NCBI GenBank assembly: GCA_963665845.2
Contig: OY762492.1
Coordinates: forward strand, 2,464,001 to 2,528,000
Direction: 5' to 3'
DNA: 64,000 bases
From: Candidatus Poribacteria bacterium
Lineage (GTDB): Bacteria > Poribacteria > WGA-4E > GCA-2687025
Positions 1 to 64,000 of the stretch are shown here, one piece after another (position 1 is the first letter of the stretch; each line of letters opens with the position of its first letter). Under the pieces are notes generated by a model, which was not told the DNA's origin, ran no database searches, and saw only the letters and a program-made list of their open reading frames with translations. A program made the translations under genes and the position numbers.

Positions 1-2
1 TT

Positions 3-530
3 CCAATCGGCGAACTGCCGTTTGAAAATCAGGACGGCAAGGCGGTGAACCTGAACGGCTTGGAAGGCTCGCCCGCGCTGCTGTCGTTCATTTTCACCCG
101 CTGCGGAATGCCGAATATGTGTCCAGCGATGACGCAGCGCATGGCGGAGGCGCAGGCGGAGCTGACCGACGCCGAACGCAAGCGCGTCAAACTGATTAGC
201 ATGACGTTCGATCCCGTTTTTGACACGGCGCCCGTCTTGAAAAAATACGGCGAAGCATACGGAGCCGACTTTGAATGCTGGGAATTCTGGCGCGGTTCGC
301 CCGAAGATGTGGAGGCGGTCATGACGAAAAGCCTCGCCTGGGCGGAACCGTCAGCCGACGGGTTCAGCCATAACCCTGTCACCGTCCTGCTAGACGGAGA
401 CGGAAACATGGTGGAGGCGCTGTTGAGCGGCTTTTGGGATCCGAAGGAGGCGGCGGAGTCGCTGCGCCAGCTCTTGAAACAACCTGAAATGGAGGCGGCA
501 AATGCGCCAGTTGAAACTTCCGCCCCTTAA
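3..530 (+). CDS. SCO1/SenC family copper chaperone (5' partial)
   Basis: Frame is open from the window edge; FIFTRCxxxxxCP, SMTFDPxxDT and FSHN motifs. Confidence 0.85.
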   Translation, partial: PIGELPFENQDGKAVNLNGLEGSPALLSFIFTRCGMPNMCPAMTQRMAEAQAELTDAERKRVKLISMTFDPVFDTAPVLKKYGEAYGADFECWEFWRGSPEDVEAVMTKSLAWAEPSADGFSHNPVTVLLDGDGNMVEALLSGFWDPKEAAESLRQLLKQPEMEAANAPVETSAP

Positions 531-831
531 AATCGCGGTGGACCGTCAGCGCGCCCTGACCGTTACCTGGAAGGACGGGTCGCAGAGCGTCTATCCGATT
601 GCGCGGCTGCGTCAAATCTGCCCATGCGCCGTCTGCCGAGACCTGCGGGACGGGTCAAACGATCCGCTGCGCATTGTCCAGACCGATTTGACGCTTCCCG
701 ACGATCTGCATATCAAGGGGGCGAAGAAGGTGGGGCATTACGCGCTTAGTTTTCAGTTCAGCGACGGGCATGGATCGGGCATCTACTCGTACGATTTTCT
801 TTTGGAGAAGGCGCCGCCTGCTGACGAATAA
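502..831 (+). CDS. DUF971 / gamma-butyrobetaine hydroxylase-like N-terminal domain protein
   Basis: LRQICPCAVC, VGHYAL and FSDGHGSGIYSY motifs. Confidence 0.85.
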   Translation: MRQLKLPPLKIAVDRQRALTVTWKDGSQSVYPIARLRQICPCAVCRDLRDGSNDPLRIVQTDLTLPDDLHIKGAKKVGHYALSFQFSDGHGSGIYSYDFLLEKAPPADE

Positions 832-840
832 CAGCTGATC

Positions 841-1022
841 GTTCCCCCTTGTCAAGGGGCTAAGGGGTTAAAGGCAGGCGCGTCGAATGCGAGGCTATAA
901 GATTCCCGCTTACGCGGGAATGACAGGAAGGGGCGCCGGTCGTTCCCTTGAAAAGGGGGCTAGGGGGTTTAAAGGACGGGCGCAGTCCATACTCTGGATT
1001 CCCGCTTGCGCCGGAATGACGG
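841..1022. repeat. Composite palindromic repeat cluster (ATTCCC-N8-GGGAAT plus CCC-TTGAAAA-GGG types)
   Basis: attcccgcttacgcgggaat at 902-921, cccttgaaaaggggg near 945, degenerate copy at 998-1017. Confidence 0.85.
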
Positions 1023-1077
1023 GTGGGGCGCGGGCGGCGGAGTTTGAATGACGCGGAGGAGGCTTTTGAGAAAAGGC

Positions 1078-1368
1078 TTATATTGACCGCCTCCATCGCA
1101 GTATTTGCTGATCGCATTTGGCATGCGGTCCTACCCAGTACCACACGATTTCTCCGTCTTCGATGCTGCCTTCTAAGAATCCGAGAATCCTGTATTGAAG
1201 GTTGATTCGAATGGAGTAATGACCCGGCGCGACTTGCTTGAAATGAAGGCTGCGGCGCCGCGGATTGATTGCAAACCGCTCCATAGCCGTGTCAGCCTTC
1301 TTTTGTAACTGCTTCTGGAGACGGTTATACTCTTTTTCATAGCGGGGACAGCGCCGCGAGCGCATCAC
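1078..1368 (-). CDS. RelE/ParE/HigB-like type II toxin
   Basis: 96 aa basic protein with SLHFK, YSIRINxxYR and WYWVGPH; start overlaps the upstream stop (GTGA). Confidence 0.75.
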   Translation of the reverse strand: MMRSRRCPRYEKEYNRLQKQLQKKADTAMERFAINPRRRSLHFKQVAPGHYSIRINLQYRILGFLEGSIEDGEIVWYWVGPHAKCDQQILRWRRSI

Positions 1369-2078
1369 TCGTCCTCAAAAACAATCGGCATCGTTTTGCC
1401 TGCCCGGTACGCTTTCCGCCCCTCTTCCGCCCATGCTTGCAGCGCCTCCTGCGATTCGGGCCGGCTCAGCAGCTCGTCCCAGATCGCTTGCGACTCCCGT
1501 TCCGCCTGCATGATCGGCTCAAACTCTTCTCTGTAGAGGTCCGGGTTGAGGCAAATAGCCTCGTAGATGTCTTCGTGGGCGTCTTCCGCTTCGCCTCTCT
1601 CTTGGTGGATGAGTCCTTTTAAAAGGTACGCCTCCGCGCAATCGAAGTCGAGGCGGGTCGCTTTTTCAAAGCTTTCAATCGCGGCGTCCTGATCGCCCGC
1701 CTGCGTATACGCTTTGCCCAAGCGCAGATAGGTCTCCGCTTCGGGGTTCAGCTCCGCCGATTTGGAAAAGTCCGCAATCGCCTCGCCTATGTTGACCGAT
1801 CCGCTCTCTACCTTGTTCAGCGCCATCGCGGCGCGGCCGCGGCAGTAGTAAAGACGCGCCAGCGCTTTAGTACCCCTGTCGCCCAGGTCAACCTGAGCCG
1901 CCAGCTCAACCGCCGTGTTGAGATGTTGACGCGCCTTCATGAGCGCCGACTTAACGCCGAGCCTGTTTGCGTTACTGATCTCCGCATCCGCCGCCTCAAT
2001 GGCGGCGGCCGCTTCTACCACAGCCTTTTCAAGCCCTGAGAAGTCGTAACGGCCTTCCGGTTTCCTTAAATACTGCAT
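1365..2078 (-). CDS. TPR-repeat protein with C-terminal antitoxin-like tail
   Basis: TPR motifs (YYCRGRA, YLRLGKAY, YLLKGLI); acidic tail WDELLSRPESQEALQAWAEEGRKAYRAGKT resembles small antitoxins of this toxin family. Confidence 0.75.
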   Translation of the reverse strand: MQYLRKPEGRYDFSGLEKAVVEAAAAIEAADAEISNANRLGVKSALMKARQHLNTAVELAAQVDLGDRGTKALARLYYCRGRAAMALNKVESGSVNIGEAIADFSKSAELNPEAETYLRLGKAYTQAGDQDAAIESFEKATRLDFDCAEAYLLKGLIHQERGEAEDAHEDIYEAICLNPDLYREEFEPIMQAERESQAIWDELLSRPESQEALQAWAEEGRKAYRAGKTMPIVFEDE

Positions 2079-2107
2079 GCTCGCTCTCCGTTAATGCGTC
2101 TATAAAG

Positions 2108-2135
2108 TTTATACCGCGCCGCAGGGCGTTGTCAA
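2108..2135 (-). promoter_or_regulatory. Sigma70-type promoter for the TPR-toxin operon
   Basis: TTGACA-16 bp-TATAAA on the minus strand; conserved upstream of the paralog (52411-52438). Confidence 0.7.
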
Positions 2136-2222
2136 GCCCCGCTTGCCGACCTTGTCCTTAGAGTTTGGAGAATTCTGAATGACGTCTTACCGCAAGGGCG
2201 GACAGCGCTTGCGATGCCTAAG

Positions 2223-2355
2223 ATTCCCGCTTACGCGGGAATGACAGGGAGGGGGGCGGGAATGACAGGGCGGGTGCGGGGATGACAGGGAGGGGGAGCG
2301 GGGATGGCAGGGAAGGGGGCGGGAATGACAGGGCGGGTGCGGGGATGACAGGGAT
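2223..2355. repeat. Palindrome followed by a ~21-bp tandem array of its right half (GCGGG[AG]ATGACAGGG)
   Basis: About 6 consecutive GCGGG[AG]ATG[AG]CAGGG units. Confidence 0.85.
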
Positions 2356-2450
2356 TAGAGGCGCGGAAGGACGACAGGCGGGCGGCGGTTTCGCCGATGT
2401 TCATAAAGAGGGAACCTCTCCGCCCGAAGACGGAGAGGTTGAAACCGCGG

Positions 2451-3041
2451 TTAGCGCGCTTTGAGGCTTCCCCAGGTTGCCGCCGCTTTGCCCTGCGGCT
2501 CCACGCTGGTTTGAAGGTCGCCGGGGGTGTATTCGCCGTGGTACCAACGCATATGGTCAAGCCAGATGCTGGACGGCTCAAACGCCACATGCAGCGTCAG
2601 CGAGGCGGGATCCACATCGGCGTCCGGCGTGTATTCGACCCAGTATTCCGCCCATTCGGCGGTGAGATTGACCCTCTTGGCGCCGTAGCCCGTCCAAGGG
2701 TCCGCCGCCTTTTCGGGTTTGATGTTGATTTCAACTCCTGGGTCGGACATGGCGAAAAACGCCCAGGTTTGGAGCGTCCCGCCTTTGAAAGCAAGCCCCT
2801 CCGGTTTGTATTGAATGCCGGAGTCCCAGAAGTTTGCCCCCGCTTCTTCGACGACAGCGCGCAGGCTCGCGGAGCCTTCATAGGCGCGTTCGTTGTCGCT
2901 TGAAAGGGTCGCCGTTCCGTACCCTGTCCACGGGTCGATCCCGTCCTCAAAGCTTGGGTTGTCGAGCATGTTGTCTTGCGCGGCGGCCGTTGCCGCGACC
3001 AGCAGAGCGGTCAGCGCCGAGAGTTGTATCTTACGCAGCAT
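2451..3041 (-). CDS. Secreted CBM4/9-like carbohydrate-binding protein, paralog 1
   Basis: Signal peptide; NMLDNPSFEDG; tail SVEPQGKAAATWGSLKAR. Confidence 0.8.
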   Translation of the reverse strand: MLRKIQLSALTALLVAATAAAQDNMLDNPSFEDGIDPWTGYGTATLSSDNERAYEGSASLRAVVEEAGANFWDSGIQYKPEGLAFKGGTLQTWAFFAMSDPGVEINIKPEKAADPWTGYGAKRVNLTAEWAEYWVEYTPDADVDPASLTLHVAFEPSSIWLDHMRWYHGEYTPGDLQTSVEPQGKAAATWGSLKAR

Positions 3042-3061
3042 GTGTTCTCCAAAATGGAATG

Positions 3062-3655
3062 TTATTGAGTTTTCAAGGAAGCCCAGGTTGCCGCAGCTTT
3101 GCCGTTCGGATCAACGGATTGCGGCTCTGGGTTGAAAGGCTCGTATTTGCCTTCGTACCAGCGCGCGTCATCGAACCAGAGCGCCGCCTTGTCGAATTGG
3201 ATGTGAAGGGTGAGGGCGGCAGGTTCCACAGCGACCTCAACCTTCCATTCTGTCCAGAACTCCTGATATTCTTCGGTGAGGTTGGCGCGCACCTCTCCGT
3301 AGGCGGTCCAGGGATCAACCGCCAGCTCCGGCTTGATGTTGATCTCCACCGGCGGGTCTGATTTGGCGAAGAACGCCCATGTGTAGTCGATGCCGTCTTC
3401 AAAGACGGTTCCATCGGGTTTGTACTGCAGCCCCGCGTCCCAGAAATTGGCGCCGGGAGCAGCGATATCGATTTTCAAGGCATGGCCGCCGGTGTGGGCG
3501 TCTTTATCGATTTCGTGCGCCGTGCCGCCGGGGTATATGGACCAAGGTTCCAAGACGCCGTCTTCAAAACCCGCGTTTTGAATCATATTTTCCTGCGCAA
3601 AAGCGGTTCCTGCAACGGCAAAAGCCGCCAGCGCGATCAGTTTGAGATGCCGCAT
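3062..3655 (-). CDS. Secreted CBM4/9-like carbohydrate-binding protein, paralog 2
   Basis: Signal peptide; NMIQNAGFEDG; tail SVDPNGKAAATWASLKTQ. Confidence 0.8.
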   Translation of the reverse strand: MRHLKLIALAAFAVAGTAFAQENMIQNAGFEDGVLEPWSIYPGGTAHEIDKDAHTGGHALKIDIAAPGANFWDAGLQYKPDGTVFEDGIDYTWAFFAKSDPPVEINIKPELAVDPWTAYGEVRANLTEEYQEFWTEWKVEVAVEPAALTLHIQFDKAALWFDDARWYEGKYEPFNPEPQSVDPNGKAAATWASLKTQ

Positions 3656-3694
3656 ACGCTCCTCTCTGCGATTGCGTTTGAATTGAATGCAAGT

Positions 3695-4321
3695 TTACCG
3701 CGCTTTGAGAGACGCCCAGACTGCCGCCGCCTTGCCGCTCGGATCAACAGACTGCGGCTCGCCGTCGAAGGGGACATATTCGCCTTCATACCAGCGCGCG
3801 TCGTCGATCCAGATGGTCGATTTATCGAACTGAATGTGCAGCGTGAGCGACGCGGGATTCACATCGATTGGCGCCGTCCATTCTGTCCAATACTCCTGGT
3901 ACTCTTCAACAAGAAAAGCGCGTTTTGCCCCGAAACCTGTCCACGGATCCTGCGCCAGCTCCGGCTTGAGATTCACCTCAACAGGCGGATCCGACTTGGC
4001 GAAAAACGACCATGTATATAGGACTTCGCCTTCAAAGACAACGCCGACAGGTTTATACTGCAGCCCTGCGCTCCAGAAGTTCTCGCCCGGACCGGCAACC
4101 TCGATTTTGAGCGCGCGCTTGCCCGTATGGGCATCCTGCTTTCCAACGATGCTCGTCGCGGCGTCGGCGCCGTATTTGTTCCACGGGTGAAGAACGCCGT
4201 CCTCAAAGCCAGGGTTCTCGATCAGATTGACCGGGTCGTCTGCCGTTGCGGCAGACGCGAAAGCAATACATACAGCGACCGCTGCGATTCTCCATGAACG
4301 ACGCATCTGGCATCCTCTCAT
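3695..4321 (-). CDS. Secreted CBM4/9-like carbohydrate-binding protein, paralog 3
   Basis: Signal peptide; NLIENPGFEDG; tail SVDPSGKAAAVWASLKAR. Confidence 0.8.
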   Translation of the reverse strand: MRGCQMRRSWRIAAVAVCIAFASAATADDPVNLIENPGFEDGVLHPWNKYGADAATSIVGKQDAHTGKRALKIEVAGPGENFWSAGLQYKPVGVVFEGEVLYTWSFFAKSDPPVEVNLKPELAQDPWTGFGAKRAFLVEEYQEYWTEWTAPIDVNPASLTLHIQFDKSTIWIDDARWYEGEYVPFDGEPQSVDPSGKAAAVWASLKAR

Positions 4322-4433
4322 TCATACCGTTCATTGGCGGTTAAACCATGATGAAGTGTAGCGGGGTCTGATTGCAAAGGCAACTGCAATGCTGTAAGAT
4401 GCGTAGGCAACATTTCATCTGGAGATTGATCGT

Positions 4434-5279
4434 ATGAAGCTCGGATTTTTGACGCCGTTTTCGGAAGACGCGCTCCAACTCGCCAAACAGGGACCTTTTG
4501 AATGTCTCGAAATCGGCGGCGCGGCGGGATGGATCGACAACCCTGAACAGCGACAACAAGCGAAGACGCTGCTAGACGAATACGGCATGTTCGCCTCCTC
4601 CTTCATGGTACTCGGACCCTCCATACGGACGACGAAGGAGCAGATGCCGGCGGAGCTGGAGAAGATGTCCAAGCTGATGGACATGGCGCTGCAGTTTGAC
4701 GGAGCCGTCCTAACAGGCGCCGCGCCGATGGGATACGACCCGTCCCAAAACCTGGAAGCGAATGTCGCCATGTTTAAAGAGGTGTACAGCCCCATCGCCG
4801 ACATCGCCGAGCAGAAAGGGGTCAACATCGCCTTTGAAAACTGGCCGGGCGGACGCGGACCCTACGGCGACGGCGGAAACTTAGCCGTCACCGCCGAATC
4901 GATTGCGCTCATGCTGGAAGCGGTGCCGTCGGAGCGCATCGGGCTTGAGTTTGACCCGTCCCATTTCATCTGGCAGGGCATCGACAGCTTCGCCGCCGTC
5001 CGCGAGTTCATCGACCGCATCCACATCATCCACGCCAAAGACACCGAGATCAATGAGGAGCGGGTCAAGCGTTCTGGGACATGGGGGCGCGGCTGGTGGC
5101 GCTACCGCCTGCCCGGTTTCGCGCGGTTCGACTGGCAAGGTTTTTTCGCCCTGTTTTACGAGCTGGGCTGGGACGGCAACATCGTCATTGAGCATGAGGA
5201 CGGTTCGTTCAGCGGCGATCGGCGTCCGCTTGGTTTTCTGTTGAGCGGCGATTATCTCAAAAAGGCGTTGATGGAGTGA
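4434..5279 (+). CDS. Sugar phosphate isomerase/epimerase (xylose isomerase-like TIM barrel)
   Basis: AFEN, GLEFDPSH, HAKD and IEHED metal-ligand motifs. Confidence 0.85.
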   Translation: MKLGFLTPFSEDALQLAKQGPFECLEIGGAAGWIDNPEQRQQAKTLLDEYGMFASSFMVLGPSIRTTKEQMPAELEKMSKLMDMALQFDGAVLTGAAPMGYDPSQNLEANVAMFKEVYSPIADIAEQKGVNIAFENWPGGRGPYGDGGNLAVTAESIALMLEAVPSERIGLEFDPSHFIWQGIDSFAAVREFIDRIHIIHAKDTEINEERVKRSGTWGRGWWRYRLPGFARFDWQGFFALFYELGWDGNIVIEHEDGSFSGDRRPLGFLLSGDYLKKALME

Positions 5280-5283
5280 AACG

Positions 5284-6075
5284 TTGTATCTTGGATTGAA
5301 CGGCAAAACGGCGGCGGTCTGCGCGTCCAGCCGAGGTTTAGGGCGCGCCGTCGCGTTCGGCTTGGCTCAAGAGGGCGCGCAGGTGGCGGTCTGCTCGCGC
5401 AGCGAAGAGAATATCCGCGCCGCCGCGGAAGAAATCGCCCGCGAAACAGGCGCGCCCGTCCACGCGACGGCGGCGGATGTGTCGGTACCAGAAGACGCGC
5501 GCCGCTTTCTAGCGGAAGCGCGCGGCGCCTTCGGACAGATCGACATTCTTGTAACAAACGCCGGCGGACCGCCCCCTGGCGGGTTCGATGACACCCCCTC
5601 GGAAAGCTACGACCTCGCCCACCGCCTGACGTTGATGAGCGCCGTCAATCTGATACGCGACGCCGCGCCTGAAATGAAGGAGCGGCGATGGGGGCGCATC
5701 GTCAACATGACCTCGCTTTCGGTCAAGCAGCCGATGGACAATCTGATCTTGTCGAACACGGCGCGCGCGGCGGTCGTCGCCTTCGCCAAAACGGCGGCGA
5801 CCGCGCTCGCGCCGTATCATGTCACCGTCAACAATCTCTGCCCCGGCATCATCTACACGGACCGCATTGTTGAATTGACGCAGGCGCGCGCCGACGCCAA
5901 CGGAACCACCCCCGAAGAAGAAGCGGAGGCGCTCAAGGCGGACATCCCGATGGGGCGGCTCGGCGATCCTGCCGAGTTTGCGAACGCCGCCGTCTTTTTG
6001 GCGTCCGAGGCGGCAAGCTACATCACCGGCGCGACGATACAGGTGGACGGCGGCGCCGTGAAATCGCTTCTTTGA
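5284..6075 (+). CDS. SDR family oxidoreductase
   Basis: ASSRGLG, DILVTNAGGPPPG, SYITG..VDGG. Confidence 0.9.
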   Translation: MYLGLNGKTAAVCASSRGLGRAVAFGLAQEGAQVAVCSRSEENIRAAAEEIARETGAPVHATAADVSVPEDARRFLAEARGAFGQIDILVTNAGGPPPGGFDDTPSESYDLAHRLTLMSAVNLIRDAAPEMKERRWGRIVNMTSLSVKQPMDNLILSNTARAAVVAFAKTAATALAPYHVTVNNLCPGIIYTDRIVELTQARADANGTTPEEEAEALKADIPMGRLGDPAEFANAAVFLASEAASYITGATIQVDGGAVKSLL

Positions 6076-6905
6076 CAGCGCGCTGGAATCCGGACGCGAA
6101 ACGGCGCGCTGTGCTATGGGGCGCCGCGTTTTATATCGGCTTTGCGAAGGCGGGCTTCGGCGGCGCGGTCGGTCTCGTTGCAACGCCGCTGCTCGCGCTT
6201 GTCATGCCGGCGAAGCGCAGCGTCGCGCTCGCTCTGCCGCTCCTGCTGTTGACCGACATCGCCAATATCGGCATGTATTGGGGAATGTGGGATTTGACGG
6301 CGGGTCTCTGGCTGCTGCCCGGGGCGGTTGTCGGGACGCTCATGGCGACGCGCGCGCTCGTGCGCCTGTCGGATTACTGGGTTAAAAAAACGCTCGGAAT
6401 ACTCGCGCTCACTTTTGCCCCGGCGCAGCTGGCGCAGACGCTAATCTGGCCCGAATGGACGCCGGGAGCGCTCGCATGGGGCTTGCCGTCCGCGCTGATT
6501 GGGCTTGCGGTCGGGTTCGCTGTCGGCGTGTTTTCAACCATCGGGCATGTGGGCGGGGTCGTCTCCACGATCTATTTTCTCGCCGTTCTTCCAAAAGAGA
6601 ACATGAACACGGCGCTGGTCGGCACGACGACGATCCTGTTCTTCTGCCTGAACGCGCTCAAAATGGGAACCTACGGACAGGCGGGGCTGATGAAGCGCGA
6701 GACGATGCGGCTCATACCGCGCATGCTCCCGATGCTCGCGCTGGGACTCCTGGCGGGAAAAGGGGTCAACGCGGCGCTCGGCGGCGACAGGGTGGACGGG
6801 TTCATTCTGGCGTCGCTGATCGCGGTCGCGGCGATGGGCTGGAAATTGATACGTACGCCAAAACCGGCGCCGGAGGTTACTCCTCCGTCAGATTCGGCCA
6901 AATAA
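6072..6905 (+). CDS. Sulfite exporter TauE/SafE family membrane protein
   Basis: GFAKAGFGG, PLLLLTD; multiple TM helices. Confidence 0.8.
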   Translation: MTARWNPDAKRRAVLWGAAFYIGFAKAGFGGAVGLVATPLLALVMPAKRSVALALPLLLLTDIANIGMYWGMWDLTAGLWLLPGAVVGTLMATRALVRLSDYWVKKTLGILALTFAPAQLAQTLIWPEWTPGALAWGLPSALIGLAVGFAVGVFSTIGHVGGVVSTIYFLAVLPKENMNTALVGTTTILFFCLNALKMGTYGQAGLMKRETMRLIPRMLPMLALGLLAGKGVNAALGGDRVDGFILASLIAVAAMGWKLIRTPKPAPEVTPPSDSAK

Positions 6906-7929
6906 CGAACATTTCCGAGACATTGTCGATGTCGATGCGCCGGCGCGGCGCGTAGTAGGTCGGCGTCAAAAGCGGACCTTGTCGCGTGAAGGCGTCCGGC
7001 GTCGGGTCGCCGCCGTCGACAAGCTGAAGCGCGATCTCCAGCGCGCGCTGCGCCGCCGCCATCGGCATCGTGTCGATGTCTAGATCATGCTCGCGCGACA
7101 GAATGCGCCGGCTCGTCTCTCGGCTGGAGCCGACGCCCGCCGATTCGATGGCGTCGGCGGAACCGCGCCCGCGCGCCGCCGCCGCAAACACAGCGGCAGA
7201 CCCAAACGCTGGATCGGCGGACAGCAGAACCTGGATATTGTCCGCGTATTTCTGAAGCTCATAACTGACGAACCTGAAGGCGTCCGACGGATCTTTCGGC
7301 GAATACCGCGCCACAATGCGCACATTCGGGTCCTCGTCCAGAACGCTGTAGATGCCCGCCGCCGCGAGCCGATCCTCCTCGTTTCCGCGCGGACCCTCCA
7401 CAACGACAGCGTTCAGAAGCGGTCCGATCTTACTCCGCGGATTCTGCGCCGCTTTGCGCCGCCGCTGCCGATGCGCCCGTTCAAGAGCGTACTGCGCCGC
7501 CTCCCTACCCGCCGACCTGTAATCGACCGTCACAAAGCCGTCCGCCGCCAGATCGGGCGGAAGCGTGTCTAAAAAAAGAACAGGCACGCTTTTCCTGCGC
7601 GTCTGAAGTACGCCCAGCTCCGCGTATTTTGGGTCCGCTTGGCGCATGATGAGCGCCTCAACCTTTTCCTTATTGAGCATCCGGTCAAGGACGCGCCGGA
7701 CATTCGTTTTGCGCGGCAAATCCGCCTCAAAGTCGTCCTCGTCGATCCAGACGGCGCGGACGCCCCGCCCCTCCGCGTAGGCGGTCAGCTCCCGTTCCAC
7801 AGCCGCGTTCACCGGATTTTCGCGCGTGAAGGAAAAGACGCCGATTGACCGAGACGGCGCATCGTCCTGACAACCAAGAAGGCAGGCGAGAACCGCCCAA
7901 AGAAGCCCGCAAACTCCGACCCGCGTCAC
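6877..7929 (-). CDS. Sugar ABC-type periplasmic binding lipoprotein (RbsB-like fold)
   Basis: Lipobox LLGC; VPVLFLD, VTVDYRSAG and VVEG motifs. Confidence 0.7.
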   Translation of the reverse strand: MTRVGVCGLLWAVLACLLGCQDDAPSRSIGVFSFTRENPVNAAVERELTAYAEGRGVRAVWIDEDDFEADLPRKTNVRRVLDRMLNKEKVEALIMRQADPKYAELGVLQTRRKSVPVLFLDTLPPDLAADGFVTVDYRSAGREAAQYALERAHRQRRRKAAQNPRSKIGPLLNAVVVEGPRGNEEDRLAAAGIYSVLDEDPNVRIVARYSPKDPSDAFRFVSYELQKYADNIQVLLSADPAFGSAAVFAAAARGRGSADAIESAGVGSSRETSRRILSREHDLDIDTMPMAAAQRALEIALQLVDGGDPTPDAFTRQGPLLTPTYYAPRRRIDIDNVSEMFVIWPNLTEE

Positions 7930-8687
7930 CAGTCTTTTTCAACGAATCGCCTGGGGGGAACCATGCTCCGCAGCCGCCTTGCCTGTTGTCCAGGGCTGTC
8001 TTGTCCGAGCATCTGCAGCAGGCGGCGCGTCTCCTGGCGGTCAAGGTTGCCGTCCCGAAAAGGGGCAGGGCGGTCGCGCGCCGTGTCGCTCATGTCGGGT
8101 CTGGGGCTTCGGTCGTTCGGTTGATCGCCGACCGAAGAGGGCTGCTCCAGCTGTTTCAGGGCGAGTTCCAGATTGTGCTTCGCGTCCTTGTCGTCTGGAC
8201 GCCGTTTGAGGTAGGCGGCGTAAGCGTCGACAGCGTCCGCGTATCTGCGCATGGCGTAAAGCGCGTTTCCGAGGTTGTACCGCGCATGGCCGCTGACAGG
8301 ATGGTCGGCTTGCCGCGCGGCGTAGGAGAGCGCGTCGGCGGCTTGCCGCGCGTTTTGATTTGCCAGCCGCGCCGTCCCTAGATTGTACCGCGTCTGTATT
8401 TCCGCGCTGGAGCCGAGTTTCGTTTCCTTTACGGCGCGCTGATACTGGTCGGCGGCGGCGGCGTACTCCCCTTTTTGGTACCGGTCGGCGCCCCGCTTCG
8501 CGTGTTGATAAGCGTCTCCGCAGCCCGACGACAACAGCAGCGCCGATAGAATCGCGAGAAGCGCAAAGGGAGTTATTCGCTGCGATGGCGTTGGATCAAG
8601 CGATGCGCCTTTTAAGATTCCCGCTTGCGCGGGAATGACGACAGGGGGCGCGGACGCATTCGGGTTAAAAAATGAAAATCTCCGCAT
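7926..8687 (-). CDS. TPR lipoprotein (BatC-like)
   Basis: YNLGTA, YNLGNALY, DAKHNLELA and C-terminal EKDW; lipobox SSGC. Confidence 0.75.
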   Translation of the reverse strand: MRRFSFFNPNASAPPVVIPAQAGILKGASLDPTPSQRITPFALLAILSALLLSSGCGDAYQHAKRGADRYQKGEYAAAADQYQRAVKETKLGSSAEIQTRYNLGTARLANQNARQAADALSYAARQADHPVSGHARYNLGNALYAMRRYADAVDAYAAYLKRRPDDKDAKHNLELALKQLEQPSSVGDQPNDRSPRPDMSDTARDRPAPFRDGNLDRQETRRLLQMLGQDSPGQQARRLRSMVPPRRFVEKDW

Positions 8688-8748
8688 GAGCGCGCCGCCC
8701 TCGAAATGGAAGCGTGAACGAATCTTGCTTTCATGATTCCTTCGATTT

Positions 8749-8777
8749 TTGCGCGGCGCAACCGTTCGCGGTATAAT
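8749..8777 (+). promoter_or_regulatory. Sigma70-type promoter upstream of the ECF sigma operon
   Basis: TTGCGC-17 bp-TATAAT. Confidence 0.55.
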
Positions 8778-8834
8778 TCGGCGTAACTTGCGCGGGGGCG
8801 GCGGCGTTCTATAAGTAGCATGAAAGGGTAACTT

Positions 8835-9491
8835 ATGTCGGTTAAATCTTCATCCGTGTCGGGCGTTTCGATGAGAGAAGAACCTTCCAATCCCATGTCG
8901 GACGAGGAGGATCTTTGGTGGCTTCAGGCTCTGCAGAATGGCGACGAAGCCGGCTTTAATTACGTGTATGAGCGTTATCGGCGGCAAATTTACTCGCGCG
9001 TGTACCAGGTTTTGAAGAACCATCAGGACGCGGAGGAGGCGTCGCAAAACACGTTCATGCGCATCTGGCAAAAGAGCCATCTTTGGGACCCGCGCATCGG
9101 CAAGTTTTCGTCCTGGATTGGACAAATTGCGACCAATGCGGCGCTGGATATTCTCCGCAAAAACGTGAAGCTGCGGTCGCGCGAACGCCTTGCCTACGGA
9201 GACGAAGACGGCGAAGAGACGCTGCATCGATACCCGGACGAGCGCCCCCTGCCGGACGCGATACTTGAAGCGGAGGAGCGCATGAACCTGATCGTCGATT
9301 CGCTTGAGATGGTGCAGAAAGAAAATCATCGGGAGGCGGTGAAAATGCGCCACCTGAAAGAGATGAGCATCGCCGAAATCGCGGAAGCGATGGGTCAAAA
9401 AGAAAACACGGTGAAGGTGTGGATACACCGCGGACTGGCGGAATGGCAAAAGATACTGCGGCGCCGAGGATTAAGCCCAGACAGCATCTAG
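8835..9491 (+). CDS. ECF (RpoE-like) RNA polymerase sigma factor
   Basis: Region 2 DAEEASQNTF..W..IATNAALD; region 4 SIAEIAEAMG..ENTVKVWIHRG. Confidence 0.92.
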   Translation: MSVKSSSVSGVSMREEPSNPMSDEEDLWWLQALQNGDEAGFNYVYERYRRQIYSRVYQVLKNHQDAEEASQNTFMRIWQKSHLWDPRIGKFSSWIGQIATNAALDILRKNVKLRSRERLAYGDEDGEETLHRYPDERPLPDAILEAEERMNLIVDSLEMVQKENHREAVKMRHLKEMSIAEIAEAMGQKENTVKVWIHRGLAEWQKILRRRGLSPDSI

Positions 9492-9574
9492 GAGTTGTCA
9501 ATTTTGATGAATGGCATCATTAAAGTTTATCGGAACGCTGAAACTCTCCGACGAACGGGATATGGAGGGAGACG

Positions 9575-10639
9575 ATGAAAATGAGAGACCATCGCCAAGA
9601 GAATCTGAGAGAGCGGGAAATGGCGGACGCCATTGAAGCGTACACCCGCCATCTCTCCGGCGCCGAACTGACGCGCGGCGAACGCAGCGCGCTTGAAAAA
9701 TGGACAGGCGAGCATGAATTTGAAGAAATGAAGCGAACCGTCCTGCTGCTCCGCCGCGCCGTTAAAGCGGAATCGAACGGAGAAGGCATACCGGCGGAAC
9801 GCGACGAACGGATGCGCGTCTATCTTCTGGAGCAGTTCCGCAGCTACCGCCATGCGCAGCGCGCCGCATGGAGCCTCGCCGAAGCGGCGGCTCCCATGCC
9901 GGCAGGGGCGGACAGCGAACTGGCGCAAACCTGCTACTCCGACGCGCCGCCGATCAACGACCCCTCCGCCTTCGCGCGGCCGGGTACGGCGGTTGACTCC
10001 CCCTCCTCGACAGCCCGCTCGGAACGGGTCTCGGTTCAGCTGGAGGTGTTCGACGGAATGGAGCCGCGCGAAATGGAGATCATCCTCTACGAGGCGGTCT
10101 TCGGGCGCGCGTTCCCATCCGCGCTGCTCATTGAGGGCGACCCGCAGGTTTCCAGACGGCACGCGCGCGTCCTCCTGCTGGACGGCTCGCCCGTCATCTC
10201 CGACATCGGAAGCCAGAACGGCACCTCCGTCAACGGCGTTCAGGTCAATGAGCCGACGCAACTGGATGTCGGCTATATCGTCGGAATGGGGCGGACGCAG
10301 CTGAAGGTTGAGCAGATCGAGTCGGAAACGCGCGGATACGCCCGCGTCGTCTTCAGCTCGGAGCATGGCGACCGTTACCGCGTCGACTTGAGCGAAGCGG
10401 TCGTCGGCAGAAGCCGAAAGCAGTCGACCATGCCCCTGGAGGACAGCTCCGACCGCATGTCGCGCCGGCACGCCCGCCTGGACCTGTCGGACGGGCAGGT
10501 GTATTTGACCGACCTGAACAGCCGAAACGGCTCCATCGTGAACGGGGAGCGCATCGAAGGCTCCATCGCGCTGGACCCTGAAATGGTGATTCAGATGGGC
10601 GGAGCGAAACTGCGCGTCGTCGGCATTGCGCGGGATTGA
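9575..10639 (+). CDS. Protein with an anti-sigma-like N-terminus and two FHA domains
   Basis: FHA1 FGR..VSRRHA..SQNGT; FHA2 VGR..MSRRHA..SRNGS; N-terminal helical LSGAELTRGERSALEKW; no TM segment seen. Confidence 0.85.
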   Translation: MKMRDHRQENLREREMADAIEAYTRHLSGAELTRGERSALEKWTGEHEFEEMKRTVLLLRRAVKAESNGEGIPAERDERMRVYLLEQFRSYRHAQRAAWSLAEAAAPMPAGADSELAQTCYSDAPPINDPSAFARPGTAVDSPSSTARSERVSVQLEVFDGMEPREMEIILYEAVFGRAFPSALLIEGDPQVSRRHARVLLLDGSPVISDIGSQNGTSVNGVQVNEPTQLDVGYIVGMGRTQLKVEQIESETRGYARVVFSSEHGDRYRVDLSEAVVGRSRKQSTMPLEDSSDRMSRRHARLDLSDGQVYLTDLNSRNGSIVNGERIEGSIALDPEMVIQMGGAKLRVVGIARD

Positions 10640-11600
10640 CCCGAAAGCGAAGCGACTTTTCAACGAAGCGGCCTCGGCGTACCGGCAGGGCGACTACAGA
10701 CGCAGCGCCGAGGCCTACCAAGCGGGTATGCAGCTTTGCGCCGCGCCTCCCCCGAACGCCTACCTTGATCTTGCCAAGCCGCTGGAAATCCTCGGCGAGT
10801 GGGACGCCGCGCTGGACGCTCTCCGCGCGGCGCTGGATATCATGCCGAACAACCCGACCGCCTTGCGCCGTTACGCGCGCGTCTCTCAAGAAAAAGAGGC
10901 GTTTGAATCGCTCGTCCATAGCCTGAACCGCCCCGCGCCGCCCGACGCCCCCATGTACAACGTATCGACGGAGGAGGGCGTTTTGCCGGCGGCGGGGCAG
11001 ACGGCGCAGACAGCGCTGCGTCTGGCATGGGGCGATTTTGCCGCCGCGTTTGGATACCGCGTTCAAGGCGATCTTCGCGTTCAGCTGGCGTTGTCGCGCC
11101 AAGCCCGCGCGGACCTTCCGATCTGGGCGGCGGGCTTGACGCGCGGAAACCGCGTTTCTCTTTTTTTACACCGAGCCGACCCCGACATCGGCATGCTGGT
11201 CTCGCTTCTGCGCCATGAGTTTGTCCATGCGGCATTGAACGAGGCGGCGCCGGGGCGCTGCCCGGTATGGCTGGAGGAGGCGTTTGCCGAAGCGTTTGCG
11301 AAACCGATGATGGCATGGGAGCGGGAACTGCTGGCGGCGGACGCGGCGCTGGGGCGTCTTCATCCGTTTGAAGAGCTGACAAGCCCGCTCATGACGCTCC
11401 CGCGCGGCGAGGCGAAGGCGGCGTATCGGCAATGCGCGGCGCTGGGGGATATGCTCCTGCGCGGCGGGGACGCGGAAATGCCGGCGCGGCTCTTCGCCGG
11501 TTTGGCGCGCGGAGAGGCGGTGGACGACCTGTTTCTTGCGGCGGTCGGTCGGTCGGCGCTAGAATTGCAGCAGGCGCTGTTTGAGTCGATCATCGGTTGA
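10626..11600 (+). CDS. TPR + peptidase MA-like zinc metallopeptidase domain protein
   Basis: N-terminal TPR helices; LRHEFVH followed by PVWLEEAFAE. Confidence 0.75.
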   Translation: MRGIDPKAKRLFNEAASAYRQGDYRRSAEAYQAGMQLCAAPPPNAYLDLAKPLEILGEWDAALDALRAALDIMPNNPTALRRYARVSQEKEAFESLVHSLNRPAPPDAPMYNVSTEEGVLPAAGQTAQTALRLAWGDFAAAFGYRVQGDLRVQLALSRQARADLPIWAAGLTRGNRVSLFLHRADPDIGMLVSLLRHEFVHAALNEAAPGRCPVWLEEAFAEAFAKPMMAWERELLAADAALGRLHPFEELTSPLMTLPRGEAKAAYRQCAALGDMLLRGGDAEMPARLFAGLARGEAVDDLFLAAVGRSALELQQALFESIIG

Positions 11601-11620
11601 GAGGAATGGTGCGTTGAAAG

Positions 11621-14326
11621 ATGAACCGATTTCAAAACGCAAAATGCGCAATGTTCCTGGTCGCCGCTTTATTGGTCGCATTCGCTGTTCGCTCCGCCGC
11701 TTCAGAGTTCAAAGCCCAGCTTCAGCTCAAGGAGGGGGTCAATATCACCTATCTGCCGCTTCATGACGATCGGGCGTCTTCTGTCGGAAAGCTGCGCGAG
11801 CTTCTAGGCGGCGGCGCCGCGGATGCGATCCTCCTCTTAAATCAAAACGGCCTTTTTGAGCTGGCCAGGGACGAAGCGGCTTTCAGTCCGAGTCAAGCGT
11901 TCATTGCTGTCATGAAGCAGGCGACGACCGTTGAAGTTCAAGGTACCGCTCATCCGCCCGTTCTCAATCTGCGGGAGGGGTTGAACATTGCGGTCGTCCC
12001 GCGCCGATCTCAAGACATTCGTTTCATGTCAGACATCGCTGGTTTGTCGGACGCAATAGACACGATCGTGTACGCTTCAGACGACTCTGGTCTGTTTCAA
12101 ACCTATCCGCCTTATGATCAATCATTGAGCGGCGGCGTCAGCTTTTTTGTGATCGCAAACCGATCGGCGTCCATACCTTTTTTAGGGGAGCCATGGGGGA
12201 ATCCTGTAGTCGTGTCGGATCATCTAGCGGAGCTGCTGGAGGGCGTTGAAGGGATCGGCTCGCCTGGTTTGCCGGGACCGCTCAGCTTGATCGGGGAGAA
12301 CGTTTTCCCTGTTGCGGCGGGAAAAACATCCAACGACAACGACAACAACATTCAGGCTCCGGTTGTCGGGGCGGCGTTTATTGGAAATGGGCGGGCAGTC
12401 GCCTTTGGGCATGACGGGTATCTGTCGCCTGTAGGCGGTCGGCTCTTGTTGAACGCGGCGCGGTGGGCGGCCGCCGGGCGTTCGGGAGAGATCGGAGTTG
12501 TGAGGCTGCCCCAGTTGGCAAGGTTTTTAAACGACGCTGGATTGAAAACCGCCGAAATAGACGACGTTTCCGATGCTGATCAGCTAAACCGTTATGCCGC
12601 CGTATGCGTTGGAACGCATATCTTCACGCGCAACATGAGCGCGGAGGAGATCCGCGCGGTTCGAGCTTATGTGGATGCGGGGGGCGGACTCGTAACGGCC
12701 GGCCTCGGATGGGGATGGCTTCAGCTGAACCCCGGCAAGACGATTCAAGAGCATCCCGGCAACCAGCTGCTCGGCGACAAGGGGATTCTATGGGGCGATG
12801 GGTTTCTTTACAAAATAACGCCTCAACGCGGCATACAGCATCTCAATGTTCTAAAAGCGATGGAGCTGTTGCAAGCGGGCGGCGGAACGAACGAAGAAAA
12901 AGCGCAAGCCGCTTGGCTGGTGAACCATGCCCTGCGGACCCTTCCCTATGACGACAAACTTCTTCGGCCGAAGATTGTCGATCTAGCGCCTGCCGGCGCG
13001 CGAACGTACCCGCGTCCGGACGCTTCGCTGACGCCTGCCCAAGCGGGCGACTGGATTGCGCTGACGAACGAGATCACCGCGCTGGAACAGACGCCGCCGC
13101 AGGAAATCGAGGCGCATCCGGCGGCAAAATACTTTCCCGGCGAGGTTCCGTCCGGCGCCGCAACCGAGACGGCGGTCGTCCCTGTCCCGCTCAATATACA
13201 TGGCTGGCGCAGTACGGGACTATACGCGGCGCCGGGCGCGCTTATTGAAATCAATGTAGCCGACAGCGCCATCGGCATCGGTCTCAAAGCGCGCATCGGC
13301 GCGCACACCGACACGCTTTGGCATAAAACGGAATGGAGGCGCGCTCCGCAGATTGCAACCTCAACGGAAATCAACGCCGCGCGAACCTTCACAGCAAACG
13401 CTTTCGGCGGACTCGTCTATATCGATGCGCCGCCCAACCAACCTGCCCGTACCGTCAACGTTACGATTAAGGGAGCTGTTCTGGCGCCTCACTACATACT
13501 GGACGAAACGAACATCCAGGAATGGCGGAGCTCCATACGGAACCGCCCAGGGCCATGGGCGGAGCTTGAAACGGACCGCATCGTTTTGACGGTACCCTCC
13601 TCGGCTATTCGCAGCCTAGACAATCCGTATGAGTTAATGCGGTTCTGGAGGAGCGTGGTAGAGGCATGCGCAGATCTGGCGTCCGAACCTGCGCCGCGGA
13701 CGCGCCCGGAGCGGATTGTCCCCGACACGCAAATTTCCGCCGGGTATATGCATTCCGGGTATCCGATCATGACGCATATGGATGTTGCGGAGCGGTCGGT
13801 CAACCTTGCGCAGATGCTTCAAGGCAGCTGGGGGCATTTCCATGAGCTTGGGCATAACTTTCAATCGCGCAACTGGACATTCGACGGGGCGGGGGAGGTG
13901 ACCGTCAACCTGTTCACGCTTTATGTGTATGAAACCGTCTGCGGGATACCGCTCCATGAAGCATACCCGCGCGGCCAACCGCACGATGCGATGGCGCCCG
14001 AACTGATACTGCAAGCCGCGCGTCAGCATGCCGCCGCCGGCGCGCCCTTCGACAAATGGAAATCGGACCCGTTTTTAGCCCTTAAGATGTACGCGCAGAT
14101 GATCAAAGTGTTTGGATACGATCCGTTCAAACGAGTCTTCGCTGGATACAGCGCGCCTATTCGAAACGACAATGAGAAACGGGATCAGTGGATGACGCGC
14201 TTTTCAAATCAGGTCGGACGAAATCTCGGACCCTTTTTTCAAGCATGGGGCGTGCCGACCTCCAGCGGAGCGCGGGCTTCTATACAACATCTGCCGGTCT
14301 GGCTGCCGGCGCCGTTTGATGAATGA
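11621..14326 (+). CDS. Secreted M60-family (enhancin/TCAF-like) metallopeptidase
   Basis: Signal peptide; STGLYAAPG, FGGLVY, PWAEL, QISAGYMHSGYP, WGHFHELGHN, EVTVN. Confidence 0.9.
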   Translation: MNRFQNAKCAMFLVAALLVAFAVRSAASEFKAQLQLKEGVNITYLPLHDDRASSVGKLRELLGGGAADAILLLNQNGLFELARDEAAFSPSQAFIAVMKQATTVEVQGTAHPPVLNLREGLNIAVVPRRSQDIRFMSDIAGLSDAIDTIVYASDDSGLFQTYPPYDQSLSGGVSFFVIANRSASIPFLGEPWGNPVVVSDHLAELLEGVEGIGSPGLPGPLSLIGENVFPVAAGKTSNDNDNNIQAPVVGAAFIGNGRAVAFGHDGYLSPVGGRLLLNAARWAAAGRSGEIGVVRLPQLARFLNDAGLKTAEIDDVSDADQLNRYAAVCVGTHIFTRNMSAEEIRAVRAYVDAGGGLVTAGLGWGWLQLNPGKTIQEHPGNQLLGDKGILWGDGFLYKITPQRGIQHLNVLKAMELLQAGGGTNEEKAQAAWLVNHALRTLPYDDKLLRPKIVDLAPAGARTYPRPDASLTPAQAGDWIALTNEITALEQTPPQEIEAHPAAKYFPGEVPSGAATETAVVPVPLNIHGWRSTGLYAAPGALIEINVADSAIGIGLKARIGAHTDTLWHKTEWRRAPQIATSTEINAARTFTANAFGGLVYIDAPPNQPARTVNVTIKGAVLAPHYILDETNIQEWRSSIRNRPGPWAELETDRIVLTVPSSAIRSLDNPYELMRFWRSVVEACADLASEPAPRTRPERIVPDTQISAGYMHSGYPIMTHMDVAERSVNLAQMLQGSWGHFHELGHNFQSRNWTFDGAGEVTVNLFTLYVYETVCGIPLHEAYPRGQPHDAMAPELILQAARQHAAAGAPFDKWKSDPFLALKMYAQMIKVFGYDPFKRVFAGYSAPIRNDNEKRDQWMTRFSNQVGRNLGPFFQAWGVPTSSGARASIQHLPVWLPAPFDE

Positions 14327-14365
14327 TGCGCCGCCATGAGTTTTGTCCGCCGCGGCTGAAGGAAG

Positions 14366-14530
14366 ATGACCTCATCCTTAAAGTTAGAACTTTTGAACGA
14401 CCAAAGCCATTATTCATGGGGAAAAGCGCCGCCAACCGGATCGTTCCCCGCTTCCGCGAGGACATGCATTCCCGCGCAAGCGGGAATCCAGAGTTTCGGC
14501 TGAAACCGTCCGCATTCGCCAGAGCATTTG
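14366..14530. mobile_element. Degenerate MITE copy
   Basis: tgacctcatccttaaagtt end plus internal palindrome at 14468-14487; resembles the reverse complement of 22461-22650. Confidence 0.65.
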
Positions 14531-14557
14531 CAAAACCGATGACAAGGGAAAGCTCCC

Positions 14558-15115
14558 ATGCAGTACGACGATAGGCTATTTGAAAACCGAAACGACGGAC
14601 GCGGCGCCTGGGCGATTCGATGGATTCTGCGACGGTATGAAGGGCGGGCGCCTTGGAACTTCTGTTGGCGCATTACGATGGAGCATACTTTAATCGTTAT
14701 AGCCCTTGCGATAGCCTCTGGGCTGTTCCTTATGGCAAAGGATGTTTTGACTGGAGTTTCTACGGTTGTTGAAGATCATCCTCTCGAGCGCGAAGATCCT
14801 TTCACAATCCTTTTAGCGTCTCTCGTTTTCGCGCCCATTTCTGAAACGCTTCTGCTGCAGGCGCTGCCGATTATGATTGCGCGGAAATGCAAGGCTGGGC
14901 TTGGAATACAGGTATTGATTTCAGGCGTCCCGTTTGCGGCGCTGCATTTTTTCGATCTCTGGGTAGGAATTGTTGCAGGCATACCCGGCGGTCTTTATCT
15001 AGGGGTCGCCTACGCCCATTGGCGGCGCAAAAGCCTTTGGACGGCTCTCTGGATAACAACCGTCTCGCATGGGCTAAGGAATGTGCTGCCCGCCATCGCT
15101 ATGATCACGGCTTAA
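14558..15115 (+). CDS. CPBP (Abi/CAAX) family intramembrane protease-like protein, paralog 1
   Basis: APISETLLLQ, FAALH and HGLRN motifs; TM helices. Confidence 0.75.
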   Translation: MQYDDRLFENRNDGRGAWAIRWILRRYEGRAPWNFCWRITMEHTLIVIALAIASGLFLMAKDVLTGVSTVVEDHPLEREDPFTILLASLVFAPISETLLLQALPIMIARKCKAGLGIQVLISGVPFAALHFFDLWVGIVAGIPGGLYLGVAYAHWRRKSLWTALWITTVSHGLRNVLPAIAMITA

Positions 15116-15147
15116 GCGGGAGAGGGTCGTTCGGAAGGAAAGCGCAA

Positions 15148-15729
15148 ATGTTATACAATCCTAAACTGCCTAAAAACCGAAACGACGGGCGCGGCGCCTG
15201 GGCGGTTCGATGGCTCATGCGGCGGTATGAGGGGCGGACGCCTTGGAACTTCTGCTGGCGCATCGCGCTGGAGCAGACTTTAATCTCTATAGCCGTTGTG
15301 TTGTTCATGATAGCGTTTCTTGCAGCTATGGAGGCGTTGATCGGCGTTCAGGCTCCGGCTATTGGAGATGATTACCCTACCGGGATTGAAGACATCGTCT
15401 TAGAGGCGCTGCTGCTTCTCGTTCTCGCGCCCATTTTTGAGACGCTGGAGCTGCAGGCGCTGCCGATTTTTATTGCGCGGAAGCTCAAGGCGGGGCTTGG
15501 AGTACAGGTCTTGGTTTCAGGCGCGCTGTTTGCGGCGACGCATTTCTTGTTGAACGAGGACCCGATCGCGTCTGGATTAGCGGCGGGCGTACCAGGCGGC
15601 CTCTATCTAGGATTCGCTTACGCCTATTGGTGCAGGAAGTCGCACTGGACAGCAATGTGGGTCACTGCCGTTTCACATGCGTTAGCCAATGTGATCCCTG
15701 CCATGGCTGCCGTTGCCGAGGCGCTATGA
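15148..15729 (+). CDS. CPBP (Abi/CAAX) family intramembrane protease-like protein, paralog 2
   Basis: Start moved to ATG 15148 by alignment with paralog 1; APIFETLELQ, FAATH, HALAN. Confidence 0.75.
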   Translation: MLYNPKLPKNRNDGRGAWAVRWLMRRYEGRTPWNFCWRIALEQTLISIAVVLFMIAFLAAMEALIGVQAPAIGDDYPTGIEDIVLEALLLLVLAPIFETLELQALPIFIARKLKAGLGVQVLVSGALFAATHFLLNEDPIASGLAAGVPGGLYLGFAYAYWCRKSHWTAMWVTAVSHALANVIPAMAAVAEAL

Positions 15730-15739
15730 ACGGGAGAGG

Positions 15740-15777
15740 GTCGTTCGGGCGGCTGAAAGACCAACCGCCCGAACGAC
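15740..15777. terminator. Hairpin between convergent genes
   Basis: gtcgttcgggcgg...ccgcccgaacgac inverted repeat. Confidence 0.65.
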
Positions 15778-15787
15778 GCTGAATGTG

Positions 15788-17119
15788 TTATCCGGCGATC
15801 GGCAAGAAGTCCGGAATGACTTTTCCGCCATCAACGATCTTCATCGGTCGGCCGATGCGGGAGTAGTTCACCTTGGCGGGATCCACTCCGAACAGCCGGC
15901 AGAGCGAGAAGTAGAAATCCTGGACATTCACCGGATTGTCGACGATCTTCGTTCCGCCTTCGTTCGTCGCGCCGATGACTCGTCCGCCGACAAGCCCGCC
16001 GCCGGCGAGCGCGACCGTCCACCCGTTCGGCCAGTGGTCGCGTCCGTCGTTTTCGTTGATATTCGGCGTGCGCCCGAATTCGCCCATCCAGACGACCAGC
16101 GTATCGTCCAGCATGTCCCTGTCGTCCAGGTCCTTGATGAGCATTCCCATCGCCGGGTCAACGCTGCCGAGCAGGCTGTCGACTCGGTCGAAGTTGTTGT
16201 TGTGCGTGTCCCATCCGCCGAGCGAGACCTCCACGCATTTGACGCCGGCTTCCACAAGCCGCCGCGCCATGAGGCATCCCTGCCCGAAGTCGCTCATTCC
16301 GTACGCCTCGCGGATCGCCTTCGGCTCATGCTCCAGCTCAAACGCTTTCGTCAGCTCGGAATGGATCATCGTGTCCGCTTTTTCGTAGATCGCCTCGCGG
16401 TTCAGAACCTCGTCGCTGGTGCGCTTGGCGAACTGCTCGTTCAGGAAGGTGACGTAGCTGCGCCGCGCATTGAACCGGTTGCGGTACAGGTCGATGTCCG
16501 GATAGCCGATGTTTTCGACGCCTTCGCTCGGATTCGGAACGAAGAACGGGTCATGTTCCGCGCCGAGGTAGGCGGCGTCAAAGACGGGCGAGTTCAGCGC
16601 GACCGCGTTCGGAAGCGCAAAATCGCTGGAGCCGACTTCCGCCGAAAGGATCGACGCAAACGGCGGATGGCTCACCGAGTTGGTCGGCGCGTAACCCGTG
16701 TGCATCAGGTAACGGGCGCGGCTGTGGTTGCCTTCGCGCGTTTCCATGGAACGGATCAGCGTCAGATGTTTCGCTTGCTCGGCGACCATCGGCAGCCGGT
16801 CGGTCAGCTGAATGTCGGGGGCGCTCGTCTTGATGGTTTGGAACGTTCCGCCGTTTTTGTGATTCGGTTTCGGGTCGAAGGTGTCGGTTTGAGCCGGGCC
16901 GCCGTTCATAAACAGAACGATGCAGCTTTTGGCGGTCGGCGCAAACTGCGTCGGCAGCGTTTGACCCGCTTTCAGAAGGTCGTTCATGAAAATGGAGCCG
17001 AACAGTCCGTAGATGCCTGCTTTCAGAAAGGAACGGCGCTCCAGATGCTTGCCGAGCATATGCTCCTCATCTGTCTCGCCGGACGGTTGCGCAAACTCGT
17101 TTCGAATCTCGTCAGCCAT
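15788..17119 (-). CDS. DUF1501 domain protein
   Basis: RRSFLK Tat-like motif; LFMNGGPAQTDTFDPKP, GGWDTH, GEFGRTP, GRDHW. Confidence 0.9.
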   Translation of the reverse strand: MADEIRNEFAQPSGETDEEHMLGKHLERRSFLKAGIYGLFGSIFMNDLLKAGQTLPTQFAPTAKSCIVLFMNGGPAQTDTFDPKPNHKNGGTFQTIKTSAPDIQLTDRLPMVAEQAKHLTLIRSMETREGNHSRARYLMHTGYAPTNSVSHPPFASILSAEVGSSDFALPNAVALNSPVFDAAYLGAEHDPFFVPNPSEGVENIGYPDIDLYRNRFNARRSYVTFLNEQFAKRTSDEVLNREAIYEKADTMIHSELTKAFELEHEPKAIREAYGMSDFGQGCLMARRLVEAGVKCVEVSLGGWDTHNNNFDRVDSLLGSVDPAMGMLIKDLDDRDMLDDTLVVWMGEFGRTPNINENDGRDHWPNGWTVALAGGGLVGGRVIGATNEGGTKIVDNPVNVQDFYFSLCRLFGVDPAKVNYSRIGRPMKIVDGGKVIPDFLPIAG

Positions 17120-17644
17120 GCGGGGTCTCCTCTTCTTTCTGCTCTGCGTTCACGATCCGTATCGTCATATCTTGCGGCGTTCCGTTCGTTCAGCGGCGCC
17201 GTCGGGCTTGGCGCGTCCTTGCCCTCGCTCGTTTCTGCGCCGTTGACGTTGAAACGCTTTCTGCGCCAATCTGTCCAATCCTCGCTTCCATACACATATC
17301 ATATCATGGAACGGAGGGCGTTGTCCATCGAATGCGGTTTAATTGCCGCTACAAATATGAAGTTTTTATGTTCTTTATTCAACGCCCGCCGCATCTTTCC
17401 GTTTGGACGCATACGTCAAGGGAAAACGGCGGGAAAACAAAGCGCATTTCCGCTTTCTCTAACGGATACGCTGACAAAACGCCTGCGTTTCGGTATAATC
17501 ATATACTGAAAACGCCCGGCGGGTCAAGACTTAATCGCGACCTTGCCGCTACGGTTTCTGCGGCGCCTAAGATTCCCGCTTACGCGGGAATGACGATCTG
17601 GTTGGCGCGGCGCGGCGGACGATTCGCAGTTTGAGCTGTAGAGA

Positions 17645-18451
17645 ATGGAGAAAGCGATGCTGACAGACGCCCAAGCGGCGCAATTTCACCAAAACGGATT
17701 TCTGAACATCGGAAAAGTGTACACCGACGACGAATGCGCGGAGCTGCGCGACGAGCTGTTCCGCATCATGCATGACGAAACGGAGAAAAAGCCTGTCCTG
17801 AACCGCAACCTCGGCGGCAGGCAGGAGACGCCGGTCGTCCAGATTGTCAACATGTGGATGGCAAGCGACATGTACCTAGACCACGCGCGGAAAAAGCCGA
17901 TCGCCGAGGCGGTCGCGCAGCTGTGCGACACAAGCGAACTGCGCATCTGGCATGACCAGGCGCAGTATAAACCGCCGCGCGCCGGCGGACCGACCGGCTG
18001 GCATCAAGACCACCCGCTCTGGCCGACGATTCAGCCCGCCGACCTGATCTCCTCATGGACGCCTTTTGAAGACGCGACCATCGAAAACGGGTGCATGTGG
18101 ATGGTGCCGGGAAGCCACAAGTGGGGCAACCAGCAGCGGTTTCTCGGAACGCGCGAGCCGTTCCAGCCGATTCACCGCGACCCGTCCGAGCTGCCGGACG
18201 GCGCCTCCCTTGAAGCGGTTGCCTGCGAAGTGATGAAGGGCGAGTGCCATCTTCACCATTGCCTCACCTGGCATGGCAGCCCGCACAACCGCTCCGAACA
18301 TCCGCGCCCGGCGGTCGCGGTGCATTATATGCCGTCCCACACGCGCTACGATCCGGTCGGCGGGCATGTGATGGAGCCGTATGTGGAGGTGGAGAAGGGC
18401 GCGCGGCTGGAAGGCGAGTCGTTTCCTCTGGTGTACCAAACCGCCGGATGA
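17645..18451 (+). CDS. Phytanoyl-CoA dioxygenase (PhyH) family protein
   Basis: WHQD, ENGCMWMVPGSH, HGS..NRS...R. Confidence 0.9.
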   Translation: MEKAMLTDAQAAQFHQNGFLNIGKVYTDDECAELRDELFRIMHDETEKKPVLNRNLGGRQETPVVQIVNMWMASDMYLDHARKKPIAEAVAQLCDTSELRIWHDQAQYKPPRAGGPTGWHQDHPLWPTIQPADLISSWTPFEDATIENGCMWMVPGSHKWGNQQRFLGTREPFQPIHRDPSELPDGASLEAVACEVMKGECHLHHCLTWHGSPHNRSEHPRPAVAVHYMPSHTRYDPVGGHVMEPYVEVEKGARLEGESFPLVYQTAG

Positions 18452-19383
18452 ACGCAGGCGGTAAGGCGTTCGCGGTTCTGGGACCGACAGCCGCCGGCAA
18501 AACGGCGGTCGGCGTTTGTCTCGCGCAAGCGGTGGACGGCGAGATCGTCTCGGTTGATTCGCGGCAAATCTACCGCGAGCTGGACATCGGGACGGCAAAA
18601 CCGACCGCCGAGGAGCGCGCCGCCGCCCGCCATCATCTGATCGATGTGGCGTCGCCGGCGCAGAAGTACTCGGCGGCGCAGTTTCAAAAGGAGGCGGACG
18701 CGGCGATTGCCGAGATACGTTCGCGCGGAAAAATGCCGATACTGGTCGGCGGGGCGGGGTTGTACTACCGCGCGCTGACAGACGGCATCTTTGACGGGCC
18801 GTCGGCGGATCCAGAGGCGCGGCGGCGTCTCGAAGCGGAGGCGGAGGCGCGCGGAAACGAGAGCCTGATGACACGTTTATATAAGGTGGACAGGGAAGCG
18901 GCGGAGCGGATACATCCAAACGACCGCATGCGTCTCATTCGCGCGCTGGAGGTGTATGAGTTGACGGGCAAGCCGATTTCAGAGCTGCGGCGCGAATGGC
19001 GCGGCGGTCCGCCAAGGTATGAAGCGTCCGCCGTCGGGCTTCGCCGACCGCGCGAACAGCTGAACCGCCGCATCAACGCGCGGGTGAAACGCATGCTGGC
19101 GGACGGGTTGATGGACGAGGTGAAGACGCTGCGGGAAAAATACGCCCGCTCCGATCCAGCGTTCAACGGGTTCGGATACGCCGAGCTGTGGGACTATCTG
19201 GACGGAAAGCATACCTATGAGAAAGCGGTGGAGATACTGAAGCGAAACACGCGCCGATACGCCAAACGCCAGATGACCTGGTTCCGCGCCGACCTGCGAA
19301 TTCAATGGATCGACCTGTCGGAAGAGGCGGGCGCGGAGTCGGCGGCGGAAACGGCGCTGTCGGTTCTACGGCGCGCTTTGTAA
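18448..19383 (+). CDS. miaA: tRNA dimethylallyltransferase
   Basis: GPTAAGKT, DSRQIY..DIGTAKP, TRRYAKRQMTWF; ATG 18448 overlaps the upstream stop. Confidence 0.95.
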   Translation: MNAGGKAFAVLGPTAAGKTAVGVCLAQAVDGEIVSVDSRQIYRELDIGTAKPTAEERAAARHHLIDVASPAQKYSAAQFQKEADAAIAEIRSRGKMPILVGGAGLYYRALTDGIFDGPSADPEARRRLEAEAEARGNESLMTRLYKVDREAAERIHPNDRMRLIRALEVYELTGKPISELRREWRGGPPRYEASAVGLRRPREQLNRRINARVKRMLADGLMDEVKTLREKYARSDPAFNGFGYAELWDYLDGKHTYEKAVEILKRNTRRYAKRQMTWFRADLRIQWIDLSEEAGAESAAETALSVLRRAL

Positions 19384-19470
19384 ACGAAAAAGAGGGTAGA
19401 ATCGTCTAATAGAAAAGCGGCAACGAACAGAAAAGGAGCCGCGCTGAAGCCACACAAGGAGAACGACCTG

Positions 19471-21045
19471 ATGACCATTCGACGACTGGCGCTAGCGGCT
19501 GCGGCGATGGCTGCGGCATGGATGTTCGCGTTGAGCCTGCCCGTCTACGCCGATTCGCATGAAGAATCGGAAACAACGGAAGAGGCGGCTGAAAAAGAGC
19601 ATGAAGAAAAAGAGGAAGCGCGCGAAGAGGAACATGAAAACGGCGACGCGCATGAGGAAGCCGAACATGAACACGGCGACTCGGACGAGGAAGCCGAACA
19701 TGAACATGGCGACTCGGACGAGGAAGCCGAACATGAACATGGCGACTGGCATGACGAAGAGAAACGAGACCGCGTCCGTTCTCCAGAAGCGATTCGGGAG
19801 CGTATGGGATCGCTTCTACACGACTTCTACGGACGCGAAGACGAGGACGACATGCGCCGCCGAGGCGAAATGGTTGAAGCGATTCGGGAGCGTATGGAGG
19901 CGCTTCGCCGCAGATACGGGCGCGGAGACGAAGACGACGACATGCGCGGCCCAGACGAGAATTATTACGAAGCGGTTCGGGAGCGCATAGCGGCGCTTCG
20001 CCGCATTCCCGCTGAGCAGCTGCGGGAACGGCTGATTGAACAGACGAAACGCGCCATGCGCGAAAAGATCGAGAAGTCGCCTGAAGACGGGCATGAGATC
20101 GAGCTGGGCGGCGAGAAGCGCATTCGAGAAATCGAAGAAATGTCGGAGGAGAAGCTGCGCGCCGTCTTCATGAAGCAGATGCAGGAACGGCTGAAAAGCA
20201 TGCGCGAGACCGAGACGCCAAACCGAATGGGCGCGATGATGTCCATGCGGAAAAACCGAATGGGCGGCGAAACGGGGCTTTGGAACATGCGCAGGCGCGT
20301 CAATATCAACCGCATGAACCGTCGAACGGACAGCGGCGAGATGCGCTTTGAGGCGTTTCATCTAGAGCATATCCCGGCGCAGCATGCAGCCGAGATGGTC
20401 GACCCGTTCATGCCTAGAAACGCGCGCATTGCCGCCGACCCGCGCTCCAACAAGCTGCTTGTCATGACGAGCGGGGAGGGGATGCGGATTGCGATGGCGG
20501 TTCTTCAAGAGGTGGACATCCCTGTCCGCGGGGAGCGGGAAGCGATGGAGGAGCAGCGGAGACAGCGTCAACGCGAGGCGGACGAGGCGGAGGAAAACCG
20601 ACGCCGACGCCGTCCTGAAGAGGAAACGGAGCGGGACGAAGGCGATCGGCGCTCCGGCGCGCTGCAGACGCCGATGTACGATTACGAACGTCCATGGCGG
20701 TTTGAGCCGAGAGACCCCGCGGGCGTATGGGCTTTGGGCGGCGACATTTTCAACCCGTATATGCCGGCGAACCGCATAGAGGGGCTGCTGACGGAGAAGG
20801 GGGAGGATTATATCGCCGTTCAGATTGAGGGCGTCGGCGAGGAGATGCGGGCGCGGCTGCCTGTCGTCCGCGTCGGCGACGGATGGATGGTGAAAGGCAA
20901 CCTCGCCAACAAGATCAAGGAGCTGGACCCTGGCGACGCGGTGATCTTCGAATGGTGGGAGGCTGAAGGCGTACTCTATCTTCAGGACATCGCGCGGGTG
21001 GAAGAGAAACGGCGGGAGCGCATCGAAACGTACCTGTTTGAGTAG
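19471..21045 (+). CDS. Secreted His/Glu-rich protein with a secretin-N (NolW-like) domain
   Basis: Signal peptide; EEAEHEHGDSD repeats; FHLEHIPA..IAADPRSNKLLV..LQEVDIP. Confidence 0.65.
   Translation: MTIRRLALAAAAMAAAWMFALSLPVYADSHEESETTEEAAEKEHEEKEEAREEEHENGDAHEEAEHEHGDSDEEAEHEHGDSDEEAEHEHGDWHDEEKRDRVRSPEAIRERMGSLLHDFYGREDEDDMRRRGEMVEAIRERMEALRRRYGRGDEDDDMRGPDENYYEAVRERIAALRRIPAEQLRERLIEQTKRAMREKIEKSPEDGHEIELGGEKRIREIEEMSEEKLRAVFMKQMQERLKSMRETETPNRMGAMMSMRKNRMGGETGLWNMRRRVNINRMNRRTDSGEMRFEAFHLEHIPAQHAAEMVDPFMPRNARIAADPRSNKLLVMTSGEGMRIAMAVLQEVDIPVRGEREAMEEQRRQRQREADEAEENRRRRRPEEETERDEGDRRSGALQTPMYDYERPWRFEPRDPAGVWALGGDIFNPYMPANRIEGLLTEKGEDYIAVQIEGVGEEMRARLPVVRVGDGWMVKGNLANKIKELDPGDAVIFEWWEAEGVLYLQDIARVEEKRRERIETYLFE
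19654..19746 (+). repeat. 33-bp in-frame tandem repeat (about 3 copies)
   Basis: gaggaagccgaacatgaacayggcgac repeated with a 33-bp period. Confidence 0.85.
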
Positions 21046-21059
21046 CCGCGCGAAGTGAT

Positions 21060-21415
21060 TGGCGCCGCGTCCGATTCCCCCTTGAAACGAGGAGGGCGCG
21101 CATCCGATTCCCCCCTTGAAGCGAGGAGGGCGCGCGTCCGATTCCCCTTGAAACGAGGAGGGCGCGCGTCCGATTCCCCCCCTTTAAAAGGGGGGTTAGG
21201 GGGGTTTAAAAAAACGGGCGCGGCGGCTGCGATGCCCTAAGATTCCCGCTTACGCGGGAATGACAGGATGCGGCGTCCGATTCCCCCCTTGAAGCGAGGA
21301 GGGCGCGCGTCCGATTCCCCCCTTGAAAAGGGGGGTTAGGGGGGTTTTAGAGGCGGGCGCGGCGGCTGCGGCGCCTAAAGATTCCCGCACATTTTACCGC
21401 AGGGGCGGGGATGAC
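21060..21415. repeat. Composite repeat cluster (BIME-like)
   Basis: Six ccgattcccc(c)tt units plus palindromes at 21242 and 21381. Confidence 0.85.
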
Positions 21416-21432
21416 GAGATGGAGAAAACGAC

Positions 21433-22170
21433 ATGATCAACGAAACGCACATCCGACAATTCAACGAGCGGGGCTATTTCATTCTTGAAAACGCCTTTGA
21501 CGAGCAGGAGCTGCGCCCCGTCGAACAGGAGCTGGATCAGTATATCCATGAGGCAAACGAGCGGCTGCGCCAGTCCGGCGGCGGAGGCATCAGCCGCGCC
21601 GACGAGATCGTCTTCAACGCCTTCCTCGCCGAGAAAAGCGGTCTGCTCCGCCGCTTCGTCTCCAGCGGTCGGTTTGTCGACCTCACCTCCCGCCTCATCG
21701 GTCCGAACGTCCGCCTTTACTGGAATCAAGCCGTCTACAAATACCCTGAAACGGAAAAAGAGTTCCCTTGGCACCAAGACAACGGCTACACCCCTCTCGA
21801 TCCTGAACAATACTACACCTGCTGGATCTCTCTGAACGGCGCCTCCGTTGAAAACGGCTGCGTCTGGGTACTGCCCGGTTCCCATAAGGGCGGAACGCGC
21901 CCGCACGAAAACAGCCCCATCGGGCGCGTCGGGTATCAAGGCGACGAGGCAGGCGTTCCGGTGGAGCTGCCGCGCGGGGGCATGGGCGTCTTCTCCTCAT
22001 TGACGCTCCACCGCAGCGGACCGAACCTGACAGACGGCGTCCGCAAAGGATATATCGTTCAGTATATCCCCGCGCACGCCCGCAGCGCGACCAGCGGCGC
22101 CGACTTCTCCGACCGCATCTGGATCGTCCAGGACGGCAGCCGACCCGACGCGGAGAACGGGTCGGGCTAA
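21433..22170 (+). CDS. Phytanoyl-CoA dioxygenase (PhyH) family protein
   Basis: FPWHQDNGY, ENGCVWVLPGSH, LHRSGPN..R. Confidence 0.9.
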   Translation: MINETHIRQFNERGYFILENAFDEQELRPVEQELDQYIHEANERLRQSGGGGISRADEIVFNAFLAEKSGLLRRFVSSGRFVDLTSRLIGPNVRLYWNQAVYKYPETEKEFPWHQDNGYTPLDPEQYYTCWISLNGASVENGCVWVLPGSHKGGTRPHENSPIGRVGYQGDEAGVPVELPRGGMGVFSSLTLHRSGPNLTDGVRKGYIVQYIPAHARSATSGADFSDRIWIVQDGSRPDAENGSG

Positions 22171-22460
22171 GATACCCGTTCCCCGTTTTCACGAGGACAT
22201 GCATTCCCGTCCATGCGGTAAAACGGGCGGGAATGCATCGTTTTCCTGGCTGTACGCCCATGCGATGATAGCCGTTTTTAATCCTAAAGCGTCCGCGCCG
22301 CCGGTCCGTCATTCCCGTGAAAACGGGAATCTTAGGCGTCGCAGACGCCGTCCATATTGCGTCTCCGACCAACATCATCGTATGAGCGTACTGCCGTTTT
22401 CCTAGACAGCCTCCGCATTCCAAAAACCGCGTCTATAGGCGCTGCCGCTCCGTTTGATTC

Positions 22461-22650
22461 CTGACCTCACGTCTTAAGTTGGGACATGTCGGCATGCGAA
22501 CGCGGACGTCTTCTGCGGCGCCTCTAGATTCCCGCTTACGCGGGAATGCATGCCCTCGCGGAAGCGGGGGACGGTTTGGTTGGCGGCGCCTTTTTCCCAT
22601 GAATAGAGCGATCGTCGGTTCAAATGTCCCAACTTTAAGCATGAGGTCAG
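22461..22650. mobile_element. Complete 190-bp MITE with 7-bp target duplication
   Basis: TIRs CTGACCTCA..AAGTTGGGACAT / ATGTCCCAACTT..TGAGGTCAG; TTGATTC on both flanks. Confidence 0.9.
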
Positions 22651-22724
22651 TTGATTCGCCTTGCGGGGATGAGTCGGGCGCTGTATGCTGTTCATACCGA
22701 TCTAACGAAAATGAAAGGCTGCAT

Positions 22725-24695
22725 ATGAGAGCTTCACATACCGCTGCGGCGGCGTTGTTGTGGTGTCTGTTGGGGACAGGCTCTCTCTTTGGGGCGGAGG
22801 CGGCGTCTGAATGGAGCGCCGAAGAGGGGCTTCTGATGGCTGGACACATGGACCGCGTCATATCGCTGGCGTTTTCGCCGGACGGCAAACGCCTCGCCAG
22901 CGGCAGCTACGACAACACGGTTGGGATTCGAGACGTCAGCACAGGAAGGCTGCTCAGGACGCTCAAGGGGCATACCGGCAGTTTCCGCTCCGTCGTTTAC
23001 TCGCCGGACGGCAAGAACCTAGCGACCTGCTCCCATGAGGACGGCATACGCATCTGGGACGCCGCGACAGGCAAACTTCTGCGGACCATACGCGAACCTG
23101 CGCTGTCTTCGCCCGTTGCTTATTCGCCGGACGGCAAGACTCTCATCGCCGGCATCGAATTAGCCGCCGCGCGCATCTGGGACGCCAAGACAGGCGCCGT
23201 TCTTCAAAACCTTGAATCGGACATCGGCGCCGTCACGTTCGCCGCGTATCTGTCGGACGGCAAGCGCGTCATCAGCCGAGGCTATGATCAAATCGAGCGG
23301 ATATGGAACGCCGAGACGGGCAAGCTTCTTCGAGCGGTTGAGATCAAGGAAGAGACGCCGAACCTGTCCGCCCTGTCGCCGGACGGAACAACCGCCGCCG
23401 GCTTCCGCGCCCTCGATATTCATAACGGCAGCATGCAGTTCTGGGATCTTGAAACAAAGGAGATCCTTCGGACGGTGAAGACGACGCGCTGGATGAACGT
23501 AATCGTTTATTCCCCGGACGGCAAGCTGCTCATCAGCGACGACGGCAAAAAGGCGCTGCTCTGGGATGTCCAAACGGGGCGGCAGCTTCTCGAGTTTCAA
23601 GCGGGCGGCGGGCTGGTCGAGAGCGCGGCATGGTCGCCGGACGGCAAGACGCTCGCTGTCGGAACCTCTTACGGAACGATTCAGCTGCGGCGCCTCCTTA
23701 ACGTCCCCCCGCCGCCGGAACTTGCCGCCGAGGACAGCTCGGTTCCGGAGTTCAAAGCGCCAAGAGAGGCGGAATTGCCGCCGATATTGAAGGAGCAGGA
23801 CGAGTGGAAGATTTATATCGGACATGAGGGCGGTATAACCTCTTTGGCTTATTCTCCAGACGGCAGCCGCATCGTGAGCGCCAGCCATGACGGAACCGCG
23901 CGCGTGTGGGACGCCGAAACCGCCAAGACAATCTGGACGCTCAAGGGGCATGCGGTTGACGTCAAACGCGCGAATGAAGACAGTCGGCAGCTCGGCCTCT
24001 TTTCCGCCGCCTATTCGCCGGACGGCAAACGAATTGCCAGCGGCGGCAACGACAAGGACAAGACGGCGCGGCTGTGGAACGCTGAAACGGGCGAACTGAT
24101 CCGAGTTTTTCAGTGCGGGCGGGCGGTAAAAAACCTAGCGTTTTCGCCGGACAGCAAGACGCTCGCCGCAGGAACTTACCATGAGGCGTTTCATTGGAAT
24201 GTTCAGACAGGCGAACAGACATTCATATTGCGCGGCGGCGGATTGGGCGCGGCGTTCTCCAGCGACGGAAAGAGGTTCATCAACTGCGGAGACTACGGCG
24301 GGATCTCGATATGGGACGGAGAGAAAGATTTTCGCGTTCGGTACCGCTTTCTAGGCGGGGACGTTCCTTCGGGCAGCGTCGCGCTGTCGCCGGACAACAA
24401 GACGCTCGCTGCGGGAGGGGGCGTATCGGTACATCTCTTGGATATCGACACTGGGCGGCTTCTCAAAAGGCTGGAAGGGATGTGGGGCGTCCATGAGGTT
24501 GCCTTTTCGCCGGACGGCAAGACGCTCGCGGTCCGCGAATACGAAGGCGGCGTTTATCTCTGGAACGCGGAAACGGGTCAGTACTGGGCGAAGCTGACAG
24601 GGAATTACACAGGGGGTATCGCCTTTTCGCCGGACGGCAAAATGCTCGCGCTCGGCGAAGGCGGCGTCATCCGTCTTTGGATTTTGAAGAAATAG
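22725..24695 (+). CDS. Secreted WD40-repeat protein (probably two propellers)
   Basis: Many [FY]SPDGK..WD repeats; signal peptide from ATG 22725; the ORF extension upstream is MITE DNA. Confidence 0.9.
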   Translation: MRASHTAAAALLWCLLGTGSLFGAEAASEWSAEEGLLMAGHMDRVISLAFSPDGKRLASGSYDNTVGIRDVSTGRLLRTLKGHTGSFRSVVYSPDGKNLATCSHEDGIRIWDAATGKLLRTIREPALSSPVAYSPDGKTLIAGIELAAARIWDAKTGAVLQNLESDIGAVTFAAYLSDGKRVISRGYDQIERIWNAETGKLLRAVEIKEETPNLSALSPDGTTAAGFRALDIHNGSMQFWDLETKEILRTVKTTRWMNVIVYSPDGKLLISDDGKKALLWDVQTGRQLLEFQAGGGLVESAAWSPDGKTLAVGTSYGTIQLRRLLNVPPPPELAAEDSSVPEFKAPREAELPPILKEQDEWKIYIGHEGGITSLAYSPDGSRIVSASHDGTARVWDAETAKTIWTLKGHAVDVKRANEDSRQLGLFSAAYSPDGKRIASGGNDKDKTARLWNAETGELIRVFQCGRAVKNLAFSPDSKTLAAGTYHEAFHWNVQTGEQTFILRGGGLGAAFSSDGKRFINCGDYGGISIWDGEKDFRVRYRFLGGDVPSGSVALSPDNKTLAAGGGVSVHLLDIDTGRLLKRLEGMWGVHEVAFSPDGKTLAVREYEGGVYLWNAETGQYWAKLTGNYTGGIAFSPDGKMLALGEGGVIRLWILKK

Positions 24696-24711
24696 CGCGC
24701 CGCCCGTCCAG

Positions 24712-24877
24712 CTGACCTCATGCTTAAAGTTGGGACATTTGAACCGACGATCGCTCTATTCATGGGAAAAAGCGTCATCAACAATGTCGTCATTCCCGCG
24801 CAAGCGGGAATCCAGAGTCAACCCCGAAACCGTCTGCGTTCACAACCAGAATTGTCCCAGCTCTAAGGTAAGGTCAG
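24712..24877. mobile_element. MITE copy (opposite orientation)
   Basis: CTGACCTCATGCTTAAAGTTGGGACAT ... TGTCCCAGCTCTAAGGTAAGGTCAG; no clear TSD. Confidence 0.8.
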
Positions 24878-24889
24878 CGGTTTAAACGA

Positions 24890-24924
24890 AACGCCGACTT
24901 TGAGACGCGCTCAAGGTCGGCGTT
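24890..24924. terminator. Hairpin terminator between convergent genes
   Basis: aacgccgactttgag...ctcaaggtcggcgtt. Confidence 0.65.
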
Positions 24925-24943
24925 GACATTCGTTTCGTTCTGT

Positions 24944-25807
24944 CTACTGCGTTTTCAAGACTCCCCAGGAGGTGGACATCTTGCCGGTCGGATCGACGGA
25001 GAGGGTCAGAAGCCCTTCCCCCGCCAGATAGTTTTGAACGAACTCAACGACCAGTTCGCCGCGGAAGTCGTCCGCGGCGGCTGGATTTGGCCACGCTTTC
25101 TGAATAAGGCAGGCAATGATGCCGCCCGTTTCGGAGTGCTTGGCGACGGCAGGATCGGCGTCGTTCGCGCCGGCTTCGGCAAAGGTCGTAACTTCCCAAG
25201 GCGTGCCGGCCAGCGTTTCCAGATGCCACGGACGGTCTGTTGTGAATGCGCCCACTTCCGCCAGCGTGGGCAAATACTTCTCCCCGTTATCGTTCACCTT
25301 CATGGCGTTATTGCGGGAGTTGAAATTGATCGGGGCGTCGAAGATGTTCTGGGCGCCGGCGCCTCCGTTCTCGGCGCTGCGGACGCCTTTCTCGTAGCTC
25401 ATGTAGCCGAACCAGTCGGCGATGTTGATGACGATATTGCCGTCGTCAATAAACTCCTCGATGACGGAGCCGTCCGGCTTGGCGTTCGGAAACGGGTACA
25501 GCCCGCTCGGCATCGTGCCGCATGAGAGAATGAGAACATCCACGACTCCGTTGCCTGTTCGTTTCTCCGTCCATTTTGCGAGCAGCGAATCTTCACCCTG
25601 TTCATCCCCGTCGCCGTAAATGGTGAAGGAATCGAACATGGCGGCGATTCCGTCTTCGATGTCCTTCGTTTCGCGCTCCACCGAAGCGGTTGAAATCCAG
25701 TCAGGGTTGGGCGGTCCGGCATACACAGCCGCTTCAGCCGCCCATGACGTACTTTCCGCGGCAATCATCGCGCCAACGATGAACATGGCGAATATCCAGC
25801 GTTTCAT
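24944..25807 (-). CDS. Secreted hypothetical protein with the conserved C-terminal motif
   Basis: Signal peptide MKRWIF.. after an AGGAG RBS; tail SVDPTGKMSTSWGVLKTQ. Confidence 0.75.
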   Translation of the reverse strand: MKRWIFAMFIVGAMIAAESTSWAAEAAVYAGPPNPDWISTASVERETKDIEDGIAAMFDSFTIYGDGDEQGEDSLLAKWTEKRTGNGVVDVLILSCGTMPSGLYPFPNAKPDGSVIEEFIDDGNIVINIADWFGYMSYEKGVRSAENGGAGAQNIFDAPINFNSRNNAMKVNDNGEKYLPTLAEVGAFTTDRPWHLETLAGTPWEVTTFAEAGANDADPAVAKHSETGGIIACLIQKAWPNPAAADDFRGELVVEFVQNYLAGEGLLTLSVDPTGKMSTSWGVLKTQ

Positions 25808-25898
25808 TTTCGCTCCTTTCTTTTTGAAAGCGATCCGTTGCATGTGCGCGGTTTATTTTAGCGCTATTTAATAACGGGCGCAATCCGTTTTTTTAACG

Positions 25899-26012
25899 CC
25901 GCGCGCCGCCTAAACTCCCCCTTGAAAGGGGGCTGGGAGGGTTTTAGCCGCGCGCCGCCTAAACTCCCCCCTTGAAAAGGGGGGCTGGGGGGGTTTTAGC
26001 CGCGCGCGCCGC
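25899..26012. repeat. Two CCCC-TTGAAA-GGGG repeat units
   Basis: gcgcgccgcctaaactccccc(c)ttgaaa(a)ggggg twice. Confidence 0.85.
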
Positions 26013-26098
26013 ATGTAAAAGAAACGCCGCCGCGCTGGACGCTTTCCGCCGGGCGGTGTATGAAATGTATGCATCAGCAGCGCAAAGGAGTAACCGAA

Positions 26099-27994
26099 AT
26101 GCAAGCCTCCTCCGCCGTCCCGTTCCAGCCCGACGCCGGCAACAGCGACCCGACCCGATGGAGCCTCCCCGACCATGACAACATCCGAGCGCGCCTGGGA
26201 CAGGGCAGAGTCAGCGCGACGGCGCTGTCGCCGGACGGACGATGGGTTCTTGTCGTCAGCGACGCGGGACTCTGGTGGCATGACGCGGCGGACATGTCGC
26301 TCCACGCCTTGTGGACAGACGACGCGGCTTATGCGTCCGACGCCGCTTTTTCGCCGGACGGGCAAAAGATCGTCACGGGAGGAGGAAAAACGGCGCGCGT
26401 CTGGGACATTCAAACAGGGCGCGTTGAAACGACGCTAGAACATACCTCCAAGGGCAGCGTCAACGCGGTTGCCTATTCGCCCGACGGGCGGCTCATCGCC
26501 GGCATGGTTGACGACCGCAAAAGCCTTGTCGTCTGGGACGCCGAGACGGGCGAACGGCGGCGGCAGCTGGAAGAACGATTCGGCCGTTGGGGCGGCCCGC
26601 TTCTTTTCTCGCCCAACGGCCGCCACATCGCTTGCCTGGCGGGCATCGCATGCGGAAGGGGCGCTGAATCCATCGCGGTCTTGGATGTCGACACAGGCGA
26701 GACCGCCGCCCATTTCACCAACATGGACGGCGCGTTGAACCTAAGCTTCTCCCCCTGCGGACGGCGCCTTGCGTCAGGCGAACGGGGAGCCGTATATGTC
26801 TGGGACATACGCAGCGGCAAGCAGATAGAGCGGTTTTCGACAGACGGGAAGGGCTGCATGCTTGTTTCCTACACGCCGACGGGCGAACTGCGCGCCGCGG
26901 AAGAATCCAGCGGCGGACAACAGCGCGTCTGGGACATCGAACGGAACGAACAGATCTTCGAGGATGAGCCGCGCGCAGGGATTTTTGGCGACGCCTTTGT
27001 TGACGGAACGACGCTGCTTTATTTTTCGGACCTGGAATGGCGAATCTGGAAAGAGGGGGAAGGCGCGCCGCGCGTCGGTTCGCATACGTTCATTGTCATT
27101 TCGTACGATCTTCGTTTCTTGCCGGACGGAAAGACGCTTGTCTCTTTGTCCGCCTCCGATTGCGGCATCGTGTTATGGGATACCGAGGCGCCTCAATCCC
27201 AGCCGCGCCTCTTCAACCCGATCGGAGAAGGCTGCCATTCGATGGACATCTCCGCGGACGGCAAGCTGTTTGCCGCGAGCGCTCTCAAGAAAGAAAACGC
27301 TGTTCAGCTGCGCCAAATCGACGGCGGAGGGCAAACGGTTCACTACAAAGGAGAGACGGCGGCGAAGATATGGAGCTCAAAGCTTGCCATCAAGGGCGGC
27401 GCTGCGGCGCATGTGGACGAGGAGGATACGATCTATCTTTGGGACGCCCGAAGCGGCGAGCCGATTCGTACGATAAACGCCGCCGACTCGATCTTTAGAT
27501 TTTGCCCGAACGGGAAATATCTGGCGGTCAGGACTGAAAACCAAACATGGGACCTGCTGGACGTTCAAACGGGTGAGACAATCTTGGATGGAGAAGAGAA
27601 CCCGCTGGACGCCTATTCGTTTTGCTTTTCGCCGGACAGCCGCCTGATCGCCTACTACGACGAAGATGAGCATCGGATCGCGCTGTGGGACGTTGAACGG
27701 GGCGCCGTCCGCCTGACGATCCCATGGCAGGACGAATGGGACGAGCGCCAGTACGAATGCGAGTCGTACGCCTTTACGCAGGACGGGCGTTATCTAGCGG
27801 CTTGCTACTCCGGCGACACGAAAAAAGATGCAAAGGCGGTCCATATATGGCGCGTCGAGACGGGGGAGAAGGTTGCCGCGCTGCCGATTCCAGGGGCGTC
27901 GGCGCTGGCGTTGTCGCCGGACGGGTCGCTGCTCGCCGCCTGCGGATACGGCGGACCGATACTGCTTTGGGAGTTAAACCCCCCGCTTCGATAG
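26099..27994 (+). CDS. WD40-repeat protein
   Basis: AGGAG RBS; WSLP..RARLGQG leader; SPDG..WD repeats. Confidence 0.9.
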   Translation: MQASSAVPFQPDAGNSDPTRWSLPDHDNIRARLGQGRVSATALSPDGRWVLVVSDAGLWWHDAADMSLHALWTDDAAYASDAAFSPDGQKIVTGGGKTARVWDIQTGRVETTLEHTSKGSVNAVAYSPDGRLIAGMVDDRKSLVVWDAETGERRRQLEERFGRWGGPLLFSPNGRHIACLAGIACGRGAESIAVLDVDTGETAAHFTNMDGALNLSFSPCGRRLASGERGAVYVWDIRSGKQIERFSTDGKGCMLVSYTPTGELRAAEESSGGQQRVWDIERNEQIFEDEPRAGIFGDAFVDGTTLLYFSDLEWRIWKEGEGAPRVGSHTFIVISYDLRFLPDGKTLVSLSASDCGIVLWDTEAPQSQPRLFNPIGEGCHSMDISADGKLFAASALKKENAVQLRQIDGGGQTVHYKGETAAKIWSSKLAIKGGAAAHVDEEDTIYLWDARSGEPIRTINAADSIFRFCPNGKYLAVRTENQTWDLLDVQTGETILDGEENPLDAYSFCFSPDSRLIAYYDEDEHRIALWDVERGAVRLTIPWQDEWDERQYECESYAFTQDGRYLAACYSGDTKKDAKAVHIWRVETGEKVAALPIPGASALALSPDGSLLAACGYGGPILLWELNPPLR

Positions 27995-28049
27995 CCGTTC
28001 CGCCAGGGCAGGAGAATACCCCCATCCCCCTTACAAATGGGGGCGTTTT

Positions 28050-28200
28050 GCATCCGATTCCCCCCTTGAAAAGGGGGGCTAGGGGGTTTAAAGAACGGGC
28101 GTTTGCGTCCGATTCCCCCCTTGAAAAGGGGGGTTAGGGGGGTTTAAAGAACGGGCGCGGCGCGCGGCATCTTAAGATTCCCGCTTGCGCGGGAATGACG
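28050..28200. repeat. Composite repeat cluster
   Basis: Two ccgattccccccttgaaaagggggg units plus a palindrome at 28177-28196. Confidence 0.85.
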
Positions 28201-28230
28201 GACATCGCTTGAGCGGCAGTTTCTTTCCGA

Positions 28231-29421
28231 TCAATCAAGCGGGAAGCTTGGCACCTGCATATAGGTCGTCCAGTTCTCATGGTAGATGCGCCATTCGCCG
28301 TTTTCGTTGACGACGAACTTCAAGGTTTTGCGCCCTTCGTCAGAGTAGGCGATCTCGTTTTGACCGTCCGCGTCTCGGTACGCTTTGTAGGTTTGATTGA
28401 ATTGCAGGTCGGCTTCGGCGCGGTCGCCTTCTATGCTCAAGTTGGAGATTTTGATGTCGATGTCGCTGTATTTTTGCGCAAGGCGCATCATCCGGGCGCG
28501 CAGCTCCGCCACGGTCAACGGCTCCCGTATCTCGCTTCCCTCCACAACGGTCACGCGGACGATCTCCGCAAAATCCGCATACCATTTGATGTAATCTTCC
28601 ACGTCTCTCCGCTCCCATGCGGTCTGCCAGGCGTCCAGTATCTGCCGCAGTTTGAGCTGGGTGTCGATGGGCGCGCCTTCCTCCTGTGTCGGCTCCGCCG
28701 TTTCGACCAGCGGGTCCGCGTCCATGGCGCCGGGCGTTTCCACAACGGGAGACGGCTCCAGCGCTATCGCCGGCGTCTGCGACGCCATGTCGGAGATGCG
28801 CCACTGCCGCGCCCAGCCGCCCCGCTCCATATTGAAAGTATATTCCGGCCCTTTCGCGTCCAGATGAAAGGTCAACTCCGCCGCGTTTTCGTCGTCAGGG
28901 TCCGGCGTCTGCGCCGCCTGGACAGAAAGACGATTCTCCTCATTCAGCAGCGGCGCGTCCGACGGCTCAAGAAGAACGCCCCCGTCCCGAAGCTTGTTCA
29001 GCAGCTCCTCGCCTGTCGTCCATGAGGAGCCGCTTGAAACGGTCGATTTCAACAGCAGCTTTTCAAACTGCTCCTTTGCCGCTTCGTCGGTGTCCAGCAG
29101 AACGACGCCGTTCCACCGCGCGATGAACCCGTCCAGCGTCTCCGGCTGCGGCCTTGACCACATGACGATTCCCCATATGATCAAAATCAGCGCGGCGACT
29201 CCGCCGATCCAGACGACCGCGCGCATCTGCCTGTTCTCCCGCGCCGCGCGTTCCGTTTCTTCAACGGGCGGCGCGAGCGATTCGTCCGCCGTTTCAGATG
29301 CGTTCTCTTCAGGCGCCGGTTCTGAAGTTGGACTCGATGCCTCTTCAGATGCGTTCTCTTCAGGCTCCGTCTCTGAAGTTGAACTCGATTCTTCGTCCGC
29401 GTTCTTTTCGTCAGCCCACAT
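28231..29421 (-). CDS. Single-pass membrane protein with a C-terminal NTF2/SnoaL-like domain
   Basis: Acidic N-terminus, one TM helix, WQTAWERRDVEDYIKWY..WRIYHENW. Confidence 0.65.
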   Translation of the reverse strand: MWADEKNADEESSSTSETEPEENASEEASSPTSEPAPEENASETADESLAPPVEETERAARENRQMRAVVWIGGVAALILIIWGIVMWSRPQPETLDGFIARWNGVVLLDTDEAAKEQFEKLLLKSTVSSGSSWTTGEELLNKLRDGGVLLEPSDAPLLNEENRLSVQAAQTPDPDDENAAELTFHLDAKGPEYTFNMERGGWARQWRISDMASQTPAIALEPSPVVETPGAMDADPLVETAEPTQEEGAPIDTQLKLRQILDAWQTAWERRDVEDYIKWYADFAEIVRVTVVEGSEIREPLTVAELRARMMRLAQKYSDIDIKISNLSIEGDRAEADLQFNQTYKAYRDADGQNEIAYSDEGRKTLKFVVNENGEWRIYHENWTTYMQVPSFPLD

Positions 29422-29444
29422 GGCGCGTCTCCTTTCTCACCCGT

Positions 29445-30704
29445 TCATTTTTCTTCAAACGTCGGCGCCGCTTCATAAAACCGCCACTCCTCTTTCACGA
29501 TGCGCCAAGAATCCGCCATGGAGGACCAGTAGGACTTGCGGATCCAGTAGTCGGGCGCGTCGGGCGATGAGCTTTTGCGCCGATATGAAAGTTCCGACAC
29601 CGCCTGTTTTCCTTCGCCTCTCAAGGCTGCTTTGCCGACCGGCGTCCACGCGCTCGGATCGGATCCGCTCACCCGCTCCATGAATTGCGTTCTCGGCGTC
29701 TCCGCCCTGTTTTCAGCGCCTTTCTTGACATCGACACGGTACGCTTTGAGGCTGGGCGCGTAGTACGCCGCATGCGTTTTGGCGTCGCGCCGTTCCCATG
29801 CGCGCTTCCATTGCGCGACAACGTTCCGCGCCGCCTGCATCTGCGCATCGGTCAGCTCGGACGGCTTGGGGCGCGTCTGAGCCTTCGCTTTTGCGATCGC
29901 CGCCTCTCTCTGCGCTTGACGCTGCGCGCCCGCCGCCGCTTTTGAATACGCCTCGGCAAGTCGGCGCGCTTCCGTCTTTTCGCGCGCCGCCTCTTTTTGC
30001 GCGGCTTGCGCCTTCGCTTCCGCCAGCTGCGCCGCCTTGCGCGCCTGCTGCAGTTGACGGTCCAATTCCGCCTTCAGCGCGGCGTTTTCAGACGCTCGGT
30101 CGTTCGCCGCCTGGATGCGCGCCTCTTTTTGCGCCAGTTCGCTTCTTGCCGTTTCCAGCTCCCGCCCCAATGCGTGAGCGCGTTCCTGCGCGTCCCGTTC
30201 GCGTTGACGCGCCGCCTCCGCCTGCCGCTGTAAATTGCCCAGCTCCAGCCCCAAGGTTTCGATCTCGGTCTGTATGGTTCTGATGGCTCCGCGCGCCTGT
30301 TCAGTCTCCAGCCTCGCCGCTTCCAGCTGGTTCAGCGTTTCCTGCCGGCGCCTCTCCTCCTCGGCGGCAAAACGTTTCAGCGCGTCCGACTGCGCGTCCA
30401 GAGCCGCGATGCGCTGCGCCTGCGCGGACGCCTTATGCGCGAACCGAAGCGCCTCCACCCCGTTTTTTTCGGCGAGAGAACGGCGCGCCTCGGCAAGGTT
30501 CGTCTGCGCCTCCGCGAGAGCCGCCTGCGCGTAAATGTCCATATCGGCGGAACGGGCGTTGTCGATATGCGCCTGCGCCTCCTGTATCGCCGCCTCCACA
30601 TCCGCCGTTTCCAGCGGTCCGAGTCCAGACGAGCCGCACCCGATTGCGCCCGCTAAAAGAAGCGGCGCGAAGAGGAGCGTTTTGATGTTGAGCGTTCTTT
30701 TCAT
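29445..30704 (-). CDS. Lipoprotein: DUF4398-like N-terminus, coiled coil, C-terminal NTF2-like domain
   Basis: Lipobox AIGC; long Ala/Glu/Gln/Arg heptads; WKRAWERRD..YY..WRIVKEEW. Confidence 0.65.
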   Translation of the reverse strand: MKRTLNIKTLLFAPLLLAGAIGCGSSGLGPLETADVEAAIQEAQAHIDNARSADMDIYAQAALAEAQTNLAEARRSLAEKNGVEALRFAHKASAQAQRIAALDAQSDALKRFAAEEERRRQETLNQLEAARLETEQARGAIRTIQTEIETLGLELGNLQRQAEAARQRERDAQERAHALGRELETARSELAQKEARIQAANDRASENAALKAELDRQLQQARKAAQLAEAKAQAAQKEAAREKTEARRLAEAYSKAAAGAQRQAQREAAIAKAKAQTRPKPSELTDAQMQAARNVVAQWKRAWERRDAKTHAAYYAPSLKAYRVDVKKGAENRAETPRTQFMERVSGSDPSAWTPVGKAALRGEGKQAVSELSYRRKSSSPDAPDYWIRKSYWSSMADSWRIVKEEWRFYEAAPTFEEK

Positions 30705-30868
30705 GGCGGGAGCCTCCTTCGGGTTGCGCGTCTGCGGTCTATGCGTTAGCCTTTTGCCGCATTATACCGCAGTCGGCGGGAGATTTGGTTGTTTAACTCT
30801 TATCTTTTTATGAAAAGAAGCGGAAATTATTGTCATTAATCTCCCGCATCCGATTTCCCCCTTGAAAA

Positions 30869-32131
30869 GGGTACTACACGTTTGACTAGATAAGCGGATT
30901 GCGCTACACTAAAGGGAGATTGAGAAAGGAAATTCCAATGCAGTCTACCAGTATCTACGAGATTTTTGAAAAATATCCCGATGAAAAAAGCGCCGCCAGA
31001 TTCTTTGAAGAAAGCCGATGGCCGAACCACATCTGCTGCCCCCGATGCGATTCCAAAAACATCGCCCGAGTGAAAAACGCCAAACCGATGCCGCTCAGAT
31101 GCCGAACATGCCGCAAGTATTTCAGCGTCCGCACGGGAACCATCATGGAGAAAAGCAAAATCCCCCTCCATATGTGGCTTCTGGCGCTCTATTTGTTCCT
31201 GACGTTTAAGAAGGGCGTATCGAGCGTTACGATGGGTAAGCTACTGGGCATAAGGCAGGACTCCGCATGGTCCCTAGGCCACCGCATTCGAGCCTCGATG
31301 GTAAGCGACGACGAAATGCTGAGCGGAACCGTGGAGATAGACGAGGTCTACGTCGGCGGCAAAGAGGGTAGTAAGCATCGCAGAAAAAAGCTGGGCGTCG
31401 GAAGCGGAACCCGCGGCAAGCAGACCGTGATCGGCATGCGTCAAAGAAACGGCGAAATCCGCGCGTTTCTGCTGGACAATATGAAGATAAAAACGGTTCA
31501 TGGCGCTGTAAGGGCGAATGTGGCGCCTGGGTCAACCGTTTATACCGACGCTCTCCCGACCTACAAGGGCATGGAGGAATACGCGCATGCCGCTGTCTCG
31601 CATCAGAAAGGCGAGTATGTTCGCGGCGATGTTCACACCAACAGCATCGAGTCGTTCTGGGCCGTCCTGAAACGCGGGTACCGCGGCGTTTACCATTACA
31701 TGTCGTTTAAACACCTGGGTCTATACGTCAAAGAATTCGTCTACCGGTTCAATGTTGGAAACGACAACCGCATCGAAACGCTTGCCAAGATTGTTCCGCG
31801 CATGGTCGGTAAACGCCTTACTTACGCGGATCTGGTGAAATAAAGCGGTTGCAGTTCTAAAACCTGTGAGGCAGGATACATGCAGGCATCGTGCGTATGG
31901 TTGCAGCGGTAGATTGTGCCGAATGCGCCAAAACAAGCGCGAAAGCGGAAATAACATCGGCAGTTCTAGGAGATGAAATGAAATGGGCTGGCAGTGTTGC
32001 GTCCAACGCAACGCCGCCAGCCCGAGATGAGTCGTAAGCAACGAATTACGGCAAGAAAAAACGTAAAAAAAACGCAACGCTGAAAACAATGGCGGGGTAT
32101 ATGCCTCTGGCAAATCAAACGTGTAGTTCCC
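30869..32131 (+). mobile_element. Complete IS1595-family insertion sequence
   Basis: 17-bp TIRs GGGTACTACACGTTTGA / TCAAACGTGTAGTTCCC; 8-bp TSD CTTGAAAA at 30861-30868 and 32132-32139. Confidence 0.93.
30938..31843 (+). CDS. IS1595-family transposase
   Basis: Zn ribbon CPRC..CRTC; VEIDEVY, YTD, HTNSIESFW, YVKEF..RFN, KRLTY. Confidence 0.95.
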   Translation: MQSTSIYEIFEKYPDEKSAARFFEESRWPNHICCPRCDSKNIARVKNAKPMPLRCRTCRKYFSVRTGTIMEKSKIPLHMWLLALYLFLTFKKGVSSVTMGKLLGIRQDSAWSLGHRIRASMVSDDEMLSGTVEIDEVYVGGKEGSKHRRKKLGVGSGTRGKQTVIGMRQRNGEIRAFLLDNMKIKTVHGAVRANVAPGSTVYTDALPTYKGMEEYAHAAVSHQKGEYVRGDVHTNSIESFWAVLKRGYRGVYHYMSFKHLGLYVKEFVYRFNVGNDNRIETLAKIVPRMVGKRLTYADLVK

Positions 32132-32183
32132 CTTGAAAAGGGGAGTCCCGAAACCGCGCCCCAACCGCTGTTATTGGCTATTC

Positions 32184-32300
32184 GTCATTCCCGCGTAAGC
32201 GGGAATCTAGAGGCGTCGCAGAAGAAGTCCGCGTTCGCCCGCCGGCATGTCCAATTAAAGACGTAAGGACAGATTCCTCTTGAAAGGGGCTAGGGGGGTT
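32184..32300. repeat. Half-MITE plus palindromic repeats
   Basis: gtcattcccgcgtaagcgggaat ... gacgtaaggacag, then cctcttgaaagggg. Confidence 0.7.
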
Positions 32301-32489
32301 TAAAGGACAGCGCAGGACGTTTAAGGTGAAAATGAATAGCTCCGCATGGGCGTACCGCCGAATTTTTTTAAAAAACGACGCCGCTGTACGGCTATACTTG
32401 TTGAACATCGAAGCGCATGCGCCGGCTCATAGGAACGGCGCGGCGGCAGTCGCTGTTCAACAACCTTTTAATAGAAGAAAGGCGAAGCG

Positions 32490-33701
32490 ATGGAGCAATG
32501 GAAACCGATCGGCGGAGGCATCAACGCGGCGAAGGGATTCATATCCGCGGGTGTCGAAGCGCGTATCCGTTACCGCGGACGCCCTGACGTCGGCATCGCT
32601 CTCTGCTCAACGCGCGCTTCGGCGGCGGCCGTCTTCACCCAAAACCGATTCGCTTCCCCGACCATCGCCTGCGACAAGGAGCGTCTAGCGCAAACAGGCG
32701 GATATGCGCGGGCGGTCGTTGTGAACGCCGGCAACGCGAACGCCGCCACCGGCGAGCGCGGACTCGCCGACGCCAACGCCATGTGCGACCGCGCCGCCGA
32801 AAAGCTGGGCGTCAACCCCGCTGAAACGCTGGGCGCCTCTACAGGCGTCATCGGTCAGTTTTTGCCGATGGATAAGACGCTGAACGGCGTTGACGCCGCT
32901 GCGGAAGCGGTTAAAAACGGCGGAAACGAACTCTTCTCCAGCGCCATTTTGACGACAGATCATGCGGAAAAAACGAGCGCCGTTGAAGCGGTCATCGACG
33001 GAAAAACGACGCGCATCGGCGGCTGCGCCAAAGGCAGCGGCATGATCGCGCCGAACATGGCGACGATGCTCGCGTTCATCTCAACCGACGCGGCGGCCGC
33101 GCCTGAATTTTTACAGCAGGCGCTGCGCAGAGCGGCGGCGAAAACCTTCAACCGCATCAGCGTTGACGGCGACTGCAGCACCAACGATCTCGTTCTTGTC
33201 ATGGCGTCCGGCATGTCGGCGCCGATCGAATCGCACACGGAGGCGGCGGACATTTTTGAAGCGGGGCTGGAGCGGGTCTGCCGGGAGCTGGCGGTTCAAA
33301 TCGTCCGCGACGGCGAAGGCGCGTCCGCGCTGATCGAGGTGACGGTGAACGGCGCGCGTACTGAAGAAGAGGCGGAAATCGCCGCGCGGGCGGTCGCCGA
33401 ATCCTCGCTTGTCAAAACCGCCGTGTACGGCAAGGACGCGAACTGGGGGCGCATCCTGTGCGCGCTTGGATACTCCGGCGCGCAATTCGACCCCAAAAAT
33501 GTCAGCCTGCGACTTGGAGAGACGGCGCTGGTGAAGGAAGGGCGCCCGCTCAACTACAGCGAAGAGGAAGCCTCCGCCCGCCTTTCAGAAGACCCGGTGC
33601 GCGTCATCGCCGACCTCGGCGCGGGGGACGGGCATGCCGTCTTCTGGACATGCGACCTGACGCACGGCTACATCGACATCAACGCCTCCTACAGATCATA
33701 A
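32490..33701 (+). CDS. argJ: Bifunctional glutamate N-acetyltransferase/amino-acid acetyltransferase
   Basis: NAGNANAATG, KGSGMIAPNMATML, VRDGEGA, WTCDLT..YIDINASYRS. Confidence 0.97.
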   Translation: MEQWKPIGGGINAAKGFISAGVEARIRYRGRPDVGIALCSTRASAAAVFTQNRFASPTIACDKERLAQTGGYARAVVVNAGNANAATGERGLADANAMCDRAAEKLGVNPAETLGASTGVIGQFLPMDKTLNGVDAAAEAVKNGGNELFSSAILTTDHAEKTSAVEAVIDGKTTRIGGCAKGSGMIAPNMATMLAFISTDAAAAPEFLQQALRRAAAKTFNRISVDGDCSTNDLVLVMASGMSAPIESHTEAADIFEAGLERVCRELAVQIVRDGEGASALIEVTVNGARTEEEAEIAARAVAESSLVKTAVYGKDANWGRILCALGYSGAQFDPKNVSLRLGETALVKEGRPLNYSEEEASARLSEDPVRVIADLGAGDGHAVFWTCDLTHGYIDINASYRS

Positions 33702-33715
33702 GAACGGAGCGGAGC

Positions 33716-34627
33716 ATGGATTGCAGCATTGGACATATGACCGACCGCGCGCATCTCCTGATCGAAGCGCTGCCGTATATTCGGCAGTTTTACGGCAAAA
33801 CGATCGTCGTCAAATACGGCGGGCATGCGCTCGGCGATATGGAGGTGCGGCGATGCATCACCAACGACATCATTCTGATGAAGTATGTCGGAATGAAGCC
33901 GATACTGGTTCACGGCGGCGGTCCGCAGATTAGCGCGCTGATGTCCCGCGTCGGCAAAACGTCGGAGTTTGTGAACGGACTGCGCGTCACGGACGAGGAC
34001 GCGGTTGAGCTGGTGGAGATGGCGCTGGTTGGGCAGGTCAACAAAAGCGTCGTTTCGCTCATCAACCAGATGGGCGGAAGCGCGGTCGGTATCAGCGGCA
34101 AGGACGGCGGCATGATACGCGCCCGCAAAAAATACGCGCGCGTTCAACAGGAAAACGGCAGCGAAGAGCTGGTCGACATCGGGTATGTGGGCGAGATCAC
34201 GGAGGTGAACTCCGCCCCCATCCGCGCCCTTGAAGACGGCGGATTTGTGCCGGTCATTGCCGGCATCGGAACGGGAGAGAACGGCGAGACGTACAATATC
34301 AACGCGGACACCGCCGCCGGACGCATCGCCGCGGCGCTTGGCGCCGAAAAGTTTATCCTGTTGACCGACGTCCGCGGCGTCCTGCGCGACCCCTCGGACG
34401 AATCGACGCTCATCTCCACCATGCGCGTCTCCGACGCCCCGAAACTGATTGCGGACGGAACGCTCGCCGGCGGCATGATACCGAAGACGGAGGCATGCAT
34501 CGAAGCGCTGCGTCAAGGCGTCCGGAAAGCGCACATCATCGATGGGCGCATCTCGCATTCGCTCCTGCTGGAGATCTTCACGGACGAGGGCATCGGCACG
34601 CAGATTCTTCCTGACGGCGAGGAGTGA
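33716..34627 (+). CDS. argB: Acetylglutamate kinase
   Basis: EALPYI, VVKYGG, VHGGGPQI, YNINAD, GGMIPK, LLLEIFT. Confidence 0.97.
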   Translation: MDCSIGHMTDRAHLLIEALPYIRQFYGKTIVVKYGGHALGDMEVRRCITNDIILMKYVGMKPILVHGGGPQISALMSRVGKTSEFVNGLRVTDEDAVELVEMALVGQVNKSVVSLINQMGGSAVGISGKDGGMIRARKKYARVQQENGSEELVDIGYVGEITEVNSAPIRALEDGGFVPVIAGIGTGENGETYNINADTAAGRIAAALGAEKFILLTDVRGVLRDPSDESTLISTMRVSDAPKLIADGTLAGGMIPKTEACIEALRQGVRKAHIIDGRISHSLLLEIFTDEGIGTQILPDGEE

Positions 34628-34659
34628 CGCTTAGGCGCCGCGGTCGCTGTCCGCCCGCG

Positions 34660-34832
34660 GAAACCCCCCCCCCCCGCCCCCCTTTTCAAGGGGGGAGTCT
34701 AGAAACCCCCCCAGCCCCCCTTTTCAAGGGGGGAGTCTAGAAACCCGCGCCAACCCGCCGTCATTCCCGCGCAAGCGGGAATCTAGAGGCGCCGCAGAAG
34801 ACGTCCGCGTTGCATGCCGACATGTTCAAACT
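34660..34832. repeat. Composite repeat cluster with half-MITE
   Basis: Two ccccttttcaagggggg units; palindrome at 34763-34782; MITE arm. Confidence 0.8.
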
Positions 34833-34894
34833 TGCATCCGTCCGCCGTTTACGTGTATCATAAAAAGCGCGCCTACATGCAGACGGGAGAACCG

Positions 34895-36025
34895 ATGCGC
34901 ATCAACATTCAACGCGCGGTCGACAAAGCGCGACGCAACGAACGGCTCAACCTAGAGGACGCCCTTGCGTTATGGGAATCGAACGACCTGCCTCTGCTCG
35001 GAAGCCTGGCGCAGCGCGCCCGCTTTCAGCGCAAGCCGGACGACATCGTCACCTTCATCGCCTCCCGAAACATCAACTACACGAACGTGTGCTGGGTACA
35101 GTGTAAATTCTGCGCCTTTTACCGGCTCCCGAATTCTCCCGAAGGATACACGCTTCCCGACGAAGAGATTTTTCAAAAAATCGAAGAGCTGGTCGCAGCG
35201 GGCGGATATGAAATACTGATACAGGGCGGACTCAACCCGAAACTGCGCATCGACTACTTTGAGCGCCTCTTCGGCGCGATACGCGATCGGTACCCGACCG
35301 TCCATATACACGGACTCTCCGTCGCGGAGGTCATGTATATCGCCAAAATATCGAAGCTGACCATCCGAGAGACGCTTCAACGGCTCCAAGCGTCCGGGAT
35401 GCGCACCGTCCCCGGCGCCGGCGGAGAGATACTGGACGACGAAGCGCGCCAGATCATCGCCCCGTATAAAGACACGACGCAGGAGTGGCTGGATGTCATG
35501 CGCACAGCGCATCAGCTCGGCATGCGCTCCACGGCGACGATGATGTACGGGCATGTGGAGACGATTGAACATCGCATGAAGCACCTGATGCGAGTCCGCG
35601 AGCTGCAGGATGAAACGGGCGGGTTCACCGCCTTTGCCGCGTGGAGCTTTCAGCCGGACGGAACCGATCTGCCGATCGCAAAACGCTCCAGCGGATTTGA
35701 GCATCTGAAGATGATGGCGATGTGCCGCCTCATGCTGGACAATATCGACAACCTGCAGGCGTCATGGGTCACGCAGGGACCGAAAATCGCGCAAATATCG
35801 CTTGACTTCGGCGTGAACGACTTTGGGCAGACGATGATGGAGGAGAATGTGGTCAGCGCCGCCGGAACCGCCTTCACTATGGACGCGCCCGAAATATGCC
35901 GCCTCATCCGCAACGCCGGCTACACGCCGCGCCTGCGCAACGCTTACTACGACGACATGGGCGACCCCGATCTGCTGCCGAAGCCGAAACGCGCCCCGCT
36001 TGACCTGCCGCTTGTGAACGCCTGA
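34895..36025 (+). CDS. mqnC: Cyclic dehypoxanthine futalosine synthase (CofH/MqnC radical SAM)
   Basis: RNINYTNVCxxxCxFC, TATMMYGH, QASWVTQG, MMEENVVSAAG. Confidence 0.85.
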   Translation: MRINIQRAVDKARRNERLNLEDALALWESNDLPLLGSLAQRARFQRKPDDIVTFIASRNINYTNVCWVQCKFCAFYRLPNSPEGYTLPDEEIFQKIEELVAAGGYEILIQGGLNPKLRIDYFERLFGAIRDRYPTVHIHGLSVAEVMYIAKISKLTIRETLQRLQASGMRTVPGAGGEILDDEARQIIAPYKDTTQEWLDVMRTAHQLGMRSTATMMYGHVETIEHRMKHLMRVRELQDETGGFTAFAAWSFQPDGTDLPIAKRSSGFEHLKMMAMCRLMLDNIDNLQASWVTQGPKIAQISLDFGVNDFGQTMMEENVVSAAGTAFTMDAPEICRLIRNAGYTPRLRNAYYDDMGDPDLLPKPKRAPLDLPLVNA

Positions 36026-36031
36026 AACGGG

Positions 36032-36796
36032 TTGATGACCGTCTCTTTTTATGCGGTGTGCGCGCAGATGGCGGTGGGAGGGTTCGCGTCGCTTCTGTTC
36101 GCGCCGCCCCGTCAGATTGGGCGCGGGTTTTACAGGCTCGCCGCCGCCATTTACGCCGCCGCGGTTGGAGCGCTCATCTGGCTCGGTCCGCAAACGCCGT
36201 TCGGCGCCTTCTCCGCCGCCGGGGCGATTTTTTCAGCGCTTGTTTTTCTCGGCGCCGTTCTCTCATGGACGCGCTGGGCTGCGCTCATGCCGATTCTGGC
36301 ATGGGCGTCCATACCGGCGGGCGCGTTTTTTTTAATCGCCCTGGCGTCGCGCGTCCATGCGGCGCTTTCGCCCGCTTTGAATGCGCAGACGCTCGCCGTC
36401 CGCTTCGGGCTGTCGGCGGGGCTGGTCGGCTTCTCTATGACCGCCATGCTGTTTGGACACTGGTATCTCACAACGCCTGAAATGCCGACCCGCTGCCTGA
36501 TGCGCCTTCAGCGCTGCCTGCTGGCCGCCTGGGCGGGAACGGCGGCATGGATACTTTACTCGTTATGGGGGCGGTGGGGATACGCTTCGCTGACGGCTCC
36601 CGGCGGCGTCTTTATACTGGCGCGAATTCTGTTTGGAGCGGCGGCGGTCGGCGCATGCGTCTGGCTCGCCTGGTTTTTTCTGCGCGAAGAGTCGACGCAG
36701 TCGGCGACTGGCTTTCTGTATCTCGCGTCGGTCTTTGCGGTTATGGGCGAGTTTCTCGCTTACGATTTGACGCTGCGCGCGGGCTTGCCTATCTGA
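36032..36796 (+). CDS. Multi-pass membrane protein of unknown function
   Basis: About 8 hydrophobic segments; AMLFGHWYL..P.M and STQSATGFLY motifs. Confidence 0.7.
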   Translation: MMTVSFYAVCAQMAVGGFASLLFAPPRQIGRGFYRLAAAIYAAAVGALIWLGPQTPFGAFSAAGAIFSALVFLGAVLSWTRWAALMPILAWASIPAGAFFLIALASRVHAALSPALNAQTLAVRFGLSAGLVGFSMTAMLFGHWYLTTPEMPTRCLMRLQRCLLAAWAGTAAWILYSLWGRWGYASLTAPGGVFILARILFGAAAVGACVWLAWFFLREESTQSATGFLYLASVFAVMGEFLAYDLTLRAGLPI

Positions 36797-36843
36797 AAAC
36801 CTTGTGGCATACTATAAACGACGCGCGCAACTGAAGGACGGCG

Positions 36844-37275
36844 ATGAATATTTCGTTTGACAATATCAAGATCCGAACGACGGAGCGATTCGAGCTGCAG
36901 GACATCACCGGCAAGGTTCTGGAGATCCTGCGCAAATCCAAAATCAAGAACGGGTTTATCAACCTCGCTTCGCTCCACACGACCACAAGCCTGCTGCTCA
37001 ACGAGTTTCAGAGCGCTCTTTTGGACGACATCAAGCGCATGCTGAAACGGCTGGTGGACGACAACGACTGGTTCCAGCACAACTCGGTCGACTTCTCCGA
37101 CTGCGAACGCAAGAACGCCGCATCTCATCTTAGAGGGTTGATTTTAGGCACCGGCGCGCTCTGCATTCAGGTGGCGCGCGGGGAGCTGGTCTTGGGTCAA
37201 TTTCAGAGCGTTATCTTTGCCGAGCTGGACGGACCGCGCGAACGCGCCTTGCAGGTGCAGCTGGTCGGCGAATAG
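36844..37275 (+). CDS. yjbQ: YjbQ (UPF0047) family protein
   Basis: HTTTSLLLNE, NAASHL, LGQFQSVIFAELDGPR. Confidence 0.85.
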   Translation: MNISFDNIKIRTTERFELQDITGKVLEILRKSKIKNGFINLASLHTTTSLLLNEFQSALLDDIKRMLKRLVDDNDWFQHNSVDFSDCERKNAASHLRGLILGTGALCIQVARGELVLGQFQSVIFAELDGPRERALQVQLVGE

Positions 37276-37356
37276 CGGGCGCCCGCTGGTCGGCGGAAAT
37301 CGCAGCAGAGAAATCAGCGGCGCCTAAGGTTGCCGCATGTCCAGGCGGTTTGGCTC

Positions 37357-37513
37357 TCATTCTCTTCTCAACCGCTCCCGTTTCAGATCGGCAATCAGCT
37401 CCTCCATAGATCGTTTCCCTTTCTTCGAATTGCATGCCGCGCATGATGTCCAGGTTGTCGCCCGTCCAGATTGTTTGCGAAGCGAAATTAGCGGCGCGCG
37501 TTTCTTGTTTCAT
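37357..37513 (-). pseudogene. Internally deleted remnant of a DNA methyltransferase-HNH gene
   Basis: The 5' end encodes TIWTGDNLDIMRGM; the shifted frame continues ACNSKKGKRSMEELIADLK; both match the ends of 50274-51539. Confidence 0.85.
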
Positions 37514-38400
37514 TTTTCTTTACGCAACGCTTCCTGTTCGTCCTTGTGCGCATCCGTTTGCGGTTTCAGTTCGTCAGCCGCCTTTTCCAAGATACCGACA
37601 TTGTCTTTGACAAAGCGGGCTTCGGAGCGTTCCGTTTTCATCGGCAGCGTCTTTGCCCATGTGATCTCAATACGGAGCGACGGAAACGGCGTTGCCATCT
37701 CGACAAGCGCTTCGCACAGGTTGGCGCTGACCCCCTTTTCAACGGCGCGCTCAAACGCTCCACTTTCGCCCTTTGCCGTCTGGTCAACAGCGGCTCTGGC
37801 AGCGTCAAGCGTTTGCATCAAATGGCGCGTCAACCGCCGTTCAATCGGATCGTTCACCGTTTCCATTGGCGCCTGCGTTTCCTCATGAGACGGTTCAATG
37901 GGCGGCGTCAACAGCGTTATGACGAGGCTGCCTTTCTCGGTTTGACCGAAACGGATTTTATCCAGCAGTTCAGCGTTTTTGCCGATCGGCCCCTTGTAAG
38001 CCTTCTTTCGATTGTTCAAGGAACGCAGCGCCGCCTCCAGCAGCTTGTTGGAGCCGTTTATCAGATCCAGCGCGGCGTTGAAAGGCAGGCTGTCCTGATC
38101 GCCTCCAGCCCTCGCGCGAACGACATCGCAGCGGGCGTATGTCAAATCTAGGAAGACGCTTCGCTCGTCTTTTTTTGCCGCCATCGCAAAATAACGAATC
38201 AGCCTTGACACGCCGTCTATGTAGTCGGCCAAATCGGCGGTGTGCGGTATCAAAATCTCCGGCTTGCCGTCCGCTCCGTAAATGTAGGAATAGCTGCCGT
38301 ATTCGCCCACCTTTTTCCAACCTGCGGCTTCAGCGTACTTCATCAGAGTGTCTGGAGTGATCGCCTGCAGATCGTTTTCTTCAAAAAGCGCCGCTCTCAT
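37510..38400 (-). CDS. Hypothetical protein coupled to the DUF4365 gene
   Basis: 296-aa ORF with ATGA overlaps on both sides; RFGQTEKGSLVITL motif. Confidence 0.75.
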   Translation of the reverse strand: MRAALFEENDLQAITPDTLMKYAEAAGWKKVGEYGSYSYIYGADGKPEILIPHTADLADYIDGVSRLIRYFAMAAKKDERSVFLDLTYARCDVVRARAGGDQDSLPFNAALDLINGSNKLLEAALRSLNNRKKAYKGPIGKNAELLDKIRFGQTEKGSLVITLLTPPIEPSHEETQAPMETVNDPIERRLTRHLMQTLDAARAAVDQTAKGESGAFERAVEKGVSANLCEALVEMATPFPSLRIEITWAKTLPMKTERSEARFVKDNVGILEKAADELKPQTDAHKDEQEALRKEK

Positions 38401-38900
38401 GAGTCTCTCCTTGCCGGCTCCCGCGCCTTGTCCATCAATTGCCGCAAAATTACATCATCGAATCGATTTTCTTCCGGAATTCGCACCGTGATATTGTCTT
38501 TATTCTCGGTCGCGCTCATCCCTTTTAGATCCATCCAAAACGCTCTTTTCCTTAGCGTCAGACCGTCGTCTGCGATGACGATCCACTCGCTTTCATCCGT
38601 TGGCAGGTCAAAAACGACGAGATAATGCGGAATCAGTTGCTCTTTGCGGAACACATCGTAGGTTTTCACATCCAGCGGGAACCTGTATGTTCCGTCAATG
38701 GAGCGAAGGTTTGTCCTCGCTTTCAACTGCAATTTAATGGAAGGCGACATGTCCCCTCCAGCCGTAATCGTCAAATCCACGCGACCTCGATCTCGGCGCG
38801 GGTTTTCAATGTTATACCCGACTTTTGCGGCGACTGCCATGACATACAGCAGAGAAACCTCTTCTTTTTGATCCTCCGGCGTCAAAATCGCGTCGTTCAT
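38397..38900 (-). CDS. DUF4365 domain protein (PD-(D/E)XK nuclease-like)
   Basis: KEE.S..YV.AVAA..G, D...VD, LQLKA, Y..., PHYLVV motifs. Confidence 0.8.
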   Translation of the reverse strand: MNDAILTPEDQKEEVSLLYVMAVAAKVGYNIENPRRDRGRVDLTITAGGDMSPSIKLQLKARTNLRSIDGTYRFPLDVKTYDVFRKEQLIPHYLVVFDLPTDESEWIVIADDGLTLRKRAFWMDLKGMSATENKDNITVRIPEENRFDDVILRQLMDKAREPARRDS

Positions 38901-38937
38901 AGGCTAACCGCGCTTTCCTTCCTTCGCAAGCATCTCG

Positions 38938-39954
38938 TCATGCGCCCGCGTTGGACGCGCGGATCAGTCCCTCCAAAGCTCCCTTGGCGGCTCCTGAACG
39001 AATCGACTCGCGCGCCAGTTCAAGCGCGTCGTGGAGGCTGTCGGCGATCCCCGCTGTCTTGAGCGCCGCCGCCGCGTTCAAGACGGCGATGTCCAGCGCG
39101 GGTCCCGCCTCCCCGTTTAAAACGGCGCGAAGGATCTGCGCGTTCTCGTCCGCGTCGCCGCCTTTCAGGTCGGACGGCGCGGCGCGCGGGATGCCGTACT
39201 CCAGCGGCTCCAGCTCATAGGTCTCGACGGCGCCGTTTCGCAGCTCCGAGACGCGCGTCGGTCCTGTGGTGGATATCTCGTCCAGTCCGCCCGCTCCGTG
39301 TACGACCACCGCCCGTTCGCTTCCGAGTTTGCCGAGCGCCGTTGCCATCGGCTCCGTCCATGCGCCGTCGAAGACGCCGAGCAGCTGCCGTTTGGCGCCC
39401 GCCGGGTTCGTCATCGGTCCGACAATGTTAAAAAAGGTTCGGACGCCCATCTCTCGGCGCGGTCCGGCGACATGGCGCATCGCGCTGTGAAATGTCGGCG
39501 CGAACAGAAAGCCGATGCCGACCTGGTCGATGCATTGCCCGACCCGTTCAGGCGGCGCGCCGATCTGAACGCCGAGCGCTTCCAGGACATTGGAGCTGCC
39601 GCATCGGCTGGAGACGGAGCGGTTGCCGTGCTTGGCGACCGCGGCGCCCGCGCCCGCGGCGATAAAGGCGGCGGTCGTGGAGATGTTGAAGGTGTGCGAT
39701 CCGTCCCCGCCGGTGCCGCATGTGTCGATGAGCGGCGCGCGGGAGGTTTCGACGCGGGTCGCTTTTTGGCGCATGGCGCGGGCGAAGCCGGCGATCTCGT
39801 CCGCCGTTTCGCCTTTCATACGCGCGGCGGTCAGCAAAGCCCCAATCTGCGCGTCGGTGGCTTCCCCCTCCATGAGCCGCGCCATCAGCTGCGCCGCTTC
39901 CTCCTCGGTCATATTCTCTCGGTTGATGATGCGCTCAATGGCGTTTTGAATCAT
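38938..39954 (-). CDS. trpD: Anthranilate phosphoribosyltransferase
   Basis: DTCGTGGDG, FNIST, KHGNRSVSS, GLDE. Confidence 0.97.
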   Translation of the reverse strand: MIQNAIERIINRENMTEEEAAQLMARLMEGEATDAQIGALLTAARMKGETADEIAGFARAMRQKATRVETSRAPLIDTCGTGGDGSHTFNISTTAAFIAAGAGAAVAKHGNRSVSSRCGSSNVLEALGVQIGAPPERVGQCIDQVGIGFLFAPTFHSAMRHVAGPRREMGVRTFFNIVGPMTNPAGAKRQLLGVFDGAWTEPMATALGKLGSERAVVVHGAGGLDEISTTGPTRVSELRNGAVETYELEPLEYGIPRAAPSDLKGGDADENAQILRAVLNGEAGPALDIAVLNAAAALKTAGIADSLHDALELARESIRSGAAKGALEGLIRASNAGA

Positions 39955-40245
39955 GCGCTTGCTTCCTAGATGTGTTCTCTTGTCGCCGCCTTCAACGCTT
40001 CATTATAGCCGATGCCGCATTGCCGGGCAGTCTCTACAGAAGATGTTTTGACTTTGTAGGGTTCCGTTTTGGAATGCGGGGCAGTCAGGGAAAACTTAAG
40101 ATTTCCGTATGTTTTACCGCAAGGGCGGGAATGACGAAGCGCGGGCGCGGAAGAGGAAAGGGCGCCGGGAAGGCGCAGGCGGGACAGGAAAATGCCAGAC
40201 CCCTTTACATAAACCTACATAAAGGAGTCTGGCAAAGATCAGCGC

Positions 40246-40779
40246 TTACAGCTCTCGAACACGTATGTTGCGGAACTGGACAGGTCCATGATCGCCCTGC
40301 AGCATGAGAGGACCGGTCGGGTTGTCGTCGTTGAACAGCTGCCCGCCGGTCGGACCCTTGATGGTCACGTTGTCGTGGATCGTCTGTCCGTTCAGCTGAA
40401 CCGTCAGCGTCATTCCGACGATCTTGGCGTCCACCGTCTGCCATTCGCCCGCCGGCTTGCTCGCCTCGACATCCGGGCTTTTCTGGTTGTACAGCGCGCC
40501 GTTTTCGGCGGGGTAGTTGTACTCCTTGCCGAGGCTGTCCAGTATCTGCAGCTCATACCGCCCGCGCAGGTAGATGCCGCTGTTGCTGCCTTCAGGGACA
40601 AGGTATTCGATATGCAGCTCGTGGTCGCCGAATTCGGCTTCGCTGACGATGTCGACCCCTGTCCCGGTGTTGTCTAGGATGCCGTCATGGGCGACCCATT
40701 GATGCTCGCGGTCGGTATTCCGCATCCGCCAGCCGGTCAGGTCGGTACCGTTGAACAGCTGAATCCATTCGTCTGCCAT
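40246..40779 (-). CDS. DUF1080 (3-keto-disaccharide hydrolase-like) protein
   Basis: LFNGTDLTGW, NSGIYLRGRYELQILD, LQGDHG.V.FRNI. Confidence 0.88.
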   Translation of the reverse strand: MADEWIQLFNGTDLTGWRMRNTDREHQWVAHDGILDNTGTGVDIVSEAEFGDHELHIEYLVPEGSNSGIYLRGRYELQILDSLGKEYNYPAENGALYNQKSPDVEASKPAGEWQTVDAKIVGMTLTVQLNGQTIHDNVTIKGPTGGQLFNDDNPTGPLMLQGDHGPVQFRNIRVREL

Positions 40780-40848
40780 GCGCGTCCTTTCCGATGTTGA
40801 TCCGTTGCCGCGCCGCCTATCATACCAGACAGCGCGGCAAAGGCAACC

Positions 40849-41640
40849 TTACTGCGCCGCCCGTTTTTTGATGGTTCCCCATGCAAGCGGAGCCTTGCCG
40901 GACGGGTCGACCGACAGCAGCGACGCGCTCAAGCCTTGATCGGCGATCTGCGCCACCTCATCCTCCGACATGGCGTATCCAAAAACGGCGACCTCGTCAA
41001 TGGAGCCGTTCAGGAAGCGTCCGCCGCCGCAGCAGTCGTCAAAGCCGATCGTCATGGATCCGGTGTGTTCAGCCAGCTGCGTCGCGTTGAGGCTCAGTTC
41101 GCTTTCAACTTTTCCGTCAATGTAAAGTCTCCAGTCGCCTGTGGCGCTGTCGAAGGTGCCGATATAGCTGCGCCAGACGGTGATGTCGTCAACTGCGATC
41201 TGTCCAGTGTTCCATGCGTTGGGCTGGTTCCATCCTGCGCCGTTCCAGACGGGGAAGGCGACCACGGTACCGCCGGCGTTCGGGTGAAGAATATAGAGGT
41301 TGCGTTTGCCGGCGATGGCGCCGGAGGTGTTCCATGCCGCCGCCGCGCTTTTGACAACGGCGATGACCGTTATCGCGTCGCGCGGGCTTGCGTGGTCGGG
41401 GGTGCGGACATAGTCGCCGTCGCCGTCCAGTTCGAGCGCGCCGCCGAATTGGCCTTCGACCCATTCGGGATCGCCGTTCAGTTCGGCGTCCAGTTTGTTG
41501 CCGGAGCTGTCTTTGGCTTCGTTGCCGCCTCCGTCATCGAAGAGCCAGATGCCGACCGCCTTGTCCATATCGAACGCCTGCGCGGCAGAGAGCGACATCG
41601 CCGCTGCGCACACTGCAACCGTGAAGAACCGTCGAGTCAT
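40849..41640 (-). CDS. Secreted LamG/concanavalin-like domain protein with the conserved C-terminal motif
   Basis: WLFDDGGG..DSSGN, LYIDG, GSIDEVAVF; tail SVDPSGKAPLAWGTIKK. Confidence 0.88.
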   Translation of the reverse strand: MTRRFFTVAVCAAAMSLSAAQAFDMDKAVGIWLFDDGGGNEAKDSSGNKLDAELNGDPEWVEGQFGGALELDGDGDYVRTPDHASPRDAITVIAVVKSAAAAWNTSGAIAGKRNLYILHPNAGGTVVAFPVWNGAGWNQPNAWNTGQIAVDDITVWRSYIGTFDSATGDWRLYIDGKVESELSLNATQLAEHTGSMTIGFDDCCGGGRFLNGSIDEVAVFGYAMSEDEVAQIADQGLSASLLSVDPSGKAPLAWGTIKKRAAQ

Positions 41641-41943
41641 GAGATGCCTCCATCAAGTTTTTTAGATTTAACGCCAACATTCTAAATCAAAGCCGCGCGC
41701 CGCGCAACCTATGGATCTGACCTTACGTCTTTCACGGGTCAGGCTATGAGGATGCGGCATGTTGAGGCGGCGTGTTGGTTTTCGGCAAACCTCAAGTCAA
41801 TCTTTTCAATCCTGAAAATCCTAGTTCAGACAACAGACGGTTCGGGTTCGCCTCTGGATTCCCGCACGTTTTACCGCAAGGGCGGGAATGCATGTCCTCG
41901 CGGAAGCGGGGAACGGCGTGTAGGGCGCGGGTTTCTAGATTCC

Positions 41944-42111
41944 CTGACCTCACGCCTAAAGTAGGAACATCCCGGCATGGAAACGCGGACGGTTTCGAGG
42001 TGGACTCTGGATTCCTGCTTACGCGGGAATGACGGCTTGGTTGGCGGCGCCTTTTTCCTATGAATCGAGCGATCGTCGGTTCAAATGTCCCAACTTTACG
42101 CATAAGGCCAG
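41944..42111. mobile_element. Complete MITE with 7-bp target duplication, inserted in a repeat cluster
   Basis: CTGACCTCACG ... GCATAAGGCCAG; AGATTCC on both flanks. Confidence 0.85.
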
Positions 42112-42270
42112 AGATTCCCCCTTGAAAAGGGGGCAGGGGTTTTTAGCCGCGCGGCGTGTCGGTTTTCGGCAAATCACTTGACAATCTTTTCAATAAGGCT
42201 TTATTCGTTCAAATGTCCCAACGTTCTGCATGAGGTCAGAGACCGCCCTTCTCTTTTCGGCGCGCTCTTT

Positions 42271-42696
42271 TCATTTGTCAGCGGCGCGGCTTTCTTCATA
42301 CGCTTTGCGCCTCGCTTCATAACTCTTCCACTCCCACCGAGCGGCGATCGACAGCCTTCGTTCCGCTTCTGCGCGCGCTTCCAGCGCCGCCGCATATATG
42401 TTCGTTATATTCGGCTCTATAACCCGCAGGGGTTCCAATGCGGCGGCTTTTTTCGGCTCCTCCTCCGCCGCTTGATACGCCTTCCACTCGATCGGCGCCG
42501 CTTTTTCTAACTTCCGCGCGGCGGCGTCCATAATTCGTTGAGCGTTTTTCCATTCCTTATACGTCTCAGGAGCCGTCGCTTTCAAAGCCCGCTCCAATTC
42601 AGGAAAGACAGGTTCCTCCGCCGAACGTTGAGCGGCGCAGCTCAACATAAACGCCGCCAGGAACGAAGCCAAGCCCAGTTTCAACAGACGTTTCAT
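42271..42696 (-). CDS. Small helical lipoprotein with internal repeats
   Basis: Lipobox MLSC; imperfect L..AAP.EWK.Y repeats. Confidence 0.65.
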   Translation of the reverse strand: MKRLLKLGLASFLAAFMLSCAAQRSAEEPVFPELERALKATAPETYKEWKNAQRIMDAAARKLEKAAPIEWKAYQAAEEEPKKAAALEPLRVIEPNITNIYAAALEARAEAERRLSIAARWEWKSYEARRKAYEESRAADK

Positions 42697-42774
42697 TGCG
42701 AGCCTCCCGCCAAGTGTTATGTTTTTTGATATGTTTGTTTTACAGGAATGCAGCGCTTGACGCAACCTTTGCCG

Positions 42775-43055
42775 CTGACCTTACGTCTTTAGTGGGGATA
42801 TGCCGGCATGGGTACGCGGACGGCGTGTAGGGCGCGGGTTCTAGACTCCCCCTTGAAAAGGGGATGGGGGGTTTAAAGAGGCGCGCAGGGGTTGCGATGC
42901 CTTAAGATTCCCGCTTGCGCGGGAATGACGGCGTGTAGGGCGCGGGTTTCTGGACTCCCCCTTGAAAAGGGGGGATGGGGGGTTTAAAGACGGGCGCGGG
43001 GGCTGCGATGCCTTAAGATTCCCGCACGTTTTACCGCAAGGGCGGGAATGACAGC
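42775..43055. repeat. MITE left arm plus composite repeat cluster
   Basis: ctgaccttacgtcttt..; two units of ccccttgaaaagggg alternating with attcccgc..gcgggaat. Confidence 0.8.
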
Positions 43056-43085
43056 CAGGATCGGCGGGCTTTAGCGCAAATAAAG

Positions 43086-43114
43086 TTGACACTGCCGTTC
43101 TCGTCCGTTATGAT
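43086..43114 (+). promoter_or_regulatory. Sigma70 promoter of the tRNA operon
   Basis: TTGACA-17 bp-TATGAT. Confidence 0.8.
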
Positions 43115-43129
43115 ATGCATGCTGTGTTT

Positions 43130-43219
43130 GGTGGGATGGCAGAGCGGCTTAACGCGGCGGTCTTGAAAACCGTTGTATCGGAAGCGATACCGCAGGTTCG
43201 AATCCTGCTCCCACCGCCA
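43130..43219 (+). tRNA. tRNA-Ser(TGA)
   Basis: Cloverleaf, long variable arm, anticodon loop ctTGAaa, GTTCGAAT, CCA end. Confidence 0.95.
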
Positions 43220-43230
43220 AACAAGATTGC

Positions 43231-43322
43231 GGAGAGATGCTGGAGTGGCTGAACAGGGCAGCCTGCTAAGCTGTTGTGGGGCTTACGCCTCACCGAGGGT
43301 TCAAATCCCTCTCTCTCCGCCA
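43231..43322 (+). tRNA. tRNA-Ser(GCT)
   Basis: Anticodon loop ctGCTaa, long variable arm, CCA end. Confidence 0.95.
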
Positions 43323-43331
43323 GACGAATGC

Positions 43332-43408
43332 GCGCCCGTAGCTCAGTGGATTAGAGCGCGTGACTACGGATCACGAAGTCGGGAGTTCGAATCTCTCCGG
43401 GCGCGCCA
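43332..43408 (+). tRNA. tRNA-Arg(ACG)
   Basis: Anticodon loop ctACGga, 77 nt, CCA end. Confidence 0.95.
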
Positions 43409-43431
43409 CCTTTTTTGAAACCGGCGCAAAC

Positions 43432-43905
43432 ATGTTTTTTGTGACGAAACGCGACGAATACTGGATGGGCGAAGCGCTGAAAGAGGCGCGCGAAGCGATG
43501 GCGCGGGGCGAAACGCCGGTCGGCGCCGTCATCGAACGCGGCGGAAAAGAGCTGGCGCGCGACTCCAACCGCCGGCGCGAGCTTCAAGATCCGACCGCGC
43601 ACGCCGAGATCGGAGCCATCCGAAAAGCGGCGCGCCAAACCGGCAGCGAAACGCTGGACGGCGCGACCCTGTATGTCACCGTTGAGCCATGCGTTATGTG
43701 CGCCGGCGCCGTTCAGTGGGCGCGCATTGACCGCGTCGTGTACGGCATTGACGAACCGAAAAGCGGCGCCGTCCGCTCCCGTTATACGCTGCTCGCGGAC
43801 GCCAAAACGGGCAGGGCGGTTCCGTCGGTCGGCGGCTGCCGCGCGGACGAGGCGCTGGAACTGATGCAGGAATTTTTTGCCGGCTTACGCGCGTCTGCCA
43901 GATAG
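43432..43905 (+). CDS. tadA: tRNA adenosine(34) deaminase
   Basis: GETPVGAV, DPTAHAEI, LYVTVEPCVMCAGA. Confidence 0.92.
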   Translation: MFFVTKRDEYWMGEALKEAREAMARGETPVGAVIERGGKELARDSNRRRELQDPTAHAEIGAIRKAARQTGSETLDGATLYVTVEPCVMCAGAVQWARIDRVVYGIDEPKSGAVRSRYTLLADAKTGRAVPSVGGCRADEALELMQEFFAGLRASAR

Positions 43906-43920
43906 ACGCGCGTTCATTGC

Positions 43921-44012
<92 letters not shown>

Positions 44013-44305
44013 TCCCTTGTTTAAATCATGGCGCCCGCCATCGCGGGCGCGCGGGCCGTTCTCCCTTGAAAAGGGGCTAGGGTTCAGAGGTGAAACGACG
44101 CGAATGGCGGCGCGTCCGATTCCCCCCTTGAAAAGGGGGGCTAGGGGGTTTAAAGGGCGGAAGCGGCGTCTTTTCGTCGTTCATGGCGGTTCTTTCGCCC
44201 TAACGCCCCAACTTTACGCATGAAGTTCCCCCTCAGCTTGACTTTGTCGATAGATCGGTTATCATACTGCATGGGTTATTAGAACTGCCAACGTGAGGCG
44301 CCGCC

Positions 44306-46741
44306 TTGAAAAAAATACGCGCTGTCAAAACGATCAACTCCTACCTGCGAATTCCGACCCCGAAAGGGGTCGCGCGCGGCGAATTCTGGTCGCCCGACCG
44401 AATCGAGTATATGCGCGAGCTGTCTGAAACCGGAAAAGCGGTCATACGCAGCCTGGACGACGCCGCCCAGTACGCCGCCGACTCCCGCTCCCTGCGCGAC
44501 CGCATCCGCCTCTCCCCAAACGAAAACGGACGCGGCGAACAGAAGACGGACATCAGCGTCCAGCTGAACGGGTTCAACGGAACCAAACCGATACCGCTTG
44601 CCGCCCCGCTTGTCTGGGGCGATATGTCGTTCGGCGCGATACATGCCGAGGCGGTCAAGGCGCTGGTGCGCTCCGCCGAAGCGACCGGCATTCTCTCCGG
44701 AACCGGCGAAGGCGGACTCCACCCCGACATACGCCATCTCAAACGTTTCAATGTGCAATGGGCGTCCGCGCGGTTCGGCGTCAACCTTGAATCGCTCAAA
44801 TCCGGCTCCGCCGTCTTCATCAAGATCGGGCAGGGCGCGAAGCCGGGCATCGGCGGACATCTGCCGGGCATGAAGGTGGTCGGCGACATCCCGACGACGC
44901 GGCGCATCCCTGAAGGCAGGGACGCCATCTCGCCCGCGCCGCACCATGACATCTACTCCATCGAAGACCTGGGGCAGCGCATCTGGGCGTTGAAACTGGC
45001 GACAGGGCAGCCCGTTTATGTGAAGGTCGCCGCGACAAATTATGTGCCGTATGTGGCATGCGGCATCGCGCGCATGGGCGGGGACGGCGTCGTCATCGAC
45101 GGGCATCTCGCCGGGACAGGCGCGACGCCCGAAGTCATCCGCGACAATGTCGGCATACCGATAGAGATCGCCGTCGCCGCGAGCGACCAGATGCTGCGCG
45201 AGCAGATGATGGACGGCGAACCGCTGCGCAGCCGCGTCTCCATCATCGCCGGCGGCGGGGTCACCAGCTCAAGCGACATGCTGAAACTTGCCGCCCTCGG
45301 CGCGGACGCCTCCATGATGGGAACGGGCGCGCTGGTCGCCATGGGGTGCGTCATGGTGCATCGCTGCCACACCGGCAAATGTCCAACGGCGCTCGCGACG
45401 CAGAAACCGCACCGCCTGCTGGATGTGGACTGGGCGACGGAGCGGTGCATTCAGTTTGTGAACGGTCTGAAAGAGGAAATAGAGCTGCTTTTGGACGAGC
45501 TTGGATACGACTCGATGAAGCAGCTGATTGGGAATCGAAACGCGCTGGAAGCGAGAGACCTGAACGACGAAACGCTGGACATACTAGGGCTGAAACGCGC
45601 CAACGGACGTTCGGCGCCGAAGAGCCGTACCGAAACGGACGCGCCGGCGGAGGCGCCCGACTTCTGGACGCCCTGGCGCATTGACCATATCAAAGCGAAC
45701 GCGGAGACGGGCGAGGCGCTGATCACCAGCATGGGAAGCCAGTCGCCGCCGTTTGTGGAGCCGCCGCGCGTCATCTGCGACTGGCTGCGTTCGGACGGCG
45801 CGCAGGTCACCCGACCGAGCGTTGACCCGTACCGCGAAGAGATCGAGACCAGCGTCTATCTCGCCGGCGGGAAGGCGCGGCTTGCCTCCCCCTGTTTCTT
45901 TGATCTGTCCCGCTACGACCGTCTAGAGCCTGAAGCGCATGCGCTCATTGCGCGGACGGCGTCGGCGGTCGGTTCGCTTGCTGTTGTGTCGATGGACGAT
46001 ATGGATGAGCGGGTCGCGCGGTACGGGCGCGCCGTCGCGCTGGATCTGATGTCTGAAGACGCGCCGCCGGCGGGGATGGGCGAACGGGTTGCCGCGTTTC
46101 TGATCGAAGACCGCGCCGACCGAGACCGGCTGCCGCTGCGCGTCGAGTCGCTCAAACGCGCCTACGGGAAGCCCGTGTTCGTCCGCACGCCGCCGATACG
46201 AAACATTCACCGCCGGGTGAAACGGCTCGCGGACGCGCAGGTGGACGCGATCATCATACGGGACGAGGTGAACGCCGAGACGGGCGAGGTGGTCTCCGAC
46301 CTGTCGTCTGATCAGCATTATCCGCTGGAGATTGCGCTCTCGATAGCGGATATGGCGATGCGTTTTACTGAAAACGGAGAAACGGCGGCGCGGCGGCGCG
46401 TGAACCTGCTGGCGTCGTCGGAGCGGCTGCGCGGGGCGGACGATATTTTCAAGTTGATCGCTCTCGGCGCGGACGCGGCGGGCATCGGGGACGCGGCGCT
46501 GATTGCGTCGGTCGGCCGCCCCGGCGGCGATCTGGACGCCGAGGTCGATTTTGAATCGCCGGACGCTTCCATTCGTCTGGAAAACTACTACTGGGCGTCG
46601 CAAAAAGAATTGAAACTGCTTTTAGGAGCCGCCGGGACATCCAGCGTCGCAACGCTGCTCGGAAGCCGCGAGCTGCTGCGTTCGGTCGACCTTGACCCGA
46701 ACGCGCGCGAGCTGCTGGACGTCAAACCGGCGGGGCGGTAA
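44306..46741 (+). CDS. Glutamate synthase FMN-binding subunit (GltB2-like) with a second degenerate barrel
   Basis: MSFGA, GTGEGG, QWASARFGV, IKIGQGAKPGIGGHLPG.KV, ISPAPHHDIYSIEDL, CxxxxxCxxxxCP cluster motif. Confidence 0.88.
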   Translation: MKKIRAVKTINSYLRIPTPKGVARGEFWSPDRIEYMRELSETGKAVIRSLDDAAQYAADSRSLRDRIRLSPNENGRGEQKTDISVQLNGFNGTKPIPLAAPLVWGDMSFGAIHAEAVKALVRSAEATGILSGTGEGGLHPDIRHLKRFNVQWASARFGVNLESLKSGSAVFIKIGQGAKPGIGGHLPGMKVVGDIPTTRRIPEGRDAISPAPHHDIYSIEDLGQRIWALKLATGQPVYVKVAATNYVPYVACGIARMGGDGVVIDGHLAGTGATPEVIRDNVGIPIEIAVAASDQMLREQMMDGEPLRSRVSIIAGGGVTSSSDMLKLAALGADASMMGTGALVAMGCVMVHRCHTGKCPTALATQKPHRLLDVDWATERCIQFVNGLKEEIELLLDELGYDSMKQLIGNRNALEARDLNDETLDILGLKRANGRSAPKSRTETDAPAEAPDFWTPWRIDHIKANAETGEALITSMGSQSPPFVEPPRVICDWLRSDGAQVTRPSVDPYREEIETSVYLAGGKARLASPCFFDLSRYDRLEPEAHALIARTASAVGSLAVVSMDDMDERVARYGRAVALDLMSEDAPPAGMGERVAAFLIEDRADRDRLPLRVESLKRAYGKPVFVRTPPIRNIHRRVKRLADAQVDAIIIRDEVNAETGEVVSDLSSDQHYPLEIALSIADMAMRFTENGETAARRRVNLLASSERLRGADDIFKLIALGADAAGIGDAALIASVGRPGGDLDAEVDFESPDASIRLENYYWASQKELKLLLGAAGTSSVATLLGSRELLRSVDLDPNARELLDVKPAGR

Positions 46742-46753
46742 AGGAACGGAACT

Positions 46754-48898
46754 ATGCCTGCGCGATTTCGACACGACAAGATACCGATTCATCATGACGG
46801 ATGCGGCGTTCTCGGCATACTTGCCAAGTCGCACGCGCCGCCCATCCGCAGCGACGAGACGCTCACGGCGATAGAATGCGCCCGTTTCAGAGGCAGCAAG
46901 TTCGGGGCGGGCTTCACAGGCTTTAAAATCGACACGTTTCCCGAAAAATATGTCACGCTCCGCACGTTTGTACTGGACAACGAAGCGTACGCCGAAGCGC
47001 GAAAAACGCTCCAATCGTTCGCGCCTGAAGGCTTGCAGATTGTTCACGAAACGCCGCCCGACTTCGCCAGCGCCTCCACGATGGCGACCTGGGAAGCGTA
47101 CGTTCTCGCGGACGACGACATCCTTTTCAACGCCGCGATGGAGATCAACGCGAAACTGGAAACGGACGGCATTTTCCGAGCGCGCGTCTACTCGTCGGCA
47201 AAACACCATGTGACCTTCAAAGGCGTCGGCTACCCGACTGACGTCGCCGAAGAATACGGCATGCTGAACCCGGCGCTCTCCGCGCGCATGTGGATCGCCC
47301 ACACGCGCCAGCCGACCAACTCGCCCGGCGCCTATCCGATCTGGTCGCATCCGTTCTCGCTTATGGAATGGTCTATCGTCCATAACGGCGACGTCTCCTC
47401 CTTCGGCGGCAATATCCCGTTCATGCGCTCCGCCGGCGTTGAAAGCGTCGTCGGAAACGACAGCGAGCTGATCTGCTGCCTCATCGACTATCTGACGCGC
47501 GTCGAACGGCTCTCTTTGCCTGAAGCCGCGCTGACGCTCACTTCCCCCTACGAACGCTGGTGGAAGCGGATCGAAACGGACGAAGGCATCGAGGAAGAGC
47601 GGCTGCGGCAGCTCGCCATGAATTATGTCGGGTCGCATCTGGACGGACCCTTCGCCGTTGTCGCCGGACATGCGGACGAAGAGGATGCGTATATGCTCGG
47701 CATCATCGACCGCTTGAAGTTTCGCCCGTTCGTTGTGGGCGAAGACGCCGACCGCATCTATCTCGCCTCCGAAGAGTGCGAGATACGAGTCTTGTCGCCG
47801 AATGCGGCGGTATGGGGCTGCGATCCTGGGCGGTATGTCCTGGCAAGCGGAAAAGAGGGGTTTATTGAGCGCGGGCTGGCGCCGAACCGCGTCATGTTTG
47901 AGTTCACCAACTTAAAGCGCCCCGCGGACGAATCCGCCCCGGATGCGGTCATCGACGCGACAGGGATGGAATATGAAACGCTGAACCGCGAGATACGCAA
48001 GGTTTGCGACGACGGCGCAAAAGAGATTCACGTTCAGCGGGTGAGGGGGCAGCGTTACCTTGCCGTCAACCTGCCGCCTGAAACGCATTTGACGCTGCAT
48101 GGCGCGCCCGGCAACTGCCTCGCCAACTTCAATGAAGGCGCGCATATTACGGTATGGGGCAACGCCGCCGACGACACCGCCGATACGATGCATGACGGCA
48201 GCATTACGGTACACGGCAGCGCGCGCGACGTCCTAGGGCAGGCGCTTCAAGGCGGGCGAATCTATGTGCGCGGCGACATCGGCAACCGCGCGGGAATACT
48301 CATGCGCCAGTATGTGGACAGGCGCCCGGTCATCATGGCGGGCGGACGCGCGGGCAACTACCTCGGCGAGTATATGTCGGGAGGGACCATCGCCGTTCTG
48401 GGACTCGCCGAGCTGGAAAGCGGCTCGGACGCGCAGATTGTGGGCGACTTTGTGGCGCCGGGCATGCTCGGCGGACGCATCTATATCCGCGGGAAAGTGG
48501 ACCGCGGATGCGTCGGCTATGTGCCGAACCGCGTTGATGTGGAGAGCTATCTGGAGACGCTGCATATTGACGGGCTGATTGCGGACGCGGCGCTTCAACA
48601 GCTGCTGGCGCTGCCCGCGCTGACGCTGGACCTGATGGAGCCGCTGATGGAAGAAGAGGCGGTTACGCGCGTCCGGCGGCTTTACGACAGCAAATACCGC
48701 ATGCCGCTCATCGTGCGGGAGGGTCAGCTGGAGGACGAAGACCGAGAGATTCTCGCCCCGCATATCGACCGCTTTTTTGAGACGTTCGGTTTGGAGGAGG
48801 CGCTGAAAACGGCGCTGATGGACGCCGTCTTCACGCGCGTTCTCGCCGCGCCGCGCATGGCGCTGGAGACCGACCCCCCGCCTGTGATTGAAGAATAA
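46754..48898 (+). CDS. Glutamate synthase amidotransferase (GltB1) + GXGXG (GltB3) fusion subunit
   Basis: CGVLG, AHTRQPTN, SHPF, VHNGD, DGPF; C-terminal G.AG.Y.GEYMSGG repeats. Confidence 0.88.
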   Translation: MPARFRHDKIPIHHDGCGVLGILAKSHAPPIRSDETLTAIECARFRGSKFGAGFTGFKIDTFPEKYVTLRTFVLDNEAYAEARKTLQSFAPEGLQIVHETPPDFASASTMATWEAYVLADDDILFNAAMEINAKLETDGIFRARVYSSAKHHVTFKGVGYPTDVAEEYGMLNPALSARMWIAHTRQPTNSPGAYPIWSHPFSLMEWSIVHNGDVSSFGGNIPFMRSAGVESVVGNDSELICCLIDYLTRVERLSLPEAALTLTSPYERWWKRIETDEGIEEERLRQLAMNYVGSHLDGPFAVVAGHADEEDAYMLGIIDRLKFRPFVVGEDADRIYLASEECEIRVLSPNAAVWGCDPGRYVLASGKEGFIERGLAPNRVMFEFTNLKRPADESAPDAVIDATGMEYETLNREIRKVCDDGAKEIHVQRVRGQRYLAVNLPPETHLTLHGAPGNCLANFNEGAHITVWGNAADDTADTMHDGSITVHGSARDVLGQALQGGRIYVRGDIGNRAGILMRQYVDRRPVIMAGGRAGNYLGEYMSGGTIAVLGLAELESGSDAQIVGDFVAPGMLGGRIYIRGKVDRGCVGYVPNRVDVESYLETLHIDGLIADAALQQLLALPALTLDLMEPLMEEEAVTRVRRLYDSKYRMPLIVREGQLEDEDREILAPHIDRFFETFGLEEALKTALMDAVFTRVLAAPRMALETDPPPVIEE

Positions 48899-48968
48899 AC
48901 ATGGGCGCTCCGGCGGGTCGTCATTCCCGCGCAAGCGGGAATCTTAAGGTCGGGTAAAGGTTGAAACC

Positions 48969-50189
48969 GTGTCGGATCGCCGTAGAAAAATACTGCTAGA
49001 AGGCGCGGTATTGCGCTGGGCGCGCGAGCGGGCGGGACTCGACATTGCGGATCTGGCGCAAAAGATGTCGGTGAAGCCGGGGCGCGTAAACGAATGGGAA
49101 AAAACAGGCGTTATCAGCGTCGCCCAGGTTGAAAAGCTTGCTCAAAAGACGCATGCGCCTCTTGGATTTCTCTATCTGCCGGAACCGCCCGACGAACCGC
49201 TGCCCATCAACGATTTCCGCACTCAGAAAGATCAGCCGCTGAAACGCCCAAGCCCAGAGCTGCTCGACACGCTTTATACAATGCAGCTGCGCCAAGACTG
49301 GATGCGAAGCGATCTAATTGAGCAGGGCGCAGAGCCTCTCGACTTTGTTAAATCGTTCAGCGTCGGCGATGACGCTAAGCGCGTTGCCGAGGCGATGAGA
49401 GCGGCGCTGGGAATAGAAGACGAATGGGCGGCAAACGTAAAGACGCGGCAAGCGGCGCTGCGCCGCTTAGCGGACCTGGCGGAGGAGGCGGGCGTCTTAG
49501 TATTCGGCAACGGCATTGTGAACAATAGTACGAATCGAAAACTGGACCCTGGCGAATTTCAGGGCTTTGCGATGACAGACGAATACGCCCCTCTCATCTT
49601 CATTAACAAGGCAGATTACGAGGGAGCGCAGATGTTCACCCTGGCGCATGAGCTGGCGCATCTCTTTGTCGGCGAATCGGGGCTTTCCCTTTTTGAATTG
49701 CAGGCGCAGCCGACGAACGAAGTGGAACAGTTTTGCAATCAAGCGGCCGCCGAGTTTTTGGTTCCGGAACCTCTGCTGATCAATTACTGGAAACAAGTGA
49801 AATCCGCAGACGATCCGTATAAAGCGGTCGCAAACCGCTTCAAAGTGAGCAGGCTTGTCGCGGCGCGGCGGGCTTTAGATACGCAGCGCATCAACCGTGA
49901 CGCCTTTATAGAATACTATCGTACGCTCATCCATGAGGATTCGCGTAAAACAAAACCTGCGGGCGGCCCGAGTTTTTGGGTCAGTCAAAAATGGCGCGTC
50001 GGGCGCCGTTTTGGAACTGCTGTCGCAAGAGCGGCGAAGGAAGACAGGCTGCAGTATCTGGAAGCGTACCGCCTCACCGAACTATACGGGGATACGTTTG
50101 ACTGCCTTACGTCTTTAGTTGGGACACGTCGGCATAGGAACGCAAACAGTTTTTGTAGCGCCTCTGGATTCCCGCTTGCGCGGGAATGA
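48969..50189 (+). CDS. XRE-HTH + ImmA/IrrE (peptidase M78) protein; C-terminus runs into a MITE
   Basis: LRWARER HTH; FTLAHELAH; EQFCNQAAAEFL; last ~28 aa encoded by MITE DNA. Confidence 0.88.
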   Translation: MSDRRRKILLEGAVLRWARERAGLDIADLAQKMSVKPGRVNEWEKTGVISVAQVEKLAQKTHAPLGFLYLPEPPDEPLPINDFRTQKDQPLKRPSPELLDTLYTMQLRQDWMRSDLIEQGAEPLDFVKSFSVGDDAKRVAEAMRAALGIEDEWAANVKTRQAALRRLADLAEEAGVLVFGNGIVNNSTNRKLDPGEFQGFAMTDEYAPLIFINKADYEGAQMFTLAHELAHLFVGESGLSLFELQAQPTNEVEQFCNQAAAEFLVPEPLLINYWKQVKSADDPYKAVANRFKVSRLVAARRALDTQRINRDAFIEYYRTLIHEDSRKTKPAGGPSFWVSQKWRVGRRFGTAVARAAKEDRLQYLEAYRLTELYGDTFDCLTSLVGTRRHRNANSFCSASGFPLARE

Positions 50190-50190
50190 C
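50102..50190. mobile_element. Half-MITE within the 3' end of the ImmA/IrrE gene
   Basis: ctgccttacgtctttagttgggacacgtcggcat matches the MITE left arm. Confidence 0.75.
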
Positions 50191-50273
50191 GGAGAGGAGC
50201 GCGGGAATGACGCGGTGAAAAACGCGGATGATGGCGGGCAGAATGAACGCCTGTTCACTCTTAAGGTGGAAGG

Positions 50274-51539
50274 TCAAAGAATGCCGTTGCGCCGAAGCTC
50301 CGCGACCAGGAACGCCTGATCGCGGTTTCCTTTCGTCGAGTTGCATGCGCCGCACAACAGCTGCAGGTTGTCGAGATGATCCGACCCGCCCTTGCTGCGC
50401 GGCACGATATGATCAATCGTGAAATTCCTGAATGGAAACGCGATTTGACAGCCCGCGCAATCGCCCTCCTGTTTCCCAAACAACGTATGCTTATGCGTCC
50501 GGTAATTCGGCAGCTTGCCGAGATCGGTTCGGTTTGGAATGTCGGTTCGATGCGCCATCGGATGCTGCGAAAACAGAAGCGGATTGTCCTTTTCAATGCG
50601 TATCTTGACCAGCTGCGCAGCCTTCGGCGACAGGTCGATTCCCGCCCATTGGCGGTTCAAACGTTCGGCGGCGACGCATGCCGTCGCGCAGCCGCAGAAC
50701 GGATCCAACACCATATCTCCCTCGTTGGAGGACGCCTTGATGATGCGGTCAAGCAGCGCCAGCGGCTTTTGTGTCGGATAACCTAGGTGTTCTCGATTCG
50801 CATTTACTTGCTGGAATGAGGGTATATCCGTCCAGGCAGAACTCATCGGCGCGCCTCTGTCCTCCTTTAAATAAACCCGCCGCTCCTGCCCTTTATATTT
50901 GTAAATTTTGTAACGCTTACCCTCCGAATCCGTCTTGTCGTACCGACGGATCGTTGCTTCTTTCAATGGCCGTCTCTGGACATTGAACGTTGCGCCTTCT
51001 CCGCGCCGATAGAACAGCAAGGTGTCGTGTCCTCTGACCCAGTTGCGAGCCTGTCCTTTGAACCCAGAAACGTCCTCGTTTGACCAGACAACCTCCCGCC
51101 GAAACGCCAGCCGCCCGAATACAGCGTCCATGATCAATTTCAGATAGTGGGACGCGGTCGAGTCGCAATGCAGGTAAATGCTGCCCGTATCCTTCAAGAT
51201 GCGTTTCATCTCCAGCAGGCGAACCGCCATCATGATCGCGTACGCCTTCATGCCTTTGCTGTGGGCGGTTCCGGCGGCGTCAATGACAGCGTACAGGGCA
51301 GGCTCTCGGTCGGCGATTTCGCCATGCCATGCGAGGTTGACATCGTCCAGCGTCCATGTGTCTTTGAACGCCGCGCCCGCCGCTTCCGATCCAATCGGAG
51401 CCGAGTAGTTTTGATTCGAGTTGAACGGCGGGTCTAGATAGATCAGGTCAACGCTGTCGGAGTTCATGCCGCGCATGATGTCCAGGTTGTCGCCTGTCCA
51501 CATCGTGCGGTTCGTCCAGTTCGGCTGATGTTGATTCAT
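50274..51539 (-). CDS. N4/N6 DNA methyltransferase (beta class) fused to a C-terminal HNH endonuclease
   Basis: DLIYLDPPF, YPTQKP, VLDPFCGC; C-terminal CAGC..DHIVP..GG..NLQLLCGACN..KG. Confidence 0.9.
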   Translation of the reverse strand: MNQHQPNWTNRTMWTGDNLDIMRGMNSDSVDLIYLDPPFNSNQNYSAPIGSEAAGAAFKDTWTLDDVNLAWHGEIADREPALYAVIDAAGTAHSKGMKAYAIMMAVRLLEMKRILKDTGSIYLHCDSTASHYLKLIMDAVFGRLAFRREVVWSNEDVSGFKGQARNWVRGHDTLLFYRRGEGATFNVQRRPLKEATIRRYDKTDSEGKRYKIYKYKGQERRVYLKEDRGAPMSSAWTDIPSFQQVNANREHLGYPTQKPLALLDRIIKASSNEGDMVLDPFCGCATACVAAERLNRQWAGIDLSPKAAQLVKIRIEKDNPLLFSQHPMAHRTDIPNRTDLGKLPNYRTHKHTLFGKQEGDCAGCQIAFPFRNFTIDHIVPRSKGGSDHLDNLQLLCGACNSTKGNRDQAFLVAELRRNGIL

Positions 51540-51609
51540 GCTCGCCCCTTGACCGTTTCGTTCATGCGTCCAATATAATGCAATGTCTAGGGAAAATCCA
51601 GCGCATGAA

Positions 51610-51810
51610 CTGAGCTTACGGCTTTAGTTGGGGCATGTCGGCATGCGTACGCAGACGTTGTCTGCTGGACTCCTGGATTCCCGCTTACGCGGGAATGACA
51701 GGCTAGGCGGCGGTGCGGCGAACGGGAATGACAAGCGGGGCGGCGGTGCGGGAATGGAAGTTATGGACAGCGGGGCGGGAATGAAGGTTGTGAACAGCGG
51801 GCGGATGAGG
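51610..51810. repeat. Half-MITE followed by degenerate tandem half-palindromes
   Basis: ctgagcttacggctttagttgggg..; repeated cgggaatg[ag] units. Confidence 0.7.
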
Positions 51811-51845
51811 CGAAGGCTTTCCCGCCCTCATACGCATCGCCCGCT

Positions 51846-52382
51846 TTAAAAGACGATTGGCTCTTCGGCGTCGCCGCAGGCGTCCTCCGCGTCGCCTTTC
51901 TCTTGGCGGACAAGTCCTTTTAACGTTCTTAAAAGGTCCGCCTCGGCGCAATCGAAGTCTAGGCTGCTCGCTTTTTCTAGGCTCTCTATTGCGGCGTCCA
52001 TATCGCCCGCCAGCGCATACGCTTCGCCCAAGCGCAGATAGGTCTTGGCGTCGGGTCTCATCTCCGCCGATTTGACAAAGTCCGCAATTGCATTCTTGAT
52101 GTTGTCCGAGCCGCTCTCTATCTTGTTCAGCAAAGCAAAAGCGCGTCCGCGGCAAAAGTAGACCCATGCCAAGATGCCGTCCGCGTCGCTGCCTAAGTCG
52201 ATCTGAACCGACAGCTTAATCGCCGCGTTAAAATGCCCAACCGCTTTCATGAGAGCGCGCCGGACGCCGGGCTTGTTTGCGCTGTCCAGCTCCGCATCCG
52301 CTTGTTCAAGCGCGGCGTCCGCGCCTCTCAATTCTTTTTTGAACCCTGAGAAGTCGTAGCGGCCTTCAGGTTTATTTAGCAT
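51846..52382 (-). CDS. TPR protein, shortened paralog of 1365-2078
   Basis: Shares KPEGRYDFSG, ESGS.NI..AIADF and TYLRLG; ends PIVF but lacks the antitoxin-like segment. Confidence 0.8.
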   Translation of the reverse strand: MLNKPEGRYDFSGFKKELRGADAALEQADAELDSANKPGVRRALMKAVGHFNAAIKLSVQIDLGSDADGILAWVYFCRGRAFALLNKIESGSDNIKNAIADFVKSAEMRPDAKTYLRLGEAYALAGDMDAAIESLEKASSLDFDCAEADLLRTLKGLVRQEKGDAEDACGDAEEPIVF

Positions 52383-52410
52383 GGTCGCCTCCTGTTATGC
52401 GTTGATAAAG

Positions 52411-52438
52411 TTTATACCGAGCCGCGGGGCGTTGTCAA
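52411..52438 (-). promoter_or_regulatory. Sigma70-type promoter (paralogous to 2108-2135)
   Basis: TTGACA-16 bp-TATAAA on the minus strand. Confidence 0.7.
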
Positions 52439-52448
52439 GCGCCGTTTG

Positions 52449-52538
52449 CTGACCTTACGTCTTAAGTTGGGACATGTCGGCATGCAACGCGGACGTCTTC
52501 TGCGGCGCCTCTAGATTCCCGCTTGCGCGGGAATGACA
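52449..52538. mobile_element. Half-MITE
   Basis: Near-identical to 22461-22548. Confidence 0.8.
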
Positions 52539-52630
52539 GCGCGGTTGGCGCAACCGTTGACATGCGGCGCAAAAAGCGGCATGATACGCCCATCAACCAA
52601 AACGACCCAACACCATTGAGACAGGCGCGC

Positions 52631-53947
52631 ATGTCCATCTCCATCGTTGATTTAACCGCCCGCGACATCCGTTTCCCAACCTCGCTGAACCTCGCCGGTT
52701 CCGACGCCATGAACCCCGACCCGGACTACTCCGCCGCCTATGCCGTTCTTAAAACAGACGGCGCGGACGGGTTAGAAGGGCATGGCTTGACCTTCACCAT
52801 CGGGCGCGGCAACGACCTGTGCGCCGAAGCGATCCGACTTTTTAAACCGCTGCTGGTCGGGCTGGAGCTGGACGAGATCGCCGGCAACATGGCGGGTTTC
52901 TGGCGGCATATCACCGGCGACAGCCAGATGCGCTGGCTCGGACCGGACAAGGGGGTTGTTCACCTCGCAACAGGCGCCGTTGTGAACGCCGTATGGGACC
53001 TGCTCGCCAAACGGGAAGGCAAACCGCTCTGGAAACTGCTGGTCGACATGACGCCCGAAGAGTTGGTCGACTGCATCGATTTTCGTTATATCGATGACGC
53101 GCTCACGCCTGAAGAGGCGCTGGACATCTTGAGCGAGTCGGAGCCGTATAAAGCGGCGCGCGAAGCCGAAATGCGCGCGGACGGCTACCCCGCCTACAAC
53201 ACCTCCGCCGGCTGGCTCGGTTACTCTGAAGAAAAGCTGCGCGAAGGCTGCCGTCAGGCGGTCGCGGAGGGATGGGACCGCCTGAAGATGAAGGTCGGGC
53301 GCGACCTAGAGGAAGACATGCATCGGGCGCAAATCATCCGCGAGGAGATCGGATGGAGCCGACAACTCATGATGGACGCAAATCAGGTCTGGGGCGTCCA
53401 TGAGGCGATTGAAAACATGCGGCAGCTCGCCCATTTCAAGCCGACATGGATCGAAGAGCCGACCAGCCCGGACGATGTCCTAGGGCATTCCGTTATCCGC
53501 CGGGCGCTGTCCCCGATCGGCGTCGCGACGGGCGAAATGTGCCAGAACCGAATCCTGTTTAAGCAGCTGTTTCTGATGGAGGCGATCGATGTTTGCCAGC
53601 TGGACGCGGCGCGCATCGGCGGCGTGAACGAGGCGCTGTCGATCCTCTTAATGGCGGCGAAGTTCGGCGTTCCGGTCTGTCCGCATGCGGGCGGCGTCGG
53701 CTTGTGCGAGTATGTGCAGCATCTCGGCATGTTCGATTTCATCGCCGTTTCAGGCTCCCTGCGCAACCGCGTCATCGAGTATGTCGAGCATCTGCATGAG
53801 CATTTTAAATACCCCGTTCAACTCAAAAACGGGCGGTATATGCCGCCGAACGACCCTGGATACAGCATCGAAATGAAAGCGGAATCGTTGGACGCGCATG
53901 AGTATCCCGACGGAAAGGTCTGGCGGGAGCTGTTGAAAACACCTTAG
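52631..53947 (+). CDS. L-fuconate dehydratase (enolase superfamily, ENOSF1/FucD-like)
   Basis: DIRFPTS..GSDAMNPDPDYS, GLTFTIGRGN, KMKVG, WIEEPTSPDD, PVCPHAGGVGLCE; upstream TTGACA-17-CATGAT. Confidence 0.92.
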   Translation: MSISIVDLTARDIRFPTSLNLAGSDAMNPDPDYSAAYAVLKTDGADGLEGHGLTFTIGRGNDLCAEAIRLFKPLLVGLELDEIAGNMAGFWRHITGDSQMRWLGPDKGVVHLATGAVVNAVWDLLAKREGKPLWKLLVDMTPEELVDCIDFRYIDDALTPEEALDILSESEPYKAAREAEMRADGYPAYNTSAGWLGYSEEKLREGCRQAVAEGWDRLKMKVGRDLEEDMHRAQIIREEIGWSRQLMMDANQVWGVHEAIENMRQLAHFKPTWIEEPTSPDDVLGHSVIRRALSPIGVATGEMCQNRILFKQLFLMEAIDVCQLDAARIGGVNEALSILLMAAKFGVPVCPHAGGVGLCEYVQHLGMFDFIAVSGSLRNRVIEYVEHLHEHFKYPVQLKNGRYMPPNDPGYSIEMKAESLDAHEYPDGKVWRELLKTP

Positions 53948-53956
53948 GAGAAACGA

Positions 53957-55012
53957 ATGGAACCTGTGAGAGTAGGCGTGATCGGCTGCGGCGTCATCGG
54001 GACGAACCATATGGGCATCGCAAACTCATCGCCGGGGCTGGAACTGGCGGCGGCGGCGGATCTGGTCGAGTCGTACCGAACGCGCGCCCAAGAGCGTTTC
54101 AAACCGGCGGCGATGTACGAAAGCGGCGAGGAGCTGTTGGACGACCCGAATGTGGAGCTGGTTGTGCTGGCGTTTCCGACCTGTTTTCGGTATGAGATGG
54201 GCATGAAGGCGCTGGCTGCCGGCAAGCATCTGCTGACCGAGAAGCCGGTCGCCATGAACGCGGACGAAGTGCGTTCGTTGATTGCGGCGCGCGGCGATCT
54301 GAAAGCGGCATGCTGCTCCTCCCGCTACCGGTTCACAGACGGCGCCCGCAAGGCGACCGAGATCGTGCGTTCCGGCGCGCTGGGCGAGCTGCGCATCCTG
54401 CGCCACCGCAACATCAACCCCGCCGGCAACAAGCCAGGCTCGCCGCGCCCTGAATGGCGGCTCAAAAAACATCTGAACGGCGGCGGATACCTTGTCAACT
54501 GGGGTTGCTACGATCTGGACTACCTGCTCGGCTTGACCGAATGGACGCTGAAGCCGACCTCCGTTTTCGCGCAGGTCTGGACGATCCCGTCCATCTTTGT
54601 TGAGCATGCGGCGCCGAATTCAGACGCGGAGACGCATTACACGGCGCTGATACGGTGCGAAGGCGGAACGATCTTGAGCCTAGAGCGGAGCGAATATACG
54701 GCGGCGTCGCGCGAGGAGGCGTGGGCGGTCATCGGGTCGGAAGGGTCGCTGCGGCTGCATATGCTGGCGTCGCGCCCAAACCGCATCGTTCATGACAAGG
54801 GGAATTCGGAGACGGGCGTTTCATCCGAGACGGTCTGGGAGCAGAACGAATCGTCAGGCGGACACCACCGCGGCCCGCTGAACGACATCGCCGCCGCCGT
54901 CCGCGAGGACAGGGAGCCGATGACATCGCTGGAACGCGCGCTGGTCATGCAGCAGATCACCGACGCGATCTACGAGTCGGCGGAGACGGGGCAGTCCGTT
55001 TCCATCGAGTGA
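53957..55012 (+). CDS. Gfo/Idh/MocA family oxidoreductase
   Basis: GVIGCGVIG, GKHLLTEKP, GGG.L..WGCY.LD. Confidence 0.9.
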   Translation: MEPVRVGVIGCGVIGTNHMGIANSSPGLELAAAADLVESYRTRAQERFKPAAMYESGEELLDDPNVELVVLAFPTCFRYEMGMKALAAGKHLLTEKPVAMNADEVRSLIAARGDLKAACCSSRYRFTDGARKATEIVRSGALGELRILRHRNINPAGNKPGSPRPEWRLKKHLNGGGYLVNWGCYDLDYLLGLTEWTLKPTSVFAQVWTIPSIFVEHAAPNSDAETHYTALIRCEGGTILSLERSEYTAASREEAWAVIGSEGSLRLHMLASRPNRIVHDKGNSETGVSSETVWEQNESSGGHHRGPLNDIAAAVREDREPMTSLERALVMQQITDAIYESAETGQSVSIE

Positions 55013-55026
55013 AGAGAACGAGGCAT

Positions 55027-55051
55027 GGGGGGATGCGGCGGCATCCCCCCT
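55027..55051 (+). terminator. Hairpin downstream of the oxidoreductase
   Basis: ggggggatgc..gcatcccccc. Confidence 0.55.
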
Positions 55052-55181
55052 GACCGCCATTCCCGTCCATTCTCTCTTTAGTGGGAGTTGACGCGTAGGA
55101 CGCGCGGCGGATCCTGTTCTTCAGGGGCGTCAAGTTCAGGCTGGAAGAGGAATGGACGTAACATTCATTGGAGGCGAGAGC

Positions 55182-55901
55182 ATGAACACAACTGCGGCTA
55201 AGACTCAAGAAACGCCGAAGCGAGATACCTACCAATCGTCAAGCGAAACGCGCGCCTATGCCATCCATCTTTACAAGCAGGGGCTGTCGTTGAAAGAAGT
55301 CGGCGCCGCTGTCGGCTTCTCACGCGAGGCGGTGCGCAAATGGATCCCTGCGAACCTGAAACGCAAGAAAATCATCAAACCCCTCGGCGCCCGCATCCTG
55401 ACAATAGAAACCGCCCGTGAAATTGCGGAGCTGTTACGGCAAGGCATGCCCTTCGTAAAAATCGCCGAGAAAGTCGGGGTGAGAACTGCAAACCTATACA
55501 CATGGGCTGTCAAAGGCGGCGATCCGCGCGCCGAAGAAAAGCTGCGCATCATTCACGATGCCTACCCCTTTACGCCCCGCGGCGCCGACGAAAAGACGCG
55601 GCAACGCGCCATCGCCATGCGCAAGAGCGGCATGACCTATTGGAACATCGCCAAAGAGATCGGATACTGCGAGTACACCATACGCCGGTGGATGCCTAAA
55701 GGCATCACGTTTTCAGAAGACGCCCCGCCCCATAAAATGCGCCAGCGCCGCAGCGTTCCAAGGGAACGCGCGCGCGCCGTAAAAATGGTCAAAAACGGGG
55801 CGACGTTGAGACAAGCGTCCCTTGAAACTGGATTTACGAAAGGCACTGTCCTTAAATGGGTTCAAGAAGCGGACGAACTCAAAAGAACGGACGCGCCGTA
55901 A
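55182..55901 (+). CDS. Protein with four tandem HTH domains
   Basis: Four units A..[LM]...G.[ST]...[IV]A..[VI]G.....[VI]..W; start could be 55152. Confidence 0.75.
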   Translation: MNTTAAKTQETPKRDTYQSSSETRAYAIHLYKQGLSLKEVGAAVGFSREAVRKWIPANLKRKKIIKPLGARILTIETAREIAELLRQGMPFVKIAEKVGVRTANLYTWAVKGGDPRAEEKLRIIHDAYPFTPRGADEKTRQRAIAMRKSGMTYWNIAKEIGYCEYTIRRWMPKGITFSEDAPPHKMRQRRSVPRERARAVKMVKNGATLRQASLETGFTKGTVLKWVQEADELKRTDAP

Positions 55902-55907
55902 CAACAA

Positions 55908-56137
55908 AGCAAGGGCGGGTCGGATCATCTCGACAACCTGCAGCTGTTGTGCGGCGCATGCAACTCGACGAAAGGAAACCGCGATCAGGCGTTCCTGGTC
56001 GCGGAGCTTCGGCGCAACGGCATTCTTTGACCTTCCGCCTTAAGAGTGAACAGGCGTTCATTCTGCCCGCCATCATCCGCGCTTCTCACCGCGTCATTCC
56101 CGCGCTCCTCTCCGTCATTCCCGCGCAGGCGGGAATC
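55908..56137 (+). repeat. 230-bp inverted duplicate of 50167-50396 (MTase-HNH 3' end plus downstream palindrome)
   Basis: Reverse-complement match with about 4 mismatches. Confidence 0.92.
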
Positions 56138-56196
56138 TTAAGGCTTCACAGCCGACGCGCCCGTCCTTTAAAACCCTCCCTAACCCCCCTTTCAAG

Positions 56197-56773
56197 GGGA
56201 ACTACACGTTTGACTATGTAAGCGGATTGCGCTACTCTAAAGGAAGATTGAGAAAGGAAATTCCAATGCGGTCTACCAGTATCTACGAGATCTTTGAAAA
56301 ATATCCCGATGAAAAAAGCGCCGCCCGATTCTTTGAAGAAAGCCGATGGCCGAACCACATCTGCTGCCCCCGATGCGATTCCAAAAACATCGCCCGAGTG
56401 AAAAACGCCAAACCGATGCCGCTCAGATGCCGAACATGCCGCAAGTATTTCAGCGTCCGCACGGGAACCGTCATGGAGAAAAGCAAAATCCCCCTGCATC
56501 TATGGCTTCTGGCGCTCTACTTGCTCCTGACGTTTAAGAAGGGCGTATCGAGCGTTACGATGGGAAAGCTACTGGGCATAAGGCAAGACTCCGCATGGTC
56601 CCTAGGCCGCCGCATCCGAGCCTCGATGGTAAACGACGACGAAATGCTGAGCGGAACCGTGGAGATAGACGAGGCCTACATCGGCGGCAAAGAGAGTAAT
56701 AAGCATCGCAGGAAAAAGCTGGGCGTCGGAAGCGGAACCCGCGGCAAGCAGACCGTGATCGGCATGCGTCAAA
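56197..56773 (+). mobile_element. Truncated IS1595 copy (left TIR + 5' part of transposase)
   Basis: GGGAACTACACGTTTGA TIR; near-identical to the first copy up to GMRQ, then repeat DNA. Confidence 0.9.
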
Positions 56774-56815
56774 ACTCCCCCTTGAAAAGGGGGCTGGGGG
56801 GGTTTTAGCCTCGCG

Positions 56816-57415
56816 CTATGAGCCGTCCATCTCCGCGGCGAGGCGTTGGGCGAGGGCGTGGTCTTCAGGCGCGTTCATGTTGAAGAGGCGGCGCGCGTCT
56901 TCGCCTTTCAATAAAACGCGGTTGAGGCGAAGGCGGCGGGCGGCGTTGCGCGCGGCGAGATCCCCCTCCCGCATCATCGCGCGGAAGACATGCTCCGCCG
57001 ATTTTCGATACGCGGCGCACAACGGCTCTATCCCGCGGTCAGTTTCGGCGGCGGCGGCGTCCGCGTCTTCGAGGCGCGACGCGATCCGCTTCAACAGCTC
57101 CCCCGTTAAAAAAGGCATGTCGCAGCCGACCGTCAAGGCGGCGTCCCCGCGCATGGCGGAAAGCCCCGCCGCAATGCCCCCGACGACGCCAAAACCAGGG
57201 GGATCGTCCGGCGCGACTCGAACGCCGTAGACCTCAAACCGCTCCGGACTCCCCCCGACAATCAGCGTCTCGAACGCGCCCGCTTCGTTCAGCGCGTTCA
57301 GGATGCGCTCCATAACCGGAACGCCGCCGACCGCCAGCTCCGTTTTATCGCGCCGCATGCGCCGGCTTTTCCCGCCGGCGAGAACGATTCCGCTCAAACC
57401 TCCTAAACGGCGCAC
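56816..57415 (-). CDS. mobA: Molybdenum cofactor guanylyltransferase
   Basis: GIVLAGGKSRRM..DK, GCDMPF, EPLCAAY, FNMN.PED. Confidence 0.9.
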   Translation of the reverse strand: MRRLGGLSGIVLAGGKSRRMRRDKTELAVGGVPVMERILNALNEAGAFETLIVGGSPERFEVYGVRVAPDDPPGFGVVGGIAAGLSAMRGDAALTVGCDMPFLTGELLKRIASRLEDADAAAAETDRGIEPLCAAYRKSAEHVFRAMMREGDLAARNAARRLRLNRVLLKGEDARRLFNMNAPEDHALAQRLAAEMDGS

Positions 57416-58164
57416 AGATCATGAGCCGCCTGAAGCGCGGAGAACAGATCGCCCTTCGGAATGAACTCATGACCCACATAGCCGTCGTAATCGGTCTCGG
57501 CGACAGCGCGCATGATCGGCGGATAATAGATCTCCTGCGTCTCATCCATATCGTTCCGCCCAGGGTTGCCCGCCGTATGAAAATGCCCGATGTAGTCGAT
57601 GCTGTCCCGTATCGTTCTGATCAGGTCGCCCTCCATGATCTGCATGTGGTAGATGTCGTACAGCAGCTTCACATTCGGCGAGTCGACCTTCTTGCACAGC
57701 TCCACGCCCCACGCGGTATGGTCGCATTGGTAGTCGGGGTGATCCACCTTGCTGTTGAGCAGTTCGACGCAGACAACGATGTTTTTCTCTTCCGCCAGTT
57801 TTTTGACGCGGTTCAGCCCCTCGGCGCAGATGTCGATGCCTTCGTCGTCCGGCAGTCCGTTTCGGTTGCCGCTGAAGGCGATGAGCGACGGGATACGGTT
57901 CTGCGCCGCGATTTCGATGTTTTTGGAGAGTTCGTCTTCGATGCGGTCATGGTTCTCCAGCTTGTTGAGTCCGTTTGTGAGCGTTCCATGTCCGCCGACG
58001 ATGGCGATCTCCATGCCGGCGTCGTGTATGAGGGGCCAGACATCCGGCCCGCTCATTTCAACGGAGCTGTACCCCATCGCCGCCGCTCTTTTGATCAGGT
58101 CGGCATGGTCGATTCCGCCGCGCGCGGCGCACCACCAGACGACCGACTGCTTGATTGCAGGCAT
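57403..58164 (-). CDS. Hydroxypyruvate isomerase family protein, paralog 1
   Basis: ELLNSKVDH, LLYDIYHMQIMEGD, HFHTAGNPGR, VGHEF. Confidence 0.88.
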   Translation of the reverse strand: MPAIKQSVVWWCAARGGIDHADLIKRAAAMGYSSVEMSGPDVWPLIHDAGMEIAIVGGHGTLTNGLNKLENHDRIEDELSKNIEIAAQNRIPSLIAFSGNRNGLPDDEGIDICAEGLNRVKKLAEEKNIVVCVELLNSKVDHPDYQCDHTAWGVELCKKVDSPNVKLLYDIYHMQIMEGDLIRTIRDSIDYIGHFHTAGNPGRNDMDETQEIYYPPIMRAVAETDYDGYVGHEFIPKGDLFSALQAAHDLCAV

Positions 58165-58190
58165 TGTTCGCGCTCCTCTTTCTATGCGCG

Positions 58191-58952
58191 TCAGACGTTG
58201 CAGGTGTCGTAGGCGGCTTTCATGGCGGCGAGCGGCTCGCCCTTCGGACCGAACTCATGACCGACGAAGCCGTCGTAGTCGGTGTCGGCGATGGCGCGCA
58301 TGACAGCGGGGTAGTAGATCTCCTGCGTCTCGTCCATGTCGTTTCGCCCAGGGTTGCCCGCCGTGTGGAAATGCCCGATGTAGTCGATGCTGTCCCGTAT
58401 CGTTCTGATCAGGTCGCCCTCCATGATCTGCATGTGGTAGATGTCGTACAGCAGTTTCACATTCGGCGAGTCGACCTTCTTGCACAGCTCCACGCCCCAA
58501 GGGGTTCGGTCGCACTGGTAGTCGGGATGGTTCACCTTGCTGTTGAGCAGTTCGATGTTGATCGTGACGCCTTTTTCTTCGGCGAAGCCTTTGACCCTGT
58601 CCAGCCCCTCGGCGCAGATGTCGATGCCTTCGTCGTCCGGCAGTCCGTTTCGGTTGCCGCTGAACCCGATGAGGCCTGGGATGCCGTATTCGGCGGCGGT
58701 TTCGATGTTCCGTTTCAGCTCGTCTTCGATGCGGTCATGGTTGTCGCGCCTGTTGAGTCCGTTCGGAAGCGAACCGTGTCCGACGACGCATGCGATCGAG
58801 AGTCCGGCGTCAATGACCTTGTTCCAGTGGTCGCGCGGCAGCATTTCAACCGACTTGTAACCGATCTCGGCGGCCGATTCGATCACCTGTTCAGCCGAGA
58901 CGCCTTGTCGGGCAAAGCAGCCGAAACAGGCGGACTGTTTGATGGCGGGCAT
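58191..58952 (-). CDS. Hydroxypyruvate isomerase family protein, paralog 2
   Basis: Same motifs; upstream minus-strand TTGACA-17-TAAAGT at 59000-59028. Confidence 0.88.
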   Translation of the reverse strand: MPAIKQSACFGCFARQGVSAEQVIESAAEIGYKSVEMLPRDHWNKVIDAGLSIACVVGHGSLPNGLNRRDNHDRIEDELKRNIETAAEYGIPGLIGFSGNRNGLPDDEGIDICAEGLDRVKGFAEEKGVTINIELLNSKVNHPDYQCDRTPWGVELCKKVDSPNVKLLYDIYHMQIMEGDLIRTIRDSIDYIGHFHTAGNPGRNDMDETQEIYYPAVMRAIADTDYDGFVGHEFGPKGEPLAAMKAAYDTCNV

Positions 58953-59039
58953 GATGTTGTCTCCGTGAATGTATCCAGCGAATGTGTTTAACCGAAGCGA
59001 CTTTACCAGAGCGGAGCCGCCATGTCAAGAGGCGCGCCG

Positions 59040-59292
59040 CAACGGGCGGTAAAACGCGCAGGAATCTTAAGGCATCGCCGCCGCCCCGCGCGGCTAAAAC
59101 CCCCCCAGCCCCCCTTTTCAAGGGGGGAGTTCAGAAATCCCACGCCCTACCGCTGTCATTCCCGCGTAAGCGGGAATCTTAAGGCATCGCCGCCTCCGCG
59201 CGCGGCTAAAACCCCCCAGCCCCCCTTTTCAAGGGGGGAGTCCAGAAACCCCGCGCCCTAACGCTGTCATTCCCGCGCAAGCGGGAATCTTA
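59040..59292. repeat. Composite repeat cluster (two ~110-bp units)
   Basis: Alternating ccccttttcaagggggg and gtcattcccgc..gcgggaatc. Confidence 0.85.
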
Positions 59293-59347
59293 ACCTTTGG
59301 ATCCTCGTCGGCAAAATCGCATGCGTTCTGTTGACGGCAGATGGACG

Positions 59348-59369
59348 AAACGTACCATATGGTACGTTT
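59348..59369. promoter_or_regulatory. Perfect 22-bp palindrome, candidate operator
   Basis: AAACGTACCATATGGTACGTTT, overlapping TTGACG-16-TACCAT. Confidence 0.5.
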
Positions 59370-59616
59370 TGGGCGCGCGGGTCTGTTTTAGCCGCTCCTC
59401 TGCGTTTGACGCGCCGGGCTAGCGCTGGAGCGGACTGACGCGGATTCGCAGGCCGGTTACATACGATTCTTGTTGCGGATGCGTCTTGGAACGATTATTG
59501 CTAATATACTGAAGGTCGAAGCCTGGACTCTGCAACGCTCGCGGATCCAATCGATCTGGTGAGAAGCAGCAAGCATTTCAAACCACAAAAAATCAAGCAA
59601 AAGTAAAGGAGCGGTC

Positions 59617-60531
59617 ATGAAACACCGCAGGTTCCTCATCGGCAAAATCGCATGCGTTCTGTTGGCGGTCGGCTGGCTGCTGCCGCTCAACGGATGCAAC
59701 AGGTGGGCGGACGATACTGAAGATGAAATCGAACGGCGCGACTTGACGGATCGGCATGCCAACGGGCTGAGACCCGAAGATCAAACGCCCCGCTACCGCC
59801 CTGCGCCGGACGCTTCGGAATCGTTGATTGAAGGCGGCGCGCCCGCTCTACAGCAGAAAGAAAATAACGCCTTTCAACCCACCTACGACTTCAAGACATG
59901 GGAAGATGCCATGGACGCCTACGCGTATCTGGTCGGTCTTGAATACGAGCAGGTCAAGAAGGAGGGTCTGAAAACGAAATGGAATCGACCGCCCAGTCCA
60001 AAAATCGTCCGCGCTTTCATGGCGCATGAAGCTGCAGGAAGGGTGTTTAAACAGACTTACGAGGAAAATAAGAACCCTGAGTTAAGCGCCGCTATGGATC
60101 CATTTCTCGAAGATATCCCGGAGTCCGCATGGCGGGGGGAAAATCTTTTGGCGCGCATCGGCAAGCTGCCCGCCTCCGATCTGCGCAACGAGATCAAGCT
60201 TCCGAACGGCAAGATGTACGATCTGAAGGAGAATACGGAGCTGGTCGTGAAGTTCCAAAGGCCGGGTCAGCTCAGCGAATCGGGCAAGAGGAAGCTGGCG
60301 GCGTTTCGAGAGCGGGAGAAGGAGCTGCTGCGCCAGCTGGACGGTTCCCCGTCCGAAAGCGAGAAGGCGTCCCTGACCGAGGAGCTGGAATGGGCGCGCT
60401 CGGAAATTGAAACCCTAAGCGGCAAAGGTCCGCTGTTCGATTTCGTTCGGCGGTACGGGTTGGGCGATCCAAGCGATCCTGGCTATAAGGTGATCGAGAT
60501 GGATCTGGGCGTCATTGAGCGGCGCGATTGA
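59617..60531 (+). CDS. Hypothetical lipoprotein
   Basis: AAGGAG RBS; lipobox LNGC; no family recognised. Confidence 0.7.
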   Translation: MKHRRFLIGKIACVLLAVGWLLPLNGCNRWADDTEDEIERRDLTDRHANGLRPEDQTPRYRPAPDASESLIEGGAPALQQKENNAFQPTYDFKTWEDAMDAYAYLVGLEYEQVKKEGLKTKWNRPPSPKIVRAFMAHEAAGRVFKQTYEENKNPELSAAMDPFLEDIPESAWRGENLLARIGKLPASDLRNEIKLPNGKMYDLKENTELVVKFQRPGQLSESGKRKLAAFREREKELLRQLDGSPSESEKASLTEELEWARSEIETLSGKGPLFDFVRRYGLGDPSDPGYKVIEMDLGVIERRD

Positions 60532-60599
60532 GGCTCCGCCTGTCGGCAATGCCTACATGCGGCGACCTTCGTTTTTACGCGGCGGCCGATCCATGCCTT

Positions 60600-61085
60600 A
60601 AGATTCTTACGTAAGCGGGAATCTTAAGGCATCGCCGCCGCCGCTAAAAACCCCCCTAGCCCCCCTTTTCAAGGGGGAATCGGATGCGCCTTTTCAAGGG
60701 AGAGTCCAGAAACCCCGCGCCCTACCGCTGTCATTCCCGCGTAAGCGGGAATCTTAAGGCATCGCCGCCTCCGCGCGCGGCTAAAACCCCCCAGCCCCCC
60801 TTTTCAAGGGGGGAGTCCAGAAAACCCCCGCTCCCTCATAGCCTGCCCCCGTGAAAACGGGGGTCATTCCCGCGTAAGCGGGAATCTTAAGGCATCGCCG
60901 CCGCCCGCGCGGCTAAAACCCCCCCAGCCCCCCTTTTCAAGGGGGGAGTCCAGAAAACCCCCGCTCCCTCATAGCCTGCCCCCGTGAAAACGGGGGTCAT
61001 TCCCGCGTAAGCGGGAATCTAGAGGCGCCGCCGAAACCGTCCGCGTTCCCATGCCGACATGTCCCAACTATAGACGTAAGGTCAG
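60600..61085. repeat. Composite repeat array (133-bp period) ending in a half-MITE
   Basis: gtcattcccgcgtaagcgggaatc at 60730, 60863 and 60996; ends ..gacgtaaggtcag. Confidence 0.88.
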
Positions 61086-61104
61086 AGAAATCGCCTCCCG
61101 TGTT

Positions 61105-61746
61105 TCATTGGCGCGTTTTTTTGGCGTTTTTTCTTGCCGCTTTTTTTGCCGCCTTTCGTTGTTTGGGAGTCATCTTTGCCGACTGCGGTTTCACTGGACG
61201 CAGCACCGCCGCCACCAGTTCATCGAACTTCCCATAATACGGATTGGTAATCTCGATCTCGCGCTGTTGGAACGCGAGGTCGTACTTGCCGACGATAATG
61301 TGTTCCAGCTCTGTTAAAACGGCGCGCCCGTTTTCGTCCTCAAGCGCCAGGTATTTCTCATTGACGAGCTGGACGATGCCTCTGACGGTCTCCTCTTCGT
61401 CCGGATTTTTCGCTTTTCGGCGGCGCAGGCTGACAGCATGTCCGGCCGCCCGCCGAAAATCGGCCGGAGTACGGAGCGGGCGGTCCAGCCCAGGCGACGC
61501 CACCTCCAGCGATCCGCGCTCATCCAGAATCCCCTCCGCCTGCAAGAGCGGCTGCGCCATTTTATGCGCCTTTTGACAATCGCCGATGGTCGCCCCGCCC
61601 TCGCGGTGAATGAACAGCTGAACCGTCGACCCGCGCCGATGGCGGTTCCACACCGCGTCCACCAGCTCGTACCCGTTCGCTTCCAGCTGCGCGCCGCACG
61701 CTTTGGCGATGATTTCCCGCGCCTCCTCTTTCGTCAAATGCTGCAT
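61105..61746 (-). CDS. rimP: Ribosome maturation factor RimP with a basic C-terminal extension
   Basis: GYELVD, VQLFI..GGATIGDC, LEVASPGLDRPL..DF.R. Confidence 0.88.
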   Translation of the reverse strand: MQHLTKEEAREIIAKACGAQLEANGYELVDAVWNRHRRGSTVQLFIHREGGATIGDCQKAHKMAQPLLQAEGILDERGSLEVASPGLDRPLRTPADFRRAAGHAVSLRRRKAKNPDEEETVRGIVQLVNEKYLALEDENGRAVLTELEHIIVGKYDLAFQQREIEITNPYYGKFDELVAAVLRPVKPQSAKMTPKQRKAAKKAARKNAKKTRQ

Positions 61747-61857
61747 ATGAAAGCCTTTCTTGATGAATGAGAATGCGCATACGATACGCGATGAAGGCGG
61801 CAGTTGCAAGCGGCGCTCTTTTCGGCGACTCTATACGAACGGCTTGGAGAACGCGCT

Positions 61858-63036
61858 ATGAAACCGATCGCCGCTGTCGTCACCGAATACCGATACCTGT
61901 CGCATGCGCAGGTGATCTGCGACCGCTTTTTGTCCGGCTATGCGCTCAACGGGCAGCCGATGCGGACGAACGCCCAGATCGTCTCCATGTACGTCGACCA
62001 GTTTCCCGACAACGATCTGAGCCGAGAGCGCGCCGAACGTTTCGGCTTTAACATCCATCCCACGATACCCTCCGCGCTGCGCAGCGGCGGACATGCGCTC
62101 GCCGTCGAAGGCGTCCTGCTCATCGGCGAGCATGGAGAATACCCGAAAAACGAGCTGGGGCAGACGCTTTATCCGCGGCATGAGTTCTATCGGCAGATTG
62201 TCAAAACATTTCAACAAGATCAGCGAACCGTTCCCGTCTTTGTGGACAAGCACCTCTCATACGAATTTGAAAAAGCGGAATGGATGGCGCGGGAGGCGAG
62301 GCGCGGCAACTTCGCCCTCATGGCGGGCAGCTCCATACCGGTCGCCATACGGCTTCCCGCCCTGGAGCTGCCGCTTGAAAGCGAGCTGGAGGAGGCGCTG
62401 GTTGTCGGATACGGCGGGCTGGACAGCTACGATTTTCACGCGCTTGAGGGGCTTCAATGCATGACGGAGCGGCGGCAGGGCGGCGAAACAGGCGTTCAAG
62501 CGGTCGAGTATCTGGAAGGGGAGGCGGTGTGGCAAGCGGGGGACGAGGGGGTCTGGTCATGGGAGCTGTTGGAGGCGGCCGTCTCTCGGTCAGACACGCC
62601 GCAGGGAAACGCCGTGGAGGACGGGCGCCCCGAAAATGTTGTCGGGCTGGGTTATGCGCGGGAGCTGGCGAAAAATCCGACCGCTTACATTCTCCATTAC
62701 GCGGACGGGCTTCGGGCGTCTATGTTGATGCTGAACGGGTTGACGACCGATTTTCTGTTTGCGGCGCGTCTGCGGGGGGAGCCGGCGCCGGTCTCGACGC
62801 AGTTTTTTTTGACGCCGACGCCGGGCGTTCACCATTTCAGCGGTCTTGTTCATAAGATCGATGAGATGTTTGAAACGGGGGCGGCGCCGTATCCCGCCGA
62901 CCGGACGCTGCTGGTTTCGGGCGTCATGGAGGCATGTTTGAAGGCGCGGCATGCGGGCGTTCGGCGGCTTGAGACGCCGGAGCTGCTGAAAGTTCAGTAT
63001 CAACCCTCCGTCGAGTCGCATTTCATGCGCAGTTAG
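61858..63036 (+). CDS. Conserved hypothetical protein (oxidoreductase-like fold suspected)
   Basis: SMYVDQ.P..D, GVLLIGEHGEYP.NE.GQ.LYPR, PVFVDKHLS, MAGSS. Confidence 0.7.
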   Translation: MKPIAAVVTEYRYLSHAQVICDRFLSGYALNGQPMRTNAQIVSMYVDQFPDNDLSRERAERFGFNIHPTIPSALRSGGHALAVEGVLLIGEHGEYPKNELGQTLYPRHEFYRQIVKTFQQDQRTVPVFVDKHLSYEFEKAEWMAREARRGNFALMAGSSIPVAIRLPALELPLESELEEALVVGYGGLDSYDFHALEGLQCMTERRQGGETGVQAVEYLEGEAVWQAGDEGVWSWELLEAAVSRSDTPQGNAVEDGRPENVVGLGYARELAKNPTAYILHYADGLRASMLMLNGLTTDFLFAARLRGEPAPVSTQFFLTPTPGVHHFSGLVHKIDEMFETGAAPYPADRTLLVSGVMEACLKARHAGVRRLETPELLKVQYQPSVESHFMRS

Positions 63037-63135
63037 CGTTGGCATTCATGTTTGCAATGCGCGCCAAAGTAGGCTAATCTGGTACGCAGCAGCATGGGCG
63101 GGGTGTGAAGCAGAGGTTCGCAGGAGGATGCCGCG

Positions 63136-64000
63136 ATGGACTTGTTCGACAAATGCAGCCAATTTGAAAAATTCCTTCAATCGTACGAAGCCATCAAGCA
63201 TGGAGCCTACCCGTACTTTGTACCCAACAGGGCGGTCAACCCGTCCGAATCGATCATCGAAGGCGAAAAGAAAATCATGATCGGTTCCAACAACTACCTC
63301 GGATTGACGCACCATCCCAAAGTTTTAGAAGCGGCAGCGGCAGCCGTCCAAAAATACGGCAGCGGATGCACAGGCAGCCGCTTTTTAAACGGAACGCTGG
63401 ACCTCCACGTAGAACTGGAGGAGCGGCTTGCCGAGTTTGTCGGCAAACCCGCAGCTCTGCTGTTCAGCACAGGCTATCAGACGAACCTCGGCGTTCTCCA
63501 CGCGCTCCTAGACCGCAAAGCGACCGCCTTTTTAGACGCCGACAGCCACGCATGCATCGTGGACGGCGCGATGGTTTCCTTCGGCAAAATGACGCGGTTC
63601 AAGCACAACGACATGGACGATCTGAAAGCGAAACTGGACCTCGCGGATGAAAAAACCGCCAAACTGGTCGCCACCGACGGCGTCTTCAGCATGAGCGGAG
63701 CCGTCGCCAAACTGCCCGAACTGATTGCCGCTTCCAAACCGAGCGGCGCGCGCATTCTGGTGGACGACGCGCATTCCATCGGCGTCCTGGGCGACACGGG
63801 AGCCGGCACCGCCGAACATTTCGGCGTCACTGACCAGATCGATTTGATCACCGCTACCTTCAGCAAGTCGTTCGGAAGCATCGGCGGATTTGCGGCGGCA
63901 GACCCGTCCGTCATCAACTTTCTGAAACACAACTCGCGCAGTTTCATTTTTAGCGCCAGCCCGCCGGCAAGCGCTACGGCGACCGTTCTCGCCGCGCTGA
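63136..64000 (+). CDS. Alpha-oxoamine synthase family PLP enzyme (serine palmitoyltransferase/BioF-like), 3' partial
   Basis: My translation: MDLFDKC..YPYF, GSNNYLGL, GSGCTGSRFLNGT, DGVFSM, VDDAH, TFSKS; AGGAGG RBS. Confidence 0.88.
   Translation, partial: MDLFDKCSQFEKFLQSYEAIKHGAYPYFVPNRAVNPSESIIEGEKKIMIGSNNYLGLTHHPKVLEAAAAAVQKYGSGCTGSRFLNGTLDLHVELEERLAEFVGKPAALLFSTGYQTNLGVLHALLDRKATAFLDADSHACIVDGAMVSFGKMTRFKHNDMDDLKAKLDLADEKTAKLVATDGVFSMSGAVAKLPELIAASKPSGARILVDDAHSIGVLGDTGAGTAEHFGVTDQIDLITATFSKSFGSIGGFAAADPSVINFLKHNSRSFIFSASPPASATATVLAAL

Follow-up and report, generated by a model that had tools for sequence, protein, structure and literature searches.

In the RelBE, YefM-YoeB and DinJ-YafQ systems, an antitoxin gene precedes its toxin gene with overlapping stop and start codons, the toxin is a basic protein of the BECR fold, and the C-terminal helices of the antitoxin are acidic. 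The trigger of chromosomal type II toxin-antitoxin (TA) modules has long been sought. Sponge symbionts have been described as enriched in TA systems (available part of PMC5649159), and UPF0175 with DUF3368 is treated as a predicted TA pair in main texts which, in their available parts, make no mention of TPRs (PMC5499597, PMC2701414). The PF24732 toxins are absent from the 13 families tabulated in the available text of PMC11980606, in which the term TPR does not occur, and in the available part of 10.1101/2023.12.08.570793 a TPR protein appears solely as the product of a neighbouring gene. No description of TPR-fused type II antitoxins was found in the literature searched, which lay outside supplements and most subscription papers.

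The locus described here lies within a 64,000-nucleotide stretch of DNA (the window, i.e., the whole stretch that was analysed) from a Candidatus Poribacteria bacterium that is likely sponge-dwelling. It shares with RelBE, YefM-YoeB and DinJ-YafQ the gene order, the overlapping codons, the basic toxin of predicted BECR fold and the acidic antitoxin helices. Unlike theirs, its antitoxin has 237 residues and carries TPRs, and an RHH, Phd, AbrB or HTH domain is not recognised in it. The architecture is real and conserved and, it appears, undescribed, in a system of a known kind.

Layout of the locus and the toxin-like product

Both genes are read from the reverse strand, and the features of the locus, in window coordinates, are the following:

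1365-2078, reverse strand: gene 1, a TPR-fused predicted antitoxin gene encoding 237 aa (ORF, Pfam, AlphaFold2 model, profile alignment)
1078-1365, reverse strand: gene 2, a RelE/YoeB-fold toxin-like gene (PF24732) encoding 95 aa from ATG, or 96 aa from GTG at 1368
2106-2135, reverse strand: predicted sigma70-type promoter, TTGACA at 2135-2130 with TATAAA at 2113-2108 or TAAACT at 2111-2106
2084-2089, reverse strand: purine-rich, Shine-Dalgarno-like sequence GGAGAG before the ATG at 2078
1746-2039, reverse strand: variable N-terminal TPR-like helices of gene 1 (residues 14-111), common to tail-less paralogs and not to the sister-genome gene that shares tail and toxin (L022)
1539-1745, reverse strand: two canonical TPRs of gene 1 (residues 112-180; Pfam TPR_1), whose last helix overlaps the antitoxin-homologous region
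1368-1574, reverse strand: antitoxin-homologous region of gene 1 (residues 169-237; hhalign probability 95.8), in which W200 is invariant

The predicted promoter can be read as TTGACA with TAAACT across an 18-nt spacer (10 of 12 positions) or with TATAAA across a 16-nt spacer. Sigma70-type sites taken alone are near chance (2 found versus 1.1 expected in shuffles); TTGACA is, however, invariant and a -10 element kept in all eight aligned upstream regions of paralogs and orthologs, and the two-gene unit behind a sigma70-type promoter that had been proposed in a preliminary description of this DNA is upheld, both ORFs lying where they had been placed. No inverted repeat of 12 nt or more was found at the gene 1 promoter, and no third ORF in the two-gene unit, where a SecB-like chaperone was sought; the flanks are GBBH-like and CBM_4_9 genes. 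The antitoxin gene comes first and the reading frames are coupled, as in all 12 intact pairs of the two genomes compared below. The same description had given a GTGA overlap and a 96-aa gene 2. The GTG start does exist, but the junction reads GTGATG, and the ATG at 1365 (1-bp overlap) is as available as the GTG; because paralogs with a TAATG junction can begin their toxin solely at the ATG, this start, and hence a product of 95 aa, is the likelier one.

The product of gene 2 matches PF24732 (ParE_like) with 25.0 bits, barely over the cut-off of 24.4, and has no NCBIfam or PADLOC match. The RelE fold assigned to it previously is borne out by its structural model (pLDDT 93.7), for which Foldseek ranks 1-11 are all YoeB/RelE/YafQ-type toxins (best E value 3.3e-5; TM about 0.63-0.67 to YoeB, RelE and YafQ), with 11-20% identity to solved members; the best match in a PDB sequence search was RelE3 (E value 0.13). 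The net charge of the protein is +11, and among the 12 intact pairs all toxins are basic (+4 to +21) and all tails acidic (-1 to -13). Residues L40, K43, S51, Y58, R59, W75, G79 and H81 are kept; K43, Y58, R59, H81 and the C-terminal Tyr position (Cys here) are those which, in an mRNase (RelE/YoeB/YafQ) as opposed to a gyrase inhibitor (ParE), may correspond to catalytic residues. In gene 2 and its closest relative the third residue after the invariant His81 is Cys; of 23 aligned relatives, 20 carry Tyr at this position and one carries Phe. The change may weaken activity. Relatives of the toxin are present in 27 of 41 genomes searched, including its own. None of 20 distant toxin loci in the genome collection (29-59% identity, partial matches) has a TPR-tail gene upstream. 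Scans that detect close relatives returned none of the toxin in viral contigs and, with two TPR+tail queries, none in JGI metagenome contigs.

The TPR array and the antitoxin-like tail

The product of gene 1 matches Pfam TPR_1 with 51.8 bits (cut-off 27.8; best stretch residues 114-144), and its AlphaFold2 model is all-helical, with ten helices and a mean pLDDT of 90.0. Generic TPR proteins are what Foldseek retrieves with this model, as does an ESM Atlas search with residues 145-237 (generic TPR clusters); in PADLOC there is one weak TPR-level match (E value 0.011). The roughly 180 aa of TPR helices described before are indeed a helical TPR array, but the canonical TPR score is limited to residues ~112-181, residues 14-111 being TPR-like helices. 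Invariant residues among TPR+tail proteins are small or hydrophobic TPR-consensus positions together with W200. The C-terminus is the tail quoted in the preliminary description followed by IVFEDE, and the last 57 residues have a net charge of -7. Helices are predicted at residues 164-177, 184-205 and 207-225, with pLDDT above 90 up to residue 220. Profile searches against Pfam and NCBIfam found no DNA-binding family in the protein.

The tail had been said to resemble small stand-alone antitoxins of this toxin family, and several comparisons agree. Residues 169-236 align with positions 6-71 of a 72-aa stand-alone family (56-member alignment), so that nearly the whole antitoxin is present in gene 1, and the tail is identical to the stand-alone protein P0044 at 23 of 50 positions. 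The homologous part thus begins near residue 169 rather than near residue 200, and the first helix of the stand-alone antitoxin coincides with the last TPR helix of gene 1. In the converse direction, a profile of non-TPR antitoxins from other genomes, searched against the 15,517 ORFs of the own genome, places seven TPR genes at the top; the product of gene 1 is found with an E value of 3.4e-5 (16-sequence profile) or 0.003 (7-sequence profile), and the next match has an E value of 0.26. At loci of other families the gene upstream of the toxin is mostly 66-120 aa long and ends W-D...L...EA...G.T..L, as in the tail of gene 1.

The stand-alone genes are putatively antitoxins, judged by their position and size; their taxonomic range was taken from the relatives and from the Atlas taxa for the toxin. 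The tail profile matches 2,697 clusters at an E value of 0.001 or better; among the best 150 of these, 142 are no longer than 122 aa, most of them 72-74 aa, and among the matches listed the six longer clusters that end in such a tail are TPR proteins resembling those of this genus. Relatives P0021 and P0025, which have the same tail, carry the source label Candidatus Poribacteria. No Pfam or NCBIfam name is consistent across the 56 stand-alone members, and a PDB sequence search with the family gave no match; we do not claim a link to PF09720 (Unstab_antitox), which is matched by one of the 56 (E value 0.0047). Nor was a recognisable DNA-binding domain found among the 56, any weak match being common to three of them at most. 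The earlier proposal that the TPRs replace the usual DNA-binding part is therefore not supported in that form, since the stand-alone family is without one that can be recognised and nearly all of its 72 aa align to residues 169-236.

Other forms of the tail were encountered. In P0016 and P0110 a stand-alone antitoxin and a toxin-like part stand in one chain, either by natural fusion or by gene-calling read-through. In other families of the class (L027, L029, L034, L037, L039, L043, L050) PF24732-type toxins are preceded by the tail joined to an N-terminal domain that is HicB/UPF0150-like, an assignment with weak Pfam support (E value 0.027 for L050). In genera of the same family (L038, L046, L056-L058) the tail ends EEGGF and is fused to unnamed helical domains of ~100-130 aa.

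Copies, related fusions and genomic setting

A search with the last TPR and tail found 12 TPR+tail genes in the own genome (G000) and 12 places in that of the sister species (G001), one of them tail-less, so that 11 are counted there. The fusion accordingly has many homologues and is not the one-off chimera that the preliminary description had considered. It occurs in two of 176 genomes of the phylum, both of this genus; the other 174 gave two marginal TPR-level matches. In G000, seven of the 12 genes have an intact toxin behind them, one a frameshifted toxin (possibly an assembly error) and four none, and all eight toxin loci of the PF24732-type family lie directly behind a TPR+tail gene, the arrangement that the earlier description had suggested looking for in genomes. 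In G001, intact toxins follow five of 11 genes (three in tandem), broken ones two, an aberrant RelE-like ORF one, and three have none. Across both genomes an intact toxin is kept by 11 of 16 full-length tails versus one of seven shortened tails. The notion that a short tail marks recent decay was dropped because tails of the same short form were met in other samples (P0006, P0007). Reversion to the short stand-alone form was not seen for any copy in G000 or G001. The tree neither establishes nor rejects a single origin for the 12 TPR-linked toxins (2 changes, p-AU 0.33).

The setting of the locus is defined by the following further features of the window:

832-2406, no strand: segment of ~1.57 kb missing at the same site in G001, where the flanking genes are ~50 bp apart
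898-939, forward strand: palindromic interspersed repeat, downstream copy, with a weaker copy at 994-1035
2219-2260, forward strand: palindromic interspersed repeat, upstream copy, a 93% identical 42-nt direct repeat of 898-939
51846-52382, reverse strand: tail-less, toxin-less paralog of 178 aa, 61% identical to gene 1, with the same promoter and ending like the full gene

The tail-less paralogs (the 51846 copy and one in G001) end EPIVF, followed by a junction remnant. In full gene 1, residues 187-189 and 230-232 share a short stretch of sequence, and this repetition suggests that the paralogs lost the core by an internal deletion. The 51846 copy adjoins, at 48969-51539, an HTH-like plus IrrE/Peptidase_M78 gene and a DNA methylase-HNH fusion.

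In G001 the GBBH-like and CBM_4_9 genes that flank the module here share a hairpin, and the closest module (L022) lies at a different genomic site. The palindromic repeat forms 643 clusters on the chromosome, and gain or loss of the module by recombination between its copies is plausible from their arrangement. A repeat lies within 300 bp of nine of 15 modules versus 29% of long ORFs; we did not count this in favour of mobility, since any stand-alone transcription unit would be expected to show such an enrichment. Reads that join 924 to 2218 across the module were likewise set aside as a sign of excision, because their sides are shorter than 30 bases and fall within a repeat present throughout the genome. 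The palindromic repeat carries G-rich tandem extensions at 898-1035, 2219-2360 and 51680-51800. A sponge-metagenome contig is ~96% identical over the module, and of its 6,549 bases matches just 1030-2149, plus a paralog. The window copy sits between metabolic genes, outside any defence island; other copies adjoin methylase, helicase and restriction genes. Positions 2451-4321 encode three tandem secreted-looking CBM_4_9 proteins with a common C-terminal motif, syntenic in G001.

The toxin, the tail and the last two TPRs are under purifying selection. Relative to the closest G001 gene (L022), dN/dS is 0.13 for the toxin, 0.22 for the tail, 0.27 for residues 112-180 and 0.78 for residues 14-111, these being simple pairwise estimates over 40-210 codons, in genes that have many paralogs and may undergo gene conversion. 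Two further pairs gave 0.21-0.40 for the TPRs and 0.51-0.52 for the tails, and in one pair the value was 0.40 for N-terminal helices and TPRs alike. For the last TPRs, three toxin-bearing pairs gave 0.21-0.40 versus 0.54-1.16 in four comparisons with toxin-less or broken-toxin copies. Residues 1-111 are identical to the tail-less G001 gene at 68 of 111 positions and to the 51846 paralog at 63 of 109, versus 44 of 111 for L022; being nearer to tail-less paralogs, the N-terminus appears to have been exchanged while tail and toxin stayed together. Among the 12 intact pairs, toxin identity is correlated with that of the tail (rho 0.83), the last TPRs (0.68) and the N-terminal helices (0.29), kinship inflating all three. 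Variability is greatest in the N-terminal helices (mean identity 0.32 versus 0.44-0.46).

TPRs are joined to other antitoxins as well. In G000, 13 of the 16 toxin loci found have a TPR-fused antitoxin (with PF24732, DUF3368 or VapC toxins), a count which excludes three ~390-aa Fic proteins and to which families outside the search may add unfused pairs; the genome has 81 TPR ORFs, and a TA-type toxin lies directly behind 13 of them. A search of this genome (90% complete) for PF05016, PF13470, PF07927, PF04365, PF05973 and PF05015 gave no match. All four UPF0175 matches are TPR-fused and three are followed by a DUF3368 gene. Two of four PIN matches lie behind TPR proteins with VapB-like tails (labelled by eye, with no Pfam match), the other two behind ~180-aa helical partners without TPRs. 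The one MazF gene overlaps the end of a 465-aa helical ORF, not a small MazE gene (L118:83-1827; G000:C1:2243853 onward). Near-identical TPR N-termini are borne by unrelated tails at C1:1692052 (gene 1-type) and C1:1692630 (VapB-like), and again at C1:3608147 and in a 674-aa PIN partner. The latter (L068:824-3786; G000:C1:3493623 onward) ends in a ~180-aa helical domain and a short tail that are also found in the TPR-less PIN partners (L059, L071); behind it lie a PIN gene and a further PIN-like ORF. L063 (G000:C1:1300763-1310760) holds four TPR+UPF0175 fusions (170 to 872 aa), three of them with a DUF3368 PIN gene behind; a methylase-HNH gene and a large methylase-like gene lie in between. 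L059 (G000:C1:1676000-1695999) is a defence cluster with a methylase, a PLD-SNF2 helicase, an Eco57I-type methylase, IS1595 and two PIN pairs, and it also holds TPR+VapB-like and TPR+tail genes with near-identical N-termini.

TPR+UPF0175 fusions occur widely across the phylum: query residues 8-161 are matched in many genomes, inside ORFs of ~175-1,350 aa; outside G000 the DUF3368-type gene behind the fusion is full-length at four of five loci and shortened at one. When the TPR part was searched by itself, most of the 20 matches sampled had no tail at their end. In L103 (34-1301) a TPR array bears a short tail and lies before a Doc toxin, and in L100 (68-1078) an unfused TPR gene is followed by a separate 69-aa antitoxin-like gene, the two being identical at 17 of 37 positions; L098, too, has a separate small antitoxin-like gene just behind its TPR gene. 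In L101 the array is fused to a TaqI_C methylase-type domain. In L099 (524-1769) it has a 177-aa tail that overlaps an unnamed 137-aa gene without a Pfam match, possibly a further toxin type. TPR genes appear to be abundant in the phylum and often just upstream of TA loci, and because unfused and fused arrangements coexist, fusion by deletion between neighbours is likely, which tempers the case for each fusion being adaptive.

Proposed mechanism and comparison with known systems

There is good reason to regard the two genes as a true TA pair in which the tail is the neutraliser. Granted this, we incline slightly to the TPRs being a scaffold rather than a sensor or a passenger. The complete reading, a predicted type II TA operon whose TPRs form a folding scaffold that stabilises the antitoxin, is the one we prefer, tentatively. 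Binding of the acidic tail would keep the basic toxin inactive; the two N-terminal helices of the antitoxin would double as last TPR helix and capping helix, and the array would do the work of a separate N-terminal domain in keeping the antitoxin folded. Once antitoxin synthesis stops or the antitoxin is degraded, the toxin would be set free and would cleave mRNA at the ribosome, by analogy with YoeB, RelE and YafQ. Autorepression of the operon is improbable, because gene 1 is without a recognisable DNA-binding domain. As to origin, deletions may have fused a TPR gene to a neighbouring antitoxin gene, and one such fusion may have expanded in the genus to ~12 copies per genome, the fused module moving or being lost between interspersed repeats.

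That constraint is strongest beside the tail and relaxes when the toxin is lost is explained by a scaffold, whereas N-terminal swapping and repeated recruitment are better explained by a sensor. From the occurrence of TPR fusions on four unrelated antitoxin types in G000, it is likely that the repeats have a stabilising effect on the antitoxin, and they may serve as a sensor besides, while a pure scaffold would leave unexplained both the diverse, swapped N-terminal helices and the gain of TPRs by at least four unrelated antitoxin types. In a sensor-gated defence system the TPRs or N-terminal helices would bind a foreign, most plausibly phage, protein, upon which the antitoxin helices would be pulled off the toxin or exposed to proteolysis, with abortive infection as the outcome and the paralogs as a sensor panel on interchangeable toxins. 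We consider this doubtful. It would account for N-terminal helices that are the most variable part (dN/dS 0.40-0.82) and were swapped while tail and toxin stayed paired, for near-identical N-termini on unrelated tails, for the TPR-fused majority of G000 toxin loci, and for the several copies that adjoin restriction-modification genes; precedents are found in the available parts of reports on the TPR sensors of Avs proteins (PMC13581612), the chaperone sensors of TAC systems (10.1101/2024.02.24.581848) and CapRel (10.1101/2023.12.08.570793). However, the window copy lies between metabolic genes and not in an island, PADLOC offers no more than the one weak TPR-level match, to gene 1, the invariant residues are TPR-consensus positions and W200, and some fusions keep just two or three TPRs or so. 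Most of the 81 TPR ORFs have no toxin behind them, phylum TPR genes also occur unfused beside antitoxin-like genes or fused to the methylase-type domain, and a high dN/dS fits relaxed as well as diversifying selection. The scaffold and sensor readings are, by analogy, compatible: one chaperone both stabilises and senses in TAC systems (available part of 10.1101/2024.02.24.581848).

The coexistence of unfused and fused states, the TaqI_C fusion, the sampled TPR matches that mostly end without a tail and a single origin that the p-AU of 0.33 does not reject would all suit a passenger, i.e., a TPR part joined by deletion that supplies just a promoter and start codon and has no role in the module; this we hold to be improbable, since purifying selection on the last TPRs is as strong as on the tail, G000 and G001 hold no reversion to the stand-alone form, and the antitoxin's first helix coincides with the last TPR helix. 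It is quite improbable that the module is disarmed, with a window toxin that is inactive or much weakened and a TPR protein that has another job: the Tyr-to-Cys change after His81, the five of 12 G000 TPR+tail genes with a broken toxin or none, and the persistence of tail-less paralogs in both genomes would fit, but the toxin has a dN/dS of 0.13 against L022 and retains the eight conserved residues from L40 to H81, and toxin-less copies are under weaker, not stronger, constraint. TPR proteins have also been discussed as eukaryote-like proteins of sponge symbionts, and a close relative of the module comes from a run labelled sponge metagenome; nevertheless, a host-directed role on sponge cells is very hard to credit for a protein in whose sequence no hydrophobic signal-like N-terminus is visible and which is translationally coupled to a toxin of cytoplasmic type.

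Returning to the favoured scaffold, it would, if stabilisation is all that the TPRs do, represent a way of controlling a TA module that does without autorepression, and even then an antitoxin family is defined that is large and has no name. If the TPRs sense, a major uncultured sponge symbiont would possess a new modular immune architecture. Within one lineage, unrelated antitoxins have acquired a generic protein-binding domain again and again, and a wider proposal, which we regard as speculative and rather unlikely, is that Poribacteria possess a receptor panel of swappable TPR sensors on at least five unrelated antitoxin types (partners PF24732 RelE-like, DUF3368-PIN, two VapC types and Doc), where binding of a foreign or phage protein would free the attached toxin. 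The same genome provides natural controls in the form of tail-less, toxin-less and N-terminally swapped copies, and relatives provide stand-alone antitoxins, which makes the trigger question testable with small constructs in E. coli.

Among known systems, the PF24732 toxins with a 72-aa stand-alone antitoxin have the same toxin and antitoxin families, including the RPES-type subfamily; unlike those pairs, the module described here has a TPR extension of 110-240 aa, ~12 copies per genome and a range of two of 176 phylum genomes. TAC systems (HigBAC, CmdTAC) and CapRel resemble it in combining a TA pair with an extra protein-binding element that is potentially antitoxin-stabilising and phage-sensing, but TAC has a separate SecB-like chaperone gene, which is not present here, and in contrast to CapRel the toxin and antitoxin are separate genes; sensing has been demonstrated for TAC and CapRel, whereas here it is a proposal. 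With the Avs/STAND TPR-sensor systems it shares TPR helices at one end and a toxic effector, here predicted, downstream; unlike them it has no NTPase domain in profile searches, far fewer repeats, and an effector on a separate polypeptide. The receptor panel, if true, would correspond to TAC on a single polypeptide and to Avs receptors that lack the NTPase. Finally, UPF0175 (COG2886)-DUF3368 (COG2405) differs from the gene 1 module in having a PIN toxin and an antitoxin that keeps a predicted HTH, and it is like it in being a predicted TA pair which, in this phylum, carries the same kind of N-terminal TPR fusion.
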